This document shows positions 1 through 10,968 of a DNA stretch of 10,968 bases, one piece after another. Below the pieces are notes generated by a model that saw only the letters and a program-made list of their open reading frames with translations, had not been told where the DNA came from and searched no databases. This DNA comes from a virus (Duplodnaviria; Heunggongvirae; Uroviricota; Caudoviricetes). Numbering within the stretch: the first letter of the stretch is position 1; every line of letters begins with the position of its first letter. The stretch lies in IMG/VR virus record IMGVR_UViG_2724679172_000013; one strand, written 5' to 3'. The position numbers were made by a program, and so were the translations under genes.

Positions 1-197
1 GCAACATCCGCTTTCCTAACCAAATGATTGAACAAATTAACATTGCTCTTGATCAAAAAGGGTCCGGGAATTTCTCAGCCTGGGTCATTGAAGCCTGCCG
101 CCGAAGACTGTGCTCAGAAAAAAGAGTTTCGCCTGAAGCAAACAAAGAAAAGAGTGACATTACTGAATTGCTCAGAAAGCAGGTCAGACCAGATTGA
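1..197 (+). CDS. 5'-partial small DNA-binding protein, YlcI-like (DUF3950, ribbon-helix-helix-like); gene starts upstream of the window
   Basis: Reading frame is open from position 3 to TGA at 195-197 (...NIRFPNQMIEQINIALDQKGSGNFSAWVIEACRRRLCSEKRVSPEANKEKSDITELLRKQVRPD). The N-terminal beta-strand-like motif NIRFPNQ precedes the only in-window ATG (24), so the true start is probably upstream. Family recalled from memory, not searched. Confidence 0.5.
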   Translation, partial: NIRFPNQMIEQINIALDQKGSGNFSAWVIEACRRRLCSEKRVSPEANKEKSDITELLRKQVRPD

Positions 198-254
198 AGC
201 AATTTAGATAATCGTGCAGACTAGGTACCTTCATATCACATGGAAGGTACTACA

Positions 255-665
255 ATGGCTCAGGTTGCCATTTTTAAACAAATATTCGATAAAGTGCGAA
301 ATAATTTAAACTATCACTGGTTTTATTCTGAACTAAAACGTCACAATGTCTCACATTACATTTACTATTTAGCCACAGAGAATATTCATCTTGTTCTTGA
401 AAACGATAATACGGTTTTAATAAAAGGACAGAGTAAGGTTGTAAATGTAAGATTTTCAAAAAATAAATGCCTTATAGAAGCCACCTTAAAAGGATTCAAA
501 TCAGGAGAGTTATCATTTTACGAATACAGGAAAAATCTTGCTACAGCAGGGGTTTTCAGATGGATTACAAATATCCACGAAAACAAAAGGTATTACTATA
601 CCTTTGATAATTCATTACTCTTTACTGAGAACATTCAGAACACTACACAAATATTTCCGCACTAA
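255..665 (+). CDS. ybcV: DUF1398-family prophage protein (YbcV-like), about 136 aa
   Basis: ORF 240..665; preferred start is the second ATG at 255 ([11 protein letters not shown]...), which has GGAAGG 7 nt upstream. Protein recognised as YbcV/DUF1398-like from the DLP12 prophage. Confidence 0.8.
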
Positions 666-921
666 ATCATAACGTCCGGTTTCTTCCGTGCCAGAACCGG
701 ACTCGCTGGCATGATGAAATATGTGTACCCGGTAACCCCGGTGTGCATCGTTATTGATTATTCCCGCACACTCGCGCAGAAGGAGTTCCCCGTCGGGCTA
801 CGGTCTCTGTTAATACGGGAATACGGCGACGATACAGCGCATGATGTGTCAGGCTTGAATACCTTTATCCTTTAAAAGGGATATCAGTTAAGTTATCCCG
901 TGTAGGGTATAAGCCATTATC

Positions 922-948
922 AAAGCCACTCTGTAGGAAGTGGCTTTT
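922..948 (+). terminator. candidate intrinsic terminator (plus strand)
   Basis: Inverted repeat aaagccact / agtggcttt (8-nt loop) followed by TTTT on the plus strand. Weak T-tract. Confidence 0.35.
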
Positions 949-959
949 GTAATGGCAAT

Positions 960-982
960 AAAAAGCCCCGCGAATGCGAGGC
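960..982 (-). terminator. candidate intrinsic terminator (minus strand) about 175 nt downstream of Rz/Rz1
   Basis: Minus-strand RNA: GCCUCGC-AUUC-GCGGGGC (7-bp GC-rich stem, one G-U) followed by UUUUUAUU. Confidence 0.45.
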
Positions 983-1156
983 TAAATCCTGGTATTTGTA
1001 ATGACTGGCTCTTATCTCAACGCAGCCCCTTACCGCGCGCAAAATGCTCAATATCAAGCATCAGCAATGAGATGTTTAATCTGGATTCACTCCAGAAGTG
1101 AGCACCACCCTGTCTACAGAGCCAGATGTGAAGGATGATGAGTAAAATTATCGCTA

Positions 1157-1624
1157 TCATCGAAGGCATTGCGTCCTGATGTATTCCTGAAGCGTTCTCA
1201 ATGCTGTTTGGTCGCGGATAATTCCGTCCCGGATACCGAGAACGTTTCGTCCAGCAACTGGAGAGAGTTCGACGGTGGCATCATTGCCCATGCCGGAGGC
1301 GCTGGAGGTTTCGGCTGAGGATGGCACAGGGCATTTTCCTTTGACGAGCACCCGACCACCATTATCAAGCTTGCGCCGAAGAGCATCATTTTCAGCTTTC
1401 GCATCAGCTAACTCCTTCGTGTATTTATCATCGAGTGCATCAGCATCACGCTGGCGCTGCTGCATGTCAGTAATGGTGGCGTTCGCCTTCTCCAGTTCAC
1501 TGGCCTTGTTATCGCGCTGTTCTTTGTAGGCGATTGCATTATCACGGTAATGATTAACAGCCCATGACAGGCAGACGATGATGCAGATAACCAGAGCGGA
1601 GATAATCGCGGTTACTCTGCTCAT
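1157..1624 (-). CDS. Rz: Rz i-spanin (inner-membrane spanin subunit)
   Basis: ORF 1157..1636; preferred start [21 protein letters not shown] at 1624, whose ATG overlaps the endolysin TGA (ATGA). N-terminal TM helix then a charged coiled-coil-like periplasmic domain; sits downstream of holin and endolysin. Confidence 0.85.
1198..1404 (-). CDS. Rz1: Rz1 o-spanin lipoprotein, embedded in the +1 frame of Rz
   Basis: ORF lies entirely inside Rz in another frame. [21 protein letters not shown] has a signal peptide and lipobox (VVGC), followed by a proline-rich stretch ([11 protein letters not shown]) typical of Rz1. Exact start ATG uncertain. Confidence 0.75.
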
Positions 1625-2118
1625 TGTTTCCCCCACAAACAGACTTCACGCTCAATCTCACGGCGAGTCATCAGTCCTTTCCATTGATTACCGCCAGCGT
1701 ATGTCCAGCGCCGTAGCTGATCACATGCGCCTTTAATATCACCCTGGTTTATTTTGCGAAGAAGCGTCGATGTTCTGAAATTGCCAGCACCCACGTTGTA
1801 GACGAACGAGTAAAGAGCGCCGCGCGTTGTTTCCGGTATATCGACTTTGATGTACCGGTTAATTTGTCTGGCGACAGTGGCAAGGTCTTTATTCAGGAGG
1901 GCTTTGCACTCTGCTTCGGTATACGTTTTACCGGGAATGATGTCTTTTCCTGTATGCCCGTAACATACAGTCCATACACCAACTATGTCTTTGTAAGGAT
2001 TATGTCTCACACCTTCCAGACCATCGTTACCACTTGGGCCAGTGATTAACACAGATGCTATAGCAATAGCCCCGCCACCAATAGCAGCAGCAACAGCTTT
2101 TCGTAATGATGGAGGCAT
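1621..2118 (-). CDS. R: SAR endolysin (phage 21 R-type, T4-lysozyme-like glycoside hydrolase)
   Basis: 165 aa. N-terminal Gly/Ala-rich weakly hydrophobic signal-anchor-release segment ([20 protein letters not shown]), then E-x8-D-x5-T catalytic spacing ([22 protein letters not shown]). Start ATG overlaps holin stop (TAATG). Confidence 0.9.
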
Positions 2119-2333
2119 TATTCACCTCTCGCAGCCTTGCGCTTATCTTCTTTAATCTTGAAATAAAGGTTTGTCAGGTACGTCAGCAGGCCAAATACCA
2201 GGCTACCCAGCACACCTATTGCTGCCCACTGTGAGGGCGTGACTTTATCGAGCAGCTGTAAAAACCAGTACCCGGCACTACCTGCTGAGGTGCCATAGGC
2301 GACACCCGTTGTTAACTTATCCATGGATTTCAT
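2118..2333 (-). CDS. S: class II holin / pinholin (S21-like), 71 aa, with dual-start motif
   Basis: MKSMDK... has two in-frame starts (M1 and M4) as in holin/antiholin pairs. Two TM segments and a charged C-terminus ([13 protein letters not shown]). GAGGTGGGG RBS upstream. First gene of the S-R-Rz/Rz1 cassette. Confidence 0.9.
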
Positions 2334-2444
2334 AACCCCACCTCGCAGACAAAGCGGGTGTAAATTGAGGGAATACTACGAAACGTAACAGACTCGGAGT
2401 CAGTGAATAACTCAGGTATTGGGTTATCAGCTAATATCGAGACT

Positions 2445-2478
2445 CAAAAAATGGAAAAACCCGCTCGACGGCGGGTTT
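2445..2478 (-). terminator. candidate intrinsic terminator about 110 nt upstream of the holin start (tR'-like position)
   Basis: Minus-strand RNA: CCCGC-CGUCGA-GCGGG followed by UUUUUCCAUUUUUU. Sits between the AT-rich nmpC upstream region and the holin gene. Confidence 0.45.
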
Positions 2479-2906
2479 AAGCTGTGTGACGAAGTAACCA
2501 CTCTTAACAGCATAACCAATTTTTTACGTACGTAAACCACTAAATGATATTTGCGAGAATGCTACCGAGTATTGAAAACACCACTACAAATACATAAGCA
2601 AATCTCAACAAATAACCAACAAATAATTTCCAGCGTTATTTTTAGCCAATTTAAATTGAACCTTCAAATTATAGAGCACTTATAAATAACAGCCATTAAT
2701 ATAAATTGGCTAATAGATTTATTTTTATTCAGCCAAGAGCCATGAATAGGATTCGATAGAAAAAAGTTCAGATAAAAATAGAGATCTACTTCACAAATTA
2801 AACGAGAAACCAAAACTTACATCTTGAAATAATCACATTGATTAGATGAATATTTATCGCGCAGTGACATCATTTTTTAATAATAGTTCAAAAAAAAGGG
2901 CTCACG

Positions 2907-3989
2907 ATGAAAAAATTAACAGTGGCAATTTCTGCTGTAGCTGCATCAGTACTGATGGCGATGTCTGCTCAGGCAGCTGAAATTTATAATAAAGACAGTA
3001 ACAAGCTGGATCTGTACGGGAAAGTTAATGCTAAGCACTACTTCTCCTCTAATGATGCAGATGATGGTGATACTACTTATGCCCGTCTTGGCTTCAAAGG
3101 TGAAACCCAAATCAACGATCAACTGACTGGTTTCGGTCAGTGGGAATATGAATTCAAAGGCAACCGCGCTGAATCTCAAGGTTCTTCCAAAGACAAAACC
3201 CGTCTTGCATTTGCAGGCCTGAAATTTGGTGATTACGGCTCAATCGATTACGGCCGTAACTACGGTGTAGCATACGACATCGGTGCGTGGACTGACGTCC
3301 TGCCAGAATTCGGTGGTGATACCTGGACCCAAACAGATGTGTTCATGACTGGTCGCACTACTGGTGTTGCAACTTATCGTAACAACGACTTCTTTGGTCT
3401 GGTCGATGGCCTGAACTTTGCTGCTCAGTATCAGGGTAAAAATGACCGCACTGACGTAACTGAAGCCAATGGTGATGGTTTCGGTTTCTCCACTACTTAT
3501 GAGTATGAAGGATTCGGCGTGGGTGCAACCTATGCTAAATCAGATCGCACTGACGGTCAGGTCGCCTATGGTAAGAGCAAATTCAATGCCTCCGGCAAAA
3601 ATGCGGAAGTATGGGCTGCAGGCCTGAAATATGATGCGAACAATATCTATCTGGCTACCACATATTCTGAAACTCAGAATATGACCGTTTTTGGTAATAA
3701 CCATATTGCAAACAAAGCACAAAACTTTGAAGCAGTAGCACAATATCAGTTTGACTTCGGTCTGCGCCCATCTGTTGCTTACCTTCAGTCAAAAGGTAAA
3801 GACCTTGGTGTTCATGGTGACCGAGACTTAGTCAAGTATGTCGATGTCGGTGCTACTTACTACTTTAATAAAAACATGTCCACTTTTGTTGATTACAAAA
3901 TCAACTTAATTGACGATAGTAAGTTTACCAAAACAGCTGGTATTGATACTGATGACATCGTTGCTGTAGGTCTGGTTTACCAGTTCTAA
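2907..3989 (+). CDS. nmpC: outer-membrane general porin (OmpC/OmpF/PhoE family; prophage NmpC/OmpD-like), intact
   Basis: 360 aa. Signal peptide [23 protein letters not shown] then AEIYNKD; porin hallmarks including C-terminal ...[17 protein letters not shown] 7 nt upstream. Location between Q and the lysis genes on the opposite strand matches prophage nmpC. Confidence 0.9.
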
Positions 3990-4005
3990 TCTGATTACGA
4001 AAAAG

Positions 4006-4039
4006 ATATGTTGCGGGAGGCGTTGCCTCCCCAACATAT
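4006..4039. other. strong GC-rich hairpin at the nmpC 3' end; terminator-like on the minus strand
   Basis: atatgttg-c-gggaggc / gcctccc-caacatat, about 15 bp of stem with a 3-nt loop. On the minus strand it is followed by CUUUUUC (plus 3999-4005). Two more hairpins lie at about 4041-4060 and 4065-4088. Confidence 0.4.
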
Positions 4040-4126
4040 AAGTGGCTCCCTCAAGCCACTTCCTTTAGAAGCACAACCTTGCTTCTAACTATATAAACCT
4101 TCTGTTATATATTACCCTTTATTTTT

Positions 4127-4152
4127 GGGGGCGTCTCAACGCCCCATTTTTA
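4127..4152 (+). terminator. candidate intrinsic terminator for nmpC (plus strand)
   Basis: GGGGCG-tctcaa-CGCCCC stem-loop followed by ATTTTTAATAATTTTT on the plus strand. The minus-strand side is followed by an A-run, so it reads as a plus-strand terminator. Confidence 0.55.
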
Positions 4153-4178
4153 ATAATTTTTAGTAAACAATTGGCATA

Positions 4179-4562
4179 TTAATTAGAGTTATTAACAACG
4201 ATATCCATCTCTAACCGGATATCTAATGCCATTAACATCCCTTCAATTATGCCCTCAGCCTTTTGTAACCTTTTCCCGATATAACCATCAGAGCAGCAAT
4301 GCTTACCTGCCAGTGACATGAATGTCATACCGACTACATAATAATCTACTAATAAATCGTGCAAATCGCTGTTGTTCTTTTTCAGACGGGCCATGCACCC
4401 GCAAATGATCATCGCGTCATCGTCACAACATTGCGGGCGAGATTTTACTTTTGAAGGAATTAATCCCTTAAAACCGGCGGCAATGGACGACCAGGTCACA
4501 TCTTCATGATTATTAGCCGCCCACGCTCCCCAACGCTCAAGAACCATCTGAATATCACGCAT
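4179..4562 (-). CDS. Q: late-gene antiterminator Q (phage 21/82-type, QuuD-like)
   Basis: ORF 4179..4577; preferred start [14 protein letters not shown] (127 aa). Cys-rich motifs ([20 protein letters not shown]). Position immediately downstream of rusA/ylcG and before the lysis cassette. Confidence 0.85.
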
Positions 4563-4647
4563 CAACTTACTCCACAAAACTCAGACCAGAACGCCAATTA
4601 CAAGCAAAAATCAACAAAACAGTATTAGTTGATTGTTATCTCTGACT

Positions 4648-4788
4648 TCATACTCCTGCTCCTGTCAGTGTTTTGGCGTAATTCTTCAGTATTCGGTAAT
4701 CGGTCAAAACAGAGCCGGGGAAACGATATAAGCGCAGACGCCCCCAGCGGTGGCGAAGAAGTTCTGCCATATTAAACTCAAACATCAT
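4648..4788 (-). CDS. ylcG: small prophage protein YlcG-like (46 aa); not in the supplied ORF track
   Basis: Hand translation of the minus strand: [45 protein letters not shown]. Its ATG overlaps the rusA stop (ATGA coupling). Matches the rusA-ylcG-Q order of DLP12-type prophages. Confidence 0.6.
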
Positions 4789-5147
4789 TCATTCCCCATT
4801 TCGGTGATGGTCAGTTCCAGCCTCCCACCTTTGGTAACAGGCATCTTCACAACGCGGTAATCAACGACCTGAGCATCATCCAGCCAGAAACCTGCTTTAG
4901 TGAGTGCGTCAAAAGCGGCTTTTTGCAGATTATCCAGGTCACGGCGACGGCGATCCGGCATGTGGCACTCAATGCGGATTTTCACAGGCATAGCCAGGCC
5001 GATATCCAGCATTGCGTTTTTAATGATTCGGGCGACGTTATCGCGGTATGCCTGCCCCTCTGCGCTGACGTGCGTGCGCCCGCGATTATGGCGGTAATAG
5101 CGATTATTGCTCGGAGGCCAGGGTAGTGTGATGTGGTAAGTATTCAC
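4785..5147 (-). CDS. rusA: RusA Holliday-junction resolvase
   Basis: 120 aa, [37 protein letters not shown]..., with acidic catalytic motif region [28 protein letters not shown]. Apparent GTG start overlapping the ybcO stop (GTGA). Confidence 0.93.
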
Positions 5148-5434
5148 GCCTTAATTACCCTCTCTTTCAGCCAGATAACCTGCGTTCTCGCCATACCTTC
5201 CAGCGCGCATTCTTTTGCATATCCAGCGTCAACAAAATGCGTGCGGCGGTCGATTTCGTCGTGGCAGGCAGAACATGCAATGGTGGCAATCAGGTCTGGC
5301 GGTTTGATACCGGTACCGCACAATCCAGCCAGCCGGATATGTGCCAGTACAGACGTCTCAGAATTGCCATTACATACGCCAGGGATTCTTACCTGGCATT
5401 CCCGACCACGCGCTGCTTTTCTCAAATCAGCCAT
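5144..5434 (-). CDS. ybcO: YbcO-like (DUF1364) Cys-rich putative nuclease
   Basis: ORF 5144..5473; preferred start [24 protein letters not shown] (96 aa). Four-Cys pattern (C..C ... C..C). Between ninE and rusA as in DLP12. Confidence 0.8.
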
Positions 5435-5597
5435 GATTCCTCCTTGCTGCCAGTCGCAACCATTTTTTATCAACCAAGCTGGCGGTATATCCGAGCAGTG
5501 TTGGTATTTCGGATGGCTTCAGCTCAGGTTTACGCTTACGACGATTTGGTACTCTGTAGATGTGTCCGTTCATGACACGAATAAGCGGTGTAGCCAT
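5427..5597 (-). CDS. ninE: NinE-family protein (56 aa); not in the supplied ORF track
   Basis: Hand translation: [59 protein letters not shown] overlaps the ybcN stop (TAATG) and its 3' end overlaps the ybcO start. Confidence 0.7.
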   Translation of the reverse strand: MATPLIRVMNGHIYRVPNRRKRKPELKPSEIPTLLGYTASLVDKKWLRLAARRNHG

Positions 5598-6052
5598 TAC
5601 GCCTCCTGCTTGTCGCGCAGCAGCTGGAACTCGCAGCTCTGCGGAATAGTCAGGTGGCAGCCAATATTCACCGCCCAGGCTTCAACCTTACACAGGAAGA
5701 TATACATCTCTCCGGTATCAAGATCGGAGGTATGGCGTAACGACTGGATAGTGGTGATCTCACCGGTTACGACATCAACCAGGTCTTTGGTTTCATAACC
5801 GAGATATGTGTGTTTGAGAGCATCTTTTACCCAAGCTGGAGTGGCGAACGTTTTACCCCTGCTGATGAGGTATTCACTGATTTCGCTGTACCACATGTGG
5901 CTGAGTGCATTCTGGGAAAGACTGCGTTTCTCACGCCACGGTTTAAGCACCATGCGAAAGCATTTGCCTTCCTCCAGATAAGGCTGGATCTGCTGGCCGA
6001 TAGCGGTGAAGTTACCACGATGCAATTTGATGCCGTCTTGTGGGAGGTTCAC
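5597..6052 (-). CDS. ybcN: YbcN-like nin-region protein (151 aa)
   Basis: [39 protein letters not shown]...; apparent GTG start with GGAGG 6 nt upstream. First gene of a translationally coupled ybcN-ninE-ybcO-rusA-ylcG string. Confidence 0.8.
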
Positions 6053-6081
6053 GCTTCACCTCCGCAGAGGTCAAACGCTGG

Positions 6082-6170
6082 ATGCAAAAAATCGCAGGTG
6101 CATCTCTGCATCTGTGAAGGGAGAAGAGAGTTTGGATTGTATGTGCGCATAAACGTCCCCGTTTAGCGCA
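6082..6170. repeat. direct repeat copy A (89 bp, about 93% identical to 8016..8104); contains a palindrome and a minus-strand hairpin plus T-run
   Basis: Direct comparison of the two sequences shows 6 mismatches in 89 nt. Weaker similarity continues about 30-50 nt toward higher coordinates. Lies immediately upstream of the ybcN RBS. Confidence 0.85.
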
Positions 6171-6246
6171 GAAGTCACCGGAGTTGTTCAAGCTCCAATG
6201 GCATGATTATGGCTGGTTGATTATTGGAAATCAAATGTGCTGAAAA

Positions 6247-6756
6247 TTAGTCTGCCAAGTCTTCCTCAGTCGCAACTGGGTAATTCCAAATATCAAAAAA
6301 AGCTATAGCCTCCTGCCATTTGCTCCATAAGTTATCAAGTACTTGTGTAGGTTCCGTACTTTTAAAAACAGAATCAGCCGCATCACCGTTATGAACTTCC
6401 TCGTACAGTTCCATTATTAGCAGATTAACAAAGTACTGTTTCAACATTAATGCCTGATTACCTTCTTTCTGCTGGCTATCCTGCTTGATGAGCTCCATCG
6501 CCCGTACTAGGCACCTGATGATATCCGCTGCATCATTAACGCTCCATTCAGATCCGCGCTTATCTTTAGCTGATGAATTGGCTCTCTCAGCGCAAGCCTT
6601 TAAAGACTCATAAAGGTAAACTCTATTTTGTAGCTGCAGCGCTTTTTTTGACGTGCACCAACTTGCAAGCGCCGACCCCGCTGCGGCTAATGTGCCAAAC
6701 GCAGAAATGCCTGCTGCTATTGCACTTAAGTCGGCACTGTCAAAGTTCCACATCAT
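6247..6756 (-). CDS. hypothetical protein with N-terminal hydrophobic (TM-like) segment, 169 aa
   Basis: MMWNFDSADLSAIAAGISAFGTLAAAGSALASWC... then a mostly polar/acidic C-terminal domain. AAGGTG RBS 6 nt upstream. AT-rich upstream region with a perfect TATAAT. No family recognised. Confidence 0.6.
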   Translation of the reverse strand: MMWNFDSADLSAIAAGISAFGTLAAAGSALASWCTSKKALQLQNRVYLYESLKACAERANSSAKDKRGSEWSVNDAADIIRCLVRAMELIKQDSQQKEGNQALMLKQYFVNLLIMELYEEVHNGDAADSVFKSTEPTQVLDNLWSKWQEAIAFFDIWNYPVATEEDLAD

Positions 6757-6931
6757 CGTTACACCTTATATAAACACCCCTCAGTAATATCCAATAAGGT
6801 ATGTGAACAATCAATATAATTTATATCCGTATCGGCACATAGCGATTTTAATGCTACTGATAATGGTATCTTTTAGATTATATCGTCCAGTTCCAGTACC
6901 CGTATTTTATGAAATGGACTCGCACATTACC

Positions 6932-6972
6932 AAAAAAAATGCCAGCACTTCCGTCATCGCAGAATGCTGGCA
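6932..6972 (-). terminator. candidate intrinsic terminator 20 nt after the Bro-N-like gene
   Basis: Minus-strand RNA: UGCCAGCA ... UGCUGGCA (8-bp stem, long loop) followed by UUUUUUUU. Confidence 0.55.
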
Positions 6973-6991
6973 GTATTTCTAACTAGTGACT

Positions 6992-7600
6992 TTATTGCAA
7001 CAGATTCTGACGGAAATATGGTAACACACGACTCCACTTATCATCCTGCCACGGTTGGAATTTTACATGCGCCGTTTCTCTGGCAAGGATTTCTCGCGCC
7101 CTGTTGAGTATCCGAGGATATTCTTGTTCGATTGAAGTGAATCTACCTGCTTCGCGATGCTCTGCGACCTGAAGAAGGGGCGTAACGTTCTGGCAGGCGG
7201 TTAACATCGTATCACTTGCTCGCCATAACCAGGCGAGTGTGCAAAGTTCGTTATCAGTGAATTGTTTTGTGATTGGGGATTGTTGAACTTCTCGATCGAG
7301 AATATCCAGAACCCAGCGGCGGAATTCTTTGGCCACAGGAGTACGAGCAAACATGGCGATCAAATGGGCTCCGCGAAGGCTAAATACTCGAGACTCCTGC
7401 ATTCCACGAGGGGTGGTCACTTTGACCACCCTTGTCATCATATCTGTGAATTCATCTGAGTGCCGAGAGTAAATGCGCTGAACTGCTTTATCGTCCGCAT
7501 ATTCCAGTGCTAAACCAACTTCAGTGGCAGTAAGCCAAATTCTGTTATTGTGGCAAATCGGGGTAAACGTCGTTTTGTGGAATGCTAATTGAGTAGTCAT
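6992..7600 (-). CDS. Bro-N / KilA-N-like N-terminal domain protein (Roi/antirepressor-like), 202 aa
   Basis: N-terminal region (FHKTTFTPICHNNRIWLTATEVGLALEY...VFSLRGAHLIAMFARTPVAKEFRRWVLDIL) matches the Bro-N-type pattern by eye. GAGGTGA RBS 7 nt upstream. Domain call not verified by HMM. Confidence 0.7.
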   Translation of the reverse strand: MTTQLAFHKTTFTPICHNNRIWLTATEVGLALEYADDKAVQRIYSRHSDEFTDMMTRVVKVTTPRGMQESRVFSLRGAHLIAMFARTPVAKEFRRWVLDILDREVQQSPITKQFTDNELCTLAWLWRASDTMLTACQNVTPLLQVAEHREAGRFTSIEQEYPRILNRAREILARETAHVKFQPWQDDKWSRVLPYFRQNLLQ

Positions 7601-8015
7601 AGTATCACCTCATCAGGTTAACCATCACCACCAACGACGCCAATCGACTGGTGGTGAACTGTGTAAGGTTGGCGTAACCGGCTACTCAAACCCGGCGCTT
7701 CCGAAGAAGCCCTCACACAGCCCACCATAATTTGGGCATAGCCGTGCTTAGCGCACAAAAAAACCGCTTAACGCGGTATGCGTTGAGTAGTATCCCGGGA
7801 CGCCAATCCCGTGTGCCGATTTTGCGGCAACGCACAGAATATAGCGCCGGATAAATCATGTCGTCAACCCCAGTAAATGGACACCATGATGATCACATCC
7901 ATAGCTGCTACAACAGTTACAACTACCTCAGGCCAAAACATAACGATTTCCATATCACCTTTAGCCGCCAGACGAATAGAGACTCCCAATTCTGGCTGTC
8001 GAAGTAAAACACCGA

Positions 8016-8104
8016 ATGTAAAAAATCGTAGGTGCATTTCTGCATCTGTGAATGGAGATGAGAGTTTGGATTGTGTGTGCGCATAAACGTCCCCGTTTAG
8101 CGCA
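8016..8104. repeat. direct repeat copy B (89 bp, about 93% identical to 6082..6170)
   Basis: Same element as copy A, same orientation, about 1.85 kb away. Carries the same palindrome gcgcataaacgtccccgtttagcgc and a minus-strand hairpin plus T6. Confidence 0.85.
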
Positions 8105-8291
8105 ACCCCACCACCGGGTGTTCAGGCCGACAGTAACTATATTATTCCCTACTGATTTTTGAAAATCAAAGGTCTTTATACGTCACACGAGAGCAAATAT
8201 TTCCGAAGAAGAAACCTTTCACCTTGAAAGGATAAAGAGTTCATTTCATAAATTGAAATATTCAATAAGAATATTGCAAAAAATGAAATTA

Positions 8292-8320
8292 TTTACTAGC
8301 GAGTCTATCTAACTGATAAT
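8292..8320 (+). promoter_or_regulatory. candidate sigma70 promoter for the 500-aa gene
   Basis: TTTACT (8292-8297), 17-bp spacer, GATAAT (8315-8320), inside a strongly AT-rich block upstream of ATG 8413. Sequence-only prediction. Confidence 0.3.
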
Positions 8321-8412
8321 TATGAAGATTGTAAGCGGTAGCAATCACCCGCATACACATTGAACAGGATTTAATACAAAACGTCTTAAATTGTCCGTAA
8401 GGAATAGCACGA

Positions 8413-9915
8413 ATGACTCAAACTCCTCTATTACTTGCAATCATATTTTTATTGGTTGTTCTTGTTCTTTATATAGCTGCAATCAAACGCATCAAAAAAA
8501 TACAATTAGAATTAAGTGATAGCAATCAAAAAAATGAAGAATACAAATCTCGCTTTGCAGATTATTTTAATGTAGAAGAAGAATGTAAGAAGCTTATTGA
8601 GAAAACAGAGCAAGAATGCTCCATAATAAAAGAAGAATCCCTAAAAGTAAAAGAAAATGCCAATAATGAACTAACAAACACCATTGAAAAAATGGATGGT
8701 ATCAATAAACAAATCCAAGAGCTAAGAAGAACTTATAAAGAGAAGAAAGAAATATATGATAAACTAGTAAGGCAAATTTCTATTTATTCAGAAGATGTTG
8801 AGCTAGCCGAACTAGGATTTTACGAACCTCATTTTAATTTTGAAGATTCAGAGCAATTTAAAAACAAAATAAAATCCATCAGGGATGAACAGAAATTAAT
8901 GCTGCGGGATAAAACCCACTCTGGCGCAGTATATTGTACAACCCAATGGACTGTTGAAGGCTCTCGAGCAGAGGGTAAAAAAATGACAGACAGAAATATC
9001 AGGCTAACTACTAGAGCATTTAATAATGAATGTGATGCTGCAATTAGCAATTGCACGTGGAAAAACATCACTAAAATGGAAGAACGCATCACAAAGGCAT
9101 TTGAGGCCATAAATAAACTAAACGAGCAAAATCACATATATATAAACACTAAATACCTCAATAAAAAACTTGAGGAATTGTGGCTTACCCATGAATATCG
9201 TGAGCAAAAACAGAAAGAAAAAGAAGAACAGGCAGAAATAAGGGCACAAATGAGAGAGGAGGAGCGTGCACAACGAGAAATAGAAAAGGCCATGCAAGAC
9301 GCAGAGGCAGAAGAGCGCCGTTATAAAAAAGCAATTGAAGCTGCAAGAAAGGAAATGGAAAAAGTTACTGGTGACATGAAGCAGCGCCTCGAAAATCGCA
9401 TTGCCGAACTAGAACAGAGTTTGTCGCAGGCTGAATCAAAGCATCAAAGAGCATTATCCATGGCACAACAAACCAAACAAGGTCATGTTTATATTATTTC
9501 GAACATAGGTTCTTTTGGGGAGAATGTTTATAAAATAGGCATGACACGACGTCTTGATCCGCAAGACCGTGTAAATGAGCTCGGTGATGCATCTGTTCCT
9601 TTTATTTTTGATGTACATGCCATGATTTATTCGGAGGACGCTCCATCATTAGAAAAAAAACTACATGATGTCTTCGATAAAAAGAGAGTCAATCTTGTAA
9701 ATCGTAGAAAAGAGTTTTTCTATGTTACTCTGGATGAGATCAAAGAAGCTGTTAAAAAACACTCTGATTCAGAAATTGAATTTATTGAGACAGCAGTCGC
9801 AAAAGACTTTAATGAGTCATTGGCTATTCGTAATCATGAAAATAAAAAAAGTGACAACAGCAACTCATCAATTATACCTGAGCGAAAAACCCCAGAGTTT
9901 GCAGATGCAATTTAA
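8413..9915 (+). CDS. membrane-anchored coiled-coil protein with C-terminal GIY-YIG-like (T5orf172-type) putative nuclease domain; candidate anti-phage defence / abortive-infection protein
   Basis: 500-aa ORF, opposite strand to flanking phage genes, visibly AT-rich. N-terminal TM helix (LLLAIIFLLVVLVLYIAAI), two long K/E-rich coiled-coil-like segments, and C-terminal GHVYIISNIGSFGENVYKIGMTRRLDPQDRVNELG. AAGGA RBS upstream. Confidence 0.85.
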   Translation: MTQTPLLLAIIFLLVVLVLYIAAIKRIKKIQLELSDSNQKNEEYKSRFADYFNVEEECKKLIEKTEQECSIIKEESLKVKENANNELTNTIEKMDGINKQIQELRRTYKEKKEIYDKLVRQISIYSEDVELAELGFYEPHFNFEDSEQFKNKIKSIRDEQKLMLRDKTHSGAVYCTTQWTVEGSRAEGKKMTDRNIRLTTRAFNNECDAAISNCTWKNITKMEERITKAFEAINKLNEQNHIYINTKYLNKKLEELWLTHEYREQKQKEKEEQAEIRAQMREEERAQREIEKAMQDAEAEERRYKKAIEAARKEMEKVTGDMKQRLENRIAELEQSLSQAESKHQRALSMAQQTKQGHVYIISNIGSFGENVYKIGMTRRLDPQDRVNELGDASVPFIFDVHAMIYSEDAPSLEKKLHDVFDKKRVNLVNRRKEFFYVTLDEIKEAVKKHSDSEIEFIETAVAKDFNESLAIRNHENKKSDNSNSSIIPERKTPEFADAI

Positions 9916-10163
9916 TTAATTTGTAGTAGCAATAAAGCAGGCATCGTTGAGAATATTTTGTCAGCGATGCTTACTTCTCTAACAAAAACGGTGATTACCA
10001 ACGAACTAACGGACTTCAGGTAATCATAAGACAAATGGAACGACTCTCCGGTGATTAGATCCCTGCAATAACAGTAATTTTCTACTAACTGAAAAATCTT
10101 TAACTGCCGCTCCTATTTCTAAGCTGACTGCTAGATTACATGGTGTGTTACCGATGAAAACCG

Positions 10164-10466
10164 TCACAGCAAGTTTAAGTTCATATCTCCATACACTGCC
10201 AACACTCGTTTCATCGCGGCACTCTGGCGACACTCCTTGAAAATCAGATTCGTGCTCACCTTTCCTTCCCGTTCTTCCCTGGTAGCGAACCGGTAATACA
10301 CCGTTCGCCAGACCTTACCATCAACGACCAAGATTCCTGCCCGTGCCATTTTAGCCGCAGCCTGATTTATACTGGTTACTGTTGCGCCTGTTACCGCAGC
10401 AACGTCCTGCGCACAGAAGCTCTTATGCGTCCCCAGGTAATGAATAATTGCCTCTTTGCCCGTCAT
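10164..10466 (-). CDS. ren: Ren-like protein
   Basis: MTGKEAIIHYLGTHKSFCAQDVAAVTGATVTSINQAAAKMARAGILVV... recognised as lambda Ren-like. ATG overlaps the P stop (ATGA), as in lambda. Confidence 0.85.
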   Translation of the reverse strand: MTGKEAIIHYLGTHKSFCAQDVAAVTGATVTSINQAAAKMARAGILVVDGKVWRTVYYRFATREEREGKVSTNLIFKECRQSAAMKRVLAVYGDMNLNLL

Positions 10467-10968
10467 ACAGTTGCTCCTTTCAGTCCGAACTTCGCTTTGA
10501 TTTCTGCGATCTTCGCCAGAGCCTGTGCACGATTTAGAGGTCTACCGCCCATGACAGGAAGTTGTTTTACTGGTTCAGGTATCGCCTCACCACGGTTAAT
10601 TCGCGCGGTCATACAAGTCAGTTCATCGGCAGCCTTGCGCCGTAATTCCGCATCAGTAAGCGCATTGGCCCGCATGTTCTGATACAGGTTGGTAACCAGC
10701 CAGTAGTGCGCGTTTGATTTCCACGGATAAGACTCTGCATCCGGATACAGGCCACGCTTCCGGCAATAGTTTGATTTCCACGGATAAGACTCTGCATCCG
10801 GATACAGGCCACGCTTCCGGCAATACTCGTAAACCATATCAACCAGCTCGCTGGTGTTTGGTAGTCCGGCAATAACGGATGCTTCTTCCCGGCACCAGGC
10901 TACAAACTGTCCGGGGGATGGCAGGAATGGTCGATTCTGCCGACGGGCTACGCGCATTCCTGCGTTAA
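10463..10968 (-). CDS. P: replication protein P (lambda P-like), 3' portion; ORF continues beyond the window edge
   Basis: ...RQNRPFLPSPGQFVAWCREEASVIAGLPN...MGGRPLNRAQALAKIAEIKAKFGLKGATV matches the lambda P C-terminal region from memory. Frame stays open upstream of the first in-window ATG to the window end. Contains a 19-aa in-frame tandem duplication. Confidence 0.85.
   Translation of the reverse strand, partial: NAGMRVARRQNRPFLPSPGQFVAWCREEASVIAGLPNTSELVDMVYEYCRKRGLYPDAESYPWKSNYCRKRGLYPDAESYPWKSNAHYWLVTNLYQNMRANALTDAELRRKAADELTCMTARINRGEAIPEPVKQLPVMGGRPLNRAQALAKIAEIKAKFGLKGATV
10712..10825. repeat. perfect tandem duplication, 2 x 57 bp, in frame within P
   Basis: 10712..10768 and 10769..10825 are identical by direct reading (gtttgatttccacggataagactctgcatccggatacaggccacgcttccggcaata). 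Encodes YCRKRGLYPDAESYPWKSN twice. Confidence 0.9.

Follow-up and report, generated by a model that had tools for sequence, protein, structure and literature searches.

[quoted passage not shown] The homology and anatomy of this block, its conservation and the recurrence of its layout were established by sequence comparison, while promoter activity is predicted. The stretch of DNA analysed here (10 968 nt in its whole length, hereafter the window) comes from a DLP12/PA-2-type lambdoid prophage of E. coli and represents its nin/late region. Its phage genes lie on the minus strand and include, besides those listed below, genes for a NinB-like protein, YbcO and RusA.

10463-10957, minus strand: replication protein P
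6992-7600, minus strand: Bro-N/P22_AR_C antirepressor
4179-4577, minus strand: Q antiterminator, quuD-type, 132 codons from TTG or 127 from ATG (PF06530, E=1e-53)
2907-3989, plus strand, antisense to the phage late strand: intact nmpC/lc porin gene of 360 codons (Porin_1, E=2e-151)
2560-2906: AT-rich DNA upstream of nmpC, within the porin module
2334-2445, minus strand: untranslated leader from tR' to the holin, with the ribosome-binding site GAGGTG at 2344-2339
1157-2333, minus strand: phage-21-type lysis cassette (Pfam Phage_holin_2_1, Phage_lysozyme and Phage_lysis)
2118-2333, minus strand: dual-start, S21-type holin, ATG at 2333
1621-2118, minus strand: lysozyme
1157-1636, minus strand: Rz

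The porin gene is thus placed antisense between Q and the holin, as the initial annotation had stated. This layout is very common: of 5426 complete E. coli genomes, 2396 contain at least 80% of the Q-to-holin stretch, as do 36 phage records, and a porin (OmpC, OmpD or NmpC) is annotated in 36 phage records of identical layout. For conservation, the Q-to-holin region was taken from 80 viral contigs found with Q, giving 66 distinct sequences. The order Q, porin, block was found in each of the 78 contigs long enough beyond Q to show it, and in 77 of them it continues into this holin.

The predicted late promoter and its terminated leader

The proposed cassette comprises the following parts, together with a possible trace of an older Q gene.

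2565-2524, minus strand: possible remnant of the 3' end of a longer ancestral Q gene, with an in-frame TAA (2526-2524) within the promoter spacer
2536-2509, minus strand: predicted PR'-type late promoter, homologous to the annotated PR' of 933W and to H-19B
2536-2531, minus strand: -35 hexamer TTTACG
2536-2523, minus strand: candidate Q binding element, a perfect 14-bp palindrome, TTTACGTACGTAAA
2514-2509, minus strand: -10 hexamer TATGCT, with a spacer of 16 nt to the -35
2505-2488, minus strand: start of the late leader
2505-2494, minus strand: conserved core AAGAGTGGTTAC, present as a single copy in the window
2502 (range 2504-2501), minus strand: predicted start (A), 7 nt after the -10
2496-2491, minus strand: candidate sigma-dependent pause element TACTTC
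2495-2488, minus strand: ACTTCGTC, counterpart of the 933W 'qut' ACATTGCC
2478-2446, minus strand: tR'-type intrinsic terminator, stem-loop 2478-2457 followed by UUUUUCCAUUUUUU at 2456-2446

When phage records were searched with positions 2334-2620, the 36 full-length matches all came from porin-carrying phages, and about 280 further matches, at 77-78% identity, were confined to 2455-2537. These partial matches coincide with the features annotated as 'promoter', 'terminator', 'Q' and 'other' in 933W, VT1-Sakai and related Stx phages. The 933W record places PR' at 20666-20693, qut at 20707-20714 and the first terminator at 20726-20748, directly after Q. Pairwise alignment of the window with 933W showed conservation of GTTTACG, CGTAAAAA, the -10 region, AAGAGTGGTTAC and the hairpin, and H-19B aligns likewise. 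The homology with both phages ends at window position 2455, that is, at the first hairpin. The distance from the Q homology to the block is 88 bp in H-19B and 1692 bp in the window.

The start site predicted here is consistent with transcript mapping in the Stx prophage Sp5 of strain Sakai, where dRNA-seq and Term-seq placed the PR' start and the transcript 3' end 258 nt apart (Sy et al., PMC7547250). Counted in the Sakai sequence from a start placed 7 nt past the homologous -10 (TATCAT), position +258 is exactly the final T in the T tract of the second terminator, a fit in spacing that lends indirect experimental support to the predicted start. Since the mapped 3' end lies at this second terminator (+258), the first hairpin does not stop all transcripts in Sp5. 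We also considered whether the leader might be a homologue of StxS and rejected this, as the 74-nt StxS derives from the region before the +258 terminator, which has no counterpart in the window.

The hexamers of the candidate promoter (TTTACG/TATGCT) match the consensus at 8 of 12 positions, on account of which the promoter scan makes no call at 2536-2509 and the site was missed in the initial annotation. The palindrome TTTACGTACGTAAA is conserved in the Q subtype to which the window belongs, and its 933W counterpart reads TTTACGATCGTAAA. The candidate pause element TACTTC lacks the final T, its 933W equivalent being TACATT at +7 to +12, and an alternative candidate, AAGAGT, overlaps with the start proposed here. 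In 933W the stop codon of Q lies inside the PR' spacer, in CGTAAAAA, which is kept in the window. The tail encoded by the window remnant (ending in SVAFSQISFSGLRT before its stop codon) shows weak similarity to that of 933W Q (ending in SVFYQRKNSLRS), so that 2565-2524 may possibly be the trace of an older Q tail extending from upstream to the spacer.

On the minus strand the terminator scan called AAACCCGCCGTCGAGCGGGTTT (2478-2457) followed by TTCCATTTTT, and the hairpin folds with 8 bp in its stem and 6 nt in its loop (centroid -12 kcal/mol). From the end of the T tract at 2446 there are 112 nt to the holin ATG, and a leader RNA terminated in this tract would measure about 48-57 nt from the predicted start. 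This is the sole terminator-like site called between promoter and holin. The initial annotation had described a minus-strand hairpin with a U-tract at 2445..2478, about 110 nt before the holin ATG, and had called it 'tR'-like'; scan, fold and distance agree with this description, and in 933W and H-19B the first terminator past PR' is homologous to this hairpin. We therefore regard it, on its sequence, as a real tR'-type terminator, and its efficiency in termination is inferred.

Homologous hairpins were found in eight phages. The hairpin is retained in the homologous cassettes of 933W, H-19B, PhiR55_1, SfII, 1720a-02 and Stx2_12E129, and in a Morganella phage it is retained with an altered stem (CCCCG/CGGGG vs. 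CCCGC/GCGGG in the window). In about half of the close relatives a G in the 3' arm is replaced by T, giving a C-U mismatch in the stem, and with this change the terminator scan makes no call. Some relatives also differ by a 16-nt indel within the 2334-2445 leader, and a second terminator sought in their 127-nt leader variant was not found. No Rfam family covers the leader at gathering score; at E values up to 10 only chance matches to terminator-containing families appeared (e.g. Trp_leader, 20.8 bits against a threshold of 41).

Among the 66 distinct sequences, nucleotide diversity (pi) is 0.003 at 2520-2481 and 0.015 at 2480-2441, rising to 0.04-0.17 at 2560-2760 and up to 0.2 inside nmpC. 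The promoter string 2536-2509 is invariant in 64 of the 66. These relatives are only 98-99% identical; the wider diversity described here comes from tblastn against phage records.

Members of this group of Q proteins have been named the Q21/Q933W family, and in the mechanism described for Q21 the protein binds promoter DNA and loads onto paused polymerase, which then ignores terminators (Yin et al., 10.1101/651190). By analogy, RNA polymerase would start constitutively at the PR' of the window, pause near the promoter and, without Q, terminate after about 50 nt; Q bound at the promoter DNA would load onto the paused polymerase, with the terminators then being ignored. The 1.66-kb module lies between Q codon 125 and the -35, a distance that should not matter because Q acts in trans. 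The late transcript would not include the porin gene, which occupies the interval from the end of the early operon to PR'; the minus-strand terminator at 4039-3999 and the gene's own plus-strand terminator at 4128-4165 bracket it. Late transcription in DLP12/PA-2-type phages need not collide with the porin gene, since the latter is upstream of the late promoter, and the apparent paradox of antisense late transcription through nmpC would be removed.

Other candidate sites for the start of late transcription

The Q protein of the window is 79% identical to Q933W, 82% to the Q of H-19B and 30% to Q21 (Q21 chains in the PDB, E=7e-8). A resemblance of the H-19B Q to Q82 was considered and rejected, Q82 being unrelated (E=8.6). 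Codons 1-125 of Q are common to relatives and the last seven codons (4202-4182) belong to the porin module. The Q stop codon and the -35 are separated by 1642 bp (4178-2537), so the cassette does not directly follow Q; this is a difference of arrangement and not of mechanism, because Q is a diffusible protein. The gap between Q and nmpC contains the following features.

4128-4165, plus strand: nmpC terminator, GGGGCGTCTCAACGCCCC (4128-4145) and a T-rich tail
3990-4127, plus strand: structured nmpC 3' UTR
4039-3999, minus strand: intrinsic terminator after Q, hairpin 4039-4006 followed by CUUUUU (4005-4000), just before the nmpC stop codon

Both strands of the gap have strong secondary structure (z -5 to -6); the segment 4060-3985 folds at -32.9 kcal/mol (z -5.3), and none of 200 shuffles was as stable. 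Judged by its sequence, the gap is a pair of convergent terminators with overlapping 3' ends, of which the one at 4039-3999 would end unmodified early and Q transcripts before their antisense entry into nmpC. The nmpC 3' UTR is presumably the region described as ipeX by Castillo-Keller (2006). An ipeX sRNA is named in PMC3333887 and PMC5745476.

The minus-strand hairpin with its T run, strong and 140-180 nt past the Q stop, is what would make a late promoter beside Q (about 4100-4178, minus strand) conceivable, with a leader running to 4039-3999 and Q-modified polymerase proceeding antisense through nmpC. A position beside Q is canonical for lambdoid phages, and GTTTAC-TAAAAATT, 14 nt past the Q stop, resembles the -35/spacer of the block. 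However, the promoter scan found no promoter-like hexamer pair on either strand of 3990-4178. The stretch 3990-4200 is porin 3' UTR, with 100% identity to the PA-2 lc record J02580, and a search with it matched the 36 porin-carrying records only, which means that it is seen beside Q in no porin-free phage. The window has one copy of the sequence truly homologous to the family cassette, and this copy lies elsewhere. We consider a late promoter beside Q very improbable. Equally hard to credit is a start farther upstream of the hairpin, where the initial annotation had noted an AT-rich block with a perfect minus-strand TATAAT. The block is real (26-27% GC across 2600-2899 vs. 41-56% in the flanks) and so is the hexamer, although its position is 2668-2673 and not 2671-2676. 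If this were the late -10, the hairpin at 2478 would end a leader about 200 nt long. The hexamer is perfect, and 59 of the 66 distinct relatives retain it despite hypervariable flanks: it sits in their most variable stretch (pi 0.17), within a hypervariable patch at 2641-2700 that includes a poly-C tract of variable length. But TATAAT is not enriched in the window, and taken by itself it is not above chance, since the window has five copies against 8.9 expected from shuffles. The hexamer also has no acceptable -35 (the best being ATGGCT at 17 nt) and drew no call in the promoter scan. It is not the homologue of any known late promoter, and the surrounding DNA belongs to the porin module, which is absent from 933W, H-19B, PhiR55_1 and SfII, all of which retain block and hairpin; a leader of some 200 nt without homology to those of the Q family does not fit the family either. 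As an element of the late promoter, the TATAAT is very improbable. The idea that the block at 2536-2446 is itself an inactive relic of an older Q-PR' junction, with the hairpin a leftover, would accord with the weak promoter match, with the stem mismatch in half of the relatives and with the defective state of DLP12. Against it, the block shows almost no variation although the DNA beside it varies rapidly, and 36 phage genome records have exactly this layout with nothing else in them that resembles a late promoter, which leaves decay of the block a most unlikely reading. The initial annotation had left the choice open between a late promoter here, far from Q, and one near Q. Its near-holin alternative is supported by the homology with 933W and H-19B, with the correction that the AT-rich block is not the site; nor was the question truly open, given the identity with K-12 DLP12 and the PR' mapped in Stx phages. 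On these comparisons, the predicted late promoter is immediately upstream of the hairpin, and neither in the AT-rich block nor next to Q.

The identity with DLP12 bears on one further reading. From the holin ATG to about position 2550 the window is identical to DLP12 of K-12 MG1655. For the DLP12 lysis operon, PMC7918800 states control by a phage Q-type antiterminator (citing Rueggeberg 2013), by RpoE (Rueggeberg 2015) and by Hha, and, again citing Rueggeberg 2013, it gives Q-dependent read-through of the terminator as reported for this identical K-12 sequence. Our literature search on essDp and on quuD/essD/nmpC found nothing useful, and the supplements of Adams 2021 (K-12 3' end data) have no entry for essD, nmpC or quuD. 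In the window we found one candidate for the RpoE-dependent start:

2891-2864, minus strand: candidate sigmaE-like promoter, TGAACTA-16 nt-TCACT, implied start about 2858

The primers in Table S1 of PMC7918800 map at 2960-2979 (minus) and about 2208-2229 (plus), and the amplicon is named there '-121 to +650' after Rueggeberg 2015; from these positions and this label, the +1 of Rueggeberg 2015 would fall at about 2858. A looser match and the primer geometry suggest that the site at 2891-2864 is probably the promoter through which RpoE is reported to control the DLP12 lysis cassette, and the span 2340-2906 would then probably hold a second, stress-dependent promoter for the late strand. It is quite possible, if somewhat short of probable, that in the lysogen this promoter, and not Q at PR', mainly drives the lysis cassette, the hairpin attenuating a leader of 525 nt; such a role is compatible with the PR' cassette proposed above. 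The stated RpoE control and the '-121 to +650' fragment point in this direction, as does the primer-derived +1 beside a stretch that resembles the sigmaE consensus and is conserved (pi 0.004-0.010). On the other hand, the -10 is imperfect and the stricter sigmaE pattern GAACT-N15-18-TCNNA has no match in the region; the start is derived from primer geometry only; the conservation may reflect the 5' UTR or ribosome site of nmpC on the other strand; and transcripts from this promoter would meet tR' with no known route for loading Q.

The porin module and the Q-to-PR' gap

The borders of the porin module can be read from where homology stops. The DNA homology of Q with ev087 and with PhiR55_1 stops at 4203 (codon 125) in both, and on the block side homology begins at 2537 (PhiR55_1, H-19B and 933W) or 2532 (SfII). 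From these junctions, a module from 4202 to about 2540 brings with it the 7-codon Q tail, the nmpC 3' UTR and terminator, nmpC itself and the AT-rich upstream DNA. Like a moron, nmpC has its own plus-strand terminator and low GC upstream (26-27%), and it is absent from relatives at the same place.

In 933W, H-19B, 1720a-02 and Stx2_12E129 the block abuts Q. The porin is absent from 933W and H-19B and is replaced by other cargo in PhiR55_1, SfII and ev087. In PhiR55_1, Q is followed by an antisense ORF of 148 codons, the block and the late genes; in SfII, by two antisense ORFs with matches to PDC-M53A/B, a candidate defence pair in PADLOC, and then by the block and the holin. In ev087 a Blc lipocalin starts at the same junction inside Q; the block was searched for in this phage and none was detected. 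As the ev087 Q is 89% identical, a diverged site may also serve this type of Q.

In SfII, VIT_AJPSC, 1720a-02 and Stx2_12E129, whose Q proteins are about 52% identical, leader and hairpin are 90-96% identical and the -35/spacer reads GCGGTCCGCAAAAA instead of TTTACGTACGTAAAAA. In the Morganella phage, whose Q is 67% identical, TTTACGATCGTAAA is kept. With two subtype groups only, this gives modest evidence that Q specificity may reside in the -35/spacer, as in lambda and phage 21.

A speculative and rather doubtful extension is that in Q933W-type lambdoid phages the interval from Q codon 125 to the PR' -35 serves as a recurrent slot for antisense cargo, with junctions at 4203 and about 2537-2540 and with cargo that is expressed in the lysogen yet insulated. 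The proposed cargo would be the porin nmpC/lc, PDC-M53A/B in SfII and an ORF of unknown function in PhiR55_1. If this were true, the convergent terminators would shield lysogen-expressed cargo from late transcription, and the sigmaE-like promoter, the 2641-2700 patch and tR' could further make the porin stress-responsive or phase-variable. The recurrence of this gap as a cargo slot would be the only new point of the present analysis, and a modestly new one.

Comparison with known systems

The cassette itself is essentially already known: it is an ordinary member of a well-studied regulatory family, the identical sequence has already been studied in K-12, and the understanding of Q antitermination is unchanged. 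Exact coordinates for promoter, leader and terminator should be useful for work on the DLP12 lysis genes, outer-membrane vesicles and biofilm phenotypes, and annotation pipelines that seek PR' directly after Q will miss the late promoter in this group.

The closest systems, DLP12 (qsr') and PA-2, have the same element and the gene order quuD, nmpC, essD, rrrD, rzpD, the difference being that nmpC of K-12 is interrupted by IS5 and that of the window is intact. The Stx phages 933W, H-19B and Sakai Sp5 share the order and spacing of the parts, a Q that is 79-82% identical and 77-78% DNA identity over the -35, spacer, -10, initial transcribed region and first hairpin. In 933W and H-19B, however, the -35 overlaps the end of Q, whereas that of the window is 1.64 kb from the Q stop. 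Their leader also runs on to the +258 terminator (the source of the StxS sRNA), tRNA genes and stx, while in the window no homology extends past the first hairpin, and the holin begins 112 nt further on.

Phage 21 has an S21-type holin and a Q in the same Pfam family (30% identity). Its PR'21 (structures 6P18 and 6JNX) is curated as a -35, two 8-bp Q-binding subsites in the spacer, a -10, the start, a pause element at +2 to +8 and a terminator extending to +50. The parts predicted for the window are arranged on this experimentally defined plan, but PR'21 has no DNA similarity to the window cassette; Q21 binds two 8-bp subsites arranged as a direct repeat, in contrast to the 14-bp palindrome proposed for the window, and two tRNA genes separate tR' from S in phage 21. 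The PR'-6S RNA-tR' unit of lambda likewise combines a constitutive promoter, a short terminated leader and loading of Q at a promoter-proximal sigma70-dependent pause, but the lambda Q belongs to an unrelated family (PF03589) and the cassette abuts Q. Finally, nmpC resembles phage morons such as bor, lom and stx in its terminator, its AT-rich upstream DNA, its absence from relatives at this place and its position on the opposite strand. It differs from stx in that stx is inside the late transcript, downstream of PR', whereas the cargo of the window is upstream of PR' and hence outside it.

Antisense cargo after Q in related phages

The antisense cargo that follows the late antiterminator gene Q differs between Shigella phage SfII (L088), PhiR55_1 (L084) and phage Lambda_ev087 (L093), as listed here together with two hairpins of ev087.

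Cargo and hairpins downstream of Q
L088 3135–4749, antisense: PDC-M53A/B, a candidate defence pair in PADLOC (E=2e-32 and 3e-54)
L084 3466–3912, antisense: one ORF
L093 547–1071, antisense: Blc lipocalin, immediately after Q
L093 391–546 region: terminator-like hairpin AGCCAGCCTCCCCAAAGGCTGGTTTTTTTT, directly after Q
L093 3274–3440 region: second terminator-like hairpin ACGCCAGAATAATCGCTGGCGTTTTT, roughly 100 nt ahead of the holin

In both SfII and PhiR55_1 the cargo is located between Q and the PR′ block (late promoter, leader and tR′ hairpin), and no family match was found for the PhiR55_1 ORF. The Q of ev087 shows 89% identity to that of the window across codons 1–125, with a junction within Q (window 4203) that is common to ev087 and PhiR55_1; no copy of the PR′ block was found in ev087.

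Sequences flanking the porin gene nmpC

Features on either side of nmpC (window coordinates)
2641–2700, nmpC upstream region: hypervariable patch, from the comparison of 66 distinct relatives
2864–2891, minus strand: sigmaE-like promoter TGAACTA-16-TCACT, implied start about 2858, diverging from nmpC
4039–4006, minus strand: terminator hairpin followed by CUUUUU, Q–nmpC gap
4128–4145, plus strand: terminator hairpin with a T-rich tail, Q–nmpC gap
4150–4165, minus strand: motif GTTTAC-TAAAAATT, 14 nt past the Q stop codon

The terminators of the Q–nmpC gap are convergent and overlapping (3999–4165), and the entire 189-nt gap displays an unusual degree of structure, with z of −5 to −6 for each strand. 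Its plus-strand RNA is the nmpC 3′ UTR that has been described as ipeX.

The GTTTAC motif looks like the PR′-block −35/spacer (GTTTACGTACGTAAAAAATT) with 5 nt removed; it may be a relic of the recombination event that brought in the porin module, or a chance match in AT-rich DNA. Upstream of nmpC, the minus-strand TATAAT (2668–2673) is kept in 59 of the 66 relatives with free variation on both sides, and a late-strand G run (read as C on the strand of nmpC) ranges from 5 to 9 in length among otherwise identical haplotypes. Since the patch lies on the plus strand between TTGAAC (2656–2661) and TATAAA (2681–2686), it may serve as the porin promoter's spacer and also act as a phase-variable tract; the differences in run length may, on the other hand, be homopolymer errors in the assemblies.

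If nmpC has a long 5′ UTR, RNA from the candidate sigmaE-like promoter would be antisense to it; such RNA would also run into the terminator tR′ at 2478–2446. The '+1' of the DLP12 lysis-cassette RpoE study (Rueggeberg, 2015) falls at this site, according to the primer geometry given in a citing paper (PMC7918800).

Variation in the tR′ stem and leader

In about half of the close relatives the 3′ arm of tR′ reads GAGCTGG rather than GAGCGGG (window 2462; about 8120 in the relative L003), which introduces a C–U mismatch within the stem, and no terminator was called in a terminator scan of this variant. The stem is intact in the window and in K-12 (the DLP12 prophage copy). Such variation could give strain-to-strain differences in late-gene leakiness. 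The leader (window 2334–2444) occurs in two forms among relatives; an indel of 16 nt (CTGCTTTTTTGCGATA), located some 55 nt before the holin ATG, tells them apart. Both the window and K-12 have the short form.

Probable inserted ORF and an arrangement like an antirepressor control unit

Further features (window coordinates)
8413–9915, plus strand: 500-codon ORF with DUF4041 and T5orf172/MUG113 (GIY-YIG-like) domains
7829–7757, minus strand: isrK (Rfam, 58.7 bits, above the gathering score)
7732–7647, minus strand: C4 antisense RNA (Rfam, 74.8 bits, above the gathering score)

The 500-codon ORF is probably a further inserted cargo gene; it lies on the opposite strand to the phage early genes. 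Immediately downstream of the C4 and isrK matches is a Bro-N/P22_AR_C antirepressor gene (7600–6992), an arrangement that resembles the antirepressor control unit of the P1/P7 type.

Follow-up and report, generated by a model that had tools for sequence, protein, structure and literature searches.

The two direct repeats in the 10,968-nucleotide stretch of viral DNA analysed here (the window) are probably copies of a portable cis-regulatory leader of the nin-Q operon, which combines attenuation with translational coupling at the position of lambda tR2 by a mechanism that we infer, and which doubles as a recombination boundary. The element is widespread, has hitherto been annotated as a 33-aa hypothetical protein and is without an Rfam family. 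Among the readings offered in an earlier note on this DNA, “attenuator-like leaders” is the best supported, as the element always adjoins the first nin-Q gene, its promoter and minus-strand polarity are right and the transcription start site (TSS) mapped in K-12 falls at the predicted +1.

Extent and distribution of the element

The segments 6082-6170 and 8016-8104 are identical except at 6 of their 89 positions (6085, 6095, 6104, 6119, 6125 and 6141), as had been claimed, and the ungapped repeat reaches 6067-6170 and 8001-8104 at 89% identity. In both copies, the repeat is the core of a minus-strand cassette of ~190 bp, which is ordered as a sigma-70 promoter with a dyad, hairpin H0, hairpin H1 (GGGA loop, start codon in the 3' arm), a C-rich and G-poor stretch, hairpin H2 (GAAA loop) and a U-run. 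A short embedded reading frame (uORF) of 31-33 codons starts in H1 and crosses H2 and the U-run. Scanning of the whole window against Rfam 15 (cmscan, permissive filters, E <= 1) gave nothing at 6067-6240 or 8001-8175, the matches being limited to C4, isrK and c4-a1b1 along with a spurious mir-725. The family search suggested in the earlier note yielded no Rfam family for the element, which is widespread in prophages; the module is present or absent at the repeat.

The cassette is found in 2,938 of 5,426 (54%) complete E. coli genomes (DLP12 in K-12 carries it), in prophages of Enterobacter, Citrobacter and Klebsiella, and at 79 of 79 ybcN-anchored viral loci. It precedes the delayed-early nin-Q genes of lambda-like prophages, be they YbcN-like, NinB-like or Q, and its position is that of lambda tR2, immediately upstream of the ninB ribosome-binding site. 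The same element is known from phage 82 as orf33 and from K-12 as ylcH (b4588), with 91% identity between copy A and phage 82 across 176 nt. The record X92588 (Mahdi et al., 1996) already annotates a “putative -35/-10”, the ORF, and the H1 palindrome as a “possible regulator-binding site”, and the phi80 record labels the same palindrome “IR4”. These orf33, ylcH and IR4 annotations describe a hypothetical protein gene and a DNA dyad; what is new here is a covarying three-hairpin RNA, an unconserved peptide, portability before ybcN, ninB or Q, and a role as a recombination boundary.

Promoter and transcription start

The earlier note had described, on the minus strand of both copies, TTGATT with a -10-like hexamer at about 17 bp, and both are present, as TTGATT-17-CATAAT at 6234-6206 and TTGATT-17-AATAAT at 8169-8141. 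In the promoter scan of copy A, the -35 hexamer (6234-6229) forms part of a dyad, TTGATT-N6-AATCAA (6217..6234), and the -10 hexamer CATAAT (6206..6211) is followed 7 nt downstream by the predicted start, A6199. Copy B (8141..8169) is similarly arranged, with TTGATT (8169-8164), 17 nt, AATAAT (8146-8141), the dyad TTGATTTTCAAAAATCA and a start at A8134 predicted from the scan and from homology to the K-12 start. On the left, the element is conserved from the -35 onwards: TTGATT occurs in 164, CATAAT in 143 and the 17-nt spacer in 196 of 205 unique copies, and the ATCAA half-site within the spacer is likewise conserved. In the K-12 homologue, a TSS supported by 247 reads has been mapped to the equivalent A at 571542 (NC_000913.2), which stands 7 nt past CATAAT (Kim, 2012; PMC3415461, supplementary file 2). 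The hexamers, the conserved spacing and the K-12 start together show that the element has its own sigma-70 promoter, which is assigned to both copies in the window by homology. A lambda-type nut site was also sought, and boxA (CGCUCUUA, at most one mismatch) is absent from both copies.

Three hairpins maintained by compensatory change

Between the -10 and the palindrome, the earlier note had recorded a “weaker similarity”. The similarity is real and is actually a conserved hairpin that had gone unrecognised, H0 (6176-6200 and 8110-8134). In copy A, the fold on the minus strand pairs CAUUGGAG with CUCCGGUG around the loop CUUGAACAA, followed by the linker ACUUCU (6175-6170), while alignments place in copy B a different stem (ACUGUCGG with CCGGUGGU, including three G-U pairs) that retains the loop (CCUGAACAC). 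H0 folds at -18.3 kcal/mol in the K-12 element and at -9.4 kcal/mol in copy A, with UUCU after each, and 8 of the 10 pairs have compensatory changes among 95 copies. The covariance model (CM) match to copy B spans 8016-8136 at 62.1 bits.

The near-palindrome GCGCTAAACGGGGACGTTTATGCGC is the same in both copies (6145-6169 and 8079-8103), as had been reported, and folds as RNA at -12.1 kcal/mol (z = -4.3) into H1, which consists of GCGCUAAACG, the GGGA loop and CGUUUAUGCGC. In copy A, a GGGGA in the loop is Shine-Dalgarno-like, and the uORF AUG (6150-6148) lies within the 3' arm. All 10 pairs of H1 show compensatory change and the GGGA loop is retained over at least six stem types. The same H1 loop also occurs in phages with unrelated early regulators.

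From H1 to H2, copy A has a G-free, C/A/U-rich and unstructured stretch (6115..6144; the “CU-rich stretch” of the earlier note). Over 54 unique versions, this interval averages 10.6 C and 1.9 G per 29 nt, a rut-like composition, and shares a motif, ACAAUCNRAAC, which stands in three different reading frames.

The minus-strand hairpin followed by T6 was seen, as described earlier, at 6095-6114 with 6086-6091 and at 8029-8048 with 8020-8025. In copy A, H2 pairs CAG.UGCA with UGCA.CUG around a GAGA loop, with an A-C mismatch (-7.3 kcal/mol), and the U6 run begins 3 nt past it; in copy B (8048-8029, U6 at 8025-8020), the outer pair is lost through CUG>CUA (-5.1 kcal/mol). Compensatory variants of H2 include CCG/CGG (one locus, L245), UGCU[UAAC]GGCA (9 loci) and CCG.UGGC[GAAA]GCCA.CGG (Klebsiella phages), and they alter the encoded amino acids, including Cys residues of the uORF peptide.

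In the CM-based alignment of 95 copies, 98.4% of cells are paired as against 83.4% in shuffles (0 of 500 as high), counts that are somewhat inflated by the fitting of the alignment to the structure in the model. Of the 27 pairs, 22 show changes in both partners; slid controls reached 25-37%. Part of the sequence set was gathered by exact matching of the H2 core, which makes the invariance of H2 circular within that part, a bias which the H1-anchored and ybcN-anchored sets correct only in part. The copies in Klebsiella phages have every stem swapped and the loops retained. Furthermore, G-U combinations far outnumber A-C in the stems (68 versus 15), and the sense strand is therefore the RNA strand. 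The three hairpins are thus a structured RNA motif of one strand, maintained in the transcript by compensatory evolution. Since the three outer pairs of H0 covary even though they lie upstream of the mapped TSS, H0 must act also in transcripts arriving from upstream.

Embedded reading frame and transcript ends

The earlier note had placed copy A directly before the ybcN ribosome-binding site; the element does adjoin ybcN, but an annotated CDS of 33 codons inside copy A (6150-6049, minus strand; RefSeq and X92588), the homologue of phage 82 orf33 and K-12 ylcH, had been overlooked. The stop TGA of this uORF overlaps the GTG start (6052-6049) of ybcN (5597..6052, minus strand, RefSeq), the first gene of the nin-Q operon, whose product has a weak Pfam match to the NinB family. 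An RTGA stop/start overlap of this kind is present in ~165 of ~180 unique copies, before more than 25 different N-termini (YbcN-like, NinB-like and Q among them), and the distance from the uORF start to H2 is always 30 or 33 nt. Such an overlap is expected of a cis-acting leader and not of a free-standing sRNA gene. Copy B has a frame of 53 codons (7923..8084, minus strand) with no coupled downstream gene and a degenerate 3' tail. Taken as sequence, a leader uORF that spans the terminator-like H2 and U-run and has its stop on the start of a structural gene has the layout of an attenuator, with a putative effect on expression.

Transcription in K-12 begins at the predicted +1, and many of the transcripts reach a length of just 31-32 nt, ending directly past H0: Term-seq 3' ends at 572349 and 572350, the first and second nucleotides after H0-UUCU, were recorded in two growth conditions at low read counts (~1.6-1.9 thousand). 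No 3' end is reported in these data at the U-run, the K-12 tract being a degraded version. Among 95 diverse copies, at least 88% have a U-run of the form UUUU[C/U]U; the K-12-type lineage has a degraded run (CAAUUCUUUG), and one locus (L014) has lost it through an in-frame deletion of 6 nt. As terminators, both signals have their weaknesses. The U-tract of H0 (UUCU) is short, and the K-12 3' end might reflect exonuclease trimming instead of termination; H2 is a weak hairpin (-7.3 and -5.1 kcal/mol in the two copies) with a 3-nt spacer before the U-run.

Alternative explanations

It is conceivable, but rather unlikely, that the element is a plain early terminator cluster, the equivalent of lambda tR2-tR4, by which Q is made N-dependent; the promoter would then be incidental or weakly relevant and the ORF an annotation artefact. 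The position is that of tR2, a 3' end is mapped after H0, the covarying outer pairs of H0 indicate that read-through transcripts matter, H2 and its U-run are conserved and the peptide is not, all of which would suit such a cluster. Nevertheless, three hairpins with conserved loops are needless for a plain terminator, which moreover leaves unexplained a promoter conserved from the -35 with a mapped TSS, the constant placement of a start codon in the 3' arm of H1, the in-frame upkeep of the ORF and a near-universal stop/start overlap. The element is also still carried by HK639, a phage that reportedly uses put RNA and not N. The “nin-type early terminators” of the earlier note are right as to position (just before ninB), whereas the sole experimentally mapped 3' end in K-12 follows H0 and not the T-run. 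Lambda tR2 itself stands 3' of the replication genes and directly before the site at which ribosomes bind the first nin gene, and presumably shares with the leader the gating of delayed-early transcription towards Q; however, it is one strong GC-rich hairpin with U5 between ren and ninB, with no promoter, uORF or sequence similarity to the leader, and the CM search of lambda gave no match.

Similarly doubtful is the view that each copy is an independent trans-acting sRNA gene, producing either an H0 RNA of 31-32 nt with the conserved loop CCUGAACAA or an H0-H1-H2 RNA of ~115 nt ending at the U-run. Pairing to host or phage targets would proceed via the H0 loop or the variable C-rich stretch, as in prophage anti-sRNAs with a variable seed and a conserved 3' module. 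A real promoter with a short, discrete RNA end in K-12, loops conserved on variable stems, a variable single-stranded segment before a conserved hairpin and U-run, and the retention of all three hairpins in copy B with no coupled gene speak for this view. The RTGA overlap and the fixed start-to-H2 distance are unexpected under it, the Term-seq counts are low, complements of the H0 loop in the window are not above chance, and there is no Rfam family. The prophage-encoded anti-sRNAs AgvB and AsxR as well as Pas resemble the element in having a variable segment, a conserved hairpin with U-tail and several copies per genome, but these RNAs of 51-60 nt are encoded in the moron site, beyond Q/pR', with no fusion to an ORF that follows, and their Rfam families (RF02702, RF02703) do not match the leader. 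“Paralogous sRNA genes” is thus the least supported of the earlier readings, given the overlap of the embedded ORF with the downstream start. Being fused to the next gene and having a weak terminator, the element does not fit an Hfq-type stand-alone sRNA gene.

That the small protein YlcH/Orf33 is the functional product, with the hairpins and nucleotide conservation being secondary (for example, serving its translational control), is very improbable: the ORF is annotated in K-12, phage 82, HK225 and RefSeq genomes, its frame is open in every copy and a Phe>Ile replacement is made via three different Ile codons, but variable sites are spread evenly over codon positions (16/18/17; 12/11/12), the nonsynonymous:synonymous ratio is ~3.6-4.2:1, pairing-preserving variants replace the “CTC” motif by LNG, LIG, LSG or A..G, the N-terminal third is wholly different between types, the common nucleotide motif runs in three frames, and no family is matched in Pfam, NCBIfam or PHROGs. 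There is no purifying selection on the peptide, whose sequence is not conserved. A second reading frame is open as well, in 107 of 125 copies, and the openness of a frame by itself therefore says little for the predicted translation of ylcH.

There is equally little to suggest that H0 and H1 form a factor-independent processive antiterminator RNA like HK022 put, carrying RNA polymerase to Q. The put-type phage HK639 carries the element, and the two stem-loops, which span ~60 nt before terminator-like signals and Q, lie just past a sigma-70 promoter in a lambdoid early operon, as those of HK022 put RNAs do. The helices differ, however: those of the leader are perfect 10-bp stems with no conserved bulges, while put combines promoter-proximal stem-loops with “multiple indents and bulges” and a triplex (PMC9378689). 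The CM found no similarity in HK022 27000-40751 (early/nin region, filters off; best 10 bits, E = 0.49), a stretch outside which putL may lie. Furthermore, many K-12 transcripts end after the first hairpin, the opposite of antitermination, and a lysogen would be endangered by a constitutive route to Q that does not require N.

Proposed mode of action

For the leader proposed here, H0 with its UUCU and H2 with its U4-6 tract would halt most unmodified RNA polymerase ahead of ybcN/ninB...Q, possibly aided by Rho loading on the G-poor stretch. By hiding the uORF start codon, H1 would keep uORF translation limited; whenever the uORF is translated, the ribosome would cover the G-poor stretch and melt H2, and the translating ribosomes would be delivered to the overlapping start of the next gene, much as in translation-coupled attenuators of the pyrBI type. 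Polymerase coming from pR under the influence of N or put would read through anyway. In pyrBI-type and uORF-dependent Rho attenuators (mdtU-mdtJI; Adams, 2021), a short leader ORF likewise runs through a terminator-like hairpin with U-run and a C-rich, G-poor stretch, and the leader too has a promoter-proximal 3' end, mapped in the same Term-seq data set. The leader differs from these attenuators in that no UTP-sensing pause sites or ligand logic are evident, its uORF start is buried in a conserved hairpin and its uORF is joined by the RTGA overlap to the structural gene.

A further, speculative prospect is that the three-hairpin leader represents a new class of phage regulatory RNA, giving an N-independent and signal-responsive route from its own promoter to Q. 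Under such a scheme, the signal perceived by H1 or by the conserved A-C mismatches of H2 might be, for example, temperature, pH, translational status or a host protein, and the 31-nt H0 RNA, the loop of which is invariant, might act in trans as a product of its own. If true, the leader would help to set spontaneous induction or lysis timing as well as expression of the nin recombination genes in about half of E. coli genomes. The textbook account of transcription antitermination is built on lambdoid phages, in which the nin region has so far been treated as “terminators plus accessory genes”. As a point at which Q might be controlled, and with it lysis and the Shiga-toxin-type late genes of related phages, the leader is directly open to testing, also in K-12 itself as DLP12 carries it.

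Cargo exchange at the repeat

Another reading of the earlier note, conserved boundary sequences for module exchange, is directly supported. Three loci (L037, L076 and L065), collinear with the window on either side, are 97-99% identical to it from 10768 to 8016 and resume from 6170 downwards. What they lack is precisely the module and a single repeat, and the two flanking matches overlap by the 89-nt repeat, within which the junction falls. The present/absent unit comprises 1,934 bp, one repeat plus cargo (6171..8104, minus strand), and the comparison directly supports gain or loss of this isrK-C4-ant module at the repeat.

In minus-strand order, the cargo consists of P(isrK) (7867-7838), isrK (7829-7757; Rfam, 58.7 bits, gathering 50), C4 antisense RNA (7732-7647; 74.8 bits, gathering 45), ant (7600-6992; Bro-N and P22AR_C domains, PHROG Ant families), a terminator (6972-6928) and a gene for 169 aa (6756-6247). 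The earlier note had described the 415-nt stretch 3' of copy B as having no long ORF, but had missed there the isrK and C4 RNAs, both significant in Rfam; c4-a1b1 reached 39.6 bits, under its gathering threshold of 46.7. By these matches, the stretch between copy B and ant fits C4 antisense control of the P1/P7 immI type.

The Bro-N plus 169-aa module noted between the repeats is indeed present, and is one among several cargo sets found between such repeats elsewhere: eight two-copy loci hold four different sets, and the cargo types include anti-repressor, HEPN-type and pyocin-like genes. The isrK-C4-ant cassette is situated upstream of the resident leader and has part of a leader, from H1 to H2, as its own left end, and could thus be inserted or deleted by homologous recombination in sequence that is conserved among the phages. 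Two copies are seen here, probably, because an anti-repressor cargo cassette recombined in at the conserved leader sequence.

Conserved “linker” or boundary sequences belong to the picture of modular lambdoid phage evolution (Susskind-Botstein). The element shares with such linkers a short conserved sequence in mosaic phages, modules that are present or absent and hybrid 5'/3' combinations; it differs in that the boundary is itself a structure-constrained regulatory RNA, a function that would account for its conservation. It also offers a concrete case of a functional sequence serving as a homology arm for cargo exchange. The ant cassette occurs also in the absence of a B copy, and the junction 8015-7873, which accompanies the B-type copies of the cassette, recurs at four further loci (L068, L150, L069 and L079), with indels among them.

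Organisation of the locus and prior annotation

The window is a DLP12/phage-82-like lambdoid prophage with its early-right operon on the minus strand. This operon begins with P and ren upstream of copy B (8016-8104), which is followed by a 415-nt non-coding stretch, the Bro-N/P22AR_C anti-repressor gene ant (7600-6992, minus), a 169-aa gene (6756-6247, minus) and copy A (6082-6170), beyond which lie ybcN, ninE, ybcO, rusA, ylcG and quuD (Q), and then a porin gene and the lysis genes. A DUF4041/T5orf172 gene (8413-9915, plus) lies on the opposite strand between ren and copy B. The two copies differ at 6 of 89 positions, as the earlier note had claimed; the ungapped match reaches further (6067-6170 and 8001-8104, 89% identity), and the weaker similarity described beyond the repeat runs on across the -10 and -35 pair when a 1-nt indel is allowed. 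The promoter-like hexamers (TTGATT-17-CATAAT, 6234-6206; TTGATT-17-AATAAT, 8169-8141) and the hairpin with T6 of each copy were likewise recovered by a scanner. Copy A does adjoin ybcN as stated, but the annotated 33-codon CDS (6150-6049) overlapping it had been missed.

This CDS is orf33 of phage 82 (X92588) and ylcH (b4588) of the K-12 prophage DLP12; its ATG sits within the 3' arm of the near-palindrome and its stop (TGA) overlaps the ybcN start codon (GTG). In the record deposited for phage 82 in 1996 (X92588), putative -35 and -10 hexamers are marked and the palindrome is described as a 'possible regulator-binding site'; the same palindrome is labelled IR4 in the phi80 record. The ORF, the promoter hexamers and the dyad annotations have been known since 1996. 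The structured RNA has no family in Rfam 15, a full-text search by gene name and sequence retrieved nothing on RNA structure, covariation, peptide non-conservation, portability or a boundary role, and a literature search by sequence strings gave no matches. The known prophage sRNAs AgvB, AsxR, Pas and STnc100 were set aside as candidates, since they lie downstream of Q and their Rfam models have no match here. The element is filed as a leader/attenuator with an upstream open reading frame (uORF), a variant of that known type; it is notable for its abundance, its place in a classic system and its direct testability in K-12.

Of 5,426 complete E. coli genomes, 2,938 have a match to the 201-nt region of copy A, and the element recurs across lambdoid phages, a search that the earlier note had proposed, with matches in 37 phage records (including 82, phi80, HK225, HK639 and Klebsiella and Enterobacter phages). 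A search for the exact 21-nt core gave 33 species-representative genomes (among them Enterobacter, Citrobacter, Lelliottia and Trabulsiella) along with at least 120 IMG/VR contigs, and the element stands upstream in 79 of 79 viral loci retrieved via the YbcN protein.

Conserved RNA structure of the leader

Three hairpins follow the promoter on the minus strand and are preserved, each in its own manner. The stem of H0 varies by lineage, its 9-nt loop (YCUGARCAM) is kept, and the linker GACUUCU follows. The 10-bp stem of H1 is wholly replaced between at least six types (5' arm/3' arm: GCGCUAAACG/CGUUUAUGCGC, CGCAUUUAAG/CUUAAAUGCG, GCGCUUUGAG/CUCAAAGUGC, GCAUCUGAUU/AAUUAGAUGC and GGCGCCAAGU/ACAUGGCGC, for example), all of which keep the GGGA loop and have an AUG or GUG start codon within the 3' arm. 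Next comes a C-rich, G-poor stretch of ~29 nt (mean 10.6 C and 1.9 G), and then H2, CAG.UGCA[GAAA]UGCA.CUG with a conserved A-C mismatch, followed by CGAUUUU(C/U)UG.

When a covariance model (CM) built from six same-length copies was used to align 95 copies, standard pairs occupied 98.4% of cells against 83.4% in column shuffles (none of 500 shuffles was as high), although these figures lean towards structure because the alignment was fitted to the model. In the same alignment, both sides changed in 22 of 27 pairs (H0, 8/10; H1, 10/10; H2, 4/7), and sliding the 3' partners by 1-3 columns as a control gave 25-37% pairing. The stem swaps are plain in the raw sequences, however, and independent compensatory variants of H2 occur in comparison locus L245 (CAG/CUG to CCG/CGG), in nine H1-anchored loci (UGCA[GAAA]UGCA to UGCU[UAAC]GGCA) and in Klebsiella phages (CCG.UGGC[GAAA]GCCA.CGG). 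The CM alignment was used instead of a MAFFT/RNAalifold alignment (A3), which put H1 out of register. Strand was judged from counts of G-U and A-C oppositions, as the sense-versus-antisense MFE test is misleading given the G/U composition; H0 stems hold 68 G-U pairs against 15 A-C oppositions, and the RNA is therefore the minus-strand transcript.

Two further pairings around H2 were rejected. The two outer pairs (UC/GA) are ~90% conserved, but their variation is one-sided and uncompensated; the longer hairpin preferred by RNAfold MFE, in which the U-run pairs with AGAAA, was discarded because 5'-arm variants (UUAAC and others) keep the 3' arm unchanged. The invariant H2 core is matched by a 32-nt spacer, TTGTCACAGATGCAGAAATGCACCTGCGATTT, of the type I-E CRISPR array in Enterobacter sp. 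BIGb0383 (locus L021, 5398-5551; NZ_RJKQ01000002.1), so that a host immune system has sampled precisely this conserved piece of phage sequence.

Promoter, transcript ends and possible termination

Conservation of the element starts exactly at the -35 hexamer, and 196 of 205 unique copies have a 17-nt spacer. A TTGAT-N8-ATCAA dyad (6217-6234 and 8153-8169) overlaps the -35 hexamer and spacer, is kept across phages with unrelated immunity and Q types, and changes symmetrically in phi80 and HK225 (TTGATA...TATCAA). It could be an operator for a factor, possibly of the host, or a weak upstream RNA hairpin; its conservation suggests a putative repressor acting on the leader promoter. Sites for FNR, NsrR, Fur, IHF and Fis were considered for the dyad and H2 and are probably not present, as their half-site spacing does not fit. 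A Q-binding element was rejected by reasoning, because the same dyad accompanies unrelated Q families.

In K-12, a transcription start at 571542(+) of NC_000913.2, with 247 reads, has been assigned to ylcH (Kim et al., 2012; PMC3415461). The upstream sequence printed there matches that of comparison locus L161 and ends in GGCATAATTATGTCA, which places the start at the A 7 nt after CATAAT, as predicted. We take this position to be 572319 in NC_000913.3, from a presumed 777-nt offset between the two versions, derived from ybcN coordinates. The homologous positions in the window are A6199 (copy A) and A8134 (copy B). The start of the ylcH leader, present in the Kim data, was not found in the Cappable-seq and SMRT-Cappable-seq supplements. 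Under two growth conditions, Term-seq (Adams et al., 2021) detects RNA 3' ends at positions 572349 and 572350(+), with ~1.6-1.9 thousand reads, and these fall immediately after H0-UUCU. Jointly, the two data sets define a K-12 RNA of 31-32 nt, ACCGGAGCCUGAACAACUCCGGUGACUUCUG.

That the leader encodes a trans-acting sRNA is unlikely. In its favour, such a short RNA is defined in K-12 and the H0 loop is conserved; against it, targets of this loop (complement TGTTCAGG) in the window match at chance level. It is equally doubtful that the element is a plain cluster of terminators. Of the minus-strand terminator described in the earlier note, the hairpin, H2, is real and conserved but weak: its folding energy is -7.3 kcal/mol in copy A and, with the outer pair broken, -5.1 kcal/mol in copy B. 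Conservation of the U-run reaches at least 88% across the diverse set; in copies linked to ybcN in E. coli no part of the ORF varies more, and locus L014 has lost the run through a 6-nt deletion that preserves the frame. Term-seq lists no 3' end at the K-12 U-run, which says little about the U6 copies because the K-12 tract is degraded (CAAUUCUUUG).

The uORF and the proposed function of the leader

The uORF has an open frame, and its start codon always lies 30 or 33 nt from H2. A functional small protein would agree with this open frame, but is very improbable. Variable sites are spread evenly over the codon positions (16/18/17 and 12/11/12), nonsynonymous differences exceed synonymous ones by ~3.6-4.2:1, structure-preserving H2 variants turn QKC into LNG, LIG or LSG or remove both Cys residues, the shared nucleotide motif ACAAUCNRAAC occupies a different frame in each of the three main types, and the 33-aa peptide has no family in NCBIfam, PHROGs or Pfam; the peptide is therefore not the conserved thing. 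The stop codon overlaps the start of the next gene as RTGA in ~165 of ~180 unique copies, regardless of the kind of gene (YbcN-like; NinB-like, as in HK639 and KO-TP1; or Q, as in locus L138). This suggests that selection acts on translation through the leader and on its coupling to the gene that follows.

In lambda this position, just ahead of the ninB ribosome-binding site, is held by the strong terminator tR2, and the leader may be a more elaborate gate there. H0 and H2 would stop unmodified polymerase, perhaps aided by Rho at the G-poor stretch, and H1 would limit initiation at the uORF. Translation of the uORF would cover the G-poor stretch, melt H2 and feed ribosomes into the first nin gene at its overlapping start codon, while antiterminated polymerase from pR would ignore the gate. 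A put-like antiterminator, by which the leader RNA would act as in HK022, has scarcely any likelihood, since a direct test with the CM on HK022 27000-40751, a stretch that may not include putL, showed no similarity to put. A second direct test gave no boxA/nut site in either copy.

Exchange of modules within the leader

The earlier note had read the repeats as possible boundaries of module exchange, and this is borne out by loci L037, L076 and L065. Between P/ren and the end of copy B (10768..8016) these are 97-99% identical to the window; they then pass directly to 6170 and into ybcN, and their two alignments overlap by exactly the 89-nt repeat. They are exact cassette-less alleles, in which copy B supplies the promoter and H0 and copy A the 3' end, and the 1,934-bp unit has therefore been acquired or lost through recombination inside the leader.

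In eight loci there are two copies, with differing cargo between them: isrK-C4-ant with the 169-aa gene in the window, L003 and L079; isrK-C4-ant with a HEPN gene and a 133-aa gene in L068, L157 and L150; isrK-C4-ant with a 195-aa gene in L069; and a tail-fibre-like gene with an S-pyocin/colicin-E3-like gene in L138, where the downstream copy lies directly before Q. A degenerate 3' tail is common to the upstream (B-type) copies that accompany the ant cassette, and the cassette also occurs without copy B, homology then beginning at window position 7872. In L138 (6829-11919), the tail-fibre-like product combines Gp34_trimer and Peptidase_S74, the second gene encodes a 620-aa protein with an S-type pyocin/colicin-E3-like 'Cytotoxic' domain, and the downstream leader joins a 271-aa Q antiterminator gene, not ybcN or ninB, through an ATGA fusion. 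In L068 (3723-4519; also L157 and L150), the HEPN-domain gene (138 aa) and the overlapping 133-aa gene follow the ant cassette and replace the 169-aa gene of the window (phrog_1779, unknown function); they are possibly a HEPN/MNT-type toxin-antitoxin pair.

The non-coding 415-nt stretch between copy B and ant lacks a long ORF, as the earlier note described, but it is not empty: Rfam matches to isrK (7829-7757, minus; 58.7 bits), with its own hairpin and U7 terminator, and to C4 antisense RNA (7732-7647, minus; 74.8 bits) identify it as a P1 immI-type control region for ant. A promoter (7867-7838, minus) and a sub-threshold match to the c4-a1b1 target (7844-7792, minus) complete the region (7647-7867, minus), which lies upstream of ant and was likened to immI of P1/P7 and to isrK of Gifsy-1.

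Other features of the window

Directly after the ant stop, a strong hairpin with U8 (6928-6972, minus; -23.2 kcal/mol for the surrounding 73 nt) is a likely intrinsic terminator by its predicted fold, and the 169-aa gene therefore probably has its own promoter (candidate, 6933-6904). This hairpin was missed by a simple scanner, and Rfam assigned it to mir-725, a spurious hit (23 bits, E = 0.45). The 500-aa product of 8413-9915 (plus) combines DUF4041 with T5orf172/MUG113 and is labelled 'SNIPE associated' in some RefSeq records; its gene, which sits between ren and the leader, resembles a moron of the defence type and is broken by IS5 in three genomes (hits H38-H40). As in DLP12, Q and the lysis genes are separated by an OmpC/NmpC-like porin gene on the other strand (2907-3989, plus). 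Finally, the gene for replication protein P contains a perfect 57-bp tandem duplication (10712-10825; 19 codons, in frame), which is apparently single-copy in the collinear loci L037 and L076.

What the first reader, a model, noticed from the sequence alone, without database searches (positions are those of the whole stretch)
6247..6990. Orphan 169-aa membrane-anchored protein as an independent transcription unit inside the nin-type region
Seen in sequence: ORF 6247..6756 has a good RBS, an AT-rich upstream region with a perfect TATAAT, and sits just downstream of a terminator that closes the Bro-N gene, so it looks autonomously expressed. The protein has one N-terminal hydrophobic helix and an acidic C-terminal domain, and I recognise no family. 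Small membrane proteins at this prophage position are often superinfection-exclusion or host-modulating morons (inference).
Basis: partly seen in the sequence, partly recalled or inferred. Interest (0 to 1): 0.45.

Follow-up and report, generated by a model that had tools for sequence, protein, structure and literature searches.

The report
Uncharacterised prophage membrane protein with own promoter
The 169-residue gene is real: it belongs to a small, conserved family of probably membrane-anchored proteins that temperate enterobacterial phages carry as optional cargo with a conserved promoter of their own, but its function is still unknown, so it is a reasonable though ordinary candidate for a phage-exclusion gene.

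Summary
The ORF is real. It lies at 6247-6756 on the MINUS strand, co-directional with the phage early-right genes.

- **Conservation.** Between lineages dN/dS is about 0.1. The protein matches PHROG 1779 ("unknown function") over its full length. It has no hit in Pfam, NCBIfam, PADLOC, PDB sequences or fold libraries.
- **Family.** The family is tiny: 34 clusters at 50% identity among 1.84 billion proteins. Every context examined is an early-region accessory slot of a temperate Enterobacterales phage. The gene occurs in 181 of 5426 complete E. coli genomes.
- **Protein anatomy.** An Ala/Gly/Ser-rich, marginally hydrophobic N-terminal helix is followed by a basic patch, which predicts N-out/C-in topology. 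Then come a long stalk helix, an acidic helical bundle and a conserved C-terminal DEDLxD tail. No catalytic-looking residues are conserved.
- **Transcription signals.** The terminator after the Bro-N gene is convincing. A proximal TTGATT-17-GATATT promoter (6814-6786) is conserved at the same distance from the start codon in seven diverged lineages.
- **Downstream.** This copy has no terminator of its own; it abuts the ylcH/ninB leader.
- **Neighbours.** The 500-aa neighbour is PD-lambda-1/SNIPE and is present in only 12 of 40 related loci, so it is not an obligate partner.

Best guess, with low confidence: a non-enzymatic, prophage-expressed protein that acts at the inner membrane as an exclusion or modulator protein.

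The parts
6247..6756 (-). Coding sequence of the 169-aa protein. The probable true start is the second ATG at 6753, giving 168 aa. It is a PHROG 1779 family member.
   Evidence: ORF. PHROG match 1.7e-102, full length. dN/dS about 0.1 between lineages with dS saturated. The first ATG is ATA in four allele groups.
6655..6729 (-). Codons about 10-34: an Ala/Gly/Ser-rich hydrophobic helix, the predicted signal-anchor. It is followed by the basic patch K37, K38, R45.
   Evidence: KD19 maximum 1.59, Hessa sum +2.7. The helix is conserved in all 25 aligned relatives with KD 1.5-2.5 and 37-68% Ala+Gly+Ser (all but two at least 47%). Eisenberg <H> 0.62, muH 0.17. AF2 predicts a continuous helix 7-63.
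6250..6270 (-). Codons 163-169, the C-terminal acidic tail TEEDLAD. The family motif is (T/S)(D/E)xDLxD at the extreme C-terminus.
   Evidence: T163, E165, D166, L167 and D169 are invariant among 12 close relatives. The motif is present in most of the 25 distant relatives.
6762..6767 (-). Shine-Dalgarno sequence AAGGTG.
   Evidence: Read from the sequence.
6786..6814 (-). Conserved proximal promoter-like element: -35 TTGATT (6814-6809), 17-nt spacer, -10 GATATT (6791-6786). An A/T-rich stretch lies upstream.
   Evidence: One match in the window against 0.04 expected. The same motif lies 55-59 nt before the start codon in 7 diverged lineages. Only 1 other match was found in 279 kb scanned on both strands. 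TTG and GATATT are invariant in alignment A5.
6877..6882 (-). It has no recognisable -35 element and is not conserved.
6932..6972 (-). Intrinsic terminator that closes the antirepressor (Bro-N/P22AR_C) gene: a 13-bp stem followed by U8.
   Evidence: -17 to -21 kcal/mol, z = -2.86. The stem is invariant among E. coli alleles.
6053..6235 (-). Backbone ylcH(orf33)/ninB leader that begins 12 nt after the stop codon. It holds a promoter-like TTGATT-17-CATAAT (6234-6206), a covarying hairpin (6198-6178) and ylcH (6150-6049). It is not part of the cassette; it marks its right-hand boundary.
6992..7600 (-). Upstream neighbour: a 202-aa Bro-N + P22AR_C antirepressor-like protein. Its C-terminal half accompanies the 169-aa gene in all E. 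coli loci examined.
8413..9915 (+). PD-lambda-1 / SNIPE defence gene (DUF4041 + T5orf172) on the opposite strand. It shares the variable slot but is not an obligate partner.
   Evidence: PADLOC 1.9e-198. Pfam. PMC13190303. Present in 12 of 40 related IMG/VR loci.

Best explanation
The gene is optional cargo of the moron type in the variable slot between ren and the ylcH/ninB leader of a lambda/DLP12-like prophage.

It encodes a non-enzymatic, bitopic inner-membrane protein. The short acidic N-terminus faces out. An Ala/Gly/Ser-rich anchor helix probably self-associates. The stalk helix, the acidic helical bundle and the invariant DEDLxD tail lie in the cytoplasm.

The gene is transcribed from its own weak sigma-70 promoter (TTGATT-17-GATATT, 6814-6786), downstream of the terminator that closes the antirepressor module. 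It can therefore be made in the lysogen, and also by read-through from pR during lytic growth.

Inferred, not shown: at the cytoplasmic face of the inner membrane it binds a host or incoming-phage component through its C-terminal domain and tail. This would protect the lysogen by superinfection exclusion or interference with DNA entry, rather than by any catalytic activity.
For: **Real, selected gene.**
- dN/dS is 0.10-0.12 where dS is measurable and synonymous sites are saturated elsewhere.
- It matches PHROG 1779 over its full length.
- 34 representative clusters were found, all about 155-180 aa except one of 288 aa.

**Cargo behaviour.**
- It is present in 181 of 5426 complete E. coli genomes. 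The flanking ninB leader is in 2886 and in many phages that lack the gene.
- Its GC content is 44.5%, against about 51% for the backbone.
- It is found in the nin slot, or in the pL-side slot near xis/int, in different phages.
- Two isolated, plaque-forming phages carry it.

**Own promoter.** TTG-N20-GATATT lies 55-59 nt before the start codon in 7 lineages that share only 50-83% protein identity. Only one other match was found in 279 kb. The window holds one match against 0.04 expected.

**Upstream terminator.**

**Downstream terminators.** 7 of 13 lineages have an intrinsic terminator within 75 nt of the stop codon.

**Topology.**
- The hydrophobic helix is conserved in all relatives.
- Charges are D6/D9 before the helix and K37/K38/R45 after it.
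- The relative P0041 adds three transmembrane-like segments in a register that keeps the C-terminal domain cytoplasmic.

**Non-enzymatic.** The only near-invariant residues are A29, S32, Q43, L52, N60, W71, A86, L113 and W147.

**Structure.** AF2 gives pLDDT 84.7: a helix 7-63 plus a helical bundle.

**Slot.** The same slot holds the proven defence gene PD-lambda-1/SNIPE.
Against: - There are no expression data of any kind, and the promoter is a weak match (8 of 12 consensus positions).
- This copy's anchor helix is marginal (KD 1.59, Hessa +2.7), so membrane insertion is unproven.
- The gene is co-oriented with the early lytic operon, so a lytic-cycle role is equally natural.
- Five of the 13 lineages examined lack the promoter motif. 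In one the gene overlaps the upstream gene's stop codon and must be co-transcribed.
- This copy has no terminator of its own.
Confidence: 0.35

Rival explanations
1. It is an early lytic-cycle accessory protein. It would be made mainly from pR by N-mediated read-through. It would act on a host inner-membrane or membrane-proximal process such as proteolysis, division, replication anchoring or the lysis-lysogeny decision. It would not be a lysogen-protecting function.
For: - The gene is always co-directional with the early operon, downstream of the replication genes or of the recombination genes.
- Some lineages lack the promoter motif, and one overlaps the upstream gene.
- In N-antiterminated operons the flanking terminators are read through (established lambda biology).
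Against: - The promoter is conserved at a fixed distance in 7 lineages.
- A terminator lies immediately upstream in E. coli loci.
- The patchy distribution, about 3% of E. coli genomes, fits dispensable cargo.
Confidence: 0.3
2. It is a regulated membrane-permeabilising effector, analogous to HeLo/HELL, holin or SAR domains. The weakly hydrophobic Ala/Gly/Ser-rich helix would insert or oligomerise only on a trigger and kill the cell, giving abortive infection or contributing to lysis.
For: - The hydrophobicity is marginal and the helix is rich in small residues with low hydrophobic moment.
- UniProt's automatic name for the Hafnia relative P0018 is 'Fungal N-terminal domain-containing protein'.
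- Indels of 6-7 residues in the stalk helix are compatible with a coiled-coil oligomer.
Against: - Profile-profile comparison with 39 genuine PF17111 (Helo_like_N) proteins gives probability 3.8%.
- No member hits Pfam Helo_like_N even at E up to 10.
- HET-S and MLKL are not among the fold matches.
- The basic patch directly after the helix fits a stable signal-anchor.
Confidence: 0.12
3. It is a functional partner of a neighbouring gene: either a second component or immunity factor of PD-lambda-1/SNIPE, or the last gene of the antisense-RNA-controlled antirepressor module.
For: - It is adjacent in this window to both genes.
- In all E. coli-type loci with enough upstream sequence, the preceding gene carries the same P22AR_C C-terminal half.
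- SNIPE is also membrane-bound.
Against: - PD-lambda-1 is present in only 12 of 40 related IMG/VR loci and is absent from phage PhiR5_1.
- SNIPE works as a single gene (PMC13190303).
- A strong terminator separates the gene from the antirepressor.
- Relatives in other genera have unrelated upstream genes, such as DUF551, unknown proteins and a theta-like protein.
Confidence: 0.08
4. It is a chance ORF or a decaying gene with no function.
For: - Among closely related E. coli alleles the distinct changes are 14 non-synonymous against 4 synonymous.
- One truncated copy and one frameshifted copy exist, L057 and L048.
Against: - Long-term dN/dS is about 0.1 with saturated dS.
- Length, helix pattern and C-terminal motif are conserved across genera.
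- AF2 is confident, pLDDT 84.7.
Confidence: 0.03

Closest known systems
Morons of lambdoid phages (the HK97/HK022 concept: promoter + gene + terminator inserted in a phage operon). From my own knowledge of Juhala et al. 2000.
   Same: It is an optional gene in a fixed slot and has lower GC than the backbone. It has a conserved promoter of its own directly upstream and a terminator just before that promoter. Many relatives have an intrinsic terminator right after the gene.
   Different: This copy has no terminator of its own. Expression from the prophage has not been shown. The gene sits in the early operon rather than the late operon.
Small membrane-anchored superinfection-exclusion proteins of temperate phages (lactococcal Sie2009 type, HK97 gp15, P22 SieA). 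Cited from my own knowledge; the P22 SieA preprint 10.1101/2023.08.15.553423 was listed.
   Same: It is similar in size, about 170 aa, with an N-terminal anchor helix followed by a single domain. It is encoded by temperate phages as accessory cargo.
   Different: No sequence or fold similarity was detected. The domain is predicted to be cytoplasmic. No phenotype is known.
PD-lambda-1 / SNIPE (PMC9519451, PMC13190303)
   Same: It occupies the same variable slot of the same prophage. It also has an N-terminal membrane anchor followed by a coiled or helical region.
   Different: SNIPE has DUF4041 and a T5orf172 nuclease domain and acts alone. The 169-aa protein has no nuclease or other catalytic signature and is unrelated in sequence. 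The two co-occur in only 30% of related loci.
HeLo-like / Helo_like_N (PF17111) cell-death domains
   Same: Both have an N-terminal Ala/Gly/Ser-rich weakly hydrophobic helix leading into a helical bundle of about 150 aa. One relative carries this name automatically in UniProt.
   Different: The hhalign probability is 3.8%. There is no Pfam hit and no fold match. The C-terminus is an acidic tail, not an amyloid motif.
PHROG 1779
   Same: The match is full-length, 1-169 of 169, at E 1.7e-102. The gene is a member.
   Different: The PHROG carries no functional annotation, so membership names the family but explains nothing.

Membership tests
PHROG 1779 (phage protein family of unknown function) | Significant full-length match to the family profile | tested here: met
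   E 1.7e-102, residues 1-169 on profile positions 1-169 of 169.
Moron (autonomous transcription unit inserted in a phage operon) | Own promoter directly upstream of the gene | tested here: met
   This rests on sequence and comparison only. TTGATT-17-GATATT lies at 6814-6786. The same motif is 55-59 nt before the start codon in 7 diverged lineages. No transcription start site has been measured.
Moron (autonomous transcription unit inserted in a phage operon) | Own factor-independent terminator directly downstream | tested here: inconclusive
   Not present in this window: the phage 82-type ninB leader starts 12 nt after the stop codon. It is present within 75 nt of the stop codon in 7 of 13 lineages.
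Moron (autonomous transcription unit inserted in a phage operon) | Present or absent among otherwise similar phages, with atypical base composition | tested here: met
   181 genomes carry the gene against 2886 that carry the flanking leader. Only 2 of 50,697 phage records carry it, while 48 carry the leader. GC is 44.5% against about 51%.
Moron (autonomous transcription unit inserted in a phage operon) | Expressed from the repressed prophage | not testable with these tools
   This needs RNA-seq, 5'-RACE or a reporter fusion in a lysogen.
Superinfection-exclusion membrane proteins (Sie2009, HK97 gp15, P22 SieA, T4 Imm types) | Homology to a characterised exclusion protein | tested here: not met
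   No Pfam, NCBIfam or PADLOC hit. No PDB sequence hit. No fold hit in PDB or BFVD.
Superinfection-exclusion membrane proteins (Sie2009, HK97 gp15, P22 SieA, T4 Imm types) | Inner-membrane location | tested here: inconclusive
   Prediction only. The hydrophobic helix is conserved but marginal in this copy.
Superinfection-exclusion membrane proteins (Sie2009, HK97 gp15, P22 SieA, T4 Imm types) | Blocks infection or DNA entry of other phages when expressed | not testable with these tools
   This needs plating and injection assays.
PD-lambda-1 / SNIPE system | Obligate co-occurrence with, or homology to, the DUF4041-T5orf172 protein | tested here: not met
   PD-lambda-1 is present in 12 of 40 related loci and absent in PhiR5_1. 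The 169-aa protein has no PADLOC hit.
HeLo-like domain (Pfam PF17111 Helo_like_N) | Detectable profile similarity to the family | tested here: not met
   hhalign of the 25-sequence family alignment against 39 PF17111 proteins gives probability 3.8%. hmmscan finds nothing at E up to 10.
HEPN ribonuclease fold (weak Foldseek hits to HepT toxins) | Conserved Rx4-6H catalytic motif and a significant fold match | tested here: not met
   The best HepT hits have E 0.37-2.6 and TM up to 0.33. No conserved His follows R58 or N60 in the alignment.

The most novel reading that the evidence does not exclude
The family would be a previously unrecognised single-gene, non-enzymatic anti-phage protein, acting by superinfection exclusion or abortive infection, carried by temperate enterobacterial phages. 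It would be expressed in the lysogen from its own conserved promoter. It would act at the cytoplasmic face of the inner membrane through its invariant acidic DEDLxD tail. This would make the ren-ninB slot of lambdoid phages a defence hotspot holding at least two unrelated membrane-based systems, this one and SNIPE.
Probability: 0.25. Interest if true: 0.55.

Novelty: new member of a known kind. Interest (0 to 1): 0.35.

Why it matters
If the protein protects lysogens, it adds a compact membrane-based defence or exclusion gene with no recognisable domain. It would also mark the ren-ninB slot of lambdoid prophages as a place to look for more, next to SNIPE. The conserved promoter and the invariant C-terminal tail give immediate handles for experiments, and two plaque-forming phages that carry the gene, one with SNIPE and one without, have deposited genome records. 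If the protein turns out to be a lytic-cycle accessory factor, it is one more dispensable early gene of limited general interest.

Tried and rejected
1. **Curated family searches.** Pfam, NCBIfam and PADLOC gave nothing for this protein and nothing consistent for 25 relatives.
2. **Exhaustive HMM search.** A search of 1.84 billion representatives and a second profile search at E up to 10 found only the family itself. No distant annotated relatives appeared.
3. **PDB sequence profile search.** Noise only.
5. **HeLo-like lead.** UniProt's automatic name for the Hafnia relative suggested it. Rejected.
6. **HEPN idea from weak Foldseek hits.** Rejected because there is no Rx4-6H motif.
7. **Partnership with PD-lambda-1.** Rejected on co-occurrence.
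Rejected because it has no -35 element and is not conserved.
9. **A conserved upstream mini-ORF beginning (A/T/C)TG GAT ATT.** It has no Shine-Dalgarno sequence, its frame relation to the main ORF varies, and conservation is at nucleotide level. I read it as the -10 region instead.
10. **Inverted repeat flanking the -10 as a covarying RNA hairpin.** The arms are conserved in three lineages, but the apparent compensatory change in L009 is a register shift. Left unresolved.
11. **Rfam.** Nothing in or next to the gene.
12. **Literature and supplement searches for the accession or the PHROG.** None found. Brenes & Laub 2025, probably the source of the PhiR phages, is not held in the library.
13. 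**The search for related loci with the wide alignment.** Failed for lack of conserved stretches. The narrow alignment worked.
Full report
**1. What is in the sequence**

The window is a lambda/DLP12-like prophage of Escherichia coli, with the phage early-right genes on the minus strand. The order, in the direction of phage transcription, is:
- P (partial) and ren;
- PD-lambda-1, on the opposite strand;
- a Bro-N/P22AR_C antirepressor-like gene;
- the 169-aa gene;
- ylcH(orf33), ybcN/ninB, ninE, ybcO, rusA, ylcG and quuD;
- a porin gene, on the opposite strand;
- the lysis genes.

This rests.

The finding's ORF is at 6247-6756 on the minus strand.
- The Shine-Dalgarno sequence AAGGTG (6767-6762) precedes two adjacent ATG codons.
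- Four allele groups have ATA instead of the first ATG, so the second ATG (6753) is the likely start.
- The 235-nt spacer upstream is 36.6% GC.
- The spacer begins with a convincing intrinsic terminator for the antirepressor gene. The hairpin is at 6972-6940 and U8 at 6939-6932, with -17 to -21 kcal/mol and z = -2.9.

**2. It is a real, conserved gene of a very small family**

Annotation and distribution:
- The protein matches PHROG 1779 ('unknown function') end to end at 1.7e-102.
- It has no Pfam, NCBIfam or PADLOC match.
- It is annotated 'hypothetical protein' wherever it occurs.
- It occurs in 181 of 5426 complete E. coli genomes, always on the chromosome.
- It occurs in two sequenced plaque-forming phages, PhiR26_1 and PhiR5_1.

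Family size:
- A word-indexed search of 5.8 billion proteins found 14 clusters.
- An exhaustive profile search of 1.84 billion representatives found 34. All are 150-180 aa except fragments and one protein of 288 aa.
- Named sources are Escherichia, Scandinavium, Cronobacter and Hafnia.

Selection:
- Between lineages dN/dS is about 0.10-0.12 where dS can be estimated. Synonymous sites are saturated in the deeper comparisons.
- Among near-identical E. coli alleles the distinct changes are 14 non-synonymous against 4 synonymous. This is a small sample, compatible with the usual excess of young replacement polymorphisms or with diversifying pressure. I draw no conclusion from it.

**3. Protein anatomy**

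The family alignment shows these features in order:
- a short, often acidic N-terminus with a conserved Trp;
- a roughly 21-residue helix made 37-68% of Ala, Gly and Ser (all but two members at least 47%);
- an invariant Ser32 followed by a basic patch (K37, K38, R45);
- a long helix that carries an indel of 6-7 residues in most distant members;
- a helical domain with an AxRAN motif, W71, W147 and an FF pair;
- in most members, an extreme C-terminal (T/S)(D/E)xDLxD.

No Asp, Glu, His, Lys, Arg or Cys is conserved family-wide. An enzyme is therefore unlikely.

Hydrophobicity:
- In this copy it is marginal: KD19 1.59, summed Hessa +2.7 kcal/mol.
- Relatives reach KD 2.5 and negative Hessa sums.
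- The Eisenberg values (<H> 0.5-0.76, muH 0.11-0.32) fall in the transmembrane, not the surface-amphipathic, region.

Topology:
- The charge distribution predicts N-out/C-in.
- P0041 adds three transmembrane-like segments in a register that again leaves the conserved domain in the cytoplasm.

Structure:
- AlphaFold2 with the 25-sequence alignment gives pLDDT 84.7 and pTM 0.70. It predicts one continuous helix 7-63 and a compact bundle of helices 73-154.

**4. Transcription signals**

- it has no -35 at 16-18 nt and was not called by the consensus scan;
- it is AATAAT in four E. coli allele groups;
- it has no counterpart in distant relatives, whose whole spacer is only 60-110 nt.

What is conserved is a proximal element:
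- It consists of an A/T-rich stretch, TTG(A/C)(T/C)(T/A), exactly 17 nt, and GATATT. It ends 27-31 nt before the start codon.
- It is present in the E. coli type and in six other lineages (L004, L007, L009, L051, L054, L060). Their proteins are 50-83% identical to this one and their synonymous sites are saturated.
- In 279 kb of locus sequence scanned on both strands, the motif TTG-N20-GATATT occurs nine times. Eight of those are at -55 to -59 from the start of this gene (the L051 offset is corrected for my mis-set start).
- In the window it occurs once, against 0.04 expected.

This pattern of invariant hexamers at fixed spacing is the signature of a sigma-70 promoter, but a weak one (8 of 12 consensus positions).

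Five other lineages lack the motif, and in one the gene overlaps the stop codon of the preceding gene.

Downstream:
- Seven of 13 lineages have a clean intrinsic terminator 34-75 nt after the stop codon.
- In this window homology to the phage 82 orf33/orf151 leader starts 12 nt after the stop codon. The phage 82 record annotates a putative promoter and a 'possible regulator-binding site' there.
- So this copy has a terminator in front and a promoter of its own, but no terminator behind it.

**5. Context**

- *A variable slot.* The slot between ren and the ylcH/ninB leader is variable. 2886 E. coli genomes and 48 phage records carry the leader, while 181 genomes and 2 phage records carry the gene. 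In K-12 DLP12, from my own knowledge, the same slot holds emrE-ybcK-ybcL-ybcM.
- *PD-lambda-1/SNIPE.* In this window the slot also holds PD-lambda-1 (PADLOC 1.9e-198). It has recently been characterised as SNIPE, a single-gene membrane-bound nuclease that cleaves phage DNA during injection (PMC13190303; first reported in PMC9519451). It is present in only 12 of 40 related IMG/VR loci and is absent from PhiR5_1. The 169-aa gene is therefore not its partner.
- *The antirepressor module.* In E. coli loci the preceding gene always carries the same P22AR_C C-terminal half, but a strong terminator intervenes. Relatives in other genera follow unrelated genes, and some sit on the pL side near xis/int.
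- *Direct repeat.* A 104-nt direct repeat of the ylcH leader (6067-6170 and 8001-8104, 89% identical) brackets the antirepressor + 169-aa cassette. This suggests modular exchange by recombination in leader copies.

**6. How it most likely works**

Shown:
- It is a conserved, selected gene.
- It behaves as optional cargo.
- It has a conserved promoter-like element and a terminator upstream.
- It has a conserved hydrophobic helix, basic patch and acidic tail.
- It has no catalytic signature.

Inferred:
- It is a bitopic N-out/C-in inner-membrane protein that self-associates through its small-residue helix and stalk.
- It presents an acidic domain and tail to the cytoplasm.
- It is made in the lysogen.
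- It interferes non-enzymatically with a host or incoming-phage component.

I put 0.35 on this package. The weakest link is the exclusion function.

Rivals:
- The main rival (0.30) is a lytic-cycle accessory role from pR read-through.
- A triggered pore- or lesion-forming effector (0.12) is suggested by the marginal helix and by UniProt's automatic 'Fungal N-terminal domain' name for the Hafnia relative. Profile-profile comparison with 39 true PF17111 proteins gave 3.8% probability.

**7. Comparison with what is known**

- The gene is a member of PHROG 1779, which carries no function.
- It works like a moron in most respects. The promoter, composition and polymorphism criteria are met. The downstream terminator is absent here. 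Prophage expression is untested.
- It resembles small Sie-type membrane proteins only in size and architecture. The homology tests were negative.
- It is not part of SNIPE, not HeLo-like by sequence, and not HEPN.

**8. Verdict**

The gene is a new, uncharacterised example of a familiar kind of prophage cargo. Interest is moderate to low (0.35): a specialist would not be surprised, but the conserved promoter, the invariant tail and the neighbouring SNIPE make it a sensible candidate for a defence screen.

Noticed in passing
window 7647-7867 (-): The Bro-N/P22AR_C gene is preceded by three Rfam matches and two consensus sites. The Rfam matches are C4 antisense RNA (7647-7732, 74.8 bits), isrK Hfq-binding RNA (7757-7829, 58.7 bits) and a sub-threshold c4-a1b1 target (7792-7844). 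The consensus sites are a promoter-like TTGACG-18-TATATT (7867-7838) and an sRNA-type terminator (7777-7763). This looks like a P1 immI / Gifsy-1 IsrK-AnrP-type RNA-controlled antirepressor module.
   Followed up: partly
window 6178-6234 (-), and L004, L009, L059, L066: The ylcH/ninB leader has an invariant TTGATT-17-CATAAT. It is followed by a hairpin whose stem differs between lineages while the loop GCCUGAACAAC is conserved. This is the 'possible regulator-binding site' annotated in phage 82. A second hairpin appears to cover the ylcH Shine-Dalgarno sequence and start codon, also with changed stems. No Rfam family matches.
   Followed up: partly
window 6067-6170 and 8001-8104: A 104-nt direct repeat (89% identical) of the ylcH leader brackets the antirepressor + 169-aa cassette. 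The upstream copy encodes only the first ~22 codons of ylcH before it diverges.
   Followed up: partly
window 10712-10825: A perfect 57-nt tandem duplication lies inside the replication gene P. It duplicates 19 residues (YCRKRGLYPDAESYPWKSN). Related loci align at only 85-88% over this ORF.
   Followed up: no
window 8413-9915 (+): The 500-aa neighbour is PD-lambda-1, now described as SNIPE. It has very low GC (35%) and lies on the opposite strand to the phage early genes.
   Followed up: yes
window 6247-6756 compared with L003 and L020-L056: Twelve E. coli alleles differ by 14 distinct non-synonymous changes but only 4 synonymous ones, for example C34Y, L89I, S145N/G and A162V. Deep comparisons give dN/dS about 0.1.
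   Followed up: partly
window 6778-6802 (-); L004, L051, L054: An inverted repeat flanks the conserved -10 hexamer: ATACCCT(GA)...(TC)AGGGTAT in three lineages, weaker in the window. It could be an operator or an RNA hairpin in read-through transcripts. The apparent covariation in L009 is a register shift.
   Followed up: partly
L048 5992-6507; L057 5965-6306: One related locus carries a frameshifted copy with an internal stop codon. Another carries a copy lacking the first ~67 codons. The gene is therefore occasionally lost by decay.
   Followed up: no
L070 1031-2931: A distant family member sits in a small integrative element next to a reverse transcriptase + SLATT_5 pair, a retron-like defence module, and directly after a DNA polymerase III theta-like gene.
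   Followed up: no

Follow-up and report, generated by a model that had tools for sequence, protein, structure and literature searches.

In a 10,968-nt stretch of Caudoviricetes DNA (IMG/VR record IMGVR_UViG_2724679172_000013; the whole stretch is referred to here as the window), an AT-rich gene lies among the genes of a lambdoid prophage, in antisense orientation to its neighbours. This raises the question of what the gene encodes and whether it protects the lysogen. A preliminary description, made from the letters of the sequence, had proposed a single-gene, membrane-tethered nuclease-like defence carried as a prophage moron, to be checked by HMM searches for domains and a search for known defence systems with PADLOC. 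We regard it as nearly certain that the gene is SNIPE (PD-lambda-1), a membrane-anchored anti-phage nuclease of known mechanism.

Identification of the gene

The ORF (8413..9915, plus strand) was found precisely as first described, with an ATG start and 500 aa followed by a stop codon (RefSeq: WP_000195116.1). The AT-richness noted for its body and upstream region was confirmed: the G+C content is 35.1% for the ORF, 34.7% for the upstream region (8105-8412) and 38.3% for the downstream region (9916-10163), compared with 50.5% for ren, 52.9% for P and 45.6% for the rest of the window. All scored homologue candidates of the protein (8000/8000) pass E <= 1e-5. With thousands of homologues, an origin of this ORF as a chance product of AT-rich DNA is therefore ruled out.

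The search with PADLOC revealed a full-length match to the PD-Lambda-1 model PDLC03976 (E 1.9e-198; protein residues 1-485 on positions 1-485 of 491), which bears out the proposed type of defence gene. A second PD-Lambda-1 model (PDLC03977, E 7e-195) and PHROG 1847 (E 7e-196) were also matched. PD-λ-1 was discovered by Vassallo et al. 2022, Nat Microbiol (PMC9519451); its present name, SNIPE, was given by Saxton et al., Nature 2026 (PMC13190303). Alignment with the CDS annotated as PD-lambda-1 in phage PhiR26_1 showed 500/500 identical aa, and the DNA differs by 1 nt in 1861 bp, at base 8221 in the upstream region. The phage name suggests that PhiR26_1 originates from ECOR26, the strain of the SNIPE source clone (RCP76574.1; QOXL01000020, 49060-50562), whose 1503-bp ORF has the same length as the one described here.

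All nine residues named in the published work (E414, E223, W257, L253, E264, K305, I308, T319 and N250; PMC13190303) are present with the same numbering, and our Pfam domain bounds (198-252, 357-449 and 373-449) lie within one residue of the published HHpred bounds (197-252, 357-448 and 373-449). The homologue alignment agrees with the same publication in its invariant nuclease core, in position 257 being most often Arg, and in an N-terminal helix that is conserved in position. Compared with the SNIPE of ECOR26, there is thus no difference in the protein, which shares its 500 aa, its order of transmembrane (TM) helix, DUF4041 and GIY-YIG/T5orf172 domain, and its lambdoid prophage context. As judged from the sequence, the identity with the characterised protein rests on the nine residues, the ORF length, the domain coordinates and the PhiR26_1 match. 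In more recent RefSeq annotation, the product of this DNA is called 'SNIPE associated domain-containing protein'. Gene, name, phenotype and mechanism are already published, and PADLOC already detects the family.

Domain architecture of the protein

The preliminary description had listed an N-terminal TM helix, long coiled coils, a DUF4041-like middle region and a C-terminal pattern of GIY-YIG/T5orf172 type, all of which were recovered. In a Kyte-Doolittle scan with a 19-residue window, the best hydrophobic stretch comprised residues 6-24 (LLLAIIFLLVVLVLYIAAI, mean 3.37), with no second segment of comparable hydropathy in the protein. Of 31 homologues, 30 likewise have a hydrophobic helix near the N terminus; its position is kept, its sequence is not conserved. 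Long helices span residues 54-133 and 246-355 of the AlphaFold2 model, and the region around DUF4041 is its most confident part, with a globular portion at about 143-255 and pLDDT values of 91-97 over residues 150-260. The Pfam match to DUF4041 (PF13250) scored 70.4 bits against a curated cut-off of 27.

The C-terminal domain matched T5orf172 (PF10544; residues 357-449, E 6.9e-17, 62.3 bits, cut-off 20) and MUG113 (PF13455; residues 373-449, E 7e-19, 68.6 bits, cut-off 22.3); all three Pfam matches of the HMM search thus exceed their curated cut-offs. Both C-terminal families are members of the GIY-YIG clan. The canonical GIY-YIG family (PF01541) gave no Pfam match in the protein, only these divergent relatives. 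In an alignment of 32 sequences Y360, R379, R380, R386, E389, H402, E414, N427 and N430 are invariant, and the topology of the domain in the model is beta-beta-alpha-beta-alpha. The C-terminal domain of PD-lambda-1 had been assigned to GIY-YIG by HHpred (PMC13190303). Our fold search gave no confirmation of a nuclease fold for this domain. When PDB sequences were searched with phmmer, neither the whole protein nor the domain had a significant match. The domain alignment was also compared by local hhalign with the N-terminal sequences of I-TevI and UvrC, again without significance (I-TevI probability 0.2%), profile against single sequence being too weak a test.

Table 1. Coordinates in the window of SNIPE, its encoded domains, flanking signals and surrounding genes.
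Feature	Position	Strand	Basis or location
SNIPE / PD-lambda-1 CDS	8413..9915	+	PADLOC, PHROG, PhiR26_1 identity, RefSeq annotation
N-terminal single-pass TM anchor, about residues 5-25	8425..8487	+	hydropathy, AF2 helix from residue 5, homologues, published topology
DUF4041 core, residues 198-252	9004..9168	+	Pfam PF13250, E 1.2e-19
T5orf172/MUG113 (GIY-YIG superfamily) nuclease domain, residues 357-449	9481..9759	+	Pfam PF10544, PF13455
Glu414 codon, catalytic residue	9652..9654	+	residue numbering, invariant in alignment, published E414A
AT-rich upstream region, probable native promoter and RBS	8105..8412	+	composition, motif scans
Stable hairpin, candidate terminator	9935..9976	.	RNA fold
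ren	10164..10466	-	right of SNIPE
P	10463..10957	-	right of SNIPE
Bro-N/P22AR (antirepressor-like) gene	6992..7600	-	left of SNIPE
169-aa ORF	6247-6756	-	left of SNIPE, then ybcN/ninB onwards
Porin, AT-rich insert	2907-3989	+
DUF1398 gene, AT-rich insert	240-665	+

Signals flanking the ORF

Promoter-like and ribosome-binding signals had been proposed upstream of the gene. An RBS-like AGGA is located at 8400-8403, 9 nt 5' of the ATG, and a sigma-70-like site at 8292-8320 (TTTACT-17-GATAAT) matches the consensus in 9 of 12 positions. Both signals are thus present, but the promoter site is statistically unremarkable: the promoter scan was not enriched over shuffled sequences (12 sites versus 7.7 +/- 3.0 expected), and the site is therefore a candidate only. 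The native SNIPE promoter is probably located at about 8292-8320. In the published PD-lambda-1 clone, the ORF was flanked by 282 bp on one side and 62 bp on the other and was expressed from its native promoter (PMC9519451, PMC13190303). If the 282-bp flank is the upstream side, it would correspond to 8131-8412 in the window.

In the interval where SNIPE and ren converge, RNA folding predicted a hairpin of -24.6 kcal/mol (z = -3.8 versus shuffled sequences), which may serve as terminator and, given this orientation of the clone, would lie inside its 62-bp flank. The consensus terminator scan missed this hairpin and found 3 terminators overall versus 2.5 in shuffled sequences.

Prophage setting and distribution

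SNIPE is oriented opposite to the lambdoid prophage genes on either side, in a context between ren and the nin, Q and lysis genes. The position first given, between ren and nin-type genes, holds on the right side, where ren follows; on the left side, however, the nin genes do not adjoin, and isrK and C4 RNA genes, next to SNIPE, an antirepressor-like gene and a 169-aa ORF lie in between. Similarly, the genes directly adjoining SNIPE are encoded on the minus strand as described, but opposite orientation to the surroundings is not particular to SNIPE, as the porin and DUF1398 genes are also AT-rich inserts on the plus strand. Gene P displayed a 57-bp duplication.

Over 1377-10768, the prophage around SNIPE shares 97% identity with PhiR26_1; divergence increases towards the left. 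Among 5426 complete E. coli genomes, 131 (~2.4%) contain the same SNIPE DNA. Prophages with ren were counted in 2884 genomes. The module of isrK, C4 RNA, antirepressor-like gene and 169-aa ORF is found without SNIPE in strain 55989, and a single gene on a plasmid is enough for defence (PMC13190303); the module is therefore ruled out as a requirement for SNIPE. The 169-aa protein is unannotated and had no match in Pfam or PADLOC.

The ren-nin junction itself was observed to hold variable cargo: SNIPE in this prophage, emrE-ybcK(-ybcL-ybcM) in other strains, and nothing or small unknown ORFs elsewhere. One might suppose that in DLP12-type lambdoid prophages this junction is an exchangeable slot for cargo or defence genes, and that the 169-aa protein, encoded behind the isrK/C4-RNA-controlled antirepressor-like gene, acts in defence or counter-defence and as a rule accompanies SNIPE; we consider this proposal improbable.

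Mechanism and alternative explanations

In the following account the gene, its domains, the conserved residues, the prophage context and the match to the protein already characterised were observed in this analysis; topology, nuclease dependence, DNA cleavage at injection, association with ManYZ and tape measure protein, and host range come from published experiments on the identical protein. These experiments established the membrane topology of SNIPE, its association with ManYZ and phage tape measure proteins, the binding of DNA and tape measure protein by DUF4041, and the cleavage of phage DNA during injection into E. coli; the defence is direct and non-abortive and acts against λ and many siphoviruses (PMC13190303). 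The E414A exchange abolishes both defence and nuclease toxicity (PMC13190303).

For the protein encoded here, the N-terminal helix would anchor it in the inner membrane, so oriented that a few residues lie on the periplasmic side and all others in the cytoplasm. Anchoring would hold the nuclease off the chromosome in an auto-inhibited state. Presumably expressed constitutively from the lysogen, SNIPE would join the mannose permease ManYZ, the genome-entry route of lambda-like phages, where DUF4041 would bind DNA and tape measure protein of the incoming phage and thereby place the C-terminal GIY-YIG-type nuclease (Glu414) to cut the genome mid-injection. The infected cell would survive, and a resident or established phage genome would be left uncut.

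The preliminary description had named defence, superinfection exclusion and abortive infection (Abi) as options. Direct defence stands; an abortive mode does not, as published data show no host death. An Abi or toxic effector would be a membrane nuclease freed or activated on infection that degrades host DNA and kills the cell. Many prophage morons are Abi genes, and deletion of the TM helix indeed makes the SNIPE nuclease toxic, with chromosomal double-strand breaks (PMC13190303). Infected SNIPE cells, however, showed no lysis and grew to confluence; in contrast to the Abi control PD-lambda-3, the cultures also withstood a high MOI, and the loss fell on labelled phage DNA and not on host viability (PMC13190303). 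We consider an abortive effector very unlikely. Exclusion by a non-nucleolytic block of DNA entry, in the manner of T4 Imm or P22 SieA and with T5orf172 only binding DNA, would fit a membrane-anchored, prophage-borne protein active during injection; 'DNA-binding' is a frequent annotation of T5orf172, and the fold search left the nuclease fold unconfirmed. Against it, residues of catalytic type do not vary among the 32 aligned sequences, E414A abolishes defence, and the amount of 32P phage DNA entering is unchanged while this DNA is fragmented (PMC13190303), and we judge such a block to be extremely improbable.

Some database names ('chromosome segregation ATPase', 'ParA', 'SbcCD ATPase subunit') hint at a protein of SMC-like, chromosome-partition or structural coiled-coil type; another reading without a defence role would be that of a free-standing GIY-YIG homing endonuclease of the phage. 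Yet no ATPase head domain (SMC_N, AAA) was detected in Pfam at E <= 1, and no Walker A/B motifs were seen in the protein. NCBIfam holds no model for the SNIPE family and gave spurious coiled-coil matches only; the matches fall on low-complexity charged helices, and that to ASRP reached 18.6 bits, far under the cut-off of 300. Homing endonucleases of the I-TevI type are soluble and join a canonical GIY-YIG domain to a DNA-binding domain; they have neither TM anchor nor DUF4041, both of which are present here, and no sign was seen of the gene moving into a cognate target. Published work has moreover shown that the identical protein confers defence. We give readings without a defence role practically no credence and retain that of SNIPE as a nuclease acting at injection.

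Relation to other defence systems

PD-Lambda-1 homologues in Streptococcus thermophilus belong to the same family and likewise confer, as a single gene expressed from its native promoter, protection against siphoviruses, but act in a Gram-positive host and on phages of other genera; the activity of two alleles with 98.5% identity is not the same, showing that specificity depends on the allele (10.1101/2024.10.22.618286). Zorya and Kiwa, like SNIPE, are located in the membrane at the injection site and tell self from non-self by location; unlike SNIPE both are multi-protein systems, Zorya combining a ZorAB motor with a nuclease, and KwaB of Kiwa binding DNA without cutting it (PMC12904381). No sequence relationship of these systems to SNIPE was found, the PADLOC match to ZorA3 (E = 0.12) not being significant.

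The PADLOC candidate PDC-S57 shares the T5orf172-type domain (E 1.7e-18 over SNIPE residues 354-468); for this and other T5orf172/MUG113 proteins the match is at domain level only, the proteins being shorter (models of 212-245 positions) and without TM helix or DUF4041. The classical exclusion proteins P22 SieA/SieB and T4 Imm/Sp are phage- or prophage-encoded, located in the membrane, act at DNA entry and shield a lysogen against phages related to its own. None of them is known to be a nuclease or to be homologous to SNIPE. In contrast to these proteins, SNIPE requires its catalytic Glu and degrades DNA instead of blocking its passage.

Implications

The reading of raw sequence can pick out a single-gene defence system correctly from its architecture alone. 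Many database records keep outdated or wrong names for SNIPE, such as 'DUF4041 domain-containing protein', 'chromosome segregation ATPase' or 'ParA'. The gene itself adds nothing new. The window provides a description of SNIPE in its native context, as a moron of a lambdoid prophage that sits at the ren-nin junction and runs opposite to the early-right operon.

Identification of the gene as SNIPE

A search of the PADLOC library with the 500-aa protein revealed full-length matches to both PD-Lambda-1 models (E = 1.9e-198 and 7e-195), and a search of PHROGs detected phrog_1847 (E = 7e-196). In the phage collection, window 8100-9960 matched one record, Escherichia phage PhiR26_1, at a gene annotated 'PD-lambda-1'. 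The two proteins are identical at 500/500 aa, and the 1861 bp of DNA differ only at position 8221 (A in the window, G in the phage), which lies within a small inverted repeat (8215-8231) and some 70 bp 5' of the candidate promoter.

PD-lambda-1 was first found when fosmid libraries of E. coli were put through a functional selection (Vassallo et al. 2022; PMC9519451), the source of the clone being strain ECOR26 (contig QOXL01000020, CDS RCP76574.1, ORF of 1503 bp; PMC9519451). The window ORF has the same length, by which RCP76574.1 was compared. The clone also included flanking DNA, 62 bp on one side of the ORF and 282 bp on the other (PMC9519451); if the 282 bp are on the upstream side, an orientation that we infer, it would correspond to window 8131-9977, include the candidate promoter and end just past the hairpin downstream of the gene.

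The name SNIPE was given to PD-lambda-1 by Saxton et al. (Nature 2026; PMC13190303). All nine residues named in that paper (E414, E223, W257, L253, E264, K305, I308, T319 and N250) are found at the same positions of the window protein. The exact sequence occurs on at least 1000 contigs, in a 975-member cluster at 90% identity, and identity falls to 57% for the next cluster; an E. coli protein with this residue numbering must therefore be the window allele. Every defining feature of SNIPE that can be tested at the sequence level was found in the window gene, which, judged on this basis, is in fact a member of SNIPE/PD-lambda-1 and its type allele.

The preliminary description had proposed a single-gene, membrane-tethered, nuclease-like defence system, a reading supported by the PD-Lambda-1 matches and the identity to the PhiR26_1 protein. 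The N-terminal TM helix, DUF4041-like middle region and C-terminal GIY-YIG/T5orf172-like pattern that it had recognised are borne out by the hydropathy of residues 6-24 and by Pfam: the HMM search it had suggested matched both T5orf172 and DUF4041 over their cut-offs, and the suggested PADLOC search returned the full-length matches. The defence gene is already known and is not a new finding.

Domain organisation and conservation of the protein

SNIPE contains one strongly hydrophobic segment at residues 6-24 (mean hydropathy 3.37). Pfam assigned DUF4041 (198-252), T5orf172 (357-449) and MUG113 (373-449), all well over the curated cut-offs and at most 1 residue apart from the published HHpred coordinates (DUF4041 197-252, T5orf172 357-448, MUG113 373-449; PMC9519451). 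An AlphaFold2 model calculated from 32 sequences (mean pLDDT 76) showed five parts: an N-terminal helix, a long helix (54-133), the globular DUF4041 region, which was very confident, long helices (246-355) and a C-terminal domain with the order beta-beta-alpha-beta-alpha.

In a homologue search all 8000 of the 8000 scored candidates were significant, and those listed all had the three Pfam domains. Several homologues are misnamed in databases as 'chromosome segregation ATPase', 'ParA' or 'SbcCD ATPase subunit'. An alignment of 32 family sequences (51-57% identity) revealed an invariant nuclease core of G357-H-V-Y360, K374, G376-M-T-R-R380, R386, E389, H402, the catalytic E414, N427 and N430, with Y373 alternating with F. 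The residues named by the SNIPE paper for tape-measure specificity vary; position 257 is most often Arg, in agreement with W257R being reported as common among homologues (PMC13190303). Of 31 homologues, 30 have a hydrophobic helix at the N terminus, the sequence of which is not conserved at all.

Structure comparison of the full-length model gave matches to coiled coils only, PDB sequence searches gave nothing significant, and neither did hhalign against two classical GIY-YIG sequences, those of I-TevI and the UvrC N terminus (a profile against a single sequence, which is a weak test). The placement of the C-terminal domain in the GIY-YIG superfamily therefore rests on the Pfam T5orf172 and MUG113 matches, the conserved-residue pattern, and the published HHpred and AlphaFold3 analyses and E414A phenotype.

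Gene signals and prophage setting

The ORF is present exactly as first described, with its nearest neighbours all on the minus strand, and it is antisense to the early-right transcription unit. The AT-richness ascribed to its body and upstream region also holds: G+C is 35.1% in the ORF, 34.7% upstream (8105-8412) and 38.3% downstream, compared with 50.5% in ren, 52.9% in P and 45.6% in the rest of the window. Of the gene's own expression signals, an AGGA 9 nt 5' of the ATG and a sigma-70-like site were seen, the latter only a candidate promoter since a promoter consensus scan showed no enrichment of such sites in the window over shuffled sequence.

Features of the window
Feature	Position	Strand	Remark
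DUF1398 (YbcV-like) gene	240-665	+	AT-rich insert (31.5% G+C) among minus-strand phage genes
OmpC/Lc-type porin insert	2334-3989	+	AT-rich; 570-bp upstream region 34% G+C
Direct repeat, 104 bp	6067-6170 and 8001-8104		89% identical
169-aa ORF, WP_000990010.1	6247..6756	-	RefSeq 'hypothetical protein'
Bro-N/P22AR antirepressor-like gene	6992..7600	-	left of SNIPE
C4 antisense RNA, RF01695	7647-7732	-	Rfam, 74.8 bits
isrK, RF01394	7757-7829	-	Rfam, 58.7 bits
Top sigma-70-like site of scan	7867 to 7838	-	10/12; ends ~9 nt before isrK 5' end
ren-nin slot	8105-10163		holds SNIPE in the window
Candidate SNIPE promoter	8292-8320		TTTACT-17-GATAAT
SNIPE	8413..9915	+	ATG start, 500 codons
Stable hairpin	9935-9976		between convergent SNIPE and ren; -24.6 kcal/mol, z = -3.8
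ren	10164..10466	-	right of SNIPE
Replication gene P	10463..10957	-	right of ren
Tandem duplication in P, 57 bp	10712-10825	-	perfect

The surrounding prophage is of the DLP12/lambda type, and window 1-10768 matches E. coli 2017C-4173W12 (NZ_CP030768.1) at 99.99% identity. The gene order is cI, cro, a YdaT-domain gene (annotated cII in PhiR26_1), O, P, ren, SNIPE, the antirepressor-like gene, the 169-aa ORF, ybcN, ninE, ybcO, rusA, ylcG, Q, porin, holin, lysozyme and Rz, so that ybcN/ninB, ninE, ybcO, rusA, Q and the lysis genes lie left of the 169-aa ORF. The DUF1398 and porin genes are classic lambdoid morons.

In ren-containing prophages, homology to the window stops near the 3' end of ren. 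Comparison of the window with four loci of other genomes (L004-L007) showed that emrE-ybcK(-ybcL-ybcM) occupies the slot in strains 55989 and CEC13091, that Sakai Sp15 has small hypothetical genes there, and that the slot is empty in SCU-171, where ren abuts ninB. The slot contents differ between strains, and the slot downstream of ren is therefore a variable cargo position among lambdoid prophages.

The C4 and isrK RNA genes are located directly upstream of the Bro-N/P22AR gene in a stretch without RefSeq annotation. This module, which is not part of SNIPE, looks like an antirepressor control unit of the P1/P7 immI type or the Gifsy-1 isrK-anrP type. The direct repeat brackets it together with the 169-aa ORF, spans the start and upstream region of the small ORF preceding ybcN/ninB, and probably marks a place where parts of the lambdoid mosaic were joined by recombination. 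The 169-aa ORF had no Pfam or PADLOC match; 112 complete E. coli genomes have the whole of module 6171-8000, which contains it, compared with 131 for SNIPE, and strain 55989 has the ORF without SNIPE. The duplication in P yields an in-frame 19-aa repeat (YCRKRGLYPDAESYPWKSN twice) and is missing from NZ_CP030768.1 and NZ_CM144251.1, otherwise identical to the window here; either true sequence variation or an artefact of assembly may explain it.

Distribution of SNIPE

Of 5426 complete E. coli genomes, 131 carry the DNA of 8100-9960, in every case on the chromosome and in 109 of them with at least 99% identity. The annotation of the gene there is either 'DUF4041 domain-containing protein' or 'SNIPE associated domain-containing protein', the latter in recent records. 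Within E. coli, SNIPE is essentially clonal, and most of its next relatives, which are only 57% identical, come from Vibrio, Shewanella and Photobacterium. This and the 35% G+C suggest that E. coli acquired SNIPE recently from a lineage of lower G+C. In strain LP-26-E1-261 (positions 2814-5515 of locus L003, from NZ_CM144251.1), an IS5 at about window 9011-9014, the start of the DUF4041 core, splits SNIPE into two annotated fragments, a natural knockout.

Mode of defence and alternative readings

In published experiments on the identical protein, PhoA-LacZalpha fusions placed the N terminus of SNIPE in the periplasm and the DUF4041 and nuclease domains in the cytoplasm, and the protein fractionates with membranes (PMC13190303). 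Defence is lost with E414A or deletion of DUF4041 (PMC13190303). Deletion of the TM helix makes SNIPE toxic and nucleoid-associated and causes double-strand breaks, all dependent on E414 (PMC13190303); the membrane anchor therefore prevents autoimmunity.

Two readings of such a gene are decided by the published phenotypes. As an Abi system SNIPE was rejected, its defence being direct and non-abortive: there is no lysis of infected cells, and cultures withstand a high MOI (PMC13190303). A passive exclusion protein was likewise rejected: neither adsorption nor the quantity of 32P-labelled DNA that is injected changes, yet this DNA ends up in fragments, ParB-marked genomes do not appear, and E414A abolishes defence (PMC13190303). 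An SMC-like ATPase and a homing endonuclease were also considered and rejected.

SNIPE does not affect an induced resident prophage (PMC13190303). Its defence against lambda-type phages is largely ManYZ-dependent, and its ManYZ-independent targets include many siphoviruses and no myoviruses or podoviruses (PMC13190303); homologues protect S. thermophilus from its siphoviruses (bioRxiv 10.1101/2024.10.22.618286). In contrast to Zorya and Kiwa, to which it has no sequence relation, SNIPE is a single protein; with both it shares the principle of an immunity localised where the genome enters.

Follow-up and report, generated by a model that had tools for sequence, protein, structure and literature searches.

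The window, that is the whole stretch of DNA analysed (10,968 nt), corresponds to the Q-nin-ren-P portion of a lambdoid prophage of E. coli, and its replication gene P carries a perfect tandem duplication of 57 bp that adds 19 residues in frame to domain III of the protein. The best explanation, in which we place middling confidence, is that this is a real, very recent and strain-private duplication, neutral for its carrier, which probably perturbs docking of P on the DnaB helicase without unfolding P.

The gene containing the repeat is a lambda-type replication gene P. Its frame matched the Pfam family PF06992 (Phage_lambda_P) with 150.5 bits (cut-off 26; E=4.7e-44), in two stretches parted by the repeat, and the lambda P chain of PDB entries 8V9T ('helicase loader') and 9OA1 was matched at E=1.2e-155. 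The alignment to these chains paired query residues 1-151 with chain residues 1-151 and query residues 152-252 with chain residues 133-233, with three substitutions shown in residues 86-151 and three in the 101 residues past the junction. The first 85 codons of P lie beyond the window end. At an identical single-copy locus (L001), P is annotated as 'replication protein P' (WP_000788915.1), and the gene order there, Phage_rep_O - P - ren, recurred in 10 further contigs; O itself falls outside the window. The first-pass annotation had identified the gene as a lambda-type P, and the family match, the near-identity to 8V9T/9OA1 and the O-P-ren synteny all support it. Since ren adjoins P and overlaps its stop codon (Table 1), the P reading frame and the operon layout are intact. 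In the relative NZ_CP071073.1, the neighbouring genes extend from head and terminase to cI, bet and gam, so that the prophage of the relatives looks complete.

Table 1. Coordinates of gene P, its two repeat copies and ren in the window.
Feature	Position	Strand	Description and basis
Replication gene P, 3′ two-thirds (lambda residues 86-233, 19 extra residues and stop)	10463..10968	minus	Translation; PF06992; PDB 8V9T; annotation of single-copy locus
Copy 1 of 57-bp unit	10769..10825	minus	N-terminal copy of P residues 133-151 (YCRKRGLYPDAESYPWKSN); TRF, repeat search, translation, coordinate arithmetic
Copy 2 of 57-bp unit	10712..10768	minus	C-terminal copy of P residues 133-151; TRF, repeat search, translation, coordinate arithmetic
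ren	10164..10466	minus	Directly downstream of P, overlaps P stop; translation; 'protein ren' WP_000145913.1 in L001

The repeat was detected by several means. Tandem Repeats Finder (TRF) reported 10712-10825 as a perfect array of period 57 (2.0 copies, 100% matches, 0 indels, score 228), and a separate repeat search of the window also returned two 57-nt copies at 100% identity. When the minus strand was translated from 10966 as far as the stop codon at 10463, a single open frame resulted, in which YCRKRGLYPDAESYPWKSN occurs twice, back to back. These results confirmed the perfect in-frame 57-bp tandem duplication that the first-pass annotation had reported at 10712-10825. Because P is encoded on the minus strand, the copy at the higher coordinates is the N-terminal one (Table 1). 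As 57 bases make up 19 codons, the frame, the normal stop and the ATGA overlap with ren are all kept. An exact tandem repeat of 57 bases cannot have arisen by chance. The unit is flanked by GCGC/GTTT and AATA/CTCG, and the two copies meet at AATA/GTTT; since the flanking bases are unlike their counterparts at the ends of the unit, the boundaries of the repeat are unambiguous and microhomology is absent altogether. Inside the unit, the repeat search found only a weak 16-nt quasi-palindrome, and no promoter-like or terminator-like sites were found on either strand of 10000-10968. Plus-strand open reading frames across the repeat (10714-10875, 53 aa, TTG start, and others) were treated as mechanical by-products of the strand antisense to P.

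The unit encodes residues 133-151 of the 233 in lambda P, which agrees with the central placement proposed at first pass. In the 2.66 Å structure of DnaB with lambda P, P is made up of domains I (1-29), II (~30-119), III (~120-192) and IV, the C-terminal lasso (193-233), and domain III of each P touches two consecutive DnaB C-terminal domains at site #3 (PMC12661323). P residues 145-162 contact DnaB 424-432 on one subunit, and P residues 131-141 together with 169-174 contact DnaB 391-398 and 447-456/468 on the next; DnaB E426, mutated in grpD55 (E426K), sits at the same site (PMC12661323). The duplicated residues 133-151 thus include parts of both the 131-141 and the 145-162 patch. They take in the final seven residues of helix 1 (123-139), all of loop 140-150 and the residue that opens helix 2 (151-167). 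R137, the site of a classical pi mutation, falls inside the unit: piA7/P-pi39991 is R137Q, which was isolated on a dnaB grpD55 host, changes the interplay between P and DnaB and partially suppresses P lethality (PMC3640518). Across 67 aligned homologues, 14 of the 19 residues in the unit were invariant (Y133, R137, Y140, D142, A143, E144, P147 and W148) or conserved at ≥90% (the nearly invariant C134, R135, G138, P141, S145 and Y146). Judged by this alignment, the duplicated unit is the most conserved stretch of P, and the pi/grpD genetics agree that the segment is a functional hotspot.

With one copy of the unit removed, the window showed 0 mismatches to NZ_CP071073.1 over 10,911 bp, and at least 18 complete E. 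coli chromosomes matched at 100% across this 10,911-bp single-copy span. The duplication is therefore either very recent or artefactual, the same pair of options that the first-pass annotation had set out. Comparison with the P alleles of related prophages, which it had recommended, gave a uniform answer, since the 100%-identical relatives are all single-copy. It had also considered that the duplication might be widespread and fixed in functional phages; this was looked for, and the junction occurred nowhere else in the collections searched. A junction 50-mer, centred so that both halves were shorter than the megablast word size and single-copy genomes could not seed a match, was absent from 5,426 complete E. 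coli genomes, 50,697 phage records and 72,556 plasmids. An exact junction 37-mer and a codon-degenerate 32-mer (PWKSN/YCRKRG) had no match in GTDB species representatives, IMG/VR and JGI metagenomes; as a positive control, the codon-degenerate pattern does match the window.

Protein searches were made with the inferred 252-aa P and with the window fragment. The 252-aa sequence had no exact entry among ~15 billion proteins, the query having borrowed its N-terminal 85 residues from an identical relative, so that a source whose P begins differently would escape the search; the 233-aa single-copy allele was present on ~1,000 contigs in the same collection. The homologue search with the window fragment yielded no duplicated homologue, its best match being 89% identical, the value expected of a single-copy P. 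Furthermore, the exact ren protein had the 233-aa P alongside in 10 of the 10 places shown (38 contigs read). The allele is private to the source of the window, and its two copies are without any divergence. As judged from these sequences, it would be either private and very young, or an artefact.

Choosing between a mutation and an artefact is a matter of estimate: we lean slightly towards a real duplication, and regard an artefact of assembly, finishing or polishing as a serious but lesser possibility. The source genome would then be truly single-copy, and the 57 extra bases would derive from an untrimmed contig overlap or a local mis-reassembly of a gene with several diverged copies in each genome. 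Such an origin would account for a junction found in no other record of any collection searched, and in no independent assembly, within a window otherwise equal base for base to many single-copy genomes. The ends of the unit also fit it. Tandem duplications of the slippage type and of about this size usually show several bases of microhomology, 5-8 bp having been reported for those of 55-92 bp (PMC8639346), and a microhomology-mediated duplication is ruled out here, as none of the three boundaries described above has shared bases; microhomology was tested and found absent, so the P duplication does not belong to that class. This absence counts against a real slippage origin and is what a mechanical join is expected to leave. 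In addition, 57 is an odd, k-mer-like length, and the in-frame state carries little weight, having a 1-in-3 chance of arising anyway. Finally, P is multi-copy in such genomes, where assemblers struggle: P-like sequence was found in 3,564 of the 5,426 complete E. coli genomes (4,909 places, up to six per genome), and strain 118UI, which matches the window at 99.9%, gave two places in a P-only search.

Other observations point away from an artefact, none of them decisively. Short-read assemblers tend to collapse tandem repeats, not to generate them. An untrimmed de Bruijn overlap, moreover, should double the terminal k bases of an exact repeat held in common with a paralogue. The SNP positions of six diverse P alleles (L002-L007) were compared with the unit ends, and none of the six combined a difference at 10711 or 10769 with an identical unit. 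One of them, L002, comes from a strain that holds the window at 100% and is that strain's other P copy; it differs at 10712, the opening base of the unit, as well as at two sites within the unit, and these differences make it unfit for the overlap model. Nor were paralogue-specific bases of the six alleles present in either copy. Both copies have the resident allele at 10712, 10736 and 10754, the sites at which four of the six paralogues depart from it; of the remaining two, one differs only at 10715 and the other, L006, has an identical unit. An origin as a paralogue chimera is unlikely for this reason, as both copies carry the resident allele, with a paralogue of identical unit such as L006 still a possible partner. 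From sequence comparison, the six-allele result would lower the artefact reading but does not remove it.

Allele L002 (NZ_JBVDMR010000004.1, 180143-181444) belongs to a second O-P-ren module of strain LP-26-E1-261, located on a 216.7-kb circular record named 'plasmid unnamed1'. Its P is 95.6% identical, and the LP-26-E1-261 chromosome holds the single-copy window at 100%. The 216.7-kb record is possibly a phage-plasmid, or else a large plasmid with a prophage in it.

We infer that the duplication is real, and turn to its consequences for the protein. The window fragment was modelled by AF2 with 67 homologues, a prediction guided by single-copy homologues and blind to stability and binding, and the mean pLDDT was moderate (69.6). 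Helices 123-139, 151-167, 171-191 and 212-226 were kept in the duplicated fragment, the prediction being steered by those single-copy homologues. The first 7 residues of copy 1 finished helix 123-139, and the loop portion of copy 2 (YPDAESYPWKSN) ran natively into helix 151-167. pLDDT fell below 50 only in 16 residues across the copy 1/copy 2 junction, whereas the single-copy control had values of 85-93 over residues 133-151. The model superposed on the domain III crystal structure 8V9S with a TM of 0.90 and an rmsd of 3.7 Å (at a mean pLDDT of 69.6). A tandem repeat is equivalent to a 19-residue insertion at any point of the repeated stretch, so that the chain can choose the least harmful loop-out. 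Modelling of P with and without the duplication, which had been suggested at first pass, thus returned a kept AF2 fold with ~16-19 residues looped out.

We propose the following sequence of effects. In a lysogen P is repressed, so that the duplication would be selectively invisible there; it would have been neither lost nor diverged yet, and might last for a short time. In the protein, the tandem arrangement would let each flank retain its native neighbour: copy 1 would finish helix 1, helix 2 would follow on from the loop of copy 2, and ~16-19 surplus residues would be left out as a flexible loop. This loop would emerge between the domain III patches, 131-141 and 145-162, with which P grips a pair of adjacent DnaB C-terminal domains at site #3. 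Docking of domain III on DnaB would be weakened or altered, and the C-terminal lasso, the primary DnaB contact, would be untouched. The phenotype expected would be that of a hypomorphic, pi-like loader and not of an unfolded null: initiation at ori-lambda would be less efficient and P less toxic. From the model, a folded P is probably what results, with domain III docking weakened or distorted and DnaB binding perturbed without unfolding.

Given a real duplication, the principal alternative is a complete null; an insertion at a genetically sensitive interface could quite possibly abolish function altogether. Overall, we consider it rather unlikely that domain III or the DnaB interface is broken outright, so that DnaB would not be loaded and the prophage would be newly replication-defective, at a first step to a cryptic prophage. 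The unit, as the most conserved part of P and one spanning both DnaB-contact patches of domain III, is where such damage could be expected; the single substitution R137Q within it already changes P-DnaB behaviour (PMC3640518), and the collapse of pLDDT across the junction relative to the single-copy control points the same way. However, the reading frame is kept and no native residue is lost, the C-terminal lasso is intact, the tandem repeat permits a loop-out that preserves context, and the predicted fold was kept (TM 0.90 to 8V9S). In addition, P of deposited Klebsiella phages accepts 10-11 extra residues in the same loop.

Two further readings give the extra residues a positive role. In one, which we hold to be improbable, P would work with two YCRKRG...ESYPW DnaB-contact motifs, and an altered grip on DnaB, attenuated and pi-like or broader in helicase specificity, would lower prophage toxicity or change host range. 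In the other, the least probable of all, the duplication would have been selected because it attenuates P toxicity, caused by DnaB sequestration through leaky prophage expression, or changes helicase specificity, to the benefit of lysogen or phage; P is indeed toxic to the host through DnaB sequestration, and P alleles including R137Q suppress this toxicity (PMC3640518, PMC4926192), but one case that has neither spread, nor recurred independently, nor diverged is not a signal of selection, and a repressed prophage gene is little exposed to it. An adaptive role through reduced P toxicity has plausibility, and nothing beyond it, as support. A young, neutral duplication with probably weakened docking remains the preferred reading.

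Several other features of the prophage and its relatives were recorded. The ren product (100 aa) is annotated as 'protein ren' in RefSeq and occurs in 5,730 blocks of the contig collection; it had no Pfam match at E≤0.001. The O-type initiator beside the identical ren and the 233-aa P (L008-L016) was 309, 334 or 339 aa long between genomes, which is consistent with variation in O length or with a mosaic O. Between ren and the nin genes, on the opposite strand, 8413-9915 (plus) encodes a 500-aa protein with Pfam DUF4041 (SNIPE in newer annotation) and T5orf172/MUG113 nuclease-like domains, named 'SNIPE associated domain-containing protein' in RefSeq, which looks like a prophage-borne anti-phage defence moron. 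An imperfect tandem repeat (21 nt x 2.8, 71% matches) lies within this gene at 8612-8667. An OmpC-family porin of 360 aa (2907-3989, plus; Porin_1, E=1.9e-151) is encoded between the Q antiterminator (quuD, 4179-4562, minus) and the lysis cassette, and is a cargo gene of the lysogenic-conversion type. In two otherwise identical prophages (L008 and L017, 1983-2999), an IS5 is present between ren and the SNIPE gene, at ~9916-10163 of the window. Three chromosomal matches (H31, H32 and H46) span 12,110 bp versus 10,911 and list an IS5 transposase; their extra length is consistent with the same IS5 insertion as in L008 and L017, as an insertion polymorphism.

If real, the duplication would provide a natural insertion allele at the contact of domain III with DnaB, an interface defined in the 2025 cryo-EM work and indicated by pi and groP genetics. 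It could serve as a probe of the importance of this interface relative to the C-terminal lasso, and would be a snapshot of the first step in which the replication module of an intact prophage may be lost or tuned. If artefactual, it flags an error in the source assembly. Either way, knowledge of lambda replication is unchanged.

The closest known system is lambda P itself (PF06992; PDB 6BBM, 8V9S, 8V9T, 9OA1 and 9OA2). Near-identity of sequence extends to either side of the repeat, the O-P-ren order is the same, the four-domain layout matches in the portion visible in the window, and the predicted domain III superposes on 8V9S. The difference lies in the second identical copy of 133-151 within domain III, giving an inferred 252 aa compared with 233; no duplicated P was found among the solved structures or catalogued proteins searched. 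Like microhomology-mediated tandem duplications, the event is a perfect head-to-tail copy of some tens of bases, a form expected to be unstable and revertible (PMC8639346), and a perfect 57-bp repeat should readily revert to a single copy. The unit-end microhomology that defines that class is missing in P.

A second comparison is provided by the longer P proteins (242-248 aa) of Klebsiella, Salmonella and Leclercia lambdoid phages, which have an insertion of 10-11 residues in the same loop between helix 1 and helix 2 of domain III, directly after W148 of the invariant ESYPW motif. Deposited Klebsiella phages, Mulock and 2b LV-2017 among them, encode a P of this kind at 98-99.6% identity, and ST16-OXA48phi5.2 is a further example of a phage with a longer P. 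The P duplication is equivalent in sequence to inserting KSNYCRKRGLYPDAESYPW directly after W148, as in these proteins, and a natural insertion at this residue provides independent support for tolerance of the loop. Their insertion differs in being of unrelated sequence (PEHNVTPVTL and similar) instead of a repeat of the conserved DnaB-contact motif, and in being fixed in large clusters, where it is presumably co-adapted.

Finally, the duplication resembles the lambda pi mutations (piA7/P-pi39991, R137Q) in affecting the same small segment of P, with action on the P-DnaB interaction. These mutations are single substitutions selected on groP/grpD dnaB hosts, whereas the duplication is a 19-residue insertion. 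They set the precedent for a viable P with a weakened grip on DnaB. The duplication is an event of an ordinary kind in a gene already studied in depth, with nothing to suggest a new mechanism; its one point of interest is that it falls on the conserved DnaB-docking element.
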